DNA of 64,000 nt from Armatimonadota bacterium (GCA_038207085.1 JBBRAE010000013.1:8444-72443), one strand, 5' to 3'; shown: positions 1 through 64,000, numbered from the stretch's first letter. The notes: generated from the sequence alone by a model not told the origin. Translations and numbers: made by a program.

Positions 1-1
1 G

Positions 2-1786
2 ATCTGCCACATGGGCCCGTGCCGAATCACGCCGAAGTCACCCAAAGGCATCTGCGGAGCCGACGCGGACACGATCGCCGCGCGCAACCTGCTTCGTGAG
101 ATCGCCGCGGGAACAGCCGCGCACTCAGACCACGGGCGCATGCTTGTCAGAACGCTGAAGCTGGTTTCTGAGGACAAAGGCGGCGACTACAAGATCACCG
201 ACCCCGGCAGGCTGCACAACGCGGCACAGTTCTTCGAGATCGAGACCGAAGGCAAGACTGATCTGCAAATCGCGGGTGAGCTCGCTGACTTCTTCATGGG
301 ACAGTTCGCCTGGAGCGACAAACCGAACAAAACCCTGAAGCGCGCTCCTGAGAAGCGGCAGGCGGTTTGGAAGAAGCTTGAAATCGAGCCCCACGGCATC
401 GATTCGGCGGTCGTCGAACTGATGCACCGAACGCACATGGGCGTCGACCACGACTACAGGCACCTCATTATGGGCGGCCTGAAGTGCAGCATCGCTGACG
501 GCTGGGTCGGTTCGATTATCGCGACTACAGTTTCTGACATTCTCTTCGGAACCCCGAAACCGCTTAGGAGCAAAGTGAACCTCGGCGTGCTTTCTGAGAC
601 CAAGGTCAACATCATCGTCCACGGCCACGAGCCGACTCTCTCTGAGATGCTCGCCTGGGCGTCAAAAGACAAGGAACTCCTGGACTACGCAAAGAGCAAG
701 GGCGCGGACGGCATCAACATCGCCGGTATCTGCTGCACCGCAAACGAAATCCTGATGCGCCACGGTCTGCCGATCGCCGGAAACTTCCTCCAGCAGGAGC
801 TTGCGATTCTGACCGGCGCGGTCGAGATGATGATCGTCGACGTTCAGTGCGTTATGCCGAGCCTTCCTGAAATTATGAAGTGCTTCCACACCAGGCTCGT
901 CAGCACGTCGGAGATCGCCCAGACTTTCAACGCCGAACAGATCACGTTTGAGGTCGAGAAGGGCTTCGAGCACGCGAAGTCCCTCATTCGTGGGGCGATC
1001 GACAACTTCGCCAACCGCAACAAGGCCAAAGTTACAATCCCTGACCACTCGATGGACCTGGTAGCCGGGTTCTCCAACGAGACGGTCTTCCATATGCTCG
1101 GTGGACGATTCCGGAGCACATTCAGACCGCTGAACGATGCGATCATCGACGGCCGAATCAGAGGCGTCGTCGGGATCGTCGGCTGCAGCAACCCCAAGGT
1201 GAACACCGACGACCTGCACGTCACGCTGACGTCTGAGCTTATCAAGCGAAACGTGCTGGTGCTTCAGACCGGATGCTCCGCGATCGCCTGCGCGAAAGCT
1301 GGGTTCCTCACCCCTGAAGCCGCACGCGAACTTGCCGGTGAGACGCTTGCCGAGGTCTGCGAAGCAGTCGGTATTCCGCCTGTGCTGCATATGGGAAGCT
1401 GTGTTGATAACAGCCGAATCCTGCTTGCCGCGACAAATGTTTTGATGGAAGGTGGGCTCGGCGAGGATCTATCCGATCTGCCTGTAGCTGGAGCCGCACC
1501 GGAGTGGATGAGCGAGAAGGCGGTCGCGATCGGCCACTATTTCGTCGCTAGCGGACTCTACGTTGTCCTCGGACAGCCGCTCTATGTGGGGGGCAGCGAG
1601 AACGTTACCAAGCTGCTCACAGAGGAGATGGAAGGCCTCACCGGCGGCAAGTTCGCCTGGGAGCCCGATCCCGTCAAGGCGGCGGACATGATAATGGAGC
1701 ACATTGAAAAGAAACGCGACGCGCTCGGCATCAACCAGAAACGGGAGCGTAAGCTGCTTGATATGAAGGAGCGCAGAGAGCTGTAA
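2..1786 (+). CDS. cooS: Anaerobic Ni-CO dehydrogenase catalytic subunit (5'-partial)
   Basis: Frame open to the window edge (ICHMGPCRI); C-cluster ligand motifs HGHEP, ICCT, DVQC, GCSN, TGCS, GSCVD and SEKA; stop overlaps the next ATG (TAATG). Confidence 0.97.
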   Translation: MCHMGPCRITPKSPKGICGADADTIAARNLLREIAAGTAAHSDHGRMLVRTLKLVSEDKGGDYKITDPGRLHNAAQFFEIETEGKTDLQIAGELADFFMGQFAWSDKPNKTLKRAPEKRQAVWKKLEIEPHGIDSAVVELMHRTHMGVDHDYRHLIMGGLKCSIADGWVGSIIATTVSDILFGTPKPLRSKVNLGVLSETKVNIIVHGHEPTLSEMLAWASKDKELLDYAKSKGADGINIAGICCTANEILMRHGLPIAGNFLQQELAILTGAVEMMIVDVQCVMPSLPEIMKCFHTRLVSTSEIAQTFNAEQITFEVEKGFEHAKSLIRGAIDNFANRNKAKVTIPDHSMDLVAGFSNETVFHMLGGRFRSTFRPLNDAIIDGRIRGVVGIVGCSNPKVNTDDLHVTLTSELIKRNVLVLQTGCSAIACAKAGFLTPEAARELAGETLAEVCEAVGIPPVLHMGSCVDNSRILLAATNVLMEGGLGEDLSDLPVAGAAPEWMSEKAVAIGHYFVASGLYVVLGQPLYVGGSENVTKLLTEEMEGLTGGKFAWEPDPVKAADMIMEHIEKKRDALGINQKRERKLLDMKERREL

Positions 1787-4700
1787 TGAGTAAGATCATC
1801 GCCTCAAGCGCCATAATCGGCGCGCATAAGATATACAAACAAGCCGAGGAGATTGTCGCAAAGACGATAGCCGAGAAAGGCGCGGATAGCCCGGTAGCGT
1901 TCCCTGACACTACCTACTATCTGCCCGTGATCTACTCGATGCTCGGCACCAGGGTGGAAAAGCTCTCGGACATGCAGTCTGTTCTGGACGAGTGCAAGAG
2001 CCTTTTACCTCCGATCCCGTCCGACGACGTTTGGCTCCCCTATCTTGGTGGAACGCTCGACGCCGGTATGTCGACGCTTTTCGCGTTCGAGCTGATCGAG
2101 GCGTGCAAGTATCTGATAGGCCCGAACCCCGTTGATGGAATCTGGCTCGGGGCTGCGAGTGACGTTATCATCCGCGAGCGTGGAATCGAGTTCGTCGACG
2201 GCTCAGCTCCTGGTTTCGCCGCAGTTGTCGGCGCGGCTCCGGACAAAGAGACCGCCGTCAAGATCGCCCGCGAGCTTCAGGAGAAGAACCTCTACGTCTT
2301 CATAGCCGGTAACACCAACGGCGTATCGTTTGCCGAGCAGCTTGTGGAAGCCGGTGTCCAGATAGGCTGGGACACCAGGCTTGTTCCCTTCGGCAAAGAC
2401 ATATCCGCTGCGATCTATGCGCTCGGGTTTGCGAACCGCGCGGCGCTTTCTTTTGGAGGCGTTCAGCCCGGTGACTACGCTCGAAATCTGAAATACAACA
2501 AAGACCGAATCTTTGCGTTCGTAATGGCGCTTGGCGAGGTCGACGCAGAGAAGTATGCGGCAGCCGCCGGAGCGATCTCCTACGGCTTCCCAACGATCGC
2601 CGACACCGACATCCCGGAGATTCTGCCGACCGGTATCTGCACCTACGAGCACGTAGTCTCAAACGTTCCGCTTGACCGAATCGTCGAGAAATCGCTTGAA
2701 GTGCGCGGCTGCAAGATCAAGATCGCCAAAGTCCCGATCCCCGTAGCTTACGGCGCTGCCTTTGAGGGTGAGAGAATCCGCAAAGAGCAGACCTACGTCG
2801 AGTTCGGCGGAAACAAGACTCACGCGTTTGAGTATGTCACAACCAAAGACCTAACCGAGGTCGAAGACGGCAAGATCACCGTCGTCGGCCCAGAGATTGA
2901 CGACGTTCCAGAGGGCACCGCGCTTCCGCTTGCGATTTGGGTGGAAGTTGCAGGCCGCAAGATGCAGTCGGACTTTGAGTCGATCCTGGAGCGCCAGATC
3001 CACCACCTCATAAACGGCGCGGAGGGCGTCTGGCATATGGGCCAGCGCGATATCGTCTGGACCCGAATCTCAAAAGCCGCCAAGGAGAAGGGCTTCAAGA
3101 TCGCCCACTATGGCGAGATTTTGCACGCCAAGCTCTTGAACGAATACCCCGCCATCGTCGACAAGGTTCAGGTGACGCTCTTCACCGACCTGAAAGAAGT
3201 CGAGGAGCGAATCATTGAGGCCAGAAGAGTCTACCGCGAGAGGAACCTGCGCGTTGAGTCGATGACCGACGAGACCGTCGACACGTTTTACTCGTGCCTG
3301 CTCTGCCAGAGCTTCGCGCCGAACCACGTATGCGTCATTACACCCGAGCGACTCGGACTCTGCGGCGCTTACAACTGGCTCGACGGAAAGGCCGCCTACG
3401 AGATCGACCCCACAGGCCCAAACCAGCCGCTCACCAAGGGCGAGTGCATCGACCCCGTCCGCGGCCAGTGGAAAGACATTAACGATTACGTCTACGCAAA
3501 CTCCAAGCAGTCGATCACGTGCTTCAACGCCTATTCGATGCTTGAGGACCCGATGACGAGCTGTGGCTGCTTCGAGGCTATCGTCGCGCTCCTCCCTGAG
3601 TGCAACGGCGTCGCTATCGTCAACCGAGAGTATCCCGGTGACACACCGATGGGTATGCGGTTCTCCTCGCTTGCTGGTATGACCGGCGGCGGCCAGCAGA
3701 CTCCGGGATTCATCGGGATTGGCAAGGCGTATATCTCCAGTCGCAAGTTCATCTCCGCTGAAGGCGGACACAAACGAATCGTCTGGATGCCTGCTGAGCT
3801 TAAGGCAAGCCTGAAGGAAGATCTCGCGCACATCGGCGAGCAGCTTGGAATCGAAAACTATGCCGACCTTATCGCGGACGAAAACGTCGGGACAGATTCC
3901 GCGGCGATCAGCGCACATATGGAAAAGGTTGGCCACCCCGCGCTTTCGATGTGGGACGTGACCCAGCCGTCGCCTGAAGCCACCGAGGTCGACGTGAACC
4001 GTGGCAAAACCGCTGAAGCTCCTGCAGCACCTGTAGCCGCTGCGACCGCGTCTGCTCCGGCTCCGGCAAAAGAGACAGCACCAGTCGCAGTCGCCGAAAG
4101 GCCTGCGCCCGAGCATGCCAAGATTCCCGCAAACTCGACACCAGTTCACGCAGCACCTTCAAACGGCGGGAACGGTGGAAACGGTGACGGACTCTCTCAT
4201 GTGATTTCCGTCATCGAACAAGTGCGTGCCAACGGGCTTCCCACGGCAAACCCGGCATCGACTCCCGAGGAGCAGATGGCCGCCCTTCAGATGTCGACCG
4301 CTCTAAACTTGCTCACTGCAGGCGCGAATATGCTCCTGATGTATAGCGGTGCGCTCGGCGTTACGCCCGTAGCGGCGAAAGCTGTTCCATTGCCAGTCGA
4401 GACTTCTGTCGAACCAACCCCGGTTGTCGAGACCCAGAAGATATCGGAAGTGCTCGAAGCACCGCAGAAGCCGATCACATCGGCCAGCATCATCGTGCCG
4501 ACCAGCTTCGGTGTGCCTGGCGAGGCGTTCGCTGGCACAGTTCGTGAAGTGACGCTCGGTGGGTCTGGCACGCGGACGTCTTCGGTGACAATCGGCGGCG
4601 CAAACGCCCTGCCCTTCCGCCACTTCGAAGGAAACACCGGCCGCAAGCAGGTGATCGCTATGGAGGTCTTCGACAAAACGCCGAGGAACTATCCCAACTC

Positions 4701-5454
4701 CCTGCAAGAGGCATTTGGAAGTCTGATAAACGATCCCGCTGCGATGGCTAAATACTGCGTTGAGCAGTGCGGCGCTGAGATCATAAGCGTCCGACTTGAT
4801 GGAACTCATCCCGACAACGGCGATGCATCCATCGAGGCGGCCTCTGAGATCGTCGGAAAGGTGCTAAAAGCCGTCGGCGTGCCGATCATGGTCACCGGGC
4901 CCGGTCACTTCGAGAAGAACAACGCGGTTATGAAGCAGATCGCAAGCGACTTCGCGGGCGAGAACCTGCTGCTTAACTGGGCTGAAACCGACAACTACAA
5001 GACAGTCGCCGCCGCCGCGATGGGCTACAACCACTGCGTAGTCGCCCAGTCGCCAATCGACGTCAACATGGCGAAGCAGCTGAATATCCTGATGACCAAC
5101 ATGGGGCTTGCGCCTGAGAAGATCGTCATCGACGCCTATACCGGCGCAATCGGCTACGGTCTTGAATATACCTACTCCGTTATGGAGCGAATCAGGGCGT
5201 CGGCACTCACAAACGACGCGATGCTTGCGATGCCGATCATCGGCACACCGGGATTTGAAGTCGCACGCATCAAGGAGAGCAAAGCCCCCGAGAGTGCATT
5301 CCCGATCTGGGGAAGCGAGACCGAACGCGGGGCGTTGCTTGAGATATCGACCGCGATGAGCCTCCTAAACGCAGGCGCGGACGTTCTGGTGATGTATCAC
5401 CCCGTAGCCGCCCGCACAGTGAAGCGCAAAATCGCAGAGATGAACGAAAAATAG
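1786..5454 (+). CDS. acsB: Acetyl-CoA synthase (AcsB) fused via an Ala/Pro-rich linker to the corrinoid Fe-S protein small subunit (AcsD)
   Basis: A-cluster motifs CLLCQSFAPNHVC, GLCGAYNW and TSCGCFE in aa 1-~724; AcsD motifs VREVTLG, SPIDVNMAKQLN and GYGLEYTYSVMERIR in the last ~315 aa; no internal stop. Confidence 0.95.
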   Translation: MSKIIASSAIIGAHKIYKQAEEIVAKTIAEKGADSPVAFPDTTYYLPVIYSMLGTRVEKLSDMQSVLDECKSLLPPIPSDDVWLPYLGGTLDAGMSTLFAFELIEACKYLIGPNPVDGIWLGAASDVIIRERGIEFVDGSAPGFAAVVGAAPDKETAVKIARELQEKNLYVFIAGNTNGVSFAEQLVEAGVQIGWDTRLVPFGKDISAAIYALGFANRAALSFGGVQPGDYARNLKYNKDRIFAFVMALGEVDAEKYAAAAGAISYGFPTIADTDIPEILPTGICTYEHVVSNVPLDRIVEKSLEVRGCKIKIAKVPIPVAYGAAFEGERIRKEQTYVEFGGNKTHAFEYVTTKDLTEVEDGKITVVGPEIDDVPEGTALPLAIWVEVAGRKMQSDFESILERQIHHLINGAEGVWHMGQRDIVWTRISKAAKEKGFKIAHYGEILHAKLLNEYPAIVDKVQVTLFTDLKEVEERIIEARRVYRERNLRVESMTDETVDTFYSCLLCQSFAPNHVCVITPERLGLCGAYNWLDGKAAYEIDPTGPNQPLTKGECIDPVRGQWKDINDYVYANSKQSITCFNAYSMLEDPMTSCGCFEAIVALLPECNGVAIVNREYPGDTPMGMRFSSLAGMTGGGQQTPGFIGIGKAYISSRKFISAEGGHKRIVWMPAELKASLKEDLAHIGEQLGIENYADLIADENVGTDSAAISAHMEKVGHPALSMWDVTQPSPEATEVDVNRGKTAEAPAAPVAAATASAPAPAKETAPVAVAERPAPEHAKIPANSTPVHAAPSNGGNGGNGDGLSHVISVIEQVRANGLPTANPASTPEEQMAALQMSTALNLLTAGANMLLMYSGALGVTPVAAKAVPLPVETSVEPTPVVETQKISEVLEAPQKPITSASIIVPTSFGVPGEAFAGTVREVTLGGSGTRTSSVTIGGANALPFRHFEGNTGRKQVIAMEVFDKTPRNYPNSLQEAFGSLINDPAAMAKYCVEQCGAEIISVRLDGTHPDNGDASIEAASEIVGKVLKAVGVPIMVTGPGHFEKNNAVMKQIASDFAGENLLLNWAETDNYKTVAAAAMGYNHCVVAQSPIDVNMAKQLNILMTNMGLAPEKIVIDAYTGAIGYGLEYTYSVMERIRASALTNDAMLAMPIIGTPGFEVARIKESKAPESAFPIWGSETERGALLEISTAMSLLNAGADVLVMYHPVAARTVKRKIAEMNEK

Positions 5455-5456
5455 GG

Positions 5457-5544
5457 TAGCTATTAGTAGTTAGCTGTTAGCAACCAAACTCGCACCAGCA
5501 TGACAATCTGGTTGCTAACGGCTAATAGCTAGCTGCTAGCTGCT
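5457..5544. repeat. Intergenic inverted repeat built from 7-nt units (TTAGCTG-like)
   Basis: tagctattag-tagttag-ctgttagcaacca ... tggttgctaacggctaatagcta. Confidence 0.75.
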
Positions 5545-5558
5545 CCCAAGGAGTTGAA

Positions 5559-6899
5559 ATGGCACTTTCAGGCTTAGATATATTCAAACTGTTACCGAAA
5601 ACCAACTGCGGCGAGTGCGGCGTGCCTACATGCATGGCATTCGCGATGAAGCTTGCATCGAAGGGCGCGGAACTTGCTGCTTGTCCGTATGCGTCCGATG
5701 AGGCAAAATCCAAGCTCGGAGCCGCGAGCAAGCCGCCGATCAGGCTCGTCAAGGTCGGCACTGGCGACACAGAAGTTCAGGTCGGCAACGAAACCGTGAT
5801 GTTCAGGCACGAGAAGACGTTCGTCCACCCGACGGCTATCGCTATATCGTTCACCGACGACCAGGCCGGGGACGTGCTCGCCCATCAGACCGCTGTCGTT
5901 CGCGACTACTGCCTTGAGCGAGTCGGCGAGGAATTGAAGATCGACCTCGCGGTTGTCGACAATGTCACGGGCGAGGCGGAACCTTTCGTCGCCGCAGTCA
6001 AGGAAGTCGCGGGGACGACCGGCAAGGCGATCGTTCTGCAGAGCTCTTACCCCGAGGTGATCGAGGCGGCTCTTCAGGCCATTCCGGGGCAGCGACCGCT
6101 CATCCACGCAGCGACACCCGAAAACATCGACGCAATGGCCGCGCTTGCGCTCAAATACAACGCGCCCATCGTCGCCAGAGCCAACACGCTCGACGAACTT
6201 GCCGCGCTTACTACAAAGCTTGCGGCGCTTGGCGTTCAGGATATTGTGCTCGATATCCCGGCTGACAACCCGGCCGCTATGATGCAGTATAATACAATCA
6301 TCAGGAAAGCCGCTCTGAAGGGCAGCGTTGAGCCGATGGGCTACCCGGTGATGAACTTCCTTATGGGAATGGACCTGCCGTCGCTCGTCGCAGACGCATC
6401 GACGCTCATAAGCAAGTATTCATCGATCCTCGTTATCGACACGATAGCCCTCCAGGCACTGCTTCCGATGATGATGCTCAGACAGAACATCTACACCGAC
6501 CCGCAGAAACCAATTCAGGTTGAGCCGAAGATCTATCCCATCGGCGAGGCAACAGAGAACTCACCGATCCTTGTGACGACGAACTTCTCGCTCACGTATT
6601 TTATTGTGTCGGGTGAGATCGAGAACTCTGGCGTCCCGGCGCACCTCGCGATTGTCGAATGCGAAGGAATGAGCGTCCTTACGGCATGGGCTGCCGGCAA
6701 GTTCTCCGGTGAGAAGATCGGCGCATTCATCAAGCAGTCAGGCCTTGAAGACCAGGTTAAGACCAGAAAGTTGATCATACCTGGATACGTCGCACAGATC
6801 AGCGGCGAACTTGAGGAATCACTCCCAGGCTGGGAGATCCTCGTCGGCCCGCAGGAAGCAAGTGACCTCGGCGCGTATATGAAGATGCACGCGGCATAG
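5559..6899 (+). CDS. acsC: Corrinoid iron-sulfur protein large subunit
   Basis: N-terminal NCGECGVPTC..CPY [4Fe-4S] motif, FRHEKTF, TTNFSLTYF, SVLTAWAAGKF; RBS aaggag. Confidence 0.97.
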   Translation: MALSGLDIFKLLPKTNCGECGVPTCMAFAMKLASKGAELAACPYASDEAKSKLGAASKPPIRLVKVGTGDTEVQVGNETVMFRHEKTFVHPTAIAISFTDDQAGDVLAHQTAVVRDYCLERVGEELKIDLAVVDNVTGEAEPFVAAVKEVAGTTGKAIVLQSSYPEVIEAALQAIPGQRPLIHAATPENIDAMAALALKYNAPIVARANTLDELAALTTKLAALGVQDIVLDIPADNPAAMMQYNTIIRKAALKGSVEPMGYPVMNFLMGMDLPSLVADASTLISKYSSILVIDTIALQALLPMMMLRQNIYTDPQKPIQVEPKIYPIGEATENSPILVTTNFSLTYFIVSGEIENSGVPAHLAIVECEGMSVLTAWAAGKFSGEKIGAFIKQSGLEDQVKTRKLIIPGYVAQISGELEESLPGWEILVGPQEASDLGAYMKMHAA

Positions 6900-7012
6900 C
6901 CCGGTTTATTCGTGAAGCGAATAAAGTTTTCGCTAACCCGGTTTATTCGTGAAGCGAATAAAGCTCTTGCTAAGAGAGCATCATTCACGTTTCTCGTGAA
7001 TAATGCGGGCTA
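6897..7012 (+). repeat. Family-1 palindromic repeat: half copy (6897-6933) plus full 79-bp copy (6934-7012)
   Basis: TA(G/A)CCCG..TTTATTCG-TGAAG-CGAATAAAG...ATTCACG-N5-CGTGAATAATGCGGGCTA; recurs at 31129, 60285, 61873 and 63719. Confidence 0.92.
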
Positions 7013-7062
7013 ACAGATGTTGGCTTGTAGCTCATCGACCTGTGGTCGCAACTCATAAACTT

Positions 7063-8976
7063 ATGTATTCGATACAATTCTTACCTGCTGATATAGAGCT
7101 AAAGGTCCAACCCGGCACACTGGTCTCCGACGCCGCCATCATGGCCGGCCTCGAAGACCTGCACCTGCCGTGCGGTGGCAAAGGCACGTGTGGGCGCTGC
7201 CTTGTTGAAGTTGTATCCGGCAATCCTATACAGACCTCTACCGCGCGCTTGGACGTCGCGCTTGCTGGTAAGCGGCTCGTTATGGCCTGCCAGACCAAGG
7301 TGAACGAAGACCTTGTAATCAGGATCCCCGAGCAACGGGAGACTGCGATGAGAGTAGTCGGCGACAGCCATTTTCTCGTCGGGGAAGAGTATCTGCCCGA
7401 TCGCAGCGCGCTTTCGTCACTCTATCGAATAGAGAAGCTCACGGTACCTCCAGCTACAATCGAAGAACACTACAGCGACTGGCAAAGGCTTGTCCGAGAG
7501 ATCGGCGCAAGGATCGGGTCGAGCAACGTCACTACCGACGTATGGGTTCTGCGTTCGCTCGCCGATGCTCTTCGCGCCAAGGATGGGAAAGTCACCGTCG
7601 TTCTTCAGGAGGACGACTGCGGGTACCGCCTCTGGAACGTCAACGCAGGTCACAGCCCTGTCACCGTGTACGGGCTTGCAATAGACATAGGCACCACGAC
7701 TATCGCGGTGCAGCTAGTCGATCTGAGCACCGGCGAAGTCGCCGCAAGCCGAACACTTTATAACGCGCAAATAGGTCGCGGCGCGGACGTTATTAGTCGG
7801 ATCGATTATGCAAAGAACCCCGTTCGCCTGTTCGAGCTTCGCGAACTTGTTCTCGGCACAATCAACGAACTGATTGAAGGCGTCGCGGAGGAAGTCGGGC
7901 TCCCGCCTGTGGAGATTCGAGCTGCGTTCATCGCCGGGAATACGACGATGGTGCACCTGCTCCTCGCGCTCCCACCCAAGCATATTCGCGAGACACCCTA
8001 CGTTCCGACGGTGAACACCATCCCCACCCTTTTTGCGCCAGACGTTGGGCTTCGTATCCACTCCCAGGCCGCGATCGCCTTTGCGCCCGGAGTCGGAAGC
8101 TACGTTGGCGGCGACATCACTTCGGGGCTTCTCTGCACTGAGATCCCAAAAAACCACGACGAGGTCTTTTTGTTCCTCGACATCGGCACCAACGGCGAGA
8201 TTGTGCTTGGAAACGCCGACTGGATGGTAGCCTGCGCCTGCTCCGCTGGCCCAGCCTTTGAAGGCAGCGGAATCAAGTGCGGTATGCGCGCGACAACAGG
8301 GGCGATCGAGTATATCGAAATATCTGACGATAAACGCGAAGTTCGCTATGATGTGATCGGCGAAACCAAACCGGCGGGCATTTGCGGCTCCGGCCTCATC
8401 TGCCTGCTCGGCGAGTTGCTGGTAAGGGGCGTGATAGACCAGTCGGGACGCTTCAACATCAATCTCGACACCGACCGCATCATCACGCAGGGGTCGAACA
8501 AGGCGTTCGTCATTGAGTGGGCTGAAAACACCGAAAGCGGCGAGAACCTGGTCATCACAGAGCCAGATATGGAGAACCTGATGCGCACCAAGGCCGCAAT
8601 TTACGGCGCGTGCAGCCTCATTCTGACAAACGTGGGGATCGAATGGAACGCCATATCGCGAATCTACATCGCAGGCGGTTTTGGCAGATACATTCAGATA
8701 GAAGACGCCGTGCTAATCGGCCTTCTTCCCGATTTACCCTACGACAGGTTCACTTACATCGGCAACTCATCGCTTACCGGAGCTTATATCGCCCTGCTTT
8801 CTCGCGACCACAGGCAGTTGCTGAACGAGATCGCAGGCATGATGACCTATATCGATCTTAGCAGCGATTCGCACTACATGGACGCTTATATCAGCGCGCT
8901 TTTCCTGCCACACACTGATATGTCGCAGTTTCCATCGGTCGCAAAGCGCCTTACCGATTTGAAATCTACAACCTAA
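7063..8976 (+). CDS. acsV: Reductive activator of corrinoid proteins (2Fe-2S plus ASKHA ATPase, AcsV/RACo)
   Basis: CGGKGTCGRC..MACQ, DIGTTT, GNTTM, DIGTNGE, CSAGPAFEG, GICGSG, AGGFG; start moved to ATG 7063 because ATG 7003 lies inside the repeat. Confidence 0.93.
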   Translation: MYSIQFLPADIELKVQPGTLVSDAAIMAGLEDLHLPCGGKGTCGRCLVEVVSGNPIQTSTARLDVALAGKRLVMACQTKVNEDLVIRIPEQRETAMRVVGDSHFLVGEEYLPDRSALSSLYRIEKLTVPPATIEEHYSDWQRLVREIGARIGSSNVTTDVWVLRSLADALRAKDGKVTVVLQEDDCGYRLWNVNAGHSPVTVYGLAIDIGTTTIAVQLVDLSTGEVAASRTLYNAQIGRGADVISRIDYAKNPVRLFELRELVLGTINELIEGVAEEVGLPPVEIRAAFIAGNTTMVHLLLALPPKHIRETPYVPTVNTIPTLFAPDVGLRIHSQAAIAFAPGVGSYVGGDITSGLLCTEIPKNHDEVFLFLDIGTNGEIVLGNADWMVACACSAGPAFEGSGIKCGMRATTGAIEYIEISDDKREVRYDVIGETKPAGICGSGLICLLGELLVRGVIDQSGRFNINLDTDRIITQGSNKAFVIEWAENTESGENLVITEPDMENLMRTKAAIYGACSLILTNVGIEWNAISRIYIAGGFGRYIQIEDAVLIGLLPDLPYDRFTYIGNSSLTGAYIALLSRDHRQLLNEIAGMMTYIDLSSDSHYMDAYISALFLPHTDMSQFPSVAKRLTDLKSTT

Positions 8977-9006
8977 AATCTGAAATCATCACTGGAGGTC
9001 TTTCAT

Positions 9007-9921
9007 TTGAAAAGCATTCTTGAAAGAGTCGCCGCTGGAGAAGTTCTTATCTCCGACGGCGCGATGGGAACATTTCTGCAGGCCAAGGGTCTGCAGCCGG
9101 GCGAGTGCCCCGAGTCCTGGTGCGTGCTGCGCCCTGAGGACGTGAAAAGCGTAGCCGATGCATACGTCGCGGCTGGCTGCGATATGATCGAAACCGACAG
9201 CTTCGGCGGCACCTGCTACAAGCTGCGCGAGTATGGGCTTGAGGACAAGGTTGCCGACTACAATCGTGCCGCTGCACAGATTGCGAAGTCTTCTATCGGC
9301 GACAAGGGCTACGTGATTGCGTCGATCGGCCCCACGGGTCAGATCGTAGAGGACGAAGGCGGTATGGTCACCCCTGAAGGCCTTTACAACGCCTTCAAAG
9401 AGCAGGCTGTTGCGCTTGAAGAAGGTGGAGCAGACGCACTCTGCCTCGAAACGATGTCGAGCGTCACCGAGGCCGTACAGGCCATCAAAGCCGCGAAAGA
9501 GAACACGAAGCTACCCGTGATCTGCACGTTCACCTTCGAGCCGGGAGCCCGCGGGTTCCGCACGATGATGGGAACCGACCCAGCGACAGCCGTAACTGCT
9601 GCAGTTGAGGCGGGAGCTGATGTCGTCGGAGCAAACTGCGGAAACGGCATCGACAACATGATCCAGATCACCAAGGATATGCGCGCGGCCGTCCCGAACA
9701 CTCCTATACTCATCCACGCCAACGCCGGAATGCCTGTATTTGAAGACGGCAAGACCCTGTTCAAAGACACTCCCGAGCAGATGGCAGGAAAGGTCCAGGA
9801 GCTAGTCGCCGCCGGTGCGAATATCATCGGTGGATGCTGTGGCACCAACCCCAACCACATCGCCGCAATGGCCGAAGCCGCACGTGGCAACGGTGGCTGC
9901 GGTTGCTGCTGTAATCACTAA
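9007..9921 (+). CDS. Stand-alone homocysteine S-methyltransferase domain (MetH N-terminal/BHMT fold) with a Cys-rich tail
   Basis: SDGAMGT, GANCG, ANAGMP, IIGGCCGT Zn motifs; TTG start after ggagg; ends GCGCCCNH. Confidence 0.9.
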   Translation: MKSILERVAAGEVLISDGAMGTFLQAKGLQPGECPESWCVLRPEDVKSVADAYVAAGCDMIETDSFGGTCYKLREYGLEDKVADYNRAAAQIAKSSIGDKGYVIASIGPTGQIVEDEGGMVTPEGLYNAFKEQAVALEEGGADALCLETMSSVTEAVQAIKAAKENTKLPVICTFTFEPGARGFRTMMGTDPATAVTAAVEAGADVVGANCGNGIDNMIQITKDMRAAVPNTPILIHANAGMPVFEDGKTLFKDTPEQMAGKVQELVAAGANIIGGCCGTNPNHIAAMAEAARGNGGCGCCCNH

Positions 9922-9929
9922 TTACCTTG

Positions 9930-9956
9930 TGGAGGTGGGTAATCAGCCCACCTCCA
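9930..9956. terminator. Stem-loop after the acs operon, between convergent genes
   Basis: tggaggtggg-taatcag-cccacctcca; a second hairpin lies at ~10013-10040. Confidence 0.6.
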
Positions 9957-10054
9957 GCTATATTCTTCGCCAGATCAAAGTGTGTGTCTGAAACGGGAAA
10001 CGCGTCAATACGTAGTGTCCGGTCGCTGTGCAGGACACTATGAGAGATGAGAAG

Positions 10055-11176
10055 TCAGACGCCCAGAACAAGATTATCCCTGTGGATCACCTCGTCAAAG
10101 TCCTTGCCCCCGAGAATCTGCTCGATTTCGGAAGTCTGTTTGCCGGCGATCTGGCGAATCTCTGCGGCGCTGTAGTTTGCGAAGCCACGGGCGATTCGCT
10201 TGCCGCCTTCGTCGGATACAGCGATAAGGTCGCCGGGCTTGAACGTGCCGGTCACATCAGTGATCCCCGCCGGGAGCAGGCTTTTGCCGCCAGTGACGAG
10301 CATATTCTTCGCGCCTTCGTTTACTACGACGGTCCCGCGGATTTGGGAAGAGAAGGCGATCCAGCGCTTTCGACTGGAAAGAAGTTTCAGACTTGGAGCA
10401 AACCTTGTACCGACTGAGAGGCCTTTGACGACTTCGGCGATGACGTTTTCTCGCCGCCCATCGGCTATCACCATCTCGACGCCGGATTTGTTCGCGATTT
10501 CAGCGGCGTCTAGCTTGGTGCGCATTCCGCCTGTTCCGGCGTCGCCCTGCGCGTCTCCGGCGATGGCGCGAATCTCAGGGGTAATCGCACGCACCTCAGG
10601 GATCAGTTTGCAGCCCGGGAGCTTTGGGTCACGGTCGCAGAGGCCGGGAACGTCGGATAGGAGAATCAGAAGATCGGCACGAAGGCCCGATGCGACGAGC
10701 GCGGCGAGCGTGTCGTTGTCACCGAACTTGATCTCCTCGATTGCGACGGTGTCGTTTTCGTTGATGATCGGCACGCACCCGTATTCGAGCAGCATATTCA
10801 TGGTGTTGCGGGCGTTCAGGTAGCGGGCGCGGTGCTTGAGGTCGTCGCGGGTTAGGAGAATCTGGGCCGCCGCGATTCCAGATTCGCTAAAAACCTCGGA
10901 ATAGGTGTGCATCAAGAGGCCCTGGCCGATGGCTGCCGCTGCTTGCTTCTCAGGGATGGTCTTCGGTCGCCCGTCGATGTTCAGGCGCTCGCGACCCGCA
11001 CGAATCGCCCCTGAACTGACGAGCACGCACTCCATCCCCGACTGCACCTGATGCGAAATCTGCTCGACCAGGCTTCTGATATATGCCCGGTCGATCTTGC
11101 CGCTGCCGTCGGTCAGCGTGCTCGTGCCGACCTTGATTACGATTCTTTTTGACCCGTTATTCTGCGTCTTCGTCAT
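10055..11176 (-). CDS. proB: Glutamate 5-kinase
   Basis: VIKVGTS, VSSGA, INENDT, FGDNDTL, GTGGMRTK and a C-terminal PUA domain; start at ATG 11176 overlapping the obgE end. Confidence 0.96.
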   Translation of the reverse strand: MTKTQNNGSKRIVIKVGTSTLTDGSGKIDRAYIRSLVEQISHQVQSGMECVLVSSGAIRAGRERLNIDGRPKTIPEKQAAAAIGQGLLMHTYSEVFSESGIAAAQILLTRDDLKHRARYLNARNTMNMLLEYGCVPIINENDTVAIEEIKFGDNDTLAALVASGLRADLLILLSDVPGLCDRDPKLPGCKLIPEVRAITPEIRAIAGDAQGDAGTGGMRTKLDAAEIANKSGVEMVIADGRRENVIAEVVKGLSVGTRFAPSLKLLSSRKRWIAFSSQIRGTVVVNEGAKNMLVTGGKSLLPAGITDVTGTFKPGDLIAVSDEGGKRIARGFANYSAAEIRQIAGKQTSEIEQILGGKDFDEVIHRDNLVLGV

Positions 11177-12452
11177 AAAAGTCGAACTCGATATTCCTGA
11201 TTTTGACCGTATCCCCGTCCTGCGCACCGGCTTCTCGGAGCGCCTTGATGACACCCATACGGTCGAGCTGGCGATGCAGCCGCCGGAACGCGAACTCGTT
11301 GGCGACGTTTGTGCGAGCGATCACGAGCTCCACTGGCTTGCCTTCAACCACAAATTCGTTGGGAGCCGTCTTCTTGACCTCCCACGTCTCAGGCTCAGAT
11401 TCGACTGTGAACGTAATCACATCGTCCTCTTGCGCCTGGTGGCGCGGACCAAGACGTTCGACGTGCTCGCCGATGTCATAGACAAGCTCTTGAAGGCCGT
11501 GTCCCGTAACAGCGGAGATAAGATGAACCGACTCGTAGCCCTTCTCACGAACAGCACGAACGAGTTCGGCTTTCATCTCCTCATCCCCGTTGACATCGCT
11601 TTTGTTGAGCGCGACTATTTGGGGCAGCTCACCAAGCCTCGGGTTAAACTGCGTAAGCTCCGAATTGATGATGTCGAAGTCCTGGAGCGCGTCGCGCCCC
11701 GTCGTGCCTGAAATGTCGAGTATGTGCACGAGCAGCCTCGTTCGCTCGATGTGCCGCAGGAACTGATGCCCGAGCCCCGCACCCTGATGAGCGCCTTCGA
11801 TCAGCCCCGGCATATCGGCGACCACGAACGAGCGGTTATCGTCAACCCGGACGACTCCGAGGTTCGGGATGAGCGTCGTAAACGGATAATCGGCGATCTT
11901 CGGCCTTGCAGCTGAGATACGACTGATCACGGTCGACTTGCCTACGTTCGGAAAACCTACGAGGCCCACGTCTGCAAGAAGCTTCAGCTCCATGGCGAGA
12001 GTGCGCTCTTCGCCAGGGTCGCCGTTCTCGGAAAATCTAGGAGTCTGCATCGTGGAGGTCGCGAACTGGGCGTTGCCGCGTCCGCCTCTTCCACCATGGA
12101 CCGACGTAAACACCTGACCGTCTTCCACGAGGTCCGCGAGCACCTGCTCGGTGTCCTTGTCGCGAATGATGGTCCCAACAGGCACTTTCAGGAACAGGTC
12201 ACTGGCCTTTTTGCCGCTCATGTTGTTCTGACCACCGTCACCGCCGCGATCGGCGTGGTAGTGCTTGTGGTAGCGAAGGTCGACGAGCGTGTTCAGGCGC
12301 TGATCGGCGGTGATCACGATATCCCCGCCTTTGCCACCGTCACCACCTGCCGGACCGCCCCTGGGCATGAACTTCTCGCGCCGAAAAGCGACGACACCGT
12401 GCCCGCCGTCTCCAGCTTTAACAAATATTTCCGCTTGATCTACAAATTGCAT
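11157..12452 (-). CDS. obgE: GTPase ObgE
   Basis: FVDQAEIFVKAGDGG, GFPNVGKST, YPFTT, DMPGL, NKSD, C-terminal GDTVKI..IEF domain. Confidence 0.98.
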   Translation of the reverse strand: MQFVDQAEIFVKAGDGGHGVVAFRREKFMPRGGPAGGDGGKGGDIVITADQRLNTLVDLRYHKHYHADRGGDGGQNNMSGKKASDLFLKVPVGTIIRDKDTEQVLADLVEDGQVFTSVHGGRGGRGNAQFATSTMQTPRFSENGDPGEERTLAMELKLLADVGLVGFPNVGKSTVISRISAARPKIADYPFTTLIPNLGVVRVDDNRSFVVADMPGLIEGAHQGAGLGHQFLRHIERTRLLVHILDISGTTGRDALQDFDIINSELTQFNPRLGELPQIVALNKSDVNGDEEMKAELVRAVREKGYESVHLISAVTGHGLQELVYDIGEHVERLGPRHQAQEDDVITFTVESEPETWEVKKTAPNEFVVEGKPVELVIARTNVANEFAFRRLHRQLDRMGVIKALREAGAQDGDTVKIRNIEFDFYDEDAE

Positions 12453-12518
12453 AACAGTAATTTATACCTCAGATCGGAGACTATTGTAACACAAACAGGC
12501 AGGGATGAGGAAATTTGG

Positions 12519-12589
12519 GTTCAGAGTGGAGATTTCAGAGTGCAGAGCAGGGAAATGACTCCCGTCGCTCTGCACTCTGAACTCTGAAC
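12519..12589. repeat. Intergenic hairpin of 7-nt units (TTCAGAG/CTCTGAA)
   Basis: gttcagagtggagatttcagagtgcagagc ... gctctgcactctgaactctgaac. Confidence 0.75.
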
Positions 12590-14382
12590 TATAGCGCCCA
12601 GGGGTGGGTGATTTTCGGGGTATTGGCGTAGCGTTTCATAGAGACGACTAGCCGCTGTCCCGCGCCGGGGGCGATCTTCACGGTAAACGTCCTGCCGTTC
12701 ACGGGAACGCTCTTGCCGCCATCGGGCTTGACTGAGAGTATCTGGTGTTCACCATAAGCGCCGCCCTGGACGATGACAGTATGCTCTTTGCCGCTGCTGG
12801 TGTTTACGAGCACGAGCGTCGCAGAGTCGTCGGCAAGCTTCTCAACAAGTGCAGCGCAGTCCTCGCTTATGCCGGGACGCTTGCGCTCGGGGTCCAGGTA
12901 GAAGAATCTGGTTATGAGAAGCTGACCCTGCCATCGGGGCATGACTCCTCCAGTCATCGCGTTCACGAGCGACCCGCAAGCACCGCCGCTGGGCGAACTG
13001 GGTAGCTCGGGGTCGACACCTTTCGCAGCGGCTTGCTTTACGAGCTCAAAGCTTGATTTGGCCTGCTCTAGCTGCTTAGTGATATACTCGACAGGCCAAG
13101 TGGGATTCTTGCCTTGAAGATATGCGAACCACTCGGCTTCGTGTCCAGCTTCAAAGTCGTCGCTATAGGTGGTCGCGCCGGTAAGCATTGAGCGCTCGTT
13201 AATGCGATCAAGATCGGCCTGTTTCATGCTGGCGAGATAGGTGTTGGCAAGTATCGTGGAGTAGAGCCCGCCGTGCTTGAAGTCGCCCCAAGTGTAGTCG
13301 TTGAACCCGGCTGCGTTGATGCCGCCCGGAACGCCCAGCACAGTTCCGTTGTCATCGATATACCGATGCTTCCAGAGCGTGTCCCCAAGCATTCGCCAGT
13401 TGTCGTAGTAGCTTGTGTCGCCCGTCAAGAGGAGACCGTTGGACCAGCCGGCGTTCGGGCCGGAGAGCACGACCAGCAGCCCGCCGAAGCGCGCGGTAGG
13501 GCGGTCCCAACCGAGGATGCCAGCCCACCAGTCCTCGGGAATAGAGCCGTCCCGGTTTACGTTGGTAGGCATTATGCCGCCGTTTGCCTTGCAGCGATCG
13601 CGCCACGCGTTGACATAGTCGACGGTCATCGTCCGGTAGTGTTCGTCGCCTGTGAGCAGGAACGCGTTTGTGGTAAGGCAGGTATAGATTAGGCTTGCAG
13701 GGCCTTCATATGCGTAGTCGGTGTCAGGGAGCCAGAAGTTGGTGACTTTCGGGTCGAACTGCTCCTTCTTCTCAACTGCTCCTCGACCACCCGACAAGAT
13801 GCTCTTCATCGTTTTGGTCTTGGGGTCATAGTTCTGAACGAGCGTGCCCTGACCATCGTAGAACGAGGCGAACTTGAGCGCGAGCCGTCGGTACTCGGGG
13901 TCGTCGGACATTGCAAGCGCCGACATGAAGAATCCCTCGTAGCCCTGGCCCATGTGGTTTGCGTCGTGGCAGGTGAGAAACTCGTTGGTGCAGAACCCCT
14001 GCTCGGTCATCTGATCGAGTCCCGCACGCCAAACTCTCCACCACTGGTCTTTGATCGATGAGTCCCCGCCGAGCGCGTAGATGAGCGGCCACTTATACAT
14101 CAAGGTGAACACCCCGTGCGGGTGCTGCGCGTTCTTGCCCTGGGTGTCGTATTTGCCCCTGACATACCCATTGGGAAGCGTGAAAGTCTTGGCGTTAAGC
14201 TCTATCACTTTGGCGTTGATATCGAGCAGTTCCCGCTCTTTCAGCGCCCACTCAGGGGCAGGCATCGGGCTTGAGATCGATACTATGGGTGTCATAGGCC
14301 TTTCAACCCCTGCCTGGGAAGCCGCACAGGACATCCCTGATATTACGGCTAATCCAGTCATTACCAGCTTGGATACACTCAT
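12589..14382 (-). CDS. Exported protein of unknown function, paralogue of 14413-16200
   Basis: Signal-like N-terminus; shares WA.KERE.LD.N.K, DPEYRRLALKFASFYDG, NAWRDR.KANGGI.P and Q.GAY.EHQ with the neighbour; alternative GTG start at 14397. Confidence 0.85.
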   Translation of the reverse strand: MSVSKLVMTGLAVISGMSCAASQAGVERPMTPIVSISSPMPAPEWALKERELLDINAKVIELNAKTFTLPNGYVRGKYDTQGKNAQHPHGVFTLMYKWPLIYALGGDSSIKDQWWRVWRAGLDQMTEQGFCTNEFLTCHDANHMGQGYEGFFMSALAMSDDPEYRRLALKFASFYDGQGTLVQNYDPKTKTMKSILSGGRGAVEKKEQFDPKVTNFWLPDTDYAYEGPASLIYTCLTTNAFLLTGDEHYRTMTVDYVNAWRDRCKANGGIMPTNVNRDGSIPEDWWAGILGWDRPTARFGGLLVVLSGPNAGWSNGLLLTGDTSYYDNWRMLGDTLWKHRYIDDNGTVLGVPGGINAAGFNDYTWGDFKHGGLYSTILANTYLASMKQADLDRINERSMLTGATTYSDDFEAGHEAEWFAYLQGKNPTWPVEYITKQLEQAKSSFELVKQAAAKGVDPELPSSPSGGACGSLVNAMTGGVMPRWQGQLLITRFFYLDPERKRPGISEDCAALVEKLADDSATLVLVNTSSGKEHTVIVQGGAYGEHQILSVKPDGGKSVPVNGRTFTVKIAPGAGQRLVVSMKRYANTPKITHPWAL

Positions 14383-14412
14383 TCGAACAGAACCCACCTT
14401 TCAGCTCGAAGC

Positions 14413-16200
14413 TCATTTGCCCCAAGGCATCCGAAGCGTAGGAGCGTTTGCATACCTCTTCATTGAGACGACGAAACGCTTGCCTGATTGCGGCGCAAGC
14501 TTTACCGCGAACAAAGTTCCGTTAACCTTGACCGATGAGCCACCTTCAGGCTTTACAGACAGGCACTGATGCTCAGCGTAGGCCCCGGTCTGCACAAGCA
14601 CGGTGTGCTCTGTCGTCGGACTAGTGTTGACCAGCATGAGCGTCGCCGAATCATCTGACATAGACTCAATCATCGCCGCGCAGTCCGCAGTGATTCCCAT
14701 TTTCTTCTGTTCGGGGTCGAAGTAACGGAACCTCGCGAGAAGCGGCTGACCGTTCCATTTCGGCACTACAGCGCCCATCATCAGGTGGACGAGCGGACCA
14801 CACCAGCCTACGCCGGTGGCATTGGATCTTTCTGTGTGCTGGCCTGCTGCGATCTCCTTTACGAGAGTTTCGTTGGTTTTCTTGCAGTTGTCGATGAGCT
14901 TATCCAAAGACTTGTCGACCCACTCAGGGTTCTTGCCAGCAAGCCACCTGATCCAGTCGAACTCGTACCCGATTTCGTAGAACTCCCCGAAGCCGGCTAT
15001 GCTTACGAGCATAGAGCGCTCCAGACAGCGACTCAGGTCTTCTTTCTTCATTGTGGCGAGGTAGATGTTGGTCATCACCTGGCTGTAGACGCCTTGACCA
15101 TCGCCGTACCACGGAGTTCCGTACCAGCCGAGGTCGCTGCTGTAGCGCGCCGGGAAGTTGGTGACCTCTCCCTTGTCGTTGGTGTAGCGGTTCTTCCACC
15201 ACTCATCGGCCATATGTCTCCAGTTGTCCCAGTAGGAGGTGTCGCCCGAGAGAAGCGTGCCGTTTGACCATCCCGCAGTAGGCCCTGCCGTGACGACGAA
15301 CCCGCCCGTGAACTTGTCAGAGGTCCAGCCAAGGACCCCTCCCCACCAGTCATCGGGAATAGTGCCGTCGAGCCTGACTTTGGTCGGGACAATGCCTCCG
15401 TTAGCCTTTGTCCGGTCGCGCCATGCGTTGATATAGTCGAGAGCGACCTTCTTGTAGCGTACGTCACCTGTCATCGCGTAGGCATTGGTCAAGAAGCAGG
15501 TCGTAGTCATATTGGCCGGCGATTCAAAGGCGTAGTCCTCAACGGCTGTCCAATATTTGGTGTGTACGGGGTCGAACTTCGAGTTATCGAGCAGTGGGCC
15601 GTTGCCTCCGTGCATGGCACTTCGCATGACTTTATGAACGGGGTCATAGTTTGGGACCTCGGGGTTTGATCCGTCATAGAACGACGCGAACTTGAGAGCG
15701 AGCCTGCGGTATTCGGGGTCATCGAACATCATCAGCGCGCCGTTGAAGAAGTTACCGTACTGCTCTCCGATATGGTAGCCTTCCATGCTCTTAATGAACT
15801 CGTTGACGTAGAACCCTTCCTCAGTGCACTGGGAGACGTTGCCTTTGATGGCTTTCCACCAGACTTCGCGAACAGGCTCTCCTGCGCCCAGAATATAGAC
15901 AATCGGCAGCTTGAAGAACGTTTCGTAGTAATCGTCGGGTGACTGTCCACCGCCGACACCATATTTCATACACCTGTGGCCATTAGGGAGCAGATACGCC
16001 TTGTCCCAAAGCTCTACGGCCTTGGTGTTCAAATCGAGGATCTCGCGCTCTTTGACGGCCCACGACGGCGTAACCATCTCTGTGTCCACATTAATGGTCG
16101 GAACGCCCTTCACGGGCTCACAGCGGGCCTCTCCGTGCGACGGGACGACGGCAATGCCGAGGAGCAAAACTAAAACCAGACTACACACAACTTCGTTCAC
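14413..16200 (-). CDS. Exported protein of unknown function (probably a helical-barrel enzyme)
   Basis: GTG start with ggagg RBS; hydrophobic signal peptide; full-length similarity to the downstream paralogue. Confidence 0.87.
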   Translation of the reverse strand: MNEVVCSLVLVLLLGIAVVPSHGEARCEPVKGVPTINVDTEMVTPSWAVKEREILDLNTKAVELWDKAYLLPNGHRCMKYGVGGGQSPDDYYETFFKLPIVYILGAGEPVREVWWKAIKGNVSQCTEEGFYVNEFIKSMEGYHIGEQYGNFFNGALMMFDDPEYRRLALKFASFYDGSNPEVPNYDPVHKVMRSAMHGGNGPLLDNSKFDPVHTKYWTAVEDYAFESPANMTTTCFLTNAYAMTGDVRYKKVALDYINAWRDRTKANGGIVPTKVRLDGTIPDDWWGGVLGWTSDKFTGGFVVTAGPTAGWSNGTLLSGDTSYWDNWRHMADEWWKNRYTNDKGEVTNFPARYSSDLGWYGTPWYGDGQGVYSQVMTNIYLATMKKEDLSRCLERSMLVSIAGFGEFYEIGYEFDWIRWLAGKNPEWVDKSLDKLIDNCKKTNETLVKEIAAGQHTERSNATGVGWCGPLVHLMMGAVVPKWNGQPLLARFRYFDPEQKKMGITADCAAMIESMSDDSATLMLVNTSPTTEHTVLVQTGAYAEHQCLSVKPEGGSSVKVNGTLFAVKLAPQSGKRFVVSMKRYANAPTLRMPWGK

Positions 16201-16232
16201 AAGTTAACCTCCAGAGAAACAATCTCAACGAA

Positions 16233-16262
16233 ACGATAGTCTCCAAAGCGGGTCTTTGTCAA
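16233..16262 (-). promoter_or_regulatory. Putative sigma70 promoter of the paralogue pair
   Basis: TTGACA-N18-TATCGT. Confidence 0.5.
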
Positions 16263-16317
16263 GTGAATAGTTGATGGGGGTGTATGTGAGAATTATCAGT
16301 AACGGTCAATCGTCATT

Positions 16318-16469
16318 TGGAGTGCGGCTTGCGAGAGTCGCTTTCACAACTCTTCCGGCTGGCGATAATATGGCGCTTGCGCACCTTGCTGTCGCCTGAG
16401 AACAAAGCGGCGATTGCTCGCCGCACTCCACGTAAAGGCCGTTTGTCGCCGACAATCTTTACATGCACT
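16318..16469. repeat. Family-3 repeat (113-bp TGGAGTGCGG...CCGCACTCCA core plus a 22-bp tail)
   Basis: Close reverse-complement match to 58919-59059. Confidence 0.9.
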
Positions 16470-16516
16470 CATTGTTCAGACTGCGTAAGTGCCATCACGA
16501 GTGGATGGCCCTGGAA

Positions 16517-18073
16517 TTACAAAATTACTGAGGCTTTTGCAAGGCTCACCACGGGACCAGCGGCAAGGCAGATCGCAAACGTGAGTATTAGCATTAAGAT
16601 GATGGTTGCCCTGAGGGGCTTGGAAAGACCGATCGGGCTCTTTGCTTCGCCCTCGTTCATAAACATCAATCGAACTACGTTGAAGTAGTAGTAGACCGAT
16701 ATTACGCTGTTCGCTACGGCGATTATTGCAAGTATCAGAAGGTCCTTTTGTCCAGTCTGGATGGCTCCGGCGAAGACATACAGCTTGCCGAGGAACCCGG
16801 CGGTCGGCGGCATGCCTGCAAGCGACAGGAAGAAGACCACCATAGACGCAGCCAGGAATGGAGAACGCTTCATCAGGCCGACATAGGCTGCGAGGTCGCT
16901 TGAGCCAGTCTTTCGCTCGACGGCGATCACTACGGCGAATGCTCCAAGGTTCATAAACAGGTAGCTTGCCGCATAGATCAGCAGTCCCGCCAGCCCGAAG
17001 TTCGCGGGGTTGTTGTGCGAAGCGGCTGCGGCCAAAAGACCGATCAGCATATACCCGACCTGCGCGATGCTTGAATAGGCCAGCATTCGCTTGATGTTCT
17101 TCTGGGTGATGGCGACCATATTGCCAAGCGTCATACTCACAGCAGACAGCACGAGGATGATCGTGTACCAGTCTACGTCAGAACGCATCGGGACAGCCGT
17201 AAGAAGGAACCGTGCGGCAACTGCAAGGCCAGCCGCTTTGGATGCGACGGAAAGCCACGCCGTGATCGGGGTTGGGGCTCCTTCGTAGGTATCAGGGGCC
17301 CACATATGGAACGGCACAAGCGCGAGCTTGTAGCCGATGCCGGCAAGCACCAGAATGACAGCTGTAAGAGCAGCCGGAGTCGATAACGCCTGCCCACTAG
17401 CCAGAGTCGACGCGATCTGCGCGAGGTTCGTCGTGTTTGTGAGCCCGTAGAGCATGGACATGCCGTAGAGCATCAACGCCGAAGAAAGCGCGCCGAAGAG
17501 GAAATACTTCATCCCCGCTTCGCTTGATTTCGGGTCGTCCTTCCAGTAAGCAGCGAGAACGTAGCTTGCGAGGCTCAAGAATTCGATCGAGAGATAGATC
17601 ATCAATAAATCAGTCGAGCAGGCCAGGAGTATGGCAGCGACTGTGGCGAAGATGAGGAGCGCGAAGTACTCGCCCCGGTTTCTCTGGTTATGGTCGCCGA
17701 AGTACTCAAGCGACATAACCACAACCACGAGCGTGCCGATTATCGCCGCCAGGCTCAGAAACATCGCAAGCGGGTCAAACTGGATCAGATACGCCGGTAA
17801 TGGTGAGCCGGGCTGGCCTCCGACTGGGAACAGCCGCAGCGTCTCCGGGCGTAGAATCGCCGATCTGAGCGCAGCAAAGCCGAATATGACCATCGGCACC
17901 ATAACGGCGATCGACAGGTACTCCGGGGGCATCCAGTGGTTCAACTTGCCCTTTGGGAATCGGTCTGCGATGACGCCGAACATCAGGACGAGCAGACCCG
18001 CTACCGTAAGCATGAGCACCGGCGCAACGCAGATCATTGCCGTGGAGTCTTTGATTAGCTGACTTAAGTCCAT
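16517..18073 (-). CDS. nuoN: NADH-quinone oxidoreductase subunit N
   Basis: EAGMKYF, YKLALVPFHMWAPDTYEGAPTP, KRMLAYSSIAQ, SLAGMPPTAGFLGK. Confidence 0.96.
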   Translation of the reverse strand: MDLSQLIKDSTAMICVAPVLMLTVAGLLVLMFGVIADRFPKGKLNHWMPPEYLSIAVMVPMVIFGFAALRSAILRPETLRLFPVGGQPGSPLPAYLIQFDPLAMFLSLAAIIGTLVVVVMSLEYFGDHNQRNRGEYFALLIFATVAAILLACSTDLLMIYLSIEFLSLASYVLAAYWKDDPKSSEAGMKYFLFGALSSALMLYGMSMLYGLTNTTNLAQIASTLASGQALSTPAALTAVILVLAGIGYKLALVPFHMWAPDTYEGAPTPITAWLSVASKAAGLAVAARFLLTAVPMRSDVDWYTIILVLSAVSMTLGNMVAITQKNIKRMLAYSSIAQVGYMLIGLLAAAASHNNPANFGLAGLLIYAASYLFMNLGAFAVVIAVERKTGSSDLAAYVGLMKRSPFLAASMVVFFLSLAGMPPTAGFLGKLYVFAGAIQTGQKDLLILAIIAVANSVISVYYYFNVVRLMFMNEGEAKSPIGLSKPLRATIILMLILTFAICLAAGPVVSLAKASVIL

Positions 18074-18086
18074 TTGTCCGCCCAGT

Positions 18087-19604
<1,518 letters not shown>

Positions 19605-19608
19605 ATCC

Positions 19609-21729
19609 CTACCTCAAAATCAGGAAATACCAGCTAAGCAAAATGACACATATAACGGTGATCGCAGCATACTGCTGAACGATACCGGTCTGAGTAAACT
19701 TAAGGACGCGCCCACCGATTTTACTTGTCTCGGCGACGAGGTTCACGAGCCCGTCCACAACGTATTTGTCGAACACGGACCAGAACCTGGAGAGTATGAG
19801 AGTGAACCAGCCGACACCGTTTACGATGGCATAGTCGATGACCCAACGGTCGAAGGCATACATGGCGTTGTTTACGAACATCAGCGGCTTGATGACGACG
19901 ATGTCATTGATCTCGTCCATATAGTATTTGTTCTCGACGATGGTCTGGACCCAGCCAAACGACGGTTTCAGCCAGTCAAACTTGAGAACCGGCCAGATCC
20001 AAATAAGAGACGCAATGCCGATGCCCACGATTCCGGCGAGTGTGCCGAGGAGCATTACTACGAGCGAGAAATGGTGCTCCACCATGCCCTCGATACCGAT
20101 CACCTCAGGGTTGATATAGTGCCCGAAGATGCTGTGACCGGGGATCCCGATGTAGCCCGCCGCGATCGAGAGAAACGCGAGGATGAACAGCGGAATGAGC
20201 ATCACTTTCCAGCTCTCGTGAGCGTGAATGCTCGGGTCACGCGGCTTGCCGAGGAACGTCATTGCGACAAGTCTGGTCATATAGAACGCCGTCATAAACG
20301 CGCCTGCGAGTCCCGCGTAGAAGATGATCTTGCCATACTCCCAGTGATACGCCGTCAGAAGTATCTCGTCTTTGCTGAAGAAACCCGCGAAGCCGGGGAA
20401 TCCAGCAAGAGCGAGAGTTCCGATTGCGAACGTCAGGAACGTCCAGGGCATCTTCTTGCGAAGCCCACCCATCTGGCGCATATCCTGAGTGCCGGTGCCG
20501 TGAATGACGCTTCCCGAACCAAGGAACAGGTTTGCCTTGAAATAGGCGTGGGTCATCAGGTGGAACATCCCCGCCGTATATCCGCCGACGCCGAGTGCCA
20601 TCATCATATACCCGAGCTGGCTTATGGTGGAATAAGCGAGGACCTTCTTGATATCGTTCATGACGAGGCCCATGGTTGCTGCAAACAGCGCGGTAAACGC
20701 GCCGATTGCGGCGACTACCATAAGGGCCCGCTGGTCGATATGAAAGACGGGATACATTCGGGCAACGAGATACACACCGGCTGCGACCATCGTAGCCGCG
20801 TGAATGAGCGCGCTCACGGGCGTCGGGCCTTCCATTGCGTCAGGAAGCCAGACGTGCAGCGGGAACTGAGCAGATTTGCCCATCGCTCCCCAGAAGAGGA
20901 GCAACGCGGCAATCGCGGCAATCGAAAGCGACACTGAAAGGCTATGCATCAGTGCAAAGACTATAGCAAACACGGCAACGCCAGCGATGATCGCAATGGG
21001 AAGCCTCTTTGCGCCTTTAAGAGCCGCCGCTGCGAACCCGTAGGAGAATATTCCGAGTATGATCGCCGCGATTGCGCCAATTGCCGGAATCGAGACTTCT
21101 TTGGCGGCCATTGCGATGAGGGTATGGTGTTCAAAAATCTTTGAAAGCTCGAGGCTTCCGACGTTGGCGTACAGCAAGAGCAACCCAAGGAAGAACCCCA
21201 CGTCACCGACACGGGTAACGAGAAACGCCTTCTTTGCCGCGCGCATGGCTTCGGGCTTCTCGAACCAGAAACCGATCAGCAGATATGACGTGAGGCCGAC
21301 AAGCTCCCAGCTCACATACATCAGCAGCAGGGTGTTTGCGATCACGAGCGAGAGCATCGCGCAGGTAAAGAGCGAGAGATACGCGAAGAACCTCGGGAAG
21401 CGTTTGTCGCCGTGCATATAGCCGACGGAGAAAATCTGCACCATCATGCTGACGACTGTTACGACGAAGAGCATCATGATCGTGAGCGCGTCGACGCTGA
21501 ACCCCACCCGGATCATGTCGGAGCCGTAGGGAGCCCAGTTGCATATGAAATCGCCAGTCTTGCCGTGTCCCGCGAGCCAGGTTACTGCCGCGTAACACGA
21601 CACCAGAAACGACCCCGCGATAGCCGCGATGCCGACGTACGGCGACCTCTCCTTCAGGTTCTGCCCGAAGAAGATGATGACCAAAAACGCGGCAAGCGGT
21701 AGTATCGGTATTAGCCAAGCAAGATGCAT
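19609..21729 (-). CDS. nuoL: NADH-quinone oxidoreductase subunit L
   Basis: WELVG, RVGD, GKSAQFPLHVWLPDAMEGPTPVSALIHAATMV, HAYFKA. Confidence 0.97.
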   Translation of the reverse strand: MHLAWLIPILPLAAFLVIIFFGQNLKERSPYVGIAAIAGSFLVSCYAAVTWLAGHGKTGDFICNWAPYGSDMIRVGFSVDALTIMMLFVVTVVSMMVQIFSVGYMHGDKRFPRFFAYLSLFTCAMLSLVIANTLLLMYVSWELVGLTSYLLIGFWFEKPEAMRAAKKAFLVTRVGDVGFFLGLLLLYANVGSLELSKIFEHHTLIAMAAKEVSIPAIGAIAAIILGIFSYGFAAAALKGAKRLPIAIIAGVAVFAIVFALMHSLSVSLSIAAIAALLLFWGAMGKSAQFPLHVWLPDAMEGPTPVSALIHAATMVAAGVYLVARMYPVFHIDQRALMVVAAIGAFTALFAATMGLVMNDIKKVLAYSTISQLGYMMMALGVGGYTAGMFHLMTHAYFKANLFLGSGSVIHGTGTQDMRQMGGLRKKMPWTFLTFAIGTLALAGFPGFAGFFSKDEILLTAYHWEYGKIIFYAGLAGAFMTAFYMTRLVAMTFLGKPRDPSIHAHESWKVMLIPLFILAFLSIAAGYIGIPGHSIFGHYINPEVIGIEGMVEHHFSLVVMLLGTLAGIVGIGIASLIWIWPVLKFDWLKPSFGWVQTIVENKYYMDEINDIVVIKPLMFVNNAMYAFDRWVIDYAIVNGVGWFTLILSRFWSVFDKYVVDGLVNLVAETSKIGGRVLKFTQTGIVQQYAAITVICVILLSWYFLILR

Positions 21730-21772
21730 ATTCTGTCCTTATAGCGACAACGGCGTAAGAGCTGAAACTCCA

Positions 21773-22081
21773 TCACCACTTCATCAGGTTTACATCGTCG
21801 GCGTTGATGTGCCGGACTGCGCGATAGACGTTGATGACGATAGCGATCCCCACAGCAGCTTCAGCCGCGGCAAGGGTGATGACAAAGAGCGCGAAAATCT
21901 GCCCCGTAAGCGCAGGGCCCCTGAGATACGATGAGAAAGCGACGAGATTGATATTCGCCGCGTTCAGCATAAGCTCGATCGACATCAGAAGCGCGATGGC
22001 GTTGCGGCGGGTCATCATCCCAAAGAGCCCAAGCGAGAAAAGCGCCGCCGAAACAGTGATATACCAGCTAAGCGGGACCAT
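21773..22081 (-). CDS. nuoK: NADH-quinone oxidoreductase subunit K
   Basis: RRNAIALLMSIELMLNA, AAAEAAVG. Confidence 0.97.
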   Translation of the reverse strand: MVPLSWYITVSAALFSLGLFGMMTRRNAIALLMSIELMLNAANINLVAFSSYLRGPALTGQIFALFVITLAAAEAAVGIAIVINVYRAVRHINADDVNLMKW

Positions 22082-22641
22082 TATTCGTTCTCCTCCTTGG
22101 CTATGACGATCGCACCAACGAGCGCCGCGAGCAATATCAAAGATGCAAGCTCAAACGGCAGCACATAGGGCCGAAGAAGCATCTCGGCTATCTTCGGGGT
22201 AGTACCTTCGGATGCCCTTGCCTGCTCGTTTTCGGCATAGAAATCTTTGGGCACTGCAGGCGCGCTTGCGATGCTGACGGCGGTTCCTGAAGTCGGGTGT
22301 TTGAACGGAGTCACAAAGCTTGTGGTAAAGAGCAAAAACGCCAATACGGCAACCGGGGCTCCGATCCACCACGCGCGCGAGCTCTGTTTGATCTTTGCGC
22401 CCATAAGCTGCTGCGTCAGGACAATCGCGAACATAATGAGCACAGTGATAGCGCCCACGTAGATCAACACCTGCATCGCAGCGAGGAACTCAGCGTTGAG
22501 CAAAATATATAGCGCCGCAACACCGAGAAAACTGAACGCCAGGAACAGCGCTGAGCGCAGAATATTCGGGATTATTACAACACACGCCGCGGCTATGATC
22601 GTCACAGCGGCGATAACGATAAATGCAATCTGGTTTCCCAT
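22081..22641 (-). CDS. nuoJ: NADH-quinone oxidoreductase subunit J
   Basis: AEFLAAMQVLIYVGAITVL, YVLPFELAS. Confidence 0.96.
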   Translation of the reverse strand: MGNQIAFIVIAAVTIIAAACVVIIPNILRSALFLAFSFLGVAALYILLNAEFLAAMQVLIYVGAITVLIMFAIVLTQQLMGAKIKQSSRAWWIGAPVAVLAFLLFTTSFVTPFKHPTSGTAVSIASAPAVPKDFYAENEQARASEGTTPKIAEMLLRPYVLPFELASLILLAALVGAIVIAKEENE

Positions 22642-22644
22642 ATC

Positions 22645-23169
22645 TTAAGCGACGCCTCCTGATTCGGGTTTCTGCTCGTCAGTCGCCTCGTCCTCGGGTT
22701 TCTCTTCGGCGGGCTCTTCAGGCCATCGTCCACCGGCTTTGTTGAGGTCGTCGAGGTCCATCACCATCTGATCGCGAGTTGTGCTCGAAAGCTCGTAGAC
22801 ATCGCTCATGACCAGCGCATCTGTCGGGCAGGCCTCGGCGCAGAGACCGCAGAACATGCACCGTGACATATCGATTGTAAACTCAGTAAGCTTGCGTTTC
22901 TTATCCTCGCCGACCTCGAACTCAAGCTTTATGATCTGCTCGGGGCATACCCGAGCGCACGCGCCGCAGGATATGCACCGGGTCTTCTCGGTTTTGGGGT
23001 CGATCGGAAGCGCTGGCATCCCACGGTAGCCTTTGGGGAGGTCCCAACGCTCCTCAGGGTATTGCAGGGTCACTTTCTTGCGCCAAAAGTTGTTGAATGT
23101 GACGCCAAGGCCTTTTGCAAGGCTCGTGACTGTGCGCAGGATCTCGCGGGGCAGGCTTCTTCTTTTCAT
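22645..23169 (-). CDS. nuoI: NADH-quinone oxidoreductase subunit I
   Basis: TLQYPEE; two 4Fe-4S motifs CISCGACARVCP and CMFCGLCAEACP. Confidence 0.96.
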   Translation of the reverse strand: MKRRSLPREILRTVTSLAKGLGVTFNNFWRKKVTLQYPEERWDLPKGYRGMPALPIDPKTEKTRCISCGACARVCPEQIIKLEFEVGEDKKRKLTEFTIDMSRCMFCGLCAEACPTDALVMSDVYELSSTTRDQMVMDLDDLNKAGGRWPEEPAEEKPEDEATDEQKPESGGVA

Positions 23170-23173
23170 AATC

Positions 23174-24235
23174 TTAACCTCCCGCCGCCACGATGCCGCC
23201 GGCAGCGAGTAGAAGAACTAGACCAATGGGGATCAGCACCTTCCACCCGAAGTTCATAAGCTGGTCGACGCGGACTCTGGGCCACGTTGCGCGGATCCAC
23301 ATCAGGGTCACCACGAGGCCGATAGATTTCGCGAGGAACCAGAAAAGTGATATCCCCATCCAGAGCAGGCTCGCGTGCTGACCGGGAGCTGGCATAAACT
23401 GCGCTCCAAGGAACGGCAGTGGCGGGTTCCATCCACCGAAAAATAGCGTAACGGCGATTGCGGAAATCGTAAACGATGCAGCAAACTCTTCGAGAAAGAA
23501 CAGCGCGAACTTCATACCGCTGTACTCTACGTTGAACCCGGCGACAAGCTCGGACTCAGCTTCCATAATGTCAAAAGGCGTGTGATTGATCTCAGCAAGC
23601 CCGGCGGCGAGATAGATAAACGCCGCAATGGCCGGGATGCCGTAGCCGGAGAGTATAAACCACTTTGGGATGAATCCCATATAGTATCCGGACTGTGCTT
23701 CGACGATTCCCTGCATTCTAAGCGTTCCGGCAAAGACCACGGGGATGCAGATCGCGAGGATCATCGGAACTTCGTAGGCCACAAGCTGAGCGGCTGCTCT
23801 GAACGCACCAAGGAGCGACCACTTGTTGTTGGATGCCCATCCCGCAATGATGACCCCTATCACGGCGATGCTCGTGATCGCACTCACGTAGATGATGCCG
23901 ATGTTGAGATCGCGGGCGATCAATCCATCACCAAACGGCATGACGACATAGACTAGATAAGCCGGGATAAAAACGATGGCCGGAGCAATGGTGAAAAGCC
24001 ATTTGTCCGCGCCTTCGGGGATAACATCTTCTTTTTGAAGCAGTTTCAAAGCGTCGGCGACAGTTTGAAGGAGACCCTGAGGGCCAACCCTGTTGGGCCC
24101 GATCCTTGCCTGGATGAAACCCATCACCTTCCGCAGCCCATAAATCATATAAAGGACTGAGAACAGGACAAAGCTGAGCACAACCACTGCGACAAGGAGC
24201 ATCTTACCTATTGCGAGGAGTAGTTCACTGTTCAT
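23174..24235 (-). CDS. nuoH: NADH-quinone oxidoreductase subunit H
   Basis: RIGPNRVGPQGLLQ, PFDIMEAESELVAGF.VEYSG, PRVRVDQLM; start at ATG 24235, downstream of the promoter. Confidence 0.96.
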   Translation of the reverse strand: MNSELLLAIGKMLLVAVVVLSFVLFSVLYMIYGLRKVMGFIQARIGPNRVGPQGLLQTVADALKLLQKEDVIPEGADKWLFTIAPAIVFIPAYLVYVVMPFGDGLIARDLNIGIIYVSAITSIAVIGVIIAGWASNNKWSLLGAFRAAAQLVAYEVPMILAICIPVVFAGTLRMQGIVEAQSGYYMGFIPKWFILSGYGIPAIAAFIYLAAGLAEINHTPFDIMEAESELVAGFNVEYSGMKFALFFLEEFAASFTISAIAVTLFFGGWNPPLPFLGAQFMPAPGQHASLLWMGISLFWFLAKSIGLVVTLMWIRATWPRVRVDQLMNFGWKVLIPIGLVLLLAAGGIVAAGG

Positions 24236-24341
24236 ACTTGTGATAGCACCGCCGACCTTTGGGGTTACGTGCGTAGTTTGTTCACGCACCCTGACGGCAC
24301 AAAGCTTATGAAGTCTTAAGCATCCCCTAGCCGCCATACCT

Positions 24342-24370
24342 ATTATATTTGCTGGGCTGAGGCGTGTCAA
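24342..24370 (-). promoter_or_regulatory. Consensus sigma70 promoter for nuoH-N
   Basis: Perfect TTGACA-N17-TATAAT on the minus strand. Confidence 0.85.
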
Positions 24371-24534
24371 GCAAAGACAGAGGCACGAAATGGGGGAGAG
24401 ACGGGTGTAAACAGGTAAACCTCTCAGTTGTACGGGAGGTCAAATGAAGGTATTTGTTACGTGTAACCTCCTAGGCGGCGGACCTCCTCAGGATTAGTTG
24501 TTACCGCGATTAATGGTCTGCCGCCTCCCAATAT

Positions 24535-24753
24535 CTAGCCCTCGATCAGCTCAATGGCCTCATCGATTTTCACATACACAGGAACCCCGTTTCGCTCCAC
24601 GTAGAGAAGCCCACCGTCCTCGGCGACATCAAGCAGCCTGTCAGTGCGAATCTCTTCTGTGCGACCGTCCGTAGTGGTCAATCGATATTTGAGAGCGAGT
24701 CGTTCGTTATTGTCGAGCCTCAGGGCGATTTTCTTCAGATCCATCTGCATCAC
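24535..24753 (-). CDS. Small hypothetical protein (beta-rich, ~70 aa)
   Basis: RBS-like ggttggag; protein-like composition; exact start uncertain (24753/24750/24744). Confidence 0.65.
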   Translation of the reverse strand: MMQMDLKKIALRLDNNERLALKYRLTTTDGRTEEIRTDRLLDVAEDGGLLYVERNGVPVYVKIDEAIELIEG

Positions 24754-24767
24754 TCCAACCGCATACT

Positions 24768-25018
24768 CCGGTGGCGCATAGCGCCAGCCTTTAAGAGACG
24801 GCGCGGATAGCGCCGTCGATACGGTGACAAAAATCTGATTATGTGTTAGGCGCGAACGCTTGATATTCCTTCAATTGAATATCCCGTCGACGGCGCTATC
24901 CGCGCCGTCTCTTAATGGTCTATTGCGGCGCGAGTGCCGCTGTCGACCCCGGTGGCGCAAGCGCCACTGTGACAGCAGCCAAAGGCTGCGGAAGGGCTGG
25001 CGCGGATAGCGCCACCGG
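24768..25018. repeat. Family-2 REP-like palindrome cluster (GGCGC-GGATA-GCGCC units)
   Basis: 24791-24819 is the exact reverse complement of 24887-24915; further units at 24768, ~24950 and ~24995. Confidence 0.88.
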
Positions 25019-25082
25019 CTATTGACATACCGAGGCGTAAACTGGAATACTACCGGAAGAGAAGTGTTGGAGGCAATAACGA

Positions 25083-26111
25083 ATGGCAAGACTCTTTGGT
25101 TGCGACTACACAAGAAATGAACTTCTTGCGCGGGTCGGGGATATCTCGCAGGTCGGCGGGATCAAGAAGGTGCGACTTTCTGACGGTATGGAAGATGGCG
25201 TCGAAGCTTACGATGTGCGCACCGGCACGGGTTTCACTTTTACTGTGCTTGCCGGACGCGGAATGGGGATCGGGGGCGCTGAGTTTCAGGGAAGGCCGCT
25301 TGCTTGGCGCTCGGCGACTGGGGACGTCGCTCCACAGTTCTATGAAGCCGAGGGCAAGGGGTTTCTCCGAGGATTTGGAGGAGGGCTTCTTGTTACCTGT
25401 GGCCTGACCAACGTGGGCTCGCGGGTCGAAGAAAATAGCGCGCTCTATCCGGTGCATGGACGGGTGCACAGCATCCCTGCGCGCGAGGTTTCCTATGGAG
25501 GAGAATGGGTCGGCGACGACTACGTTATGACGCTCGTGGGCAAGGTGAGAGAAGCCGCGGTATTCGGGGAAACTCTTGAGTTAACGAGAAAAATCACGGC
25601 GAGGCTTGGCGAGAGTGTTATCACAATTGAAGACACCGTCGAGAATCTCGGGCACGAACCCGCCGATCATATGATCCTTTATCACATAAACGCGGGTTTT
25701 CCGGTGCTCGATGCGGGAGCACGCCTGCTAGCCCGTTCCAAGACCGTTACTCCAAGAGACCCACAAGCGGCCGAAGGCTTGGATGACTATGCCGTCTTTG
25801 ACGCCCCGACGCCGGGGTATCGCGAGCAGGTCTTTTACCACGATCTTGAAAGTGATGATTCGGGTCTTGTCACCGTAGCGGCTGTAAAAGACAACTTTGG
25901 GTTCTATGTTACTTACAGCAAAGAGGAACTTCCTGTTTTCGTTCAGTGGAAACAATGCGGGATGGGCACCTATGTGATGGGGATGGAACCTGCGAACTGC
26001 CACGTGGAAGGCAGACAGCGGGAGCGGGAAATGGGGACGCTTCAGTCGCTTGAGCCAGGTGAGGCGCGCCACTATAGGCTTGAGATTGGCGTGATATCCT
26101 CCAAGGACTGA
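25083..26111 (+). CDS. Aldose 1-epimerase superfamily protein (DUF4432-like)
   Basis: GGLLVTCGL, PVHGRVH, MILYHINAGFP, YVMGMEP; RBS ggagg; TTGACA at 25022. Confidence 0.88.
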   Translation: MARLFGCDYTRNELLARVGDISQVGGIKKVRLSDGMEDGVEAYDVRTGTGFTFTVLAGRGMGIGGAEFQGRPLAWRSATGDVAPQFYEAEGKGFLRGFGGGLLVTCGLTNVGSRVEENSALYPVHGRVHSIPAREVSYGGEWVGDDYVMTLVGKVREAAVFGETLELTRKITARLGESVITIEDTVENLGHEPADHMILYHINAGFPVLDAGARLLARSKTVTPRDPQAAEGLDDYAVFDAPTPGYREQVFYHDLESDDSGLVTVAAVKDNFGFYVTYSKEELPVFVQWKQCGMGTYVMGMEPANCHVEGRQREREMGTLQSLEPGEARHYRLEIGVISSKD

Positions 26112-26158
26112 AGAATCGCGTCAAAGTCGCCGATAATTGAGGACGAGGTGGTGGAGAC

Positions 26159-26335
26159 GTGATTATGGCATTTTTTGCTGGATGGGTTATTGGTAGCCTT
26201 TCGGTATATAGTTATTTGGTGTTGACGGCGAAGCAGCCGCCGTATCCTGAGTGTATGGCGTGCGACAGCGCGTCTTGTGAAGGCTGCGAGGTGCTATCGT
26301 CAGACAACACCGAAGAGTTTCGCATGGCTGCGTAG
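26159..26335 (+). CDS. 58-aa membrane-anchored protein with CxxC-x4-CxxC (absent from the ORF track)
   Basis: Hand translation MIMAFFAGWVIGSLSVYSYLVLTAKQPPYPECMACDSASCEGCEVLSSDNTEEFRMAA; RBS gaggtg/ggag; tandem TAG stops. Confidence 0.7.
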   Translation: MIMAFFAGWVIGSLSVYSYLVLTAKQPPYPECMACDSASCEGCEVLSSDNTEEFRMAA

Positions 26336-26370
26336 TAGTTACTGCAAAGCAGATAGATCTGGAGAAATAC

Positions 26371-26402
26371 GAAAAGCCCGGGCAAATATGCACCGGGCTT
26401 TC
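26371..26402. terminator. Bidirectional intrinsic terminator
   Basis: gaaaagcccgg...ccgggcttttc between convergent genes. Confidence 0.75.
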
Positions 26403-26428
26403 AATCTTTACAGGCGTTATTGGTCGAC

Positions 26429-26662
26429 TTACTTGATGTAACCCACCATGGCACTAGTGACCATGAAAGCGATAGCAGACCACTTAGTGACCTCGGCTAG
26501 TCTTTCTTCACTCCCGGGCTTGCCTCGGAAAGCGGACTCAGCCTTACCTCCGATGGTGCCGGTCAGACCCTCACTCTTGGTAGACTGCGACATAACGATC
26601 GCAATGAGGCCGACGGCGGCTATGAGCTGAATTGCAGCAAACAGAATTTTTAGCGCATCCAT
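26429..26662 (-). CDS. secG: Preprotein translocase subunit SecG
   Basis: Two TM helices flanking QSTKSEGLTGTIGG; start at ATG 26662. Confidence 0.9.
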   Translation of the reverse strand: MDALKILFAAIQLIAAVGLIAIVMSQSTKSEGLTGTIGGKAESAFRGKPGSEERLAEVTKWSAIAFMVTSAMVGYIK

Positions 26663-26739
26663 TATATTAGAACCCTGTCTCCTTTGTATGCCGAACGGCA
26701 ACCCGCCAGTAGCGCACAGCGCCATCTCAGCGGTCACCA

Positions 26740-26793
26740 CCGGTGGCGCTATCCGCGCCACCCATTAAGAGACGGCGCGGATATCGCCGTCGA
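26740..26793. repeat. Family-2 REP-like doublet in the secG leader
   Basis: ccggtggcgctatccgcgccacccattaagagacggcgcggatatcgccgtcga, matching 24768-24819. Confidence 0.88.
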
Positions 26794-26819
26794 GCAGTTT
26801 ATTCCTTAAAACCTCAGAT

Positions 26820-26910
26820 ATATTAGCTGATTTTCACGTTCTCGTCAAGTGCTCGTTCAGGGCGCTCGTCTCCCGTCTGCTTGCCGCCGCCCCCTCTTCT
26901 CCGGTATAAT
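26820..26910. promoter_or_regulatory. Divergent sigma70 promoters for secG (-) and proA (+)
   Basis: Minus: TTGACG-N17-TAATAT (26820-26848); plus: TTGCCG-N18-TATAAT (26881-26910). Confidence 0.6.
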
Positions 26911-26944
26911 CATATGTAAGTTATGAGTAGGATCAGGTGACCCA

Positions 26945-28204
26945 ATGACTGAGACAATTTCCGAAGTAAGACAGAAGGCGATGCTGGCCAAGGCTGCGGC
27001 ACGGGCGCTTGCGTCGGTTTCGACGGGCGTGAAGAACGCGGCGCTTCTTGGGATGGCGCAGGCGTTTATCGACCGGCAGGACGAGATTATCGCAGCAAAC
27101 GCCGTCGACCTCGATCGCGCCAAAGAAAAGGGCATATCAGGCGCGCTGCTCGACCGGCTGACGCTGAACGACAAACGCATTGAAGGCATGGCCGATGGTC
27201 TTAGAATCGTCGCCGCCCTACCCGACCCCATCGGCGAGGTCATCAAAGGCTGGAAGCGACCGAATGGGCTCGATATCAGGCAGGTGCGTGTGCCGATCGG
27301 CGTTATTGGGATCATCTATGAAGCCAGGCCGAACGTCACTGCTGACGCCGCCGGGCTCTGCATCAAGGCAGGTAACGCCTGCGTGCTCCGAGGTGGCTCT
27401 GAGGCGATCAATGCCAACAAAGTGATCACGAAGATTATGGCCGAAGCCGCTCTGGCCGCTGGGATGCCGGACAACTGCATTCTTTTGATAGAATCGACCG
27501 ACAGAGAAGCCGCGCGCGAGCTTATGAGGATGAACGAGTTCGTCGACGCGCTTATCCCAAGAGGCGGGGCGGGGCTCATTCGAACCGTTGTGGAGACAGC
27601 GACCGTTCCCGTGATCGAAACAGGCTGCGGCAACTGCCATACGTTCGTCGAGGCGTCTGCAGACCTCAAGATGGCTGAAGATATCGCCTTCAACGCCAAG
27701 GTGCAACGCCCGGGCGTCTGCAACGCGATGGAGTCGCTTTTGGTCGATGAGAAGGTCGCCGACAAGTTTCTTCCGGTTATGTTGAAGAGATTCGAAGACG
27801 CCGGTGTCGAGATTCGGGGCTGCGAGAAGACTCGGGCCATCTGGCCGAACGCCACACCTGCGACCGACGAAGACTACTACACCGAGTACCTGGCGCTGAT
27901 TCTCGCTGTAAAGGTAGTATACGGAGTCGACGAGGCGATCGCGCATATCAACAAATATAATACGCGCCACTCCGAGACGATCGTGACTAGCAACTTCAGC
28001 ACGGCAAAGAAGTTCGAGGACGAGATCGACGCCGCTGCCGTCTATGTGAACGCTTCTACCAGGTTCACCGACGGCTTTGAGTTCGGTTTTGGCGCGGAGA
28101 TCGGGATTTCCAACCAGAAGCTGCACGCCCGTGGCCCGATGGGCCTGCAGGAGATCACTACTTACAAATATCTTATCGAAGGCAGTGGGCAGATCAGGCA
28201 GTAG
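26945..28204 (+). CDS. proA: Gamma-glutamyl phosphate reductase
   Basis: IIYEARPNVT, LRGGSEA, PGVCNAME, NASTRFTDG, KLHARGPMG. Confidence 0.98.
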   Translation: MTETISEVRQKAMLAKAAARALASVSTGVKNAALLGMAQAFIDRQDEIIAANAVDLDRAKEKGISGALLDRLTLNDKRIEGMADGLRIVAALPDPIGEVIKGWKRPNGLDIRQVRVPIGVIGIIYEARPNVTADAAGLCIKAGNACVLRGGSEAINANKVITKIMAEAALAAGMPDNCILLIESTDREAARELMRMNEFVDALIPRGGAGLIRTVVETATVPVIETGCGNCHTFVEASADLKMAEDIAFNAKVQRPGVCNAMESLLVDEKVADKFLPVMLKRFEDAGVEIRGCEKTRAIWPNATPATDEDYYTEYLALILAVKVVYGVDEAIAHINKYNTRHSETIVTSNFSTAKKFEDEIDAAAVYVNASTRFTDGFEFGFGAEIGISNQKLHARGPMGLQEITTYKYLIEGSGQIRQ

Positions 28205-28205
28205 T

Positions 28206-28811
28206 ATGACTGAGCGTATTGGCATCATCGGTGGGACGTTCGACCCGATTCACCTCGGGCATCTCTTCATCGCCGAGGAATCGCGGTATAGGTGCGGACT
28301 CGATCGGGTGATATTTGTCCCTGCAGGTGTGCCACCGCACAAGCCGGGTGAGCCAATCACCGCCGCCGAACGTAGATATAGTATGACCATGCTCGCGACT
28401 GAGGACAATCCCGCGTTTGAGGTCTCTCGAATAGAGATAGAGCGCCCGGAGACGTCGTACACCGTGAACACGCTTGAGGCGTTTCGAGAGGCTCAACCCG
28501 ACGACGAGCTTTTCTTCATTATGGGAGCCGATTCGGTCGCCGAACTTGTGACGTGGTATCGTCCTGAGAGGATTGTGGAACTCGCAACGGTGATAGCCGC
28601 CGCACGCCCTGGGACGGATATTGAACGCGCAAAGGAAGATCTGCCGAAGAGTCTACGCAACCGCGTGATCTTTTTGGAGTCACCGGGGCTGCATATATCC
28701 TCTACGGCGCTTCGTGCGCGAGCTTCGCTAGGTATGCCACTCAGGTATCTTCTGCACGATAGAGTGGAAAAGTACATAATAGAAAACGAATTATACAGGA
28801 ATGGAAGTTGA
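28206..28811 (+). CDS. nadD: Nicotinate-nucleotide adenylyltransferase
   Basis: GGTFDPIHLGH, SYTVNTL, FIMGADS, ISSTALR; ATG 28206. Confidence 0.96.
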   Translation: MTERIGIIGGTFDPIHLGHLFIAEESRYRCGLDRVIFVPAGVPPHKPGEPITAAERRYSMTMLATEDNPAFEVSRIEIERPETSYTVNTLEAFREAQPDDELFFIMGADSVAELVTWYRPERIVELATVIAAARPGTDIERAKEDLPKSLRNRVIFLESPGLHISSTALRARASLGMPLRYLLHDRVEKYIIENELYRNGS

Positions 28812-30019
28812 TGCAAAGAACTAGACCGGCCAAGCGACCGAAACACGTGCTGCGCTGGGTGATAATATGTCTGCTGGGCATTGTGATCGGCGTTGGTGGC
28901 GCATATACAGTTCTAATGATGAAGGCGTCCGGCGGTGACATCCGCCGTGCGTTCGACCCACCGTTTCGAGGCAAGAGCTTTGTTCGGATCCTCGTTCTCG
29001 GAGAGGACAACACAAGCAGGAACCGCGCATCGGGCCACGGGCTCTCAGACACGATTATGGTCGCCGCCATCGATACAGGGAACAAGACTGTGCGGGCGGT
29101 ATCAGTTCCAAGAGACACGATGATCGAGATTCCCAGTCACGGCACGCAGAAAATCAATGCGTCGTTCGCCTTTGGCGGGCCGGAACTCACCCAACAGATG
29201 GTGCAATCGCTTCTCGGGCTCGACTCGATCGACTACTACGTCAAGACCGACATCGAAGGCCTCACTAAAATCGTCGATATGGTAGGAGGCGTCGGGGTTG
29301 ATGTCGAGAAGAACATGCACTACGTAGACAGGCACGGCGGGCTCTATATCGATCTCAAGAAGGGCTACAGGCACCTCGACGGCAAGAAGGCGCTGGGGTA
29401 TGTGAGGTTCAGACACGACAAGCTCGGGGATATCACTCGGACGCAGCGTCAGCAGAAGTTCCTGCGCGCACTGGCAAGGCAGATGTTGATGCCTCAGAAC
29501 TGGGCGAAACTTCCGAGAATCATCAACGAGATCAAGAGCAAGGGGTATATAGAGACAAATATGCAGCCCCGCGATCTCCTGACGCTTGCGAGACTTGCCG
29601 GGGACGTGCCGGCCGAAGAGGTGCAGACACAGACGCTTCCCGGCGCGCCTGAGCGCATTCGTGGCATCAGCTATTGGCAGATAGACCACGAGAAGACCGC
29701 TGAGATCGTCGGAGATATGCTCGACTATCCTACGGCCAAGGCAGCAACCGTTGAGGTCTTGAACGGCACAGGGATCGCCGGACGCGCCAAAATCGTCGCT
29801 GACAAGCTGGAGACATCGGGATTCAAGATTGCCTCAACAGGCAATGCGCCGTCGTTTGACTACGACAGCTGCAGTATCATCGTTCATAACCCAAAGGCGG
29901 CCGGTGTAGACAGCATCGCAGAGATGCTTGGTTGTCGTGAAGTCAAAACCGAGCCAGCCGCACATGGCGCATCAGCGCCGGATATCACTGTAATCATCGG
30001 CCGGGACTACCAGCCGTAA
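28808..30019 (+). CDS. LCP (LytR/CpsA/Psr) family protein with LytR_C domain
   Basis: N-terminal TM, LVLGED, SDTIMV, PRDT, RFRHD..GD..R..RQQ, VEVLNGTG. Confidence 0.93.
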   Translation: MMQRTRPAKRPKHVLRWVIICLLGIVIGVGGAYTVLMMKASGGDIRRAFDPPFRGKSFVRILVLGEDNTSRNRASGHGLSDTIMVAAIDTGNKTVRAVSVPRDTMIEIPSHGTQKINASFAFGGPELTQQMVQSLLGLDSIDYYVKTDIEGLTKIVDMVGGVGVDVEKNMHYVDRHGGLYIDLKKGYRHLDGKKALGYVRFRHDKLGDITRTQRQQKFLRALARQMLMPQNWAKLPRIINEIKSKGYIETNMQPRDLLTLARLAGDVPAEEVQTQTLPGAPERIRGISYWQIDHEKTAEIVGDMLDYPTAKAATVEVLNGTGIAGRAKIVADKLETSGFKIASTGNAPSFDYDSCSIIVHNPKAAGVDSIAEMLGCREVKTEPAAHGASAPDITVIIGRDYQP

Positions 30020-30081
30020 CTATTAATCAAGAAGTAAACGGGAACGTAAATGGCAAAAACCTCCATTTACTAAGGGAGTAT

Positions 30082-30438
30082 ATGACACAAACTATAGCAG
30101 CAGAACAGAAACTTCAACTCATTCGCGAGGCCATTGATGAAAGCAAGGCAGAAAGCGTCGAAGTGCTTGATCTCAAGAATCTTACGCTCGTCGCTGACTA
30201 CTTTGTCGTCGCAACCGGCACCTCGAACGTCCACATCAGAGCTATCGTGGATAACGCTGTCAAGAAGCTGAGAGAGCAGAAGATTCACGTAAACCACGTG
30301 GAAGGCCAGTCACAGGCCAAGTGGGTGCTTGTCGACTTCGGAGACGTGATTCTTCACGTCTTCGCAGCAGAGGAGCGCGAGTTCTACGACCTTGAAACGC
30401 TTTGGAGTGCTACAGCTAACAAGCTTGGAGTGGGCTAG
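30082..30438 (+). CDS. rsfS: Ribosome silencing factor
   Basis: ADYFVVATG, WVLVDFGDVILHVF...REFYDLETLW. Confidence 0.96.
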   Translation: MTQTIAAEQKLQLIREAIDESKAESVEVLDLKNLTLVADYFVVATGTSNVHIRAIVDNAVKKLREQKIHVNHVEGQSQAKWVLVDFGDVILHVFAAEEREFYDLETLWSATANKLGVG

Positions 30439-30440
30439 GC

Positions 30441-31127
30441 ATGACCCGGGACGCAGGGGATATCGCAAGGATCGCTGAGATCGACAAGCTTCTGTCGCGC
30501 GGCAACATCCACAGGATGCGCGGTGACATACTGGAAGCCGAAGACTCGTTTCGTCAGGCGCTTGCCGTCGACGAGTCGCGCGACGACATCCGTGAGCTGA
30601 TAGCCGATATGCTCTATGCCCGAGGACAGCTCGACAAGGCTGCCCAGGATTACAGATCCCTAATGGAGAAGCGTCCGGGCAATGTGCCGATAGAAACTAA
30701 ATACGCTAAAGTGGTCCTTGAGATCGGCGAGCGTAACTTCGAGCGGCAGATGGCAGAAGGGCTGATCATGAACCCTTCACGGTTCAGTGAGCGTCCCCAG
30801 AGGCCGGTCGCTTCGATGCTCCTGTCGATCACTGCGCCCGGGGCAGGGCAACTGTACAACGGAGAGATACTGAAGGGGATGATACTCCTTGGGGTGTTCT
30901 TCTTGTCCATTGTTGCGCTTGCACTGTCGCCAACGGACTGCAAGAACATGCTTTTGTATCTCGGTGCGATGATAAACCCTCACGAGGGTATCCTGCCCCC
31001 TGTGAGCGGTATCGCGCTTCTTTTTACGGTGTTACTTGTAATTGACTGGATCTACGCTATGATCGACGCCCCGATCTCTGCGGATAAACTGAGGAATCGG
31101 CCCGGCCAAAGCGCTGAGTCCAAGTAG
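30441..31127 (+). CDS. TPR-repeat membrane protein
   Basis: TPR-like helices followed by LLS..PGAGQLYNGE..KG and TM segments. Confidence 0.8.
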   Translation: MTRDAGDIARIAEIDKLLSRGNIHRMRGDILEAEDSFRQALAVDESRDDIRELIADMLYARGQLDKAAQDYRSLMEKRPGNVPIETKYAKVVLEIGERNFERQMAEGLIMNPSRFSERPQRPVASMLLSITAPGAGQLYNGEILKGMILLGVFFLSIVALALSPTDCKNMLLYLGAMINPHEGILPPVSGIALLFTVLLVIDWIYAMIDAPISADKLRNRPGQSAESK

Positions 31128-31128
31128 A

Positions 31129-31207
31129 TAGCCCGCTTTATTCGTGAAGCGAATAAAGCTCTCGCTAACAGAGCATTATTCACGAGAAGCGTGAATAATG
31201 CGGGATA
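31129..31207 (+). repeat. Family-1 79-bp palindromic repeat
   Basis: tagcccgctttattcgtgaagcgaataaagc...gcattattcacgagaagcgtgaataatgcgggata. Confidence 0.93.
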
Positions 31208-31209
31208 GC

Positions 31210-31241
31210 GCAAAGGCCGCACCGTGTGGTGCGGCCTTTGC
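31210..31241. terminator. Stem-loop between convergent genes
   Basis: gcaaaggccgcacc-gtgt-ggtgcggcctttgc. Confidence 0.7.
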
Positions 31242-31269
31242 AGCAGGTAATGGTTCCAAAACGGAATGA

Positions 31270-31527
31270 TCACTCAGCAAGTGTATTCTCGATGGAAATC
31301 AGTCCCAAACGAGTGGCCCTGCGGAATGCCTGGACCCTGTTGGACACTTGCAGCTTGTCATATATGTTGGCCAAATGAAAATCGACCGTTCTTTTGCTTA
31401 CGTAAAGCGCGTCTGCGACATCCTTGCTTGATCGGCCTTCGATCACCAAAGAAAGAACTTCCAATTCGCGTTTTGTAAGCCGAACAGCTCGACTTTCTTG
31501 GACCTCGGGTATTCCCATAGCCGCCAT
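31270..31527 (-). CDS. Stand-alone LuxR/GerE-type HTH regulator
   Basis: LTKRELEVL..G.SSKDVA..LYVSKRTVDFHLANIYDKL; no receiver domain. Confidence 0.92.
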   Translation of the reverse strand: MAAMGIPEVQESRAVRLTKRELEVLSLVIEGRSSKDVADALYVSKRTVDFHLANIYDKLQVSNRVQAFRRATRLGLISIENTLAE

Positions 31528-31702
31528 ATACCGTGGTCTCCTTTCCCTGCTCGCCTCTCACATAGGTTCTTCCACGGCATACCAGGGAAATGAGACACGA
31601 ATATTGGCATATTGCCTGAATATTTCGTGTCACACATGAAGCATACAAACGACAAAGGCCCGGGAAGTTTCCCAGGCCCGAAAAGTTAAACTTTGTGCTC
31701 AA

Positions 31703-32566
31703 TCAGCCAAGCTCGATCATCGTACCGATGCCGTGCTCGGTGAATATCTCCATCAGCAGCGAATGAGATTTCGTGCCGTCGATGATATGGGTCCGCTCCA
31801 CGCCGCCCTCAAGCGCCGTGATGCAGGCCTCGACCTTGGGGATCATCCCCTTGTCGATCTTGCCAGAGCCGATCATCTGCTCAGCCTCGTTTTGAGACAG
31901 CACAGAGCAAAGCGTGCCAGGGTCCTCTTTGTTGCCGAAGATCCCGGCCACATCGGTCAGCATAACGAGCTTGCTCGCTCCAACTGCCGCGGCTATAGCG
32001 CCGGCGATGTGATCAGCGTTCACGTTCAAGCTCTCCCCACCTTGACCGATCGCGACAGACGAGATAACAGGGATATACCCCTCGCGCCCAAGCGTCTCAA
32101 GAATACCGGGGTTGATCGTCTTCACTTCGCCTACAAGTCCGAGATCGACTTCGCCGCCCCTGCGCTCGGCTACGATCAGATTTGCATCTTTGCCAGAAAG
32201 GCCGACAGCCTGACCGCCGTGCGTATTGATGATCGATACGATCCCCTTGTTCGTCTTACCGGCAAGCACCATTTCGACGATCTCCATCGTCTCCTCATCG
32301 GTAACACGAAGCCCGCCGATGAAATGGGGCTCTTTGCCCATCCGCTTCATCATCCCGGAAATATCAGGGCCGCCGCCGTGAACGAGTATGGGGTTCATCC
32401 CTACGTAGCGCAACAGGACGACATCTCCAAGCACAGAGGTCTTCAGCTTGTCGTCCGTCATAGCGTTTCCGCCGTACTTGATGACGATGGTCTTGCCGAA
32501 GTAGCGCTGTATATACGGGAGCGCCTGCACGAGAATGTTGGCCTGTTCTGAAGTGTAGCTCATCAT
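31703..32566 (-). CDS. argB: Acetylglutamate kinase
   Basis: VIKYGGNAM, VHGGGP, GLRVTD, NVNAD, GMIPKV; start 32566 or 32563. Confidence 0.97.
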   Translation of the reverse strand: MMSYTSEQANILVQALPYIQRYFGKTIVIKYGGNAMTDDKLKTSVLGDVVLLRYVGMNPILVHGGGPDISGMMKRMGKEPHFIGGLRVTDEETMEIVEMVLAGKTNKGIVSIINTHGGQAVGLSGKDANLIVAERRGGEVDLGLVGEVKTINPGILETLGREGYIPVISSVAIGQGGESLNVNADHIAGAIAAAVGASKLVMLTDVAGIFGNKEDPGTLCSVLSQNEAEQMIGSGKIDKGMIPKVEACITALEGGVERTHIIDGTKSHSLLMEIFTEHGIGTMIELG

Positions 32567-32961
32567 TTCACCTGTACCCAAACTTTTCGGCTCCTGGGGC
32601 CGTCAAACTCGCAGAAGTATATCCCCTGCCAAGTTCCAAGCGCAAGTCGTCCATCTTCCACAATAACCTGACTCGAAAACCCCATCATACTCGCTTTGAT
32701 ATGAGCGTCAGAGTTGCCCTCGCCGTGCCTGTAGTCACCGTGCTCCGGAACGATCCGCGCGAGGTTGACCAGAATGTCTCTCACAACGCTTGGGTCGGCA
32801 TTTTCGTTGATAGTCACGCCAGCGGTCGTATGAGGGACAAATATGGTTGCAACGCCGTCACGGACCCCCGATTCCCGCACTGCCGAAGCAACTTCTGAGG
32901 TGATGTCGATCAGCTCGTTTCGCGCACTGGTTCGAACTGAGAAACCCGTCAATTGCGTCAC
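32563..32961 (-). CDS. yjbQ: YjbQ/UPF0047 family protein
   Basis: PHTTAGVTINENADPSV, GNSDAHIK, LGTWQGIYFCEFDGPR. Confidence 0.93.
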   Translation of the reverse strand: MTQLTGFSVRTSARNELIDITSEVASAVRESGVRDGVATIFVPHTTAGVTINENADPSVVRDILVNLARIVPEHGDYRHGEGNSDAHIKASMMGFSSQVIVEDGRLALGTWQGIYFCEFDGPRSRKVWVQVK

Positions 32962-33620
32962 CTGCTCTTGATCCGATCAATCAGAATCTTCGGGTTCTCG
33001 TAGAGCACCACATTGATCTCTTCATCAGAGAGACCAGCTCCTAGACCGACGATCCGTGCGAACTCCTCGGTCATAAGGTCACCGGGAGCGTGCCCGTCGG
33101 AGTTGATCAGAAACTTCGCCCCAACCTCCCGACCAATCTGCACGACTCGGCCATTGGTGAGTGAGTGCCCCTTGCGGCAGGTTATCTCCAGAAAGACGTT
33201 GTGCTCGGCTGCGAGCTTCGCGTCCTCAGGTGTTATAAGGCCAGGATGGGCGAGGATATCGACCTTGCCACAAAGTATAGCCGCGCGGTTTGTACCGGGC
33301 TCCACGGGCTCCACAACGGTCTCTCCGTGGACGACGACGTAGTCGACGTCCAAGCTATGCGCCTTGGATGTGACTTCATCGATCGCCGTAGCCGGGACGT
33401 GTGTGATCTCAGCGCCCACAAACACTTCCATGTTCCACGCGCGCTTAGCCAGATACGCGTCGCGCCTGAGTTCGTGCAGCACGCGATCAACAGTCGACAG
33501 GCTCACGTGATCGGCTATGCCAAGTGCCGTGTAGCCGTTCACCGCACAGCGGCGAATCAGCTCCATCGGCAAGAGAACGCCGTCAGACAGAAACGTGTGG
33601 GTATGGAAATCATAGAGCAT
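32958..33620 (-). CDS. PHP-domain phosphoesterase (histidinol-phosphatase-like)
   Basis: DFHTHTFLSDG, IADH, VVVHGET, ILAHPG, NSDGH. Confidence 0.9.
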   Translation of the reverse strand: MLYDFHTHTFLSDGVLLPMELIRRCAVNGYTALGIADHVSLSTVDRVLHELRRDAYLAKRAWNMEVFVGAEITHVPATAIDEVTSKAHSLDVDYVVVHGETVVEPVEPGTNRAAILCGKVDILAHPGLITPEDAKLAAEHNVFLEITCRKGHSLTNGRVVQIGREVGAKFLINSDGHAPGDLMTEEFARIVGLGAGLSDEEINVVLYENPKILIDRIKSR

Positions 33621-33644
33621 TCCAAGAAACCTCACTTTGCAGCG

Positions 33645-34595
33645 TTAACGGAAGAGCGTTGTGATCGATTCGTTCGCCTGAACCCGTCTAATTGCCTCAG
33701 CAAATATCGGCGCTACGCTGATAACCTTCAGGTTAGGCAACCTCTCAATCGACGGCGCAGGGATCGTGTCAGTGACGACGATCTCTTTTAGCTCCGGGCG
33801 ATTAAGCTTCGCAAACGCAGGCTCAGTGAGCACTCCGTGGGTCGCGGCTATGTAGATCTCAGGGTTGCAGCCGTGGGCCAGGAGCGCATCGACGCATTCT
33901 GTGATGCTTCCGCCGGTGGTGATGATGTCCTCGACGATGATCGGGGTCTTGCCCTTCACGTCGCCCGCGAGGTGGGTCATCTCAGTCATGCCGTGCTCGG
34001 GGTGGAACTTGTAGCCGACAGCAATGGGGGCCTGAAGGCGGCTTGCGACCTGTCTCACGGTCTTGACGCGTCCCTCGTCGGTTGAGACCAGGACGACGTT
34101 TTCAAGCTTCTTCCCGATGAAATAGTTGCTGATCGTCGGGATCGATGTAAGATGATCGACGGGGATATTGAAAAAACCCTGAATCGCGCCTGCGTGCAGG
34201 TCCATGGTGACAATTCTGTTCGCACCGGCTGCGGTCAGGATGTCGGCGATCAGTTTTGCAGTGATCGGTTCGCGCGGAGCATCCTTCTTCTCCTGACGGG
34301 CATAGCCGTAGTAGGGAATCACGACGTTTACGCTTCTTGCCGAAGCTCTCTTAAGCGCGTCAATAAGAATCAGAAGCTCAACCAGACTGGTATCAACCGG
34401 CGGACATGTCGGCTGGACAATGTAGGCGTCGATCCCGCGCACGCTCTCTTTGAACTTGACATAGCACTCGCCATCACTGAACCGTTCGATAGTCAGATCC
34501 CCGAGACTCAAGCCCAAGTAGTCAGCAATCTTCTCCGCAAGCGGCCTGTTTGCCGTACCCGCAAAGATCTTCAGCCCGTTCTTAATGTCAGCCAT
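33645..34595 (-). CDS. prs: Ribose-phosphate pyrophosphokinase family protein, divergent C-terminal motifs
   Basis: FSDGE, PYYGYARQ, DLHAGAIQGFF; ATG 34595 with ggagg RBS; non-canonical STDEG, YKFH and EDIITTGGS. Confidence 0.85.
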   Translation of the reverse strand: MADIKNGLKIFAGTANRPLAEKIADYLGLSLGDLTIERFSDGECYVKFKESVRGIDAYIVQPTCPPVDTSLVELLILIDALKRASARSVNVVIPYYGYARQEKKDAPREPITAKLIADILTAAGANRIVTMDLHAGAIQGFFNIPVDHLTSIPTISNYFIGKKLENVVLVSTDEGRVKTVRQVASRLQAPIAVGYKFHPEHGMTEMTHLAGDVKGKTPIIVEDIITTGGSITECVDALLAHGCNPEIYIAATHGVLTEPAFAKLNRPELKEIVVTDTIPAPSIERLPNLKVISVAPIFAEAIRRVQANESITTLFR

Positions 34596-34619
34596 TCGCC
34601 GTCCTCCATGCTTACACAT

Positions 34620-34646
34620 AAAAAAACCAACGCAAGCGTTGGTTTT
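34620..34646 (-). terminator. Terminator-like hairpin directly upstream of prs
   Basis: Minus strand aaaaccaacgc-tt-gcgttggttttttt. Confidence 0.65.
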
Positions 34647-34718
34647 AGTTTTCCACAACAGTAGCTCAACCGCGCCATTGCTATTATACTGCTAAACAAG
34701 GTCTAACTTCAAGGCAGA

Positions 34719-36413
34719 TTAGACCTCTACGATCACCGGCACGATCATCGGGCGGCGTCTGGTGCGCTCGTAGATGAACTTGCCAAGCGCCCTGCGCACA
34801 TCCATCTTTATGGTCATAGTATCGTCGCCATCGATGTCGGGATCTGTTTCCACGACAGCCTCGAACTTGGCCATAATGATCTCCTTGGCCTTCTCCATCA
34901 TCTCATCTTCGAGCTCGGGCATGGCAAACCCTCGTGAGACGATGTCAGGGTCGGCGACAAGCTCGCCGGTCGTACGATCGACTGTCAGCACGGCGATCAT
35001 AACTCCATCCTGCGCCAGGTGCCTGCGGTCGCGCAGCACAATGTCAGTCACGTCACCGACACCAATGCCGTCGACCATCACCATTCCGGAGTTTTCGATC
35101 CGGCCTGCGTGTCTCCCCTTGCCGTTTACAAACTCATAGATGTCACCGACACCCAGACGCGGCACCCAGTCTGGGCCATAGCCCATCATGGCGGCCATCT
35201 CAGCGTATTTCGTGAGGTGGCGATACTCTCCGTGAACGGGAATCACGTACTTCGGACGCACGAGGTAGAGCATCAGCTTCAAGTCTTCCTGGTTGCCGTG
35301 CCCTGAAACGTGCGTCTCCTCTGATGCGTCGTAAATAACGCGCGCACCGCGCCTGTAAAGATTGTTGATCGTCTTGTTTACGAGGTTTTCGTTGCCGGGA
35401 ATCGGCATCGCAGAGAAGATGACCGTATCGCCAGGCCCTATCTTGATCTTCTTATGCTCATCGACCGCCATCCGGCTGAGTGCGGAAAGCGGCTCACCCT
35501 GACTGCCGGTAGACATAATGACGATCTGCTCCGGCGGTGTGCTGTTCAGCTCACCAAGCGGTAGATCGACGCCTTCCGGGATGCGAAGGTAGCCGAGCTG
35601 GGTCGCGATCGCGCTGTTTTTAGCCATGCTACGACCGACCACGGCAACCTTACGCCCACATCTCGTTGCGGTGTCGTAAACCTGCTGCATACGGTGGACG
35701 TTCGAGGCAAACATAGCGACGACGATTCTTCCCGGTGCCGTCGCAAACGCCTCGTCAAAGCTCTTTCCGACAAGTCGCTCACTTGGGGTGTAACCCTCGC
35801 GCTCGACGTTTGTCGTGTCTGACATAAGCGCAAGCACGTCTTCGTCACCAAGCCGTGCAAACCTCGCGACATCGATCGGGTGACCGCCGACGGGGGTGTA
35901 GTCAAACTTGAAATCGCTTGTGTGGACGATCGTCCCGGCGGGAGTCCGAATGGCAAGCCCCACCGCGTCGGGGATGCTGTGGCTCACGCTGATGAACTCG
36001 ATCTTGAAGCTGCCCACCGAGATCACATCACCGGGTTCAACCACATTGAACTCAGCCTGATCGAGCAGACCGGGGTGGTCCTCAACTTTCGCCTTCACAA
36101 ACCCGAGCGTAAGCCCCGTGCCCCAAACGGGCACGTTCATCTCTCGAAGGACGTAGGGCAGCGCGCCGATGTGGTCCTCGTGGCCGTGCGTAAGCACGAT
36201 CCCAAGGACGTGCTCTTTGTTCTCGATGAGAAACGAGATGTCTGGAATGACGATATCGACACCGAACATCTCTTCATCCGGGAACATCAGCCCGGCATCG
36301 ATGACGATAATCTCCTCGCCGTAGCGTACGGCGGTCATATTCTTGCCGATCTCCCCCACTCCACCGAGCGGGATTATCTGCAGTGGCATACTTTTCTTTG
36401 AACGACGCGGCAT
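34719..36413 (-). CDS. rnj: Ribonuclease J
   Basis: PLGGVGEIGKN, THGHEDHIG, HSIPD, GSQGEP, HVSGH, PVHGE; start 36413 or 36389. Confidence 0.97.
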   Translation of the reverse strand: MPRRSKKSMPLQIIPLGGVGEIGKNMTAVRYGEEIIVIDAGLMFPDEEMFGVDIVIPDISFLIENKEHVLGIVLTHGHEDHIGALPYVLREMNVPVWGTGLTLGFVKAKVEDHPGLLDQAEFNVVEPGDVISVGSFKIEFISVSHSIPDAVGLAIRTPAGTIVHTSDFKFDYTPVGGHPIDVARFARLGDEDVLALMSDTTNVEREGYTPSERLVGKSFDEAFATAPGRIVVAMFASNVHRMQQVYDTATRCGRKVAVVGRSMAKNSAIATQLGYLRIPEGVDLPLGELNSTPPEQIVIMSTGSQGEPLSALSRMAVDEHKKIKIGPGDTVIFSAMPIPGNENLVNKTINNLYRRGARVIYDASEETHVSGHGNQEDLKLMLYLVRPKYVIPVHGEYRHLTKYAEMAAMMGYGPDWVPRLGVGDIYEFVNGKGRHAGRIENSGMVMVDGIGVGDVTDIVLRDRRHLAQDGVMIAVLTVDRTTGELVADPDIVSRGFAMPELEDEMMEKAKEIIMAKFEAVVETDPDIDGDDTMTIKMDVRRALGKFIYERTRRRPMIVPVIVEV

Positions 36414-36478
36414 GTGTACAATATTAGAGGCGGCGCAGCCAGTGCGCCGCCAGCCTTTCAATTTGTTGTCTTACGTGA

Positions 36479-37504
36479 CTACTTCTTCGCGATAAGCCCG
36501 CGCTCGATCATACATTCAGCAATCTGAACTGCATTTAGCGCGGCGCCCTTTCTGATGTTATCGGCGACGACCCACATATCGATCGTGTTCGGGCAGCACT
36601 CGTCCTGCCTGATTCGACCGACAAAGACCGGGTCCGACCCGTCAGCGAAAAGCGGCATCGGATACTTGCCGTTCGCCGGGTCATCCATCACCTCAACGCC
36701 GGGATAGCTCGCAAGCGCGTTGCGTGCTTCTTCGGCGGTGATAGGGTTCGCAAACTCTACATTCACAGTCTCAGAGTGAGCTCTCATAACCGGCACGCGA
36801 ACGCACGTGGCGGATACCGCGAGTTCAGGGATGTCAAAGATTTTGCGTGTTTCTTTGATCATCTTGATCTCTTCGCCGTAGTAGCCTTCGAACTCGTCGG
36901 TAAGTTTGGATATCTGCGGGATCAAGTTGCAGAATATCTGATGGCTATACTCTTTGACAGGTATCTCAGTCCCAGCAACGCTTGCCTTGATCTGCTCCTC
37001 AAGCTCGCGAATCGCCGCGCCGCCTGAGCCCGACACGGACTGATACGTCGAAACTACAACCCTCTTCATTGTTGCCTTCTTGTGAAGAGGAGCAAGCGCA
37101 ACAACCATCTGAATGGTGCTGCAATTCGGGTTAGCGACAAGACCCTGATGCTTTTCGAGCGCGTCAGCGTTTACTTCAGGGACGACGAGCGGGACCCGTG
37201 GGTCCATCCTCCAGTCGTCTCCGTTATCGACGACAACCGCGCCGCGAGCGACAGCCTCCCAGCCGAACATAGTCGATGCGCCCTTCTCGCCTTCGGTTCC
37301 GGCGAAAAACGCGATATCGACGCCATCAAAGGCCTCTGCTGTGGTCGGGATGATATCAAACTCCCGTCCGTCGAGGACCTGTTTGCGAGCCGAGCGAGCC
37401 ATAACTTTCAGCTCCGCGATAGGAAAGTTCCTTTGTCGGAGGACCTTCAGCATCTCCTCGCCTACGGCTCCTGCTCCGACTACTGCTACGTTGTAACCAG
37501 CCAC
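36479..37504 (-). CDS. asd: Aspartate-semialdehyde dehydrogenase
   Basis: ANPNCSTIQ, STYQSVSG, CVRVPV, DNIRKGAALNAVQ. Confidence 0.97.
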   Translation of the reverse strand: MAGYNVAVVGAGAVGEEMLKVLRQRNFPIAELKVMARSARKQVLDGREFDIIPTTAEAFDGVDIAFFAGTEGEKGASTMFGWEAVARGAVVVDNGDDWRMDPRVPLVVPEVNADALEKHQGLVANPNCSTIQMVVALAPLHKKATMKRVVVSTYQSVSGSGGAAIRELEEQIKASVAGTEIPVKEYSHQIFCNLIPQISKLTDEFEGYYGEEIKMIKETRKIFDIPELAVSATCVRVPVMRAHSETVNVEFANPITAEEARNALASYPGVEVMDDPANGKYPMPLFADGSDPVFVGRIRQDECCPNTIDMWVVADNIRKGAALNAVQIAECMIERGLIAKK

Positions 37505-37576
37505 CAGATTATTACTACCTTTCTTTGAAATTGGACGACCAGGCTAGGGGTGCAATTGACCCCGGCCACGCCCATG

Positions 37577-38362
37577 CTAGAGTAGATTATCCAGCCCATA
37601 CACCAGGCCGCCCAGCCCTCGGACCTTGCGGACCGCAAGCAGGACGCCCGGCATAAAACTTGTTCTGTCAATACTATCGTGGCGGATCGTGAGCGTCTGC
37701 CCCTGTCCGCCGAAAATCACTTCCTGGCTTGCGACAAACCCCTGAAGCCTCACGCTGTGAATTGGAACATCCGACTTAAGCTCACCGCGCGTCGGGCCTT
37801 GATCGGGATGCACCTGATACTCGCTGCGAGTAGCGGCAATAAGCTCAGCGGTCTTGATCGCCGTTCCCGATGGAGAATCAAGCTTCTTGTCGTGATGAAG
37901 CTCAATAATCTCGACGCTCGGCATATACTTCGCGGCCTCAGCGGCAAACTTCATCATCAGAAGAGCGCCAATCGCGAAGTTCGGAGCGATCAGGACAGAT
38001 GTGCCAGCCTCACCCGAAAGCTTGCGGAGTTCATCGATGTTCTCAGGAGAAAGCCCGGTCGTCCCGATTACCGTCGCGATACGCTTTGAAATACACACCT
38101 TGGAGTTTGCAAAGACGGTAACAGGCGAGGTGAAGTCTACAACGACATCGGGGTTCTTACCTTCAAGCATCTCAGCGAGGTCTGACTCGATAACCACGTC
38201 GCTTGTAACACCAACCACAGTTCCCGATAGCGTGCTTCCAACACAAGCTACGTCACACGCGCCGACGACCTCCATGTCAGGGGCGCCAGACACCGCGCGC
38301 GCAGTTTCCTGGCCCATCTTGCCGCACACGCCGACAATCGCCACTCTGATCTTCTCGCTCAA
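37577..38362 (-). CDS. dapB: 4-hydroxy-tetrahydrodipicolinate reductase
   Basis: GKMG, VDFT, IGTTG, ELHHDKKLDSPSGTA; TTG 38362 coupled to the upstream stop. Confidence 0.96.
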   Translation of the reverse strand: MSEKIRVAIVGVCGKMGQETARAVSGAPDMEVVGACDVACVGSTLSGTVVGVTSDVVIESDLAEMLEGKNPDVVVDFTSPVTVFANSKVCISKRIATVIGTTGLSPENIDELRKLSGEAGTSVLIAPNFAIGALLMMKFAAEAAKYMPSVEIIELHHDKKLDSPSGTAIKTAELIAATRSEYQVHPDQGPTRGELKSDVPIHSVRLQGFVASQEVIFGGQGQTLTIRHDSIDRTSFMPGVLLAVRKVRGLGGLVYGLDNLL

Positions 38363-39615
38363 ACCGTCTTCCTCCCCCGCTTGAAAGGACCGATGGCAGT
38401 AAAGCAAAGATTCTCTTCGACAAAGAGCTCATTTGCCACCCGCATCACGTCCTCCGCAGTCACCTTCATGATAGCATCAATTACTTCTTGCACGGGCATG
38501 ATTCTTCCGTGATAAATCTCTGAACTCGCCATCCGGCTCATCCGGTTGGACATACTTTCCTGACCAAGAACGAGCGCGCCGCGGATCTGGTTCTTGCCGC
38601 GCTCCAGTTCTTCCTGCCCAAGCGGCTCAGCTTTGACGTTCTCAAACTCTGTTCGGATGAGCGCGATCACTTCGTCCATGTTCTCGAAACTCGTCCCGGC
38701 GTAGACTGCAAACATCCCCGCCTCCCGGTGCGAAGCTGAGTATGAGCCGATGTTATAGACCAGGCCCCTGTTCTCTCGAACCTCCTGGAACAGCCGCGAG
38801 CTCATCCCGCCACCGATCGCGCAGTCAAGCACCGCAAGCACGAACTTATCAGGTTCGCTGTGGGCAAACCCTCGTGTCCCCAGACAAAAATGGACCTGTT
38901 CACTCCGTTTGGCGATCATCTGAGTGCCGCCACTACTAAGAGCGGGGGTAAGCACCCTCTCAGGCGTCCCACTGTCCAAAGGGCCCATTCGCTCAGTGAC
39001 AAGCCCAAGTAAATCTTCGTGTTGAAGGTTCCCGGCAGCGGAAACGACGATGCGCCCGGGGCGGTAGTCGCGCTCGATGTGGCTTACGACCGTGTCTCTC
39101 GTGAACTTCGCAACGGTCTTGCGGTCGCCCGCGACAAAATTGCCAAGCGGGTGACTGGGCCAAAGCGCCTGCGCGAAGACATCGTGGATCATATCCTCGG
39201 GGGTGTCCTCGTGGCGTTTGATCTCTTCGACGACCACGTTACGCTCGCGTGCAAGCTCCTCGGGGTCGTGCACCGAGTGCAGCACCATGTCCGATAGGAT
39301 ATCGACCGCTGTAGGCATATGCAGAGAGAGCACACGGGCATAGTAGCCGGTGGACTCTCGATCGGTGAACGCATTCAGGTGTCCACCGAGCATCTCCATT
39401 TCATCGGCGATACGCCGTGCCGTGCGATTCTCGGTCCCCTTAAAGAGCATGTGCTCAATAAAGTGGTGAATCCCCTTTGCGCTGGCCTCTTCATCGCGTG
39501 AACCGGAGTCCACAAAGATACCGACAGACACAGAATCCACGTAAGGCACGGACTCAGAAAGCACGCGGATCCCGTTTGGGAGAACCGTCTTGTTGACATG
39601 GGAATCAAATGGCAT
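38359..39615 (-). CDS. M16 family zinc peptidase
   Basis: HFIEH inverted zinc motif, LNAFT, GMSSRLFQEVRE.RGL.Y. Confidence 0.94.
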   Translation of the reverse strand: MPFDSHVNKTVLPNGIRVLSESVPYVDSVSVGIFVDSGSRDEEASAKGIHHFIEHMLFKGTENRTARRIADEMEMLGGHLNAFTDRESTGYYARVLSLHMPTAVDILSDMVLHSVHDPEELARERNVVVEEIKRHEDTPEDMIHDVFAQALWPSHPLGNFVAGDRKTVAKFTRDTVVSHIERDYRPGRIVVSAAGNLQHEDLLGLVTERMGPLDSGTPERVLTPALSSGGTQMIAKRSEQVHFCLGTRGFAHSEPDKFVLAVLDCAIGGGMSSRLFQEVRENRGLVYNIGSYSASHREAGMFAVYAGTSFENMDEVIALIRTEFENVKAEPLGQEELERGKNQIRGALVLGQESMSNRMSRMASSEIYHGRIMPVQEVIDAIMKVTAEDVMRVANELFVEENLCFTAIGPFKRGRKTV

Positions 39616-39741
39616 AATATATCCAAAAAAGCCACCGCAACCAGCCCGAACGGCAATGGATACGCGGTGGCCGAAGAGAAGTTGGAAGCCTAAGCGGGCG
39701 ATCGATCATCCCGACCGCCCACAGCTTCCAACTTCGGTATG

Positions 39742-42033
39742 TTATTGTTTCGGTCTGAAGTGAGCTCTAACGTCCTCGCCGCCGTGGCCGCCTTCACGAC
39801 CACCGCCGCCGCCACCACGTCCGCCGCCGTAACCGCCGCGTCCGCCACGATCTCTGTCGCCGCCGCCGCCACGTCCACCGCGGTCCTCACCACCTGGCCT
39901 CGGAGTGAGCGCTGCCGCCATTCGAGCCTCGAAGTCCTCTTGGGTCTCACCGGCTCTGGGCTTCTGAGTCAGGCCTTTCATTGAAAGCCTGATCTTGTTG
40001 TCCTCACCCGGAACGACCTTGACGAGCACTTCGTCGCCCATTTGCACAATATCGCTAGCCTGGTTGACTCGGCCCATCGCCATCTCAGAGATGTGGACCA
40101 TACCTTCGCGTCCGGGAAGAATCTCCACAAACGCTCCGTAGCCCTCAACCCGAGTGACTCGACCGGCATAGGTCTCACCGACCATAACATCGCGAGTAAT
40201 GTCCTCGACGATCTTCTTAGCTCGCTCGCCGCCCGCAGCATCAACCGACGTGATGTACACGTGGCCGTCCTGCTGGATGTCGAGTTTCGCGCCGGTGTCG
40301 GCCTCGATCTTCTTGATCACCTTGCCTCCAGGACCGATAATGTCACCGATCTTGTCAGGGTGAATCTCAACCATGAAGACCCTCGGAGCGTACTCCGAAA
40401 GCGCCTCTCTTGGCTGCTCGATCGTCTTTAGCATAATATCAAGCATGTGCAGTCTGCCGTCACGAGCCCGATCAAGCGTCTCTCTGATAACTGCATCGGA
40501 GATTCCGCCGATCTTGGTATCCATCTGTATGGCAGTGATACCCTCACGGGTTCCGGCGACTTTGAAGTCCATGTCGCCCGTGAAGTCTTCCATACCCTGG
40601 ATGTCGCTTAGCACACGATAATTCTCGCCATCGGTCATAAGTCCCATCGCGATACCCGCAACCGGGGACTTGATCGCAACGCCTGCGTCCATCAGAGCAA
40701 GAGTAGATCCGCACACACTTGCCATCGAGGACGAGCCATTTGACTCAAGCACGTCCGAGATCATAAGCAGTGTGTAAGGGAAATCCTCCTGGCTCGGCAC
40801 AACGTACTTCAGTGCCCGCTCAGCAAGAGCTCCGTGACCGACTTCTCTTCTGCCCGGAGAACGAAGGAATCTCGCCTCTCCGACAGAGAACGGCAGGAAG
40901 TTGTAGAAGTGCATGTAGCGCTTCTCGCTGTCTTCCTCAAGGTTGTCGATCCTCTGCGCATCATCAAGCGAACCAAGTGTGCAGGTTGTCAGCACCTGGG
41001 TTTGGCCTCTGGTGAAGATACCTGATCCGTGTACCCTCGGAAGCATCCCGACCTCACACCAGATGTCTCTGATCTGATCAGGAGTCCTGCCGTCAGGGCG
41101 GACGCCCTTCTCAAGGACGAGTTTGCGAACTTCCTGCTTGACTACCTTCTCAGCTGCCTCTGCAAGCTCCACTTCCCGCTCAGGGAACTGGTCTGCAAGC
41201 CTCGCAACGACATCAAGTTTGACATCGTTGATGCCGCTTTCGCGGGACGCCTTGTCCGGATCCTGAATCGCTGATGCGATCTCGGCGGAAGCGTTGTCCA
41301 CGATAGCCTGAAGAATTTCGGCGTCGACCTTGTGAAGCGGTACTTCGGTCTTGACAACGCCTACCATCGCGGCAAGCTCTTCCTGAAGTTCGCAGAGCGC
41401 CTTGATGGCGATCCATGCGAAATCAATCGCGTCAAGAATAACCTGCTCCGAAAGCTGCTCAGCGCCGCCTTCGATCATCGTCACCGCTTCTTTTGTGCCG
41501 GCGACAACGAGATCGAGGTCCGAAACAGGCTGCTGCTCAAGGCTCGGGTTCAGAACGAACTCACCCTCGATCCGTCCGACGCGAACCGCGCCAACCGGGC
41601 CAAGGAAAGGAATGTCCGAAACCGTGAGAGCCGACGAAGCTGCAAGCATCGCGAGCATATCGGCGGGGTTTTCCGGCTCCATCGAATAGGGAATTGCGAT
41701 CACCTGAACGTCGTTGCGCATCCCACTGGGGAACAACGGCCTTAGGGGCCTATCCATGAGGCGGGAAGTAAGAACCGCCTTCTCAGACGGGCGACCGCCT
41801 CTTTTGATGAAGCCGCCCGGAATTTTCCCAACAGCTGATTTCCGCTCTTCATAATCACAAGTAAGGGGAAAGAAATCTATCCCCTGCTTCGGAAGAGCGC
41901 CCATCGTAGCCGTGCCAAGGACCACAGAGTCCCCGCACGAAACGAACACGGAGCCATTCGCCTGCTTGGCGACCTTGCCCGTCTCGATGACGTACGTGCG
42001 CCCTCCGAGTTCTCGTTCAACTCTATGCGTCAT
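39742..42033 (-). CDS. pnp: Polyribonucleotide nucleotidyltransferase
   Basis: FFPLTCDYEE, RREVGHG, SNGSSSMAS, GDMDFKVAGT, KH and S1 domains, RGG-rich tail. Confidence 0.98.
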   Translation of the reverse strand: MTHRVERELGGRTYVIETGKVAKQANGSVFVSCGDSVVLGTATMGALPKQGIDFFPLTCDYEERKSAVGKIPGGFIKRGGRPSEKAVLTSRLMDRPLRPLFPSGMRNDVQVIAIPYSMEPENPADMLAMLAASSALTVSDIPFLGPVGAVRVGRIEGEFVLNPSLEQQPVSDLDLVVAGTKEAVTMIEGGAEQLSEQVILDAIDFAWIAIKALCELQEELAAMVGVVKTEVPLHKVDAEILQAIVDNASAEIASAIQDPDKASRESGINDVKLDVVARLADQFPEREVELAEAAEKVVKQEVRKLVLEKGVRPDGRTPDQIRDIWCEVGMLPRVHGSGIFTRGQTQVLTTCTLGSLDDAQRIDNLEEDSEKRYMHFYNFLPFSVGEARFLRSPGRREVGHGALAERALKYVVPSQEDFPYTLLMISDVLESNGSSSMASVCGSTLALMDAGVAIKSPVAGIAMGLMTDGENYRVLSDIQGMEDFTGDMDFKVAGTREGITAIQMDTKIGGISDAVIRETLDRARDGRLHMLDIMLKTIEQPREALSEYAPRVFMVEIHPDKIGDIIGPGGKVIKKIEADTGAKLDIQQDGHVYITSVDAAGGERAKKIVEDITRDVMVGETYAGRVTRVEGYGAFVEILPGREGMVHISEMAMGRVNQASDIVQMGDEVLVKVVPGEDNKIRLSMKGLTQKPRAGETQEDFEARMAAALTPRPGGEDRGGRGGGGDRDRGGRGGYGGGRGGGGGGREGGHGGEDVRAHFRPKQ

Positions 42034-42047
42034 ATGTAGTTAATGTC

Positions 42048-42317
42048 CTATCTGCGCAGACCAAGCTTTGCAACAATCGCGCGGTAACGGCTGATTTCCG
42101 TCTTCGCAAGATAGTTTAGCAGCCTTCTACGCTGTCCGACCATCATCAGGAGCCCACGCCTCGAATGGTGGTCCTTTTTATGCTCCTTGAGATGCTCCGT
42201 AAGCCCAGCAATCCGTGTCGACAACAGTGCAATCTGCACCTCAGGTGACCCGGTATCGCCATCGTGAGTCTTATGCTCCGCGATTATCTGGTCCTTCTGC
42301 TCTTTTATAAGCCCCAA
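42048..42317 (-). CDS. rpsO: 30S ribosomal protein S15
   Basis: [25 protein letters not shown] 42317 with ggagg RBS gives 89 aa. Confidence 0.97.
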
Positions 42318-42346
42318 AAAATCTGTACCTCCGTATGTTCTACGAG

Positions 42347-42376
42347 AATTTACCATAATGTCGTTCAAATTGTCAA
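42347..42376 (-). promoter_or_regulatory. Putative rpsO promoter
   Basis: TTGACA-N18-TAAATT with an extended TG. Confidence 0.55.
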
Positions 42377-42464
42377 CGTAAGTCTGCTTGCCGAATAATC
42401 ACCGGCGAGCTACACACTTTGTAATATGCCCAAACCAACAGCGCCACGCTGCAAGCTCGCTTCC

Positions 42465-43391
42465 TCATCTCTCGGCAACTATGCGCCTGGCCTCGGCGAT
42501 ATCCACTCCTATTTGAGCGATAAGGCTCGCCAGACTCTCGAACTTCTGCTGGTCACGAAGTTTTCTGCGAAAGACCACCCCAAGCCGAGTGCCGTAAATA
42601 TCCCCCAAAAAATCGTCTATCAGCACTTCAATCGCGTGCTCTGTCCCGTCAATTGTCGGCCTGTGACCGATGCTGCAAGCCGCAGCATAGCACCTGCCGT
42701 CAACAATCGCTTCGACGGCGTACACTCCGTCCGGCGGCACGATCTGTCTGTCTGCGACATCCACGTTCGCCGTTGGATATCCAAGCTGACGCCCGAGACC
42801 AAGCCCAGTGACAACCTCGCCAAACATCGTAAACGGGCGACCAAGAAGCAGCGCCGCAGTGTCAACCTCGCCGCGCTCGATCGTGTGGCGCACCCGTGTG
42901 CTGCTGACCGGGGCTCCCTGAAAGACAGTAGGCTCGACGCCGATCACCCGAAGACCTCGCGCGTCGCCAATCTGCCTGAGCGCTTTAATATCGCCTGAGC
43001 GATGTTTGCCAAACTTGAAATTGCTTCCCACAACTACAACTGCACAGTGCAAACGATCTATCAACACGCGATCTACGAACTCCTCGGCAGTAAGATCGGC
43101 AAGCGCGTGATCGAACTTCGCGACTACCACGTTTTGAACGCCGGTAGACTGCAATAGATCGACCTTCTGGTCAAGAGTCGTCAAATACCGAGGTTCACGC
43201 TCGGGAGCTAGAAGCGCTCTAGGGTGGCGGTCGAACGTAAGGACCACATCGCGAACACCGAGCCTCGCCGCCTCAGCACGAAGCACCGCCAGAAGCGCCT
43301 GATGTCCAAGATGCACCCCGTCGAACACGCCGATACTCACCGCACACCGGCCAAAAGCCCCGGGGACATCGTCAAGCGTCACAATACTCAC
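42465..43391 (-). CDS. ribF: Riboflavin kinase/FAD synthetase
   Basis: GVFDGVHLGH, VSSTRVR, LGYPTAN. Confidence 0.96.
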   Translation of the reverse strand: MSIVTLDDVPGAFGRCAVSIGVFDGVHLGHQALLAVLRAEAARLGVRDVVLTFDRHPRALLAPEREPRYLTTLDQKVDLLQSTGVQNVVVAKFDHALADLTAEEFVDRVLIDRLHCAVVVVGSNFKFGKHRSGDIKALRQIGDARGLRVIGVEPTVFQGAPVSSTRVRHTIERGEVDTAALLLGRPFTMFGEVVTGLGLGRQLGYPTANVDVADRQIVPPDGVYAVEAIVDGRCYAAACSIGHRPTIDGTEHAIEVLIDDFLGDIYGTRLGVVFRRKLRDQQKFESLASLIAQIGVDIAEARRIVAER

Positions 43392-44308
43392 TTGGAGGCC
43401 TCCGCAAAGACTTTCTCAGGGCTGATCACACTGCCCCCGGCCCGCGGATGTGCTCGGCCAAGCGCAAGCAGTTCACCGCTCTCGCTTTTCAACCGAACCA
43501 CCTCGCCTTCAGCCGACTGGTAGGAGGACGGAACCACGCAGCCGTGAAGCACCAAACCGGCCTGCACGGGGTCGACGATCACCTCGGGCATCGCAACAAG
43601 CGCTGCATCCATCGACAAAAGCAACTCTTCGGCGCCAGACTTCGATGCGCGCTCCGCCAGGGTGTCCAGCTCTAGCGCATTTTCTAAATCAAAACTGCCC
43701 ACACGGGTGCGAACCAGGCTCAGCATAAACCCGCCGACACCAAGCTTCTCGCCGATATCAGCGCAGATCGTGCGAATATAGGTGCCGCTGGAACAGACTA
43801 TTCGCAGACCGGCAACAGGAAGACCATCAGGCCCGCCATTGTCGCTAAAACTCGTCATCTCAAGCTCGTAGACCGTCACCTCGCGCGCCTGTCGCTCCAC
43901 CTGGATATCCTTGCGAGCAAGTTTGTATAACCTTTCGCCCTGATACTTAACAGCCGACACCATCGGAGGAATCTGCATAATGCGACCGGTAAAGCCTGGC
44001 AGGGCGTCAAGGACCATCTCGCGGGTAACGTGGGAGGCATCGGTCTGAGTAAGCACGTCGCCCTCTACATCCTCGGTCGAAGTAGTGCGGCCAAGGACCA
44101 TTTCAGCGCGATACTCTTTCTGTTCTGCGACCAGATACTCCACAATGCGAGTAGCCTTGCCGACACACACCACGAGCACACCCGTCGCCAGGGGATCGAG
44201 CGTCCCCGCGTGCCCCACCCGCTTTTCTCTTAGAATCCGTCTTATGCTCGCTACCACATCGTGTGAAGTCGGACCGGAAGGCTTGTTGATATTTAGGACG
44301 CCATCCAC
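43388..44308 (-). CDS. truB: tRNA pseudouridine(55) synthase
   Basis: TSHDVV, GHAGTLDPLATGVL, SGTYIR. Confidence 0.97.
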   Translation of the reverse strand: MDGVLNINKPSGPTSHDVVASIRRILREKRVGHAGTLDPLATGVLVVCVGKATRIVEYLVAEQKEYRAEMVLGRTTSTEDVEGDVLTQTDASHVTREMVLDALPGFTGRIMQIPPMVSAVKYQGERLYKLARKDIQVERQAREVTVYELEMTSFSDNGGPDGLPVAGLRIVCSSGTYIRTICADIGEKLGVGGFMLSLVRTRVGSFDLENALELDTLAERASKSGAEELLLSMDAALVAMPEVIVDPVQAGLVLHGCVVPSSYQSAEGEVVRLKSESGELLALGRAHPRAGGSVISPEKVFAEASK

Positions 44309-45273
44309 TTACGAACCTCCGCAAGGACGGCGGGTCTCGCCACATCCAGTGGTGCTTCAATGGTGATACCGGCGGCTGCCACGTGACCTCCGCCTCCAAA
44401 AGTGTTAGCGATTGCGTTCACATCAACCTTGCCCCAGGATCTGAGGCTCACTCGTGTGACCTTCTCATCGAGCTCCCGGAAGAGCACTCCAACATCAGCG
44501 CCCTTGATCGCCCGAACATGGTTCACGATGCTATCGGTATCGGCGTCGGTCGCATTGAACCGCGCGAAATCCTCTTTGGCAACCTGTGACCAGGCAAGGC
44601 GGCCTTCAAGCTCGGTCTGGATCGCAAGCAGCGCGACTCCGAGCAGCTTGGTGTTCGCCATCGAGCGGTTTTCGTATATCTCGCGGGAAGCGCGCGACGG
44701 GGATGCGCCAAGCGCAACCAGCCTCGACGCGAATTCGAGAGTCTGGGCGTTTACGTTGGAAAACCTAAAGCCACCGGTGTCGCCGACGATCCCAGCCATC
44801 AAGAGCTCAGCGGTCTCGGTATCGATGAATATACTAAGCCCGTGCAACAGCTCAAAAACAAGCTCGGCAGTCGATGCGGAACTCGAATCACCCAAAAATA
44901 GCGTTGGCTCACAATCACTGTCACCGGGCTTGTGATGGTCGATGATCAAAAGCGACTTTGCACTGGTAGCAACTTCACCCGAGGTCCCACAGCGGCCAGC
45001 CGAGTTACAGTCGCAAATTATACCGACATCGAAGCCGCGGTCACTCGTTTCACGCTGCACTTTATCGACGTCCGGGAGCCAGGTGCATGTGTCCGGCACG
45101 CCGTCCTCGGAGAGCACAACGACCGACTTTTCCAGAACCCTGAGGCCCCGGGCGAGCGCAAGTATACTCCCGATCGCATCCGCGTCGGGCCGAGTATGCG
45201 CGGTGATGACAAAAGTCTCCGCCGACTCGATTAACGCCTGAGCGGCGTCCAGTTCATTCTTTGTTAGGCTCAT
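44293..45273 (-). CDS. nrnA: DHH/DHHA1 oligoribonuclease/pAp phosphatase
   Basis: H.RPDADAIGS, IDHH, DTGGF, GGGGH..AAG. Confidence 0.92.
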   Translation of the reverse strand: MSLTKNELDAAQALIESAETFVITAHTRPDADAIGSILALARGLRVLEKSVVVLSEDGVPDTCTWLPDVDKVQRETSDRGFDVGIICDCNSAGRCGTSGEVATSAKSLLIIDHHKPGDSDCEPTLFLGDSSSASTAELVFELLHGLSIFIDTETAELLMAGIVGDTGGFRFSNVNAQTLEFASRLVALGASPSRASREIYENRSMANTKLLGVALLAIQTELEGRLAWSQVAKEDFARFNATDADTDSIVNHVRAIKGADVGVLFRELDEKVTRVSLRSWGKVDVNAIANTFGGGGHVAAAGITIEAPLDVARPAVLAEVRKWMAS

Positions 45274-45610
45274 TCTTTTTTATCTTCTGCAACAGCTCGA
45301 ACATTCTTATCCCCTGCTCGATGCTTTCATCGAAGCGGAAATCAATCTCAGGTGTGGTTCGCATCTTGACCCGCTTGCCCACTTCAGCGCGAAAGAACCC
45401 GGAGGCGTTCTTAAGGGCCTTTAGGGACAACCTCTTGGCTTCGTCGTCGCCAAGAACACTCACATAAACACGCGCATGTCTCAGGTCCGCTGTGATATCG
45501 ACATCAGTGATGGTCACAAACCCGACGCGAGGGTCTTTCATCTCGCGGTGAATTATCTCGCTGATCTCAATCTTCAGCATCTCCTCAACTTTTTCCTGTC
45601 GGGTGCTCAC
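45254..45610 (-). CDS. rbfA: Ribosome-binding factor A
   Basis: KDPRVG, DLRHARVYVS, RTTPEIDF. Confidence 0.96.
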   Translation of the reverse strand: MSTRQEKVEEMLKIEISEIIHREMKDPRVGFVTITDVDITADLRHARVYVSVLGDDEAKRLSLKALKNASGFFRAEVGKRVKMRTTPEIDFRFDESIEQGIRMFELLQKIKKNEPNKE

Positions 45611-45612
45611 AG

Positions 45613-45894
45613 CTATACAAACTCCATATCTATCGCACCAACTGCGATCGCGGGGTTCGATTCAACAAAATCCACCACGTGGTCAAGCACGCCGTTGGCT
45701 ACGTCGCGTTCGTTTGACACGCACGATACGCCAACAACCGCGCGCCGCCAGACGTCGTTATCACCGACCTCTGCGGCAGACACGTTGAACCGATGCCGGA
45801 TACCGTCAATCAGGCTCTTCACCACTTGACGTTTATCCTTTAATGAATTTGCCCCCGGTATACTAAAACTAATAGTCAAAATGCCAACAACCAT
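45613..45894 (-). CDS. ylxP: DUF503 (YlxP) family protein
   Basis: SLKDKRQVVKSL, FNVSAAEV; position between infB and rbfA. Confidence 0.9.
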   Translation of the reverse strand: MVVGILTISFSIPGANSLKDKRQVVKSLIDGIRHRFNVSAAEVGDNDVWRRAVVGVSCVSNERDVANGVLDHVVDFVESNPAIAVGAIDMEFV

Positions 45895-45972
45895 ATAGTT
45901 ATTCAGCAAAAAGTTGCGAGCCCGGTCGTCCGAGCCCGCAACTGATATTATCTCCAAAACAAAGGGCAGCGC

Positions 45973-47901
45973 TTATACAGCGCGAGCAACCCTCTTGGTA
46001 GTGTAAACGTCGAATACGTCGCCTTCGTGGAAGTCGTTGTATCCGTCCATCGAGATACCGCACTCGAAGCCCGCGGCCATCTCTTTCACGTCGTCTTTGA
46101 TGTGCTTCAGCTGGTCAATCTTGCCCTCGCGGACCACTTCGTTGCCGCGCATCACTCTCACGAACGCGCCTCGCTGAATCTTGCCTTCAGTCACATAGCA
46201 ACCAGCGACCATTCCGATCTTCGGAACCCGGAAGGTGGCTCTCACTTCGGCCTTGCCAAGCGGGACCTCTTCGATAATCGGCTCAAGCAGACCACCCATC
46301 GCAGCGCGAACGTCGTTGATCAACTCGTAGATAACGTTGTACGTTCGCACCTCAACGTGCTCCGCCTCGGCCATATCGATCGCTCTCTGGTCGTAGCGGA
46401 CGTTGAACCCGATCACAATCGCGTTGGATGCTGCAGCCAGCAGAATGTCCGACTCGCTCACGTTGCCAACGGCGCTGTGAATGATGTTTACCCGAACTTC
46501 CTCGTGCTCGATGCCCTCAAGCGACTGTCGAACAGCTTCTTCGGAACCCTGAACGTCTGCCTTAAGAATGATATTCAGGTCTCTGACAGCTCCCTCTTTC
46601 ACCTGTCTGAACAGGTCTTCAAGGGTCAGTCTGGACTCGGATGCCATTCTCTCATCACGGGCGTCGCGTGCGCGGCTCTCTGCCAAGAGTCGAGCTTCTC
46701 GCTCGTCCTTAGCCGATACCAACACGTCACCAGCGGCAGGCGGCATCGACAGGCCAAGAATCTCGACAGCAGTCGCAGGGCCAGCCTTAAAGACTCGCTC
46801 ACCATTCTCGTCAAGCATAGCCTTGATCTTGCCGTGGACGGCCCCCGCAACAACCGGGGTCCCGACCTTGAGCGTGCCCTTCTGAACAAGCACAGTCGCG
46901 ACAGCGCCTTTGCCTCGGTCGACCTTTGCTTCGATGATCGTTCCCAAAACATCTCTTGTCGACGCCGGGGCAGTAAGCTCCTGCATATCGGCAACGAGCA
47001 GGATCATCTCAAGCAGGTCGCCAATGTGCTCCCCCTGCTTGGCTGAGACTTCGACCATAATCGTGTCGCCGCCCCAGTCTTCGGTCATAAGACCGTGTTC
47101 CATGAGCTGCTGCTTGGTGCGGTCGACGTTCGCGTCAACCTTGTCGATCTTGTTGATCGCGACGATAATCGGCACGTTCGCCGCCTTGGCGTGGTGGATA
47201 GCCTCAATAGTCTGGGGCATAACCGCGTCGTCGGCTGCGACAACAAGCACTGCAATATCAGTAATACTAGCGCCTCGTGCACGCATGGCAGTAAAAGCTT
47301 CGTGACCAGGAGTATCAAGGAACGTGATCTTCTTGCCGTTCACTTCCACCTGGTAAGCGCCGATGTGCTGGGTGATGCCACCAAACTCACCAGCGGTAAC
47401 ATTTGCTTTACGGATAGTATCAAGAAGGGTCGTCTTACCGTGGTCGACGTGCCCCATAATAACAACTACCGGCGGCCGTGCGACGGTCTTGCCGGCATGT
47501 TTGGGCTTGGGTCCGTTTGCGGTTGGCTTCGGGGCGATTACCCGGTCCTTCTTCACGACCTGCAATTTGTAGCCGAATTTTCCGGCAAGCGAGCCGGCGA
47601 CTTCGGCGTCGAGCTGCTGATTGACACTGGCAAGCACGCCCATCTCAACCAGTCGCTTCTGCAGATCGGAAGCATCAACTTTCATAGCCTCCGCAAGTTC
47701 CCGAACCGATATGGTCTGCCCGATCTCGACCATGCGGCTTGAGTCCTGTGCGACGAGATCCTTGACGGTCTGAGCCGTCGCCTCATCGACCACAGCGCCA
47801 CCGGTCGAAGCGGAAACACCGAGATCCTTCAGGATATCGATAAGCGGACCAGTCCCGATGCCCATCTCCTTTGCTAGTTCGGAAACCTTAAGGTTCTTCA
47901 T
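45973..47901 (-). CDS. infB: Translation initiation factor IF-2
   Basis: [25 protein letters not shown]; start at ATG 47901. Confidence 0.98.
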
Positions 47902-48169
47902 ACAGATTTTCTTCTCCAATCGGATAATCGGCTCCGTGCGCGTTCTCAGGTGCACGGCTAATACGGAGTCATTAGAATATACACATCAATACAAAAGTTG
48001 AGAACAACCGTGGAGAAACAGAGGAGCCAAAGGGGCAAAGGAAAGAAGTGGGCACGAGGCCCATAGATAGGAGCACTGCTGGCGCGGGTGATATTCACAC
48101 GCGATCTCGCCCGAACCGATCGGGCTATATTATAATGAGCGTCAGTGTTCCATAGTTATTCCTTGCCGT

Positions 48170-48457
48170 CTACTGTTCCGCGTTTTCGTTCTCCTGCACG
48201 ACCAATTCAATTTCACTGATGAGTCCAGCAGGCAGCGCCGTGCGAAGCGCCCGCTCGAACCCCTTTTTCTTGATCGCCGCAGCAAGGCACACCTTGCTGC
48301 GACAAATATACGCTCCCCTGCCCGGCTTCTTGCCGGTGGGGTCTATACCAATCTCACCGGTCGAACTCCGTACAATACGGAGCAGACCTTTCTTTTCCCC
48401 TGTCGATCGACAGGCCACACATGTTCGGATCGGTTTCTTCTTGTCTTCCAAAACCAA
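48170..48457 (-). CDS. ylxR: YlxR (DUF448) RNA-binding protein
   Basis: PIRTCVAC, GRGAYIC. Confidence 0.92.
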   Translation of the reverse strand: MVLEDKKKPIRTCVACRSTGEKKGLLRIVRSSTGEIGIDPTGKKPGRGAYICRSKVCLAAAIKKKGFERALRTALPAGLISEIELVVQENENAEQ

Positions 48458-48496
48458 TACCCATTTTCAATTTGGGACTTAAGTTCCAAAATCAAA

Positions 48497-49684
48497 TCAA
48501 TCCCAGGCTGATTCGCCAGAGTCGCCGCTGACGACAGTCTCAGAATCCACTGCTTCAACCACAACTTCAGCTTCAACAGCAACAACGTCCTCAGGTTCAG
48601 GATCAACCGCAGCCACAACCTCTGGCTCAGGCTCAACGGTCAACACTGCTTTTGCGATCTGGGCTTCGCTTCGAATATCGATTCTCCAGCCCGTCAACCT
48701 CGCCGCAAGCCTTACGTTCTGCCCGGACTTGCCGATAGCAAGCGAGAGCTGACTGTCCGGCACGACTACAAGCGCGGTCTTGGTATCTTCGTTCACAGTG
48801 ACCGAAGAGGCCTTGGCCGGGCTCAGGCTTTCGGCGATGTACTTCGCCATATCCTGGTTCCAGCGGACAATATCGATCTTTTCGTCGTAAAGCTCGTTTA
48901 CAACCGCCTGAACGCGACTTCCACGATGCCCAACGCATGCGCCTACCGGATCGACCTTGTCATCACTCGACGTAACGGCAATCTTGGTCCTTGCCCCGGC
49001 TTCACGGGCGACAGATTTGATCGTCACGATGGCCTCCACGATCTCAGGAACCTCAAGCTCGAATAGCCTGCGGATCAGAGTCGGGTGAGTCCTCGAAACG
49101 ACCACCTGCGGTCCGCGCGGTGTGCGCCTGACCTCGAGAATATAAATCTTCAGCCTGTCACCGAACCTGTAAGGCTCGGTCGGCACCTGCTCCGCAGCCG
49201 GCAGAAGCGCCTCAACCTTGCCCAGGTTGATAAACACGTTCCGCTGCTCTTTACGCTGAACAGTGCCCGTTACGACCTCGCCGACGCGCTCGCCGAACTC
49301 CTCGTACACGTGCTCACGCTCGGCCTCGCGAATCCGCTGCACGACTACCTGCTTGGCAGTCTGCGCCGCGATTCGTCCGAAGTTCTCAGGCGTAACCTCG
49401 ATCTCTACGGAAGAGCCAACAACAGCGTCGGGGTCGTACTTCCTCGCGTCCGTAAAATTGATCTCAGTATGATCGTTCTCAACGTGCTCGACTACGTCTT
49501 TTTGACAATAGACCTTAAAGCCGGACTTGGAGGAGGTCACTCGGACGCGAACGTCCCCAGTTGCGGCATAGTTTTTCTTATATGCCGTTTCAAGCGCCGA
49601 CTCGATAGTCGTGAGGAGCACCTCAAGCGGTATATCTTTTTCCTTCTCTATCTGTCGGAGCGCCTCTAGGAAGTCCTGGTTCAT
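48497..49684 (-). CDS. nusA: Transcription termination factor NusA
   Basis: FGRIAAQTAKQ, S1 and KH domains, LAIGKSGQNVRLA; ATG 49684. Confidence 0.98.
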   Translation of the reverse strand: MNQDFLEALRQIEKEKDIPLEVLLTTIESALETAYKKNYAATGDVRVRVTSSKSGFKVYCQKDVVEHVENDHTEINFTDARKYDPDAVVGSSVEIEVTPENFGRIAAQTAKQVVVQRIREAEREHVYEEFGERVGEVVTGTVQRKEQRNVFINLGKVEALLPAAEQVPTEPYRFGDRLKIYILEVRRTPRGPQVVVSRTHPTLIRRLFELEVPEIVEAIVTIKSVAREAGARTKIAVTSSDDKVDPVGACVGHRGSRVQAVVNELYDEKIDIVRWNQDMAKYIAESLSPAKASSVTVNEDTKTALVVVPDSQLSLAIGKSGQNVRLAARLTGWRIDIRSEAQIAKAVLTVEPEPEVVAAVDPEPEDVVAVEAEVVVEAVDSETVVSGDSGESAWD

Positions 49685-49715
49685 TCTAGCTATCTCCCGA
49701 TAAACTTGCTTTAAA

Positions 49716-49750
49716 CAATAAAAAGAGTGGGTGTGCGACCCACTCTTTCG
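49716..49750 (-). promoter_or_regulatory. rimP/nusA-operon leader terminator hairpin
   Basis: Minus strand AAAGAGTGGG-tcgcaca-CCCACTCTTTTT, resembling the conserved rimP (ylxS) leader. Confidence 0.75.
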
Positions 49751-49772
49751 TTGCACCTGTATAACAACTCAT

Positions 49773-49801
49773 AGTATAGCACGGCGCATCGTTTTTGGCA
49801 A
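49773..49801 (-). promoter_or_regulatory. sigma70 promoter of the nusA operon
   Basis: TTGCCA-N17-TATACT with an extended TG. Confidence 0.7.
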
Positions 49802-49892
49802 TAGTTCCGACAACTCCACGGTCCGAAGCCGTCAAGGTCTTGCACACGTCTGCCATATTCCCTTATTATCATCAAAGCTATACATCCTGACG

Positions 49893-50052
49893 AGCAGTGT
49901 TTCAAGCTGGAACATTGTTGGGTGGCGATTTCCGAATCGCCACCCCAAAGCTAAGACGGGATTTCCGAATCGACGGCGCTATGCGCCACTGGATCCCGAA
50001 TGGCGTAATACATGGCGATTGACCCACTAGCAGTGTTTCAATGTGGAACATT
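49893..50052. repeat. 24-bp direct repeats flanking small palindromes
   Basis: agcagtgtttcaagctggaacatt (49893) and agcagtgtttcaatgtggaacatt (50029); internal gggtggcgatttccgaatcgccaccc and a family-2 unit. Confidence 0.75.
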
Positions 50053-50094
50053 ACGTCTACTCGCTCAGTCTTCATACCAGGGAGGGATCGACCT

Positions 50095-51468
50095 ATGAAG
50101 AAACCGCGTTGGTATCACACACTTTTGGCCGCCGTGCTGATTCTCAGTTCAGGCATGCTTTTGGCCGTCTCTTTTGACCACCGATGGGGGTTTTTCGGCT
50201 GGATATCGATGATGCCGCTTCTCATCGGCACAAGATTCACCCGCCCCGGCATCTCTGCGCTACTTGGTTTCGTGGCGATAGCGATCTGTGGATGCTTGAT
50301 GGTCGGAGGTCTCGCGAACGCGACCGAAGGCGCCAATGCGATGTTTCTGTTTCTGGGCCTCGCCCTGATGTTCGCTGCTGTCCCTGCCCTTTGCTCCTAC
50401 ACCGCTCCCCGAATGTCCCCTGCCCTTTGGGTAGTATTCGTCGCGTGTGCTGCAGTTGCGAGCGAGTGGGCGATAGACTTCCTCACCCCGGCAAGCACTT
50501 CTCTCCCTCTTGCCCACAGCCAGGCTGCGCTCGGAATCGCCCGTTTCACCGGAATATGGGGAGTTACGTTTCTGGTGTGGCTGATTCCTGGTGCGCTCGC
50601 AATGTCGTTCGCGAAGAAGAAAAAGGCGTGGCCGCTTCTGATTCCGGCGATGGTGGCAATCGCCATCGGCTGGGTGTCAGGTGGACGGGAGCCCTCAGGA
50701 AAGAGAGTGACAGCGGCTGCGGTGCAGTGTATGTTCCCCGAGCAGGCGCTAGACGAGACTTCAAGGCTTCCGGCAAGCGTCGAATACGCAGTGTGGCCTG
50801 AATATGTGATCGACGGCGACTTCCCTGAAGCACATGCCGCCGCGACGCAATCCGGCGCGTTTGTCGTCGCTAGCATAACCGAGCACACTGGGGCGAAAAA
50901 GCCCTACAACACAGCAATCCTCATATCACCCGACGGAGAGAAGATTGGGCAATCCCGCAAGCGTCATCTCTTTGGCGACGAGGTCTTTCACTACTTCTCA
51001 GGAATGACCTCAAGCCCAATTGACGTCGACGGCACAAAGGTGGCTCTGGCGATATGCTATGACACGGTTTTCACCGATGTTACCCGTGACCTCGCATCCC
51101 AGGGCGCACAGATACTCTTCGTGCCTACCGGCGACCCGGTCATCCACGGCTATCTGTTCCACAAGCTCCACGCCGGAATGGTAGCCTTCCGCGCAGCGGA
51201 AAACGGGATACCCATAGTCTGGGCGGACGCCCACGGGATGTCAACCGTGTTCGACTCACTCGGGCGAGTGGTGGAACAAGCGCCAACCGACCGCCAAACA
51301 GCCGTGTTTGCGACCGTTAAACTAAGAAACGAGACGACACCATTCACCCGAATGGGCGATGTGTTTGCCTACGCGTGTGCAGGGGCCGCCTTCGCCATAC
51401 TCGTCATTGTGCTCGCGAAAGAAACCTCTAGTCGGAGGCAGGCTCGAGGTCAGGGAACCAGAGATTGA
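50095..51468 (+). CDS. Apolipoprotein N-acyltransferase-like membrane nitrilase
   Basis: Multiple TMs; WPE, K(RHL), ICYD triad; FRAAENG; T.F.R.GD.F; RBS gggagg. Confidence 0.82.
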
Positions 51469-51847
51469 TCTCCGTCTCCGCCGCCTCAAGCGAGTCCGAA
51501 CCGTGGATCAGGTTCTGTCGCATATCGGTTGTGAGATCGCCTCGGATCGTCCCCGGCATCGCGTCTGAGGGCTTGAGCGCTCCCATACTGTTTCGCGCGA
51601 GCCTGACTGCGTCATCGGCCTCTAGCACCATCGCAACCACCGGCCCGGACGTTATGAACTCAAGCAGCCCATCATAAAATGGTTTGCCCTTATGCACAGA
51701 GTAGTGTTCCTCGGCGAGTTCACTCGACGGCGTCACCATCCGCAGTGCGACAATGCCGAACCCTCGGTCCTCAAACCGCCTGATTATTTCGCCCACCAAG
51801 CGCCGTCTCACGCCATCGGGCTTTACCATAACAAATGTGCGTTCCAC
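51428..51847 (-). CDS. ndk: Nucleoside diphosphate kinase
   Basis: [30 protein letters not shown] 51847 after aaaggag. Confidence 0.97.
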
Positions 51848-51943
51848 GATAACTCCTTTATCCACTCGGAGAATTGGTTAGTTATACCAAGCAACCAGGC
51901 ATTTGGTCAAGAGTATTATCCCACATATACCCAGCAATTAGCC

Positions 51944-51972
51944 TTGACATGGCAAAAAATACATGGTATATG
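51944..51972 (+). promoter_or_regulatory. Putative sigma70 promoter for the large secreted protein
   Basis: TTGACA-N17-TATATG with an extended TG, followed by hairpin 51985-52009. Confidence 0.55.
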
Positions 51973-52088
51973 TGAAATATGATATCGGCAATCGCATGCG
52001 CATTGCCGACTATGTAGTAGAAGAGCCCAACCATCGGGCCATAGGGACGAGGTCGATCTTATGACGCGGTCCCTCAGAGGTAACAGGA

Positions 52089-55000
52089 ATGTCGATGATC
52101 TTCAAGCGTAACCCGGCTCTGTTCACCCTCACAATTGTTTGTCTTCTTTTTGCGCCAACGTTGGTTAGCGCGGGAACGCTAACGGGAGTGATCAGCACTG
52201 GCGCTGCCGGAAACCCTCCGCTCGCCGAAGCCTTGGTAAGAACCCTGGGCGAACCCAACTATGGCGCTACCACCAGCCCAACCGGGGAGTATTCACTCAT
52301 CGCGCCCGATGGCTCATATACGCTGCTTGTTTCCGCACCGGGACACATTCCCCAGCGAGTTTCGGTTACCATATCATCCAATTCGGTCAAAGGGTTGGCA
52401 CTGCGAGAGAGCTCTCAGTCTGCTTCACCCATAGACCTGCCACCACCGTCCAATTGGGGAGAGCCGCCCGCAGCGCCTGAGCCCCCCGGGGACAGTTTCC
52501 CGATCTGCTTCGCCGATCTCGGAACCCAGCCGACCGCCGGGAGCCCCAACATCTCCGAGTGGAGCAGGACAATCGAGCCCGACGACACCTTCAGCCTGAC
52601 TGGTTCCGCCTTTACCACAAGGACCGGCATTGATGCAGGAACCGACACGACTGTGTGGGTGTGGGCGCGAACATCGGATTCGGGCGGCGTGCTGCGGCAG
52701 GCAACGATCTGGAGCGTGCGCGACAACTTCCTAATGGCAACGATGCCCGAGGACATCCCCTACGGAACCTACCTTCTCTGGGTCGAGAACAGCGCTGGAG
52801 TGAGCGCACCGATCATCGTCAACAAGCCTCAGGCTCACTGGATCGGCCCACTCGGCAACAAATGCTCTGCAGGTGCGGTTAAAAGAGTAGTCGGGCGAAA
52901 CGTCGCCCACAACCGAGGCACGACCACCTCGGACGCACATGTCTACATCCAAGATGCCTCCGGCGGCGCATTCATGCCCTGCACGATCACCAGAGTCGAC
53001 CCCTATATGGCGGAGTTCACAGTTCCCGCAGGTCTCTCGAACGGCAACTACAAAGTCTTTGTTCACAGCGGACACGGTGGAGCCTACGGCTGGAGCAACC
53101 CAGTCGATCTGGTCGTCGAAGATCGATTCGTGCGAGGAACAAGCGAGGTTGTCGTCGCTCCAAACGGCACCGACGACACAGCGAACCTCCAGTCCGCAAT
53201 CAACACGCAGACCGCCAAATCAAGCGGCGGCGTCATCAAGCTTAGCGCGGGCGACTACATCATCAAAGGCCCGCTTTATTTGAAAGCCAAAGTCGAGCTG
53301 AAAGGCGCGGGTATGAACTCGACCCGCATACTCATTCAGCTTTCAACAGCTCAGCACACAACGATCAACATGAACGAGGACCATATCGGGGTAACTGACC
53401 TCTGGGTGCACGAGTCAGCTGGGTTCGCCAAGACGAACTATGTCGCGATCGGGCACTACTACTGGACCCCGCCCTCCTATGACGCGACTTTCACTCGTTA
53501 TAAGCAAACCGCAGACCCCAACGTGTTCACGTCTTACGCGCTTGACGCTCCGGGCCGAACCGAACTAAACGGCTGCGTAATGTATCGCAAGGCAAACGCA
53601 GGTTCTGAAGGCTACATACACAACTGCACGCTCTACGGCGACTTTTACGGGCAGTCAGAGGCAGCGTCAAGCATCGGCGACAACAACGTATTTGAGTATA
53701 ACCACATCGAGACACAGAATTGGCCGACAAACCCGGCAAACGGAAGCCGAAATTATCTTCCCGGACTTGCCGACGCTTGGCTGACGTGGGACCAGGTGAG
53801 TACTATCGTCTGGGCAAAGCGGGTGGCGCTATCTTACTGCTCCAACAGCTATATCGCGCACAACACGACCAAAGATGTCGCCGTACAAGACAACAAGGGT
53901 GAGATGATCTTGTTTCACGGAAGCGGCAGCTTGTGGTTTGGCAACGTGCTTTCAAACGATATCCGCACAATGACGCTGCGCACCGACGGACTAGTCGACG
54001 GACAGACAATAGCCGTAGACAACTATCGTGGAGATGACCTGCTTGTCGGCGGCAAACCTGTACCCACCTGCGTGGGCTCAAGCGCGATCATCATCGCCGG
54101 CAAGGGGTTCGGACAGTCAAGGCTCATAGTCGCAAACACAGCGAACATGATAACCGTTGACTCACCCTGGCTGGTTCAGCCCGACTCTACATCGAAGATA
54201 TACATATCCACTGGCAGAGCTTACACGAACAACGTCGTCTACTCAAACGACCTGAACGCGTTCCCCGTCGGCTACAATCGAGGAGACGCCGCCAGCGTCG
54301 GTTGGGATGTTGACGGCAACGGCTGGATGAACATGTTCGAAGGGAACACATCCCGAAGGAACATGATGGCCCGCTGGCTTGTCGCAAACGGCGGCCCTAA
54401 CTGGTGGAACGATGCCCGCAACGAAACCGCGCTCGACGTTTTCAACGACGGACTGGCCGCGTTCTGGTGGAGCGGACACCCGCTATACTCACCGTCTTTC
54501 AGCAACACCTACCGTGACTGCTATGTCGAGATCACCGGCCCTGCGGACTCCAGGTTCGGCGGCGCAAGAGTCATGGGTGAGGGATGCGTCGCGGAACGCA
54601 TTACGGTTAAGTCCAAACAGGGTTATGCAATAGACGGTCGACAGGTAGGCACGCTCGGAGAGAACATCATCCGAAAGGGCAATGTTACCGTCACTGACGC
54701 TGCATCTGCTCCGCCTGTGCCGACACCGGTCGGGATCACCAGCGCTGACGGTGCAACACTGCTCGTCGACAATACCTACGCTGGGTCCACACAGACGTAT
54801 TTCCTTGGCTCAGGAGTTTCCAGTTACAACATCCCCGTCCCGGCACAGAGAGTCGCCCGATTCAAAACTCATCCGGGTAGGACATCCGACTCTGTGCTTA
54901 TCCCCATCGCAAACGCCGGTATCCAGTCCTCAGCCCTGAGTGTAAATACAAGTGACACTTGGATCACCGCGAGCCTCCCGGGTGCCTCCACAATGGGGCC

Positions 55001-56933
55001 TGAGAGCAGTTACGCACGGCTCCTGGTCAGCATAAACGGGGTTGGGCTCTCTGTCGGCAGGCACTGGGGATGGGTCGACGTATTGACCCCCACAAAGACC
55101 GTCAGAGTGGGAGTCGTGGCCGACGTAGCTTCGAGCGCTCCTGCCAATCTTCCTCCCATCGCTTCCTTTGTGCCAAACCCGACCGCGGGCACCGCGCCGC
55201 TCACAGTGAGCTTCAACGCCGCAGCATCGATGGACTCCGATGGGCTTGTCACCGGGTATTCCTGGGACTTTGGCGACGGCACTTACGGCGTTGGCGCAGC
55301 GGCGAGCCACACCTACAGCAAGCCCGGCCTGTTCGTCCCGACGCTCACTGTAACAGACGATGACACGGCTACAGGCTCGGCATTTACGAGCATCACCATC
55401 ACCCCGCCACTTACAGGCGTTACACTATCGGGCACGCCGGTTTCGCCCGTCGATATTGGAACCGCTGTCACTCTGAGCGCACAGGCCGCAGGAGGCTATC
55501 TGACCAAATACAAGTTCCTGATCCGAACCACAGCCGGATGGACAACGCTTCAGGACTACTCAACCCAAAACACCTGCCCCTGGACTCCATCAGTCTCAGG
55601 CTATTACGAGATCAAGTGCTACGCCAAAGCTAGCGACTCGACGCGCGCCTACGATGCCGCCAGCAAGGTCATAAGCTACCCCGTTGGCGTTCTTCCGACT
55701 GATGGACTTGCTCTGTGGCTCAAGGCGGACGGTGGAGTCATAAGTGACGGTTTGGGTGTGGTCAGCGAGTGGGCCGATCAGGTTACGGGGTCTACAAAGA
55801 AGCTTACTCAGTCCACTCCGAGCTATCGACCCAAAATCATCGACAGTGCGATGAACGGCAAGCCCGTTGTCCGATTCGCGGGAAACTCCTGCGCACTGTC
55901 AACGCCTGCCTCAGTCCTTACAGGCAACTGCAACTTCACAACCTTTACAAGAGCCAGGCTTAACTCCCTTCCCGGCTCAAACTACCAGTATCTGTGGTGG
56001 TGCGGCGCAGACTCGTCGTATACCGGCTACGGCCCGTGGATCTCAACCATCGGCCGGATGAGAGCGAGTTGGGGCAATCTGAACGGAATTGTCTCGACCC
56101 CCTCCACATATCCCGCCGTACCCGAAAACTGGTATCAGTTCACAAGCCGCTATACCCCCGGAGCCCACGAGTTTTGGATAAATGGCTCCCCTATAGGCAC
56201 AGCGACCAAATCCGACTCCAATATGACCCTGGGCTTTGCTGTCGGCAACTATGCAAGCAGCTCCCAGTTTTATGGCTTTTTCGGCGATATCGCGGAAGTG
56301 CTGATCTACAGCCGCAAGCTTTCCGACATCGAGCGGCAAGGGGTGGAACTCTATCTTTCGTCACGCTGGACCGCAGCGGCGCCGCTTTCCCTGGATCGCT
56401 TAAAGGACGTAAGGGCGCTTGGTGAGGGAGTGCTGGTCAGCATCACATCCGGCAAGACCGCCATCACCGCTTCAGAGACATATTCCGATACCGGAGTCTA
56501 TCTGTCTGAAACCGACAGAACATGCGGGCTCAAGGTCACAGGTGCAGGAACGCTTTCACCTGGGGACAAACTCATGGTTTCCGGCACTACCGATATCGAC
56601 AGCGCGACCGGCGAGACTGTTCTCAGGGTCTCTTCAGTCAACAAAACCTCAGACAAAGAACTCGGCGCACTTGGCATGTCCAACAAGGTGTGCACTGCAT
56701 CCGGGCAGCTTGTAAGAGTCTGGGGGCGGGTGACGGAAAAAACCAGCGGCTATATCACCCTGGATGATGGAAGCGGCTCACCTGTAAGAGTCCAGATAGA
56801 CGGGCTCCTCACGGCTCTTTCAACTCTCCCCAACACTGGGGACTATATGTCGGCAACCGGACCTGCAACCACTATGGCTGGAGGAGTAACAGCTGTAAGA
56901 GTGCGGTCTGCAACAGATATCCGGGTGTATTAA
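52089..56933 (+). CDS. Large secreted multidomain protein (carboxypeptidase-regulatory-like, beta-helix/pectin-lyase-like, Ig, PKD, LamG-like, C-terminal OB-like pair)
   Basis: Signal peptide; TDDTANLQSAIN..GGVIKLSAGDY; WDFGDG PKD motif; LWLKAD..W.DQ and GDIAEVLIYSR.L; RVWGRV..LDDGSG. Confidence 0.85.
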   Translation: MSMIFKRNPALFTLTIVCLLFAPTLVSAGTLTGVISTGAAGNPPLAEALVRTLGEPNYGATTSPTGEYSLIAPDGSYTLLVSAPGHIPQRVSVTISSNSVKGLALRESSQSASPIDLPPPSNWGEPPAAPEPPGDSFPICFADLGTQPTAGSPNISEWSRTIEPDDTFSLTGSAFTTRTGIDAGTDTTVWVWARTSDSGGVLRQATIWSVRDNFLMATMPEDIPYGTYLLWVENSAGVSAPIIVNKPQAHWIGPLGNKCSAGAVKRVVGRNVAHNRGTTTSDAHVYIQDASGGAFMPCTITRVDPYMAEFTVPAGLSNGNYKVFVHSGHGGAYGWSNPVDLVVEDRFVRGTSEVVVAPNGTDDTANLQSAINTQTAKSSGGVIKLSAGDYIIKGPLYLKAKVELKGAGMNSTRILIQLSTAQHTTINMNEDHIGVTDLWVHESAGFAKTNYVAIGHYYWTPPSYDATFTRYKQTADPNVFTSYALDAPGRTELNGCVMYRKANAGSEGYIHNCTLYGDFYGQSEAASSIGDNNVFEYNHIETQNWPTNPANGSRNYLPGLADAWLTWDQVSTIVWAKRVALSYCSNSYIAHNTTKDVAVQDNKGEMILFHGSGSLWFGNVLSNDIRTMTLRTDGLVDGQTIAVDNYRGDDLLVGGKPVPTCVGSSAIIIAGKGFGQSRLIVANTANMITVDSPWLVQPDSTSKIYISTGRAYTNNVVYSNDLNAFPVGYNRGDAASVGWDVDGNGWMNMFEGNTSRRNMMARWLVANGGPNWWNDARNETALDVFNDGLAAFWWSGHPLYSPSFSNTYRDCYVEITGPADSRFGGARVMGEGCVAERITVKSKQGYAIDGRQVGTLGENIIRKGNVTVTDAASAPPVPTPVGITSADGATLLVDNTYAGSTQTYFLGSGVSSYNIPVPAQRVARFKTHPGRTSDSVLIPIANAGIQSSALSVNTSDTWITASLPGASTMGPESSYARLLVSINGVGLSVGRHWGWVDVLTPTKTVRVGVVADVASSAPANLPPIASFVPNPTAGTAPLTVSFNAAASMDSDGLVTGYSWDFGDGTYGVGAAASHTYSKPGLFVPTLTVTDDDTATGSAFTSITITPPLTGVTLSGTPVSPVDIGTAVTLSAQAAGGYLTKYKFLIRTTAGWTTLQDYSTQNTCPWTPSVSGYYEIKCYAKASDSTRAYDAASKVISYPVGVLPTDGLALWLKADGGVISDGLGVVSEWADQVTGSTKKLTQSTPSYRPKIIDSAMNGKPVVRFAGNSCALSTPASVLTGNCNFTTFTRARLNSLPGSNYQYLWWCGADSSYTGYGPWISTIGRMRASWGNLNGIVSTPSTYPAVPENWYQFTSRYTPGAHEFWINGSPIGTATKSDSNMTLGFAVGNYASSSQFYGFFGDIAEVLIYSRKLSDIERQGVELYLSSRWTAAAPLSLDRLKDVRALGEGVLVSITSGKTAITASETYSDTGVYLSETDRTCGLKVTGAGTLSPGDKLMVSGTTDIDSATGETVLRVSSVNKTSDKELGALGMSNKVCTASGQLVRVWGRVTEKTSGYITLDDGSGSPVRVQIDGLLTALSTLPNTGDYMSATGPATTMAGGVTAVRVRSATDIRVY

Positions 56934-57010
56934 ACAGCACCCGGAGAACGGCCAAAGGTGACTCTTGCTGGAGTGCTGGCCGGGTTTTCTCCTTTCTTAC
57001 TCCCTTAACT

Positions 57011-57044
57011 AAGGCCCGGTGGTTATCCGCCGGGCTTTTCTTTT
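57011..57044 (+). terminator. Intrinsic terminator
   Basis: aaggcccggtgg-ttat-ccgccgggctt-ttctttt. Confidence 0.75.
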
Positions 57045-57286
57045 GGGGATAGACAAGAATTGCGACCGAGGAGAGAACCAGACACAGGTTGCGAGCGTGG
57101 AGGATGAGGAAGTCCGCGCGCCAACCACAATGAGTCACGGTATCGCGCAGCGCAAGCGCCTCTCCCCAGCCACAGTCATATAATCGCACTGAAGCATTTC
57201 GGCAATGTTTCACGCCTATTAATAGTTTATCCGTATATCACGCGTGAATTATTTATACATTATTTTTGACAGATTCTGTCTGAAGT

Positions 57287-57312
57287 GTTTAGGTACCATG
57301 AGGCTGGGGTAA
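57287..57312 (+). promoter_or_regulatory. SigB/SigF-type promoter of the KGG stress gene
   Basis: GTTTAG-N14-GGGTAA. Confidence 0.65.
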
Positions 57313-57368
57313 CACATTAACGCAGTAGGCTCTGCAGTACTCTGAAACGACACAGTGGAGGTGTCCGA

Positions 57369-57560
57369 ATGTCAACCAAGCAGAGAGGCTTCGCCTCAAT
57401 GGACAGAGAAAAACAGCGTGAAATCGCTCGAAAGGGCGGCCAGGCTGCCCACCAGAAGGGAACAGCCCACGAGTGGGACAGCACTGAGGCGAGAGTCGCT
57501 GGACGCAAGGGCGGAGAGGCCAGCCACGGAGGCGGCCGCCGCAAAAAGGAGCAGTTCTAG
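57369..57560 (+). CDS. KGG-repeat general stress protein (YciG/Con-10-like)
   Basis: RGFASMDREKQREIARKGG..AHEW..EAR.AGRKGG; RBS ggaggt. Confidence 0.93.
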   Translation: MSTKQRGFASMDREKQREIARKGGQAAHQKGTAHEWDSTEARVAGRKGGEASHGGGRRKKEQF

Positions 57561-57670
57561 CTCCAGGCACACTATAGCCTATCAAATCATACATACTATC
57601 AACACTTCTGATGAGGGCAGGCATCCCCTGGGAGAGACCTGCCCTCTTCTATGTGTTCTCTTTAGCTTCG

Positions 57671-58393
57671 TTACAGTCGAATATCAGCAACTCCAATCAC
57701 CGATGTGCCTGGAACCCGATTAATATTGCTGACTACGTTTTCAGTGGAAACCGGCACAAGCGCTCGGATGCGGGCGTTTCCGTGGAAATCACCCTCAATC
57801 TGGGCGACCGCTTTCACCTGGGCCACCTGCTCTCTCTCTCCTGCGACCACCGCTACGCCGACCCGCAACCCGCTGCCAACGCTTAGAATCGGCACAGCCT
57901 TTTGACTCATATCGACACTGGTCTTCGACTGAACGCTCGGCCCGCCACCGGTCGATGGAAGCGTAGACGATGGCCCCGCCCCGATAGGAGCGCCGGAGAT
58001 CGCGCTTCTCAACTGATCTCGCCAAGCAATCGCAAGACCGTACGGCGTGGTGCTGTATTCAAGCGCCTGAGAGTTGTCCGCGGTGATCAGAACCTGGTTG
58101 CGAGCAACCACGACATATTGACCATTCACCTTGCTCACTGTTACTTCCGAGGCTGCAAGGTCCGGCATCGCCGAAAGCCTCCGGGCGACAACTGCCGCTC
58201 TTTCGGAAGCTGAAAGGCCGCCAGCCGAGAGCCGCAGACGAATCGGCGTCTGGCCGTTTACCACCACTTCGCCGACAGTCACCCCGCTCACAGTCACACT
58301 TCGAGAGCTCACCGTAATCGCGTAGGCGTAGACCACCGCGATCAGCACCACAATAGCAATAACCAGGGCCAAAGGCAGGTATCTTCGTTTCAT
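57671..58393 (-). CDS. Exported hypothetical protein; C-terminal domain paralogous to 58406-58840
   Basis: N-terminal hydrophobic segment; RBS ggaggt; KAVPILSVG..VAG..VKAVAQ.E. Confidence 0.85.
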   Translation of the reverse strand: MKRRYLPLALVIAIVVLIAVVYAYAITVSSRSVTVSGVTVGEVVVNGQTPIRLRLSAGGLSASERAAVVARRLSAMPDLAASEVTVSKVNGQYVVVARNQVLITADNSQALEYSTTPYGLAIAWRDQLRSAISGAPIGAGPSSTLPSTGGGPSVQSKTSVDMSQKAVPILSVGSGLRVGVAVVAGEREQVAQVKAVAQIEGDFHGNARIRALVPVSTENVVSNINRVPGTSVIGVADIRL

Positions 58394-58405
58394 AATGAAC
58401 CTCCC

Positions 58406-58840
58406 CTACACCCTGAAATCGATCAGGGCCGAAAGCCCAACGCCTTCGATCCTGTCGACTCCCTTGGTAATATTGGTCGAACCCACCGGAATGAGCGCAT
58501 TACCACGGAGACTCCCGATTTTGAGTTCTCCCTGCGCGACGGCTTTCACCTTCTTCACAAGCTCCGGTGGCCCGGCGACCTGGGCCGCGCCTATGTAGAG
58601 GCCGCGCCCGATTGATATTATCGGCACAACCTTGGTAGTGCCCTGCCACTCAACACCGCGCTGCACAAGCAGCGTGTTTATGAAGCTGTTGATCTGAGGG
58701 CCGAAATGCTTCACAACAAAGGCGATGCCAAAGAGCTTGACCGCACTTCCAAGGTTCAACGCACTCGAGGGCATCGTCGTCGCTGAGACCAGCATAACGA
58801 CCGCCAGAATAACGGCAAGTAGAGCTATTCGTGGTCTCAT
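58406..58840 (-). CDS. Exported hypothetical protein
   Basis: ATG 58840 with gaggtg; signal peptide; TKVVPIISIG..GAAQVAGP..VKAVAQ. Confidence 0.85.
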   Translation of the reverse strand: MRPRIALLAVILAVVMLVSATTMPSSALNLGSAVKLFGIAFVVKHFGPQINSFINTLLVQRGVEWQGTTKVVPIISIGRGLYIGAAQVAGPPELVKKVKAVAQGELKIGSLRGNALIPVGSTNITKGVDRIEGVGLSALIDFRV

Positions 58841-58877
58841 AAACTCACCTCGCGAGAAATACTGCTCTATTCTTGGG

Positions 58878-58903
58878 ATACCCCCGGTGTTCATGTGCAA
58901 AAC
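58878..58903 (-). promoter_or_regulatory. SigB/SigF-type promoter
   Basis: Minus strand GTTTTG-N14-GGGTAT. Confidence 0.62.
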
Positions 58904-58918
58904 GGACATTCTGTTCGA

Positions 58919-59059
58919 AGTGCATGCAAAGATTGTCGGCTTCACTTGGAGTGCAGCGAGCAATCACCGCTTTGTTCTTGGGCGACAGCAAGGCGCGCAA
59001 GCGCCACATTATCACCAGTCGGAAGATTCGTTAAAGCGGCTCTCGCAAGCCGCACTCCA
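58919..59059. repeat. Family-3 repeat, inverted copy of 16318-16469
   Basis: tggagtgcagcgagcaatc...ctcgcaagccgcactcca. Confidence 0.9.
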
Positions 59060-59112
59060 AAGCTAGCTTGATCGCTGCCTGCAATTCGTAGATTCATTCA
59101 GTTCGTCGCCAC

Positions 59113-59141
59113 TTGAAGACTAAGCGCCGGACTGATATACT
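59113..59141 (+). promoter_or_regulatory. sigma70 promoter of panD
   Basis: TTGAAG-N17-TATACT with an extended TG. Confidence 0.6.
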
Positions 59142-59174
59142 ATATAGGAGTATTTTCCGGAGGAGTATTTTACA

Positions 59175-59522
59175 TTGAGGCTACTTAACCTCTGCAAGAG
59201 CAAGATTCACAGAGCGACTGTTACATGCACGGACGTCAATTACGTTGGGAGCATCACCATCGACGAAGATCTGATGGACGGATGCGGCATCATCGACGGA
59301 GAATACGTCCACGTGTGGAACGTCAACAACGGACAGAGGTTTGAGACCTATGCGATTACAGGCGCGCGTGGGTCGGGCGAAATCTGTGTAAACGGCGCGG
59401 CAGCTAGACTTTGCGAGCCCGGCGACAAGGTGATTGTCGTCGCGTTCGTACTCTCTGATGAGCCCGTCACCCGACAGGTAGTCATCGTTGACGAGAAGAA
59501 TCGCATCTCCCAGCAGTTGTAA
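59175..59522 (+). CDS. panD: Aspartate 1-decarboxylase
   Basis: [18 protein letters not shown] autocleavage site, [14 protein letters not shown]. Confidence 0.96.
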
Positions 59523-59654
59523 TTCCCCCCAAACGCGCTCATATTCCCCTGATTCAAGCGTCTGACCATTGGGTATTAGCAGGAGGACGAGGGTGCTTGC
59601 CCGCAAGCCCAGGCAAGCAGGTGGGACGTGAGAAACGATTGAGGGAGAACTACA

Positions 59655-60281
59655 ATGACTCGAAAAGCTCTCATTCTCCTCGCGGTCGCGTTGGCGGCCA
59701 GCACTTTTGGATGCGGCGGATCCGACAACAACGAAAATAATAACTTCATCACGATCACCGAGTTTCAGTTCCAGCCCAGTCAGACAACTGTACCGGTGGG
59801 CACTACCGTTCAGTGGCTCAATGCAGGCAACGCGACCCACAGCGTGGTCAGCGGCACTCTCAATGCTACAAGATTTCCCACAACGACTCAGGTAGACGTA
59901 TTCCCGGACCAGTTCTCGATGCTGAACCTCAACCTGGACCTCGGAGATCAGGTGATCTTTACCAACCAGGGACCAGTCCAGGCTCAAGTCCGCGTTCAAG
60001 ACCAAAACAACAGTGTCATCTTCCTGAGCGCCGTTCTGAACCCCACCCAGCAGGCCATCTGGCGGACAACAAAGGTTGGTCGGTTCTCCATCACCAACGC
60101 CCTGAGCCCAGGATCAATCATCGCCACCACGGTCACCGGATTCCCCGATGCCAATGGGCTCTTCGACAGCGGGGTTATCACCCCAGGCGGCAAGTTTCAG
60201 TTCACGTTCAATATCCCCGGCACATTCACATATTTTTGCGGCGTACATTTCGAAGAACAGGGGACAATTACTGTTCAGTAA
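59655..60281 (+). CDS. Cupredoxin-domain lipoprotein with a nested second cupredoxin-like module
   Basis: Lipobox TFGC; F.P..TVPVGTTV.W.N...HSV; FDSG..PG..F.FTF..PGTFTYFC..H. Confidence 0.82.
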   Translation: MTRKALILLAVALAASTFGCGGSDNNENNNFITITEFQFQPSQTTVPVGTTVQWLNAGNATHSVVSGTLNATRFPTTTQVDVFPDQFSMLNLNLDLGDQVIFTNQGPVQAQVRVQDQNNSVIFLSAVLNPTQQAIWRTTKVGRFSITNALSPGSIIATTVTGFPDANGLFDSGVITPGGKFQFTFNIPGTFTYFCGVHFEEQGTITVQ

Positions 60282-60284
60282 CAC

Positions 60285-60363
60285 TAGCCCGCTTTATTCG
60301 TGAAGCGAATAAAGCTCTCGCTAGCAAAGCATTATTCACGCTCCTCGTGAATAATGCGGGCTA
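60285..60363 (+). repeat. Family-1 79-bp palindromic repeat
   Basis: Terminal inversion extends to acactagcccgc/gcgggctagtgt. Confidence 0.93.
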
Positions 60364-60399
60364 GTGTGTGACGCCGGTGAGCTAATCGGCGTCACACAC
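60364..60399. terminator. Stem-loop between convergent genes
   Basis: gtgtgtgacgccg...cggcgtcacacac. Confidence 0.6.
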
Positions 60400-60408
60400 A
60401 CACAAGCT

Positions 60409-61689
60409 CTAGTCAATAACAAACGTATTGAACGAGTAGCCCTCAAGCGTAGCTGATATACCCTCGAAGACGAACTCGCGCGCCTCCGCCCACGGGTTTC
60501 CGACAACCACCACCCGTCCGCCATCGGGGTTTTCGAAGGCAACAGCGTTACCAGCCCAAGCACCTGTGAGGCCGAGCCGCACCGCGCCCTTGTCAACAAA
60601 CCGCGAGAAATGCTTCATCACAAAGAACTCGGGGTTATACGTGACGCTCTTTACCTTGCGATCAACGGTAACCATCGCGTTCTGATGCCATCCCCAGGTA
60701 CTTAGGCCACCCGGCTCAAGGACCATATTCCAGTAGACATAGCCGTGCGCCCCATTGGTGATGTAGTGCCACAGGAGTTCGTAGACGTAGCGAGCGTACA
60801 CCCAGGAGTTCTTACCGTCGCCACACTCGTTTTCGGTCTGCATGATGCCGGTCTCGGGCCACGCGATCGATGTGCGTTGAATAGCGCCCTTCCCTGACCA
60901 CTGGAAGCCGATTCCAGAGACATACTGCGCCGCCTCAGGGTCTGAGAGCACCGTGTTGGGATAGCCGTTGTAGTCGTCAGTGTTAAGAGTCCCAAACCAT
61001 ATCTCGCAGTCGAGCCCAGCAGTCTTGAACGCCGGGCCAAGATGGTCGCGAATAAAGTCAGTCATCTGCTGCCCGGTCCAGACGCACGACGGGAACTTCT
61101 GATCAGCTAGCGGCTCGTTTTGCACGTGCACCTGATTGATACTGATCCCAGCCTCTTTGTACGCCTGCACAAACTTGACGAAGTAGAGCGCGTAAGCGTC
61201 CAGATACTTCTTGTCCCACATCATCGTGCCATAGTTATAGGCCTTCGGGAACTTGAACCACGTCGGTGGGCTCCAAGGGGAGGCAAAGAGCTTCATGTCA
61301 GGACGAAGCTTCATAGCTTCCTTGATATAGGGGATAAGTATCTTCTCGTCACGTTCTATAGAGAAGTTCTTCATCTCAAAATCGCCGTCGGTCTCGTTGT
61401 GGCTGTACCACTCCGCGGCGTAGTCACTCGCGCCAATGGGCAGTCGGCACAAGTTGAACCGGCAACCGTCTTTTGGGTCAAACAGAGCCTGAATGATCTC
61501 CCTGCGCTTGGTCTCCTCGATATCGGAAAGCGCGATCCAGCCAAGCTCGTTAAAGCATCCGCCGAACCCGTCCCAAGTCTGGTGCCTGCTCCCGGAAACT
61601 GCCAGGTTCGCACCCGAATCAGACTTTCCCACTTGTTTTTCCTGCCATTGTGACTGCTGGGTAGTAGAAACCCACTTCAAGTCCTGCAT
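60409..61689 (-). CDS. Glycoside hydrolase family 30 (glucosylceramidase-like), no signal peptide
   Basis: GFGGCFNE, RLPIGASD, ASPWSPP.W.K, QNEP acid/base, QTE nucleophile, YVYWN. Confidence 0.93.
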   Translation of the reverse strand: MQDLKWVSTTQQSQWQEKQVGKSDSGANLAVSGSRHQTWDGFGGCFNELGWIALSDIEETKRREIIQALFDPKDGCRFNLCRLPIGASDYAAEWYSHNETDGDFEMKNFSIERDEKILIPYIKEAMKLRPDMKLFASPWSPPTWFKFPKAYNYGTMMWDKKYLDAYALYFVKFVQAYKEAGISINQVHVQNEPLADQKFPSCVWTGQQMTDFIRDHLGPAFKTAGLDCEIWFGTLNTDDYNGYPNTVLSDPEAAQYVSGIGFQWSGKGAIQRTSIAWPETGIMQTENECGDGKNSWVYARYVYELLWHYITNGAHGYVYWNMVLEPGGLSTWGWHQNAMVTVDRKVKSVTYNPEFFVMKHFSRFVDKGAVRLGLTGAWAGNAVAFENPDGGRVVVVGNPWAEAREFVFEGISATLEGYSFNTFVID

Positions 61690-61872
61690 GCGATAGTCAC
61701 TCCTGTTCAGTAGTTTGCATAATTACAATCAGTAGTCGTGGGTCCCCACTGATACGCATCCCCACAGCCTACCAGGCATTCTTCAACTGCCAACAGAAGA
61801 ATTCCTCCAATCCAATCCACTTTTCACCGGTGACGTTGTGAGGTATCAGTCAAAGCCAAGTTAAGCGTGCAT

Positions 61873-61910
61873 TAGCCCGCTTTAGTCGCTTGACAAATAA
61901 AGCTTTCGCT
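61873..61910 (+). repeat. Degenerate half copy of the family-1 repeat
   Basis: tagcccgctttagtcgcttgacaaataaagctttcgct. Confidence 0.75.
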
Positions 61911-61931
61911 CAACACTCCGTACAATAAATA

Positions 61932-61985
61932 GAGGTTGGATGCTGAAGGGTGGTATTTGACAACCAACCTCCAGCTTCCAACCTC
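61932..61985. repeat. Hairpin of 7-nt units downstream of the tRNAs
   Basis: gaggttggatgctgaagggtggt ... accaacctccagcttccaacctc. Confidence 0.65.
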
Positions 61986-61992
61986 AATACCC

Positions 61993-62068
61993 TGGCGCCC
62001 TCGGAGGGAATCGAACCCCCAACGCCCTCCTTAGGACGGAGGCGCTCTATCCAGTGAGCTACGAGGGC
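61993..62068 (-). tRNA. tRNA-Arg(CCT)
   Basis: 76-nt cloverleaf; anticodon arm cctcc-gtCCTaa-ggagg; TTCGA T-loop; encoded CCA. Confidence 0.93.
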
Positions 62069-62075
62069 AATGATA

Positions 62076-62151
62076 TGGCGCGCTTGGAGGGACTCGAACC
62101 CCCGACCTAAAGGTCCGCAACCTTTCGCTCTATCCTCTGAGCTACAAGCGC
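62076..62151 (-). tRNA. tRNA-Arg(GCG)
   Basis: 76-nt cloverleaf; anticodon arm aaagg-ttGCGga-ccttt; TTCGA T-loop; encoded CCA. Confidence 0.95.
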
Positions 62152-62165
62152 ACTACCAAGATCAG

Positions 62166-62194
62166 ATTATAGCACACCGCCTCGGGGCTGTCAA
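62166..62194 (-). promoter_or_regulatory. Consensus sigma70 promoter of the tRNA pair
   Basis: TTGACA-N17-TATAAT with an extended TG. Confidence 0.88.
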
Positions 62195-62509
62195 CGCTTT
62201 TTGTCCGTGCTTATAGCGATTCTAGCAGTATTTGTGTCGAGCCATACCTAAGAGCAACACCATCACAGCAGTTGGAGCAAACAACCAAAAACCTGGTAAT
62301 GTGCACGCAGATTATAGCGCAAATACGAGTATTACTGAGGAACGATATAGATGTAGCACACTTGAACTGATTTTCGTTGTCTACCGATGCGGCAATACCG
62401 CGTGTAGATGTTTCTCGTCAATACTTGCAGATGCCGAAGACTCGGGTTAATCCACCGCTGGAAGCGGGTCACGTCAGCCGACAGAACTATACAAACAGAG
62501 GAGGTCCAT

Positions 62510-63661
62510 ATGCAGCAGCTGGACCTGAACAAGATCGTCCCCGCCGAGGGGCAGCCACGAAAGACATTCTATGATGATACGCTTGAAGAGCTCTCGCGGT
62601 CCATAAAGGAACGCGGAGTGCTTGAGCCTATAGTCGTTCGCCCAATGGGCGACGGCACTTACCAGATCGTCATGGGCGAACGCCGGTGGCGTGCCAGTCG
62701 TCTTGCGGGCCTCACTGAGATACCTGCAATTGTCAGGGAACTGAACGACGAGGACGCTGCTGCCGATGCCCTTCTTGAGAACTTCCAGCGCGAAGATCTC
62801 AACCCAGTTGAACGAGCACAGGCAGTCAAACAACTGCTGGCCTTTATGGATATGGAGCAGTGCTGCAGGACTCTCGGGGTTGTCGAATCCACACTCAGGC
62901 GCTATATGGAACTTCTCGATCTACCGGAATCGATCCAGCAGGAGCTATCCAAGCGCTCAGATCAGGATGATGGTTCGTTCCTTGAGGGACATGCGCGGCT
63001 TCTCAAGGCTTTCACTGGTGACGAAAAGACCCAGCTCCGGGTCGCTCAGAAGATAAAGTCCGAGCGACTATCTATCGACGAGACGCAGAAGCTTATCGAA
63101 GCGGTCAAAGAGATGCCGGCAAAAGCCGAGGCGTTTCTGCGGGTGCCACTGAACGTAACTCAGGAGATTTTGCGACACGCCGGTCGCACTACGGAGAAGA
63201 AACGAAACTTCAAACCACAAACCGCAGAAGTTCACCTAAAACAAATACTAAAGACCGCGACCGGAATTACCGATCTATTGGATGACCGCATCGGAGAGTT
63301 CCTGTCGGAAACTCAAATGAACCAGCTGCTCTCGTGCGTATCTGAGATGAACGAGAAACTCGAAAGGTTCGGGCGGATGGTGCGAACCAGTCTGCAGCGA
63401 AATGACCGAGGGTTCAAAGAGATTTACGTCCACTGCCCGCTCTGCGGCAGAATCGAACTTGTAGGAAGCCTGCGTTGCGCGGTCTGCTGGACAGTGCTCC
63501 GAAGATGCTACGACTGTGGCAATTACGATCAGACCTACCAGCGCTGTTCCGTCAGCGAAGGTTACGTCTATATGTCTGAAGCGGAGTCGCCTGATGAATA
63601 CTCCGCCTCTTACAAGTGCGAAGAGTATAAACCCAGGTTTGAGCCGCGTAAAGCCGCTTAG
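62510..63661 (+). CDS. ParB/Spo0J-family protein with a C-terminal Cys-rich domain
   Basis: QPRKTF, GVLEPIVVR, GERRWRA, ENFQREDLNPVE, HTH; tail CPLC/CAVC/CYDC/C/C; RBS gaggagg before ATG 62510. Confidence 0.9.
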   Translation: MQQLDLNKIVPAEGQPRKTFYDDTLEELSRSIKERGVLEPIVVRPMGDGTYQIVMGERRWRASRLAGLTEIPAIVRELNDEDAAADALLENFQREDLNPVERAQAVKQLLAFMDMEQCCRTLGVVESTLRRYMELLDLPESIQQELSKRSDQDDGSFLEGHARLLKAFTGDEKTQLRVAQKIKSERLSIDETQKLIEAVKEMPAKAEAFLRVPLNVTQEILRHAGRTTEKKRNFKPQTAEVHLKQILKTATGITDLLDDRIGEFLSETQMNQLLSCVSEMNEKLERFGRMVRTSLQRNDRGFKEIYVHCPLCGRIELVGSLRCAVCWTVLRRCYDCGNYDQTYQRCSVSEGYVYMSEAESPDEYSASYKCEEYKPRFEPRKAA

Positions 63662-63718
63662 AATGGGTATACCACAGTTAGTTAGGGGAGTAACGAAGCA
63701 CTACTCCACACTTTCTCT

Positions 63719-63797
63719 TAGCCCGCTTTATTCGCTTGATGAATAAAGCTTTCGCTAACAGAGCATTATTCACGCTCCTCGTGAATAATGCGGGCTA
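63719..63797 (+). repeat. Family-1 79-bp palindromic repeat
   Basis: tagcccgctttattcgcttgatgaataaagc...cgtgaataatgcgggcta. Confidence 0.92.
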
Positions 63798-63801
63798 GGA
63801 G

Positions 63802-64000
63802 CAATACGGTTCATATTAGCACTTTTTGTGCCATCCTATATATAGCAGTATCGTTGGAAGTATATGAGGATGGCTCGAACATCAAGTAAAATGCCTGGCG
63901 GGGCAAGGATAGCTGATTATGTCAATTTGGGCGTGATTGCAAAAACTTTCCCGGCAGAGGCTGTGGATAATATACTCAATGAGACCGGAAAACAGACCAA
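63802..64000 (+). mobile_element. IS4-family insertion sequence, left end (truncated by the window)
   Basis: IR-like caatacggttcatattag at 63802-63819; lower GC; transposase start follows. Confidence 0.75.
63870..64000 (+). CDS. IS4-family transposase (3'-partial)
   Basis: Hand translation MARTSSKMPGGARIADYVNLGVIAKTFPAEAVDNILNETGKQT resembles the IS4 N-terminal domain. Confidence 0.75.
   Translation, partial: MARTSSKMPGGARIADYVNLGVIAKTFPAEAVDNILNETGKQT

What the first reader, a model, noticed from the sequence alone, without database searches (positions are those of the whole stretch)
5559..9921. acs operon ends in a homocysteine methyltransferase rather than AcsE: possible folate-independent route from acetyl-CoA to methionine
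Seen: acsC-acsV is followed after 30 bp by a lone Hcy-binding MetH-type domain with no pterin, B12 or reactivation domain; acsE is not in the window; a hairpin closes the operon. Known: MetH Hcy domains accept methyl from methyl-cobalamin, and MetE-core enzymes in Dehalococcoides-type organisms are thought to take methyl from CFeSP. Inference: ACS cleaves acetyl-CoA, CODH oxidises the CO, and methyl-CFeSP methylates homocysteine (or another thiol) directly through a MetH-fold enzyme.
Basis: partly seen in the sequence, partly recalled or inferred. Interest (0 to 1): 0.75.

Follow-up and report, generated by a model that had tools for sequence, protein, structure and literature searches.

The report
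Homocysteine methyltransferase ending an acetyl-CoA-synthase operon
A small gene that is only the homocysteine-binding piece of B12-dependent methionine synthase closes a CO-dehydrogenase/acetyl-CoA-synthase operon and is probably this bacterium's methionine-forming enzyme, taking its methyl group from a cobalt-carrying protein that has still to be identified by experiment.

Summary
acsA, a fused acsB-acsD, acsC and acsV are followed after 30 nt by a 304-aa protein that is only a MetH-type homocysteine (Hcy) domain, and a strong hairpin follows it.

- For: the acsV-HcyMT junction recurs in 36 of 80 related loci (Armatimonadota, Acidobacteriota). A different arrangement links the gene to acs in Victivallales and Bacillota. 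None of ten other genomes carrying such operons has a stand-alone acsE. This genome has no MetE, no MetH and no other stand-alone Hcy module.
- Against: this genome has a full folate methyl branch (fhs-folD-metF-metV plus an AcsE-family methyltransferase) and a stand-alone corrinoid protein with its own activase. Both sets are conserved across its order, where only 5 of 21 genomes have CFeSP. A 75%-identical orthologue sits in a genome without CFeSP.

An ordinary "MetH in pieces" is therefore a serious rival.

The scan noted the same arrangement earlier in other genomes. My searches found no paper describing it.

The parts
11..1786 (+). acsA, Ni-CODH catalytic subunit. The true start lies about 130 nt upstream of the window.
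   Evidence: PF03063 564 bits; TIGR01702 643 bits, above its cut-off of 478, with the match starting at model position 46.
1786..5454 (+). acsB-acsD fusion: full-length acetyl-CoA synthase (residues 1-724) joined by a linker to the CFeSP small subunit (about residues 910-1220).
   Evidence: NF040764 1062 bits over residues 12-724; NF003376/PF03599 over residues 911-1219. The same continuous frame is seen in related loci, for example L014, L016, L039 and L029.
5559..6899 (+). acsC, CFeSP large subunit (4Fe-4S, TIM barrel, corrinoid domain).
   Evidence: NF003195 566 bits, above its cut-off of 306; PF04060 and PF03599.
7003..8976 (+). acsV/RACo, ATP-dependent reductive activase of the corrinoid protein.
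   Evidence: PF14574, PF17651, PF17650 and PF00111. NF040756 scores 620 bits, below its cut-off of 800.
8994..8998 (+). Shine-Dalgarno GGAGG, 8 nt before the TTG start of the HcyMT gene.
   Evidence: Read from the sequence.
9007..9921 (+). Stand-alone MetH-type homocysteine S-methyltransferase (HcyMT, P0001, 304 aa). Zn ligands are C211, C277 and C278. It carries the clade motif GECPESWC and a lineage-specific Cys-rich tail, GGCGCCCNH.
   Evidence: PF02574 232 bits. Aligns to 1q7m at E 2e-43. Invariant columns in 34 sequences. The tail is seen only here and in L013.
9930..9956 (+). Intrinsic-terminator-like hairpin that closes the operon.
   Evidence: 11-bp stem, dG -21.7 kcal/mol, z -4.1.

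Best explanation
The gene encodes a stand-alone zinc methyl-corrinoid:homocysteine methyltransferase, that is, the Hcy module of MetH as a free protein. It is the methionine-forming end of a methionine synthase whose other modules are separate proteins.

In this operon it is co-transcribed with CODH, ACS, CFeSP (AcsC plus the AcsD domain fused to AcsB) and the activase AcsV. I propose that it takes the methyl group directly from methyl-Co(III)-CFeSP, giving methionine and Co(I)-CFeSP, with AcsV repairing oxidised Co(II). The methyl on CFeSP would come from ACS-catalysed cleavage of acetyl-CoA, with the CO oxidised by AcsA. It could also come from methyl-THF if the genome's AcsE-family enzyme serves CFeSP.

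Shown: domain identity, Zn ligands, operon structure, conserved linkage, and the absence of MetE, MetH and any other free Hcy module. Inferred: CFeSP as the direct donor, the direction of flux, and homocysteine as the thiol. The module is probably not specific for one carrier and may also accept methyl from the stand-alone corrinoid protein.
For: (1) MetH-type Hcy domain with an intact Zn triad.

(2) Operon: 30-nt gap after acsV, a ribosome-binding site and a terminator.

(3) Of the 80 related loci, 36 have acsV ending within 400 nt upstream of the HcyMT gene. Six more (Victivallales, Bacillota) place HcyMT at the head of a CODH/ACS operon, next to the MetE-core-like p349. Linkage therefore survives rearrangement.

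(4) In 5 of 5 tail-type genomes tested there is no AcsE above cut-off, and a separate MetH with its own Hcy domain exists: G001 has a 306-aa piece plus an 840-aa piece, and G005 has a 1183-aa MetH. The acs-linked copy is thus an extra paralogue.

(5) Head-type genomes: none of 5 has a stand-alone AcsE. In G008 the only cap-domain corrinoid protein found lies inside its 806-aa MetH, which leaves CFeSP as the only free corrinoid protein found.

(6) G004 and G005 carry separate HcyMT paralogues, one beside CFeSP and one beside a stand-alone corrinoid protein.

(7) Own genome (100% complete): no PF01717, no PF02965, no MetH, and only two PF02574 genes, this one and a YitJ-like fusion.

(8) Precedent: core-MetE/MesB is proposed to use methyl-CoFeSP (PMC7005905 and PMC7857596, passages read).
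Against: (1) G028, in the same order and 98% complete, has a 75%-identical orthologue but no CFeSP. PF03599 only cross-hits its AcsE-like gene, and the HcyMT gene lies beside a GDSL lipase. In the tree it is among the nearest rows to the window's protein.

(2) G018 and G016 have acs genes, but their HcyMT lies elsewhere.

(3) acs-linked and corrinoid-protein-linked members are interleaved in the tree, so there is no CFeSP-specific clade; the tree needs at least 3-8 changes of context.

(4) Every tail-type genome tested, and this one, also has the stand-alone corrinoid protein.

(5) Many of the 36 syntenic loci come from related peat MAGs and look like one transferred block, so they are not independent.

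(6) The operon holds a second candidate for the same reaction, p349.

There is no biochemical or expression evidence.
Confidence: 0.45

Rival explanations
1. Ordinary MetH in pieces. The gene is the Hcy module of a four-piece, folate-dependent methionine synthase. Methyl-THF, made by the fhs-folD-metF-metV cluster, is used by the AcsE-family methyltransferase on contig C32 to methylate the stand-alone corrinoid protein on C6. That protein is kept active by the adjacent RACo-type activase, and HcyMT moves the methyl to homocysteine. Its place at the end of the acs operon would reflect co-regulation or hitch-hiking, not a physical partnership with CFeSP.
For: All four pieces exist in this genome. 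In the window's order the AcsE-like gene is found in 20 of 21 genomes and the corrinoid-protein orthologue (68-81% identity) in 21 of 21, but AcsC in only 5 of 21. In three CFeSP-less relatives the AcsE-like gene lies with metF-metV-fhs, and in the two examined the RACo-corrinoid-protein pair is kept. HcyMT orthologues occur without CFeSP (G028) and inside a metX-metW operon (G024). Same-family relatives have a different stand-alone Hcy module (38-42% identity) that this genome lacks, so P0001 is the only candidate to fill that role. In 14 of 80 loci an HcyMT gene lies within 3.5 kb of such a corrinoid protein. Precedent: the split MetH / MtgCDE system (PMC12478193, passages read; PMC5764234, search listing only).
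Against: It does not explain why the gene is joined to acsV in 36 of 80 loci, or why it sits at the head of acs operons in other phyla. It does not explain why genomes with a complete MetH keep an extra acs-linked copy. G008 shows no free corrinoid protein of this type. The YitJ-like N-terminal domain could instead be the Hcy module for the stand-alone corrinoid protein.
Confidence: 0.3
2. p349, the MetE-core-like enzyme at the operon head, is the methyl-CFeSP:homocysteine methyltransferase. HcyMT would then act on another thiol, or run the other way and load CFeSP from an S-methyl donor so that ACS can build acetyl-CoA without a folate branch.
For: p349 and HcyMT co-occur in the operon in 5 of 5 tail-type genomes and are adjacent in 6 of 6 head-type loci. 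p349 has a MetE/URO-D/MtaA fold with an invariant H223-x-C225...C321 motif. Operons of this type mostly lack acsE, so some other methyl entry or exit is needed. Two enzymes for one reaction would be redundant.
Against: The Hcy-domain residues and Zn site are those of MetH. An orthologue sits in a metX-metW methionine operon. This genome has no other methionine synthase. From general knowledge, demethylation of a thioether by Co(I) is thermodynamically poor. No transporter or S-methyl catabolic gene is linked.
Confidence: 0.12
3. A corrinoid-independent homocysteine methyltransferase that uses S-methylmethionine, SAM or betaine (MmuM/YagD or BHMT type), sitting in the acs operon by chance.
For: PF02574 also covers these enzymes. 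NF005718 (BHMT) scores 240 bits and NF007020 scores 102 bits.
Against: Both scores are below their cut-offs of 338 and 215. Solved MetH Hcy domains match far better than BHMT or YagD-type HMT. Relatives lie beside corrinoid proteins, RACo activases, MetH activation domains and cobalamin salvage genes.
Confidence: 0.05

Closest known systems
[quoted passage not shown]
   Same: Same fold family (PF02574). The alignment covers residues 8-288 at E 2e-43. The Zn-binding Cys of the 'NC' and 'GGCCGT' motifs are conserved. The expected chemistry is the same: methyl-Co(III) plus Zn-activated homocysteine.
   Different: It is a free 304-aa protein with no pterin, cap/B12 or activation domain. It is encoded after acsV in a CODH/ACS operon. 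It has an invariant clade motif, GECPESWC, that the T. maritima sequence lacks in the alignment.
Split methionine synthase / MtgE of Phaeobacter inhibens and Ruegeria pomeroyi (PMC12478193, passages read; PMC5764234, listing only)
   Same: A stand-alone PF02574 Hcy module works with a separate corrinoid protein, a separate pterin-binding methyltransferase and a RamA-type activase. This genome has all four pieces.
   Different: Those are aerobic Alphaproteobacteria whose corrinoid hub is shared with glycine-betaine demethylation. Here the Hcy module is transcribed with CFeSP, ACS and CODH. I did not measure sequence relatedness to MtgE.
MesB / core-MetE of Dehalococcoides mccartyi (PMC7005905; PMC7857596)
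   Same: The proposed logic is the same: methyl-CoFeSP from acetyl-CoA cleavage methylates homocysteine directly, bypassing AcsE and MetF, and the gene is linked to acsCD.
   Different: MesB has the MetE barrel; this protein has the MetH Hcy fold. This genome has CODH, MetF and an AcsE-family gene, all of which D. mccartyi lacks according to those papers. The operon's other gene, p349, is the MetE-fold one. Its membership in MesB (at least 130 bits to DET0516) could not be tested here.
MttB-homologue / HcyMT / corrinoid protein / activation-domain cluster proposed for Ca. Electryoneota and 'diverse bacteria' (PMC9324843, one passage read)
   Same: A stand-alone Hcy module beside a corrinoid protein is read as a new corrinoid-dependent route to methionine. 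The Bacteroidales loci L030 and L058 here look like this type.
   Different: There is no CODH/ACS or CFeSP in that cluster, and the methyl donor module is an MttB homologue.
AcsE (MeTr), the usual methyltransferase partner of CFeSP
   Same: It occupies the position in an acs cluster where a methyl-CFeSP-handling methyltransferase is expected.
   Different: The fold and substrate are unrelated (pterin-binding TIM barrel versus Zn-thiol Hcy domain). AcsE-family genes are missing as stand-alone genes in 10 of 10 other genomes with this operon type that I tested.

Membership tests
MetH homocysteine-binding module (PF02574, corrinoid-dependent type) | PF02574 domain above the curated cut-off | tested here: met
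   232.4 bits against a cut-off of 22, over residues 14-291.
MetH homocysteine-binding module (PF02574, corrinoid-dependent type) | Three Zn-ligand cysteines (one Cys, then a Cys-Cys pair) | tested here: met
   C211, C277 and C278 are invariant in 34 sequences and align with the 'NC' and 'GGCCGT' motifs of 1q7m. That these are the Zn ligands is recalled knowledge.
MetH homocysteine-binding module (PF02574, corrinoid-dependent type) | Closer to MetH Hcy domains than to BHMT or SMM/SAM-type HMT | tested here: met
   152 bits to T. maritima MetH, against 68 to BHMT and 47 to 5dml HMT.
MetH homocysteine-binding module (PF02574, corrinoid-dependent type) | Methyl transfer from methylcobalamin or a methyl-corrinoid protein to homocysteine | not testable with these tools
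   Needs an enzyme assay.
Full-length MetH (TIGR02082) | Hcy, pterin, B12 and activation modules in one chain | tested here: not met
   TIGR02082 scores 159 bits against a cut-off of 1011, and only the first module matches. No PF02965 in the genome.
Multi-piece split MetH (Price 2018; MtgCDE) | Separate Hcy module, pterin methyltransferase, corrinoid protein and RamA/RACo activase in one genome that lacks MetE and MetH | tested here: met
   HcyMT on C13; AcsE-like on C32 (NF005719 304 bits, above 259); 209-aa corrinoid protein plus 630-aa RACo on C6; no PF01717 and no PF02965.
Multi-piece split MetH (Price 2018; MtgCDE) | The pieces are jointly required for methionine synthesis | not testable with these tools
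   Needs genetics.
MesB / core-MetE | MetE C-terminal barrel with a His-x-Cys...Cys Zn site | tested here: not met
   HcyMT belongs to PF02574, not to the MetE fold. The neighbouring p349 does meet this feature.
MesB / core-MetE | At least 130 bits to DET0516 (the criterion of PMC7857596), applied to p349 | not testable with these tools
   No DET0516 sequence was available from a tool. p349 has no Pfam hit at E<=1 and only 32 bits to NF002119.
BHMT / SMM-type HMT / YitJ | Score above the NCBIfam equivalog cut-off | tested here: not met
   NF005718 240 < 338; NF007020 102 < 215; NF006396 268 < 453, with only the N-terminal half matched.

The most novel reading that the evidence does not exclude
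The operon type cooC - MetE-core-like methyltransferase - cooC - acsA - acsB/D fusion - acsC - acsV - MetH-type HcyMT is a self-contained, acsE-free methyl shunt between acetyl-CoA and the thiol/methionine pool. It has spread by transfer through Armatimonadota, Acidobacteriota, Lentisphaerota and Bacillota. Its two unrelated Zn-thiol methyltransferases would give CFeSP both an exit (homocysteine to methionine) and an entry (an S-methyl donor), so that CODH/ACS works with no folate branch at all.
Probability: 0.15. Interest if true: 0.8.

Novelty: new variant of a known kind. Interest (0 to 1): 0.55.

Why it matters
Methionine synthases that take methyl from corrinoid proteins instead of folate are so far known or proposed only for the MetE fold (MesA-C). 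A MetH-fold module wired to the Wood-Ljungdahl corrinoid protein would be a convergent second solution. It would also explain CODH/ACS operons without acsE in abundant peat and gut lineages that are usually scored as acetogens from gene lists. That bears on how carbon flow is inferred from metagenomes. It also gives a directly testable system: four or five soluble proteins and one assay.

Tried and rejected
- Complex prediction with AcsC residues 310-446 plus HcyMT, both as alignments: no answer, score 0.01 against a mark of 0.32. This is not evidence either way.
- The look-up of sequencing runs, kind rna, for window 8300-10000: no RNA holder was listed, so co-transcription could not be checked and read laying was not used.
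- The 356-aa ORF after the stand-alone corrinoid protein (C6) has no Pfam or NCBIfam hit even at E<=1 and no similarity to p349. It may not be a real gene.
- I first read the C32 gene as the acsE of this acs operon. I dropped that reading after its distribution in the order showed it is independent of CFeSP.
- I expected a CFeSP-specific HcyMT clade; the trees do not show one. Both are 'quick' trees with SH-aLRT support only.
- MesB membership of p349 could not be tested because no reference sequence came from any tool.
- One paper search failed on a term containing a slash and was re-run with other terms.
- Literature searches found no paper describing a PF02574 gene in an acs operon or an AcsB-AcsD fusion. 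The library covers open-access papers only, and no supplements were read.


Full report
**1. What is in the window**

ORF listing and family scans give five genes on the plus strand:
- acsA (Ni-CODH), 11-1786, cut at its 5' end by the window.
- A 1222-aa fusion, 1786-5454, of full-length acetyl-CoA synthase AcsB with the CFeSP small subunit AcsD.
- acsC, 5559-6899.
- acsV/RACo, 7003-8976.
- A 304-aa ORF, 9007-9921, that matches only PF02574 (homocysteine S-methyltransferase, 232 bits).

An 11-bp GC-rich hairpin at 9930-9956 follows the stop. It folds at -21.7 kcal/mol, z -4.1, and 0 of 200 shuffles fold as well. proB and obg follow on the opposite strand.

**2. What the protein is**

Against solved structures the best match is the Hcy domain of T. 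maritima MetH (1q7m, E 2e-43, residues 8-288), followed by full-length Thermus-type MetH entries. BHMT (E 1e-17) and a YagD-type HMT (3e-11) are much weaker. NCBIfam models for BHMT, HMT and YitJ all score below their cut-offs.

In an alignment of 34 family members (A1), C211 and the pair C277/C278 are invariant. They align with the 'NC' and 'GGCCGT' motifs of MetH; that these are the zinc ligands is recalled knowledge. A clade motif, G-E-C-P-E-x-W, is also invariant. The Cys-rich tail GGCGCCCNH occurs only here and in locus L013.

The protein is therefore a free MetH-type Hcy module. The expected chemistry is attack of zinc-activated homocysteine on a methyl-Co(III) corrinoid.

**3. The operon is longer than the window**

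The window starts at position 8444 of contig C13. Upstream lie cooC (C13:5476-6270), a 349-aa gene (p349, C13:6322-7371) and a second cooC (7464-8228), directly before acsA.

p349 has these properties:
- No Pfam hit even at E<=1, and only 32 bits to NF002119 'methionine synthase'.
- Motifs IGSLP, IDEP, H223-C-C225 and PSC321G, invariant in 26 sequences.
- A predicted structure with pLDDT 86 and pTM 0.88. By Foldseek it resembles first the catalytic barrels of cobalamin-independent methionine synthases, then URO-D, then an MtaA-like methyltransferase of M. mazei (E about 1e-8 to 1e-6, TM about 0.55-0.6).
- Nearest language-model clusters named 'methionine synthase family protein'.

p349 is thus a second, unrelated zinc-thiol methyltransferase in the same operon, of the MetE-core kind that Deobald 2020 and Price 2021 connect with CoFeSP. 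Whether it belongs to MesB in Price's sense I could not test.

**4. Is the linkage conserved?**

The search for related loci returned the best 80 of 101 relatives. I scored their flanks by tblastn with the window's proteins.

| Context of the HcyMT gene | Loci (of 80) | Notes |
|---|---|---|
| acsV (at least 50% identity) ends within 400 nt upstream | 36 | Armatimonadota and Acidobacteriota MAGs, usually with acsA-acsB/D-acsC before it. One of the 36, L092, has a shortened HcyMT and was left out of the trees. |
| HcyMT at the head of a CODH/ACS operon | 6 | L020, L023, L029, L035, L049, L071 (Victivallales, Bacillota). Order is HcyMT, p349 homologue (63% identity), two cooC, then CODH/ACS. |
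| HcyMT next to p349 on a contig too short to reach further | 2 | L037, L038 |
| Stand-alone cap+B12 corrinoid protein within 3.5 kb | 14 | Often with a RACo-type activase, URO-D-type methyltransferases, DUF1638 or a MetH activation-domain protein |
| None of these | 22 | |

The sample is biased towards close relatives. Many of the 36 come from related peat MAGs and look like one mobile block, with 65-80% protein identity across two phyla. They are therefore not 36 independent observations. The differently arranged head-type operons are the more independent support.

**5. Other genomes with the operon**

In five tail-type genomes (two complete Armatimonadota chromosomes and three Acidobacteriota):
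- p349 lies just upstream of the acs genes in 5 of 5, split in two pieces in one.
- None has an AcsE above the NF005719 cut-off. The best matches lie inside MetH-sized frames, or in a 364-aa frame beside a corrinoid protein.
- All have a complete MetH of their own. G001 has an adjacent 306-aa Hcy piece and 840-aa pterin-B12-activation piece next to a YitJ-like gene. G005 has a 1183-aa MetH.
- All have the stand-alone corrinoid protein.

So in those genomes the acs-linked HcyMT is an additional paralogue, not the missing half of MetH. G004 and G005 carry yet another paralogue beside the stand-alone corrinoid protein.

In five head-type genomes no stand-alone AcsE was found. The one match at the cut-off lies in an 806-aa MetH. 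In that genome (G008) the only cap-domain corrinoid protein is the MetH itself, so CFeSP is the only free corrinoid protein found. Its completeness is unknown.

**6. This genome and its own order point the other way**

The genome (100% complete, 83 contigs) has:
- An fhs-folD-metF-metV-AcsE-like cluster on contig C32 (NF005719 304 bits, above the cut-off of 259; the strict AcsE model NF040758 scores only 157 of 370).
- A RACo-type activase followed by a 209-aa cap+B12 corrinoid protein on C6, near metK, def and fmt.
- No MetE domain, no MetH activation domain and no MetH.
- Only two PF02574 genes: the one studied, and a 605-aa YitJ-like Hcy-MTHFR fusion.

Among 20 relatives of the same order plus this genome:

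| Gene | Genomes with it (of 21) |
|---|---|
| AcsE-like, above cut-off | 20 |
| Corrinoid-protein orthologue, 68-81% identity | 21 |
| AcsC | 5 |
| p349 | 4 |

In three CFeSP-less relatives the AcsE-like gene again lies with metF-metV-fhs. In the two examined, the RACo-corrinoid-protein pair is kept. These genes are therefore the order's own MetH in pieces and are independent of CODH/ACS.

HcyMT orthologues also occur apart from acs:
- G028 (75% identity) has no CFeSP by protein or family search, and the gene lies beside a GDSL lipase.
- G018 and G016 (68%) have acs genes, but the HcyMT lies on other contigs.
- G024 (56%) has it in a metX-metW operon.

In the trees, acs-linked and corrinoid-protein-linked members are interleaved, and G028 is among the nearest rows to the window's protein (quick trees, SH-aLRT support only). 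The same-family relatives have a different stand-alone Hcy module (38-42% identity) that this genome lacks. P0001 is thus the only free Hcy module left to serve the conserved pterin, corrinoid-protein and RACo pieces.

**7. Weighing**

It is well supported, at about 0.85, that this gene makes methionine from homocysteine and a methylated corrinoid protein. The supporting points are fold, Zn site, corrinoid-related neighbours throughout the family, the metXW operon in G024, and the absence of any other methionine synthase here.

Which carrier it uses is open. I put direct use of methyl-CFeSP at about 0.45. That rests on operon membership here, linkage conserved through rearrangement, extra paralogues in genomes that already have MetH, acsE-less operons, and G008. 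I put use of only the stand-alone corrinoid protein, an ordinary four-piece MetH, at about 0.30. That rests on lineage conservation of the other pieces, orthologues without CFeSP, and the lack of a specific clade.

The two readings are not exclusive. The interleaved tree fits a module that accepts methyl from whichever corrinoid protein is present.

The claim of a folate-independent organism is not supported for this genome. The narrower claim that this operon type moves methyl between acetyl-CoA and methionine without AcsE remains the most coherent reading of the acsE-less carriers.

p349 complicates any simple scheme. Either the two enzymes are redundant, or they serve different carriers or thiols, or one of them loads CFeSP.

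**8. What is known**

- Core-MetE/MesB with CoFeSP as proposed donor: PMC7005905 (abstract and passages) and PMC7857596 (abstract, passages, section 8).
- Split MetH and the MtgBCDE hub: PMC12478193 (abstract and passages) and PMC5764234 (listing only).
- A cluster of MttB homologue, HcyMT, corrinoid protein and activation protein, proposed as a new route to methionine: PMC9324843 (one passage).
- yitJ upstream of the Sporomusa carbonis WLP cluster: bioRxiv 10.1101/2024.06.21.600036 (passages).
- Peat papers that score Acidobacteriota as Wood-Ljungdahl acetogens: PMC12296737 (passages).

None of my searches turned up a description of a PF02574 gene inside an acs operon. Earlier notes of this scan report the same arrangement in other genomes, so it is not new to the scan.

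I rate it a new variant of a known kind, with moderate to high interest, lowered here because this genome offers a conventional alternative.

Noticed in passing
window 1786-5454: AcsB (ACS) and AcsD (CFeSP small subunit) are fused in one 1222-aa frame with a linker of about 180 residues. The fusion recurs in related loci of several phyla, for example L014, L039, L029 and L049. One literature search listed no paper describing such a fusion.
   Followed up: partly
contig C13:6322-7371 (about 1.1-2.1 kb upstream of the window start), locus L095: A 349-aa gene between two cooC genes, with no Pfam family. It has a MetE-core/URO-D/MtaA-like barrel and an invariant HxC...C motif, and is 63% identical to the gene next to HcyMT in Victivallales. 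It is a second candidate methyl-corrinoid:thiol methyltransferase of the operon.
   Followed up: yes
window 9889-9918 (HcyMT C-terminus): A Cys-rich tail, GGCGCCCNH. Among 79 homologues examined it appears only in L013, as CCCGC. It could be an extra metal site or have no function.
   Followed up: partly
window 9100-9123 (HcyMT residues 32-39): The motif GECPESWC, with invariant C34 and nearly invariant C39, is present in the stand-alone clade but absent from T. maritima MetH in the alignment. It could mark a clade-specific docking, redox or metal feature.
   Followed up: no
window 12589-14397 and 14413-16200, minus strand: Two adjacent ORFs of 602 and 595 aa with no Pfam or NCBIfam match at E<=0.001.
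   Followed up: no
L033:11067-15388 and similar Acidobacteriaceae loci: In Acidobacteriaceae the acs-linked HcyMT is followed by cbiZ, cobD/cbiB, a PduO-type adenosyltransferase and then a 352-aa cap+B12 protein. Corrinoid salvage genes and a second corrinoid protein thus sit directly after the operon.
   Followed up: partly
L112:361-3085 (G024): A 56%-identical HcyMT is the first gene of an HcyMT-metX-metW cluster, which ties the family directly to methionine biosynthesis.
   Followed up: partly
L093:8832-9902 (contig C6): A 356-aa ORF that overlaps the end of the stand-alone corrinoid protein gene has no family hit at all. In relatives this place is usually held by DUF1638, and this genome's DUF1638 homologues lie elsewhere (C5, C1).
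   Followed up: partly
L029:8871-10876: Victivallales carry two tandem, nearly identical HcyMT copies at the head of the acs operon.
   Followed up: no
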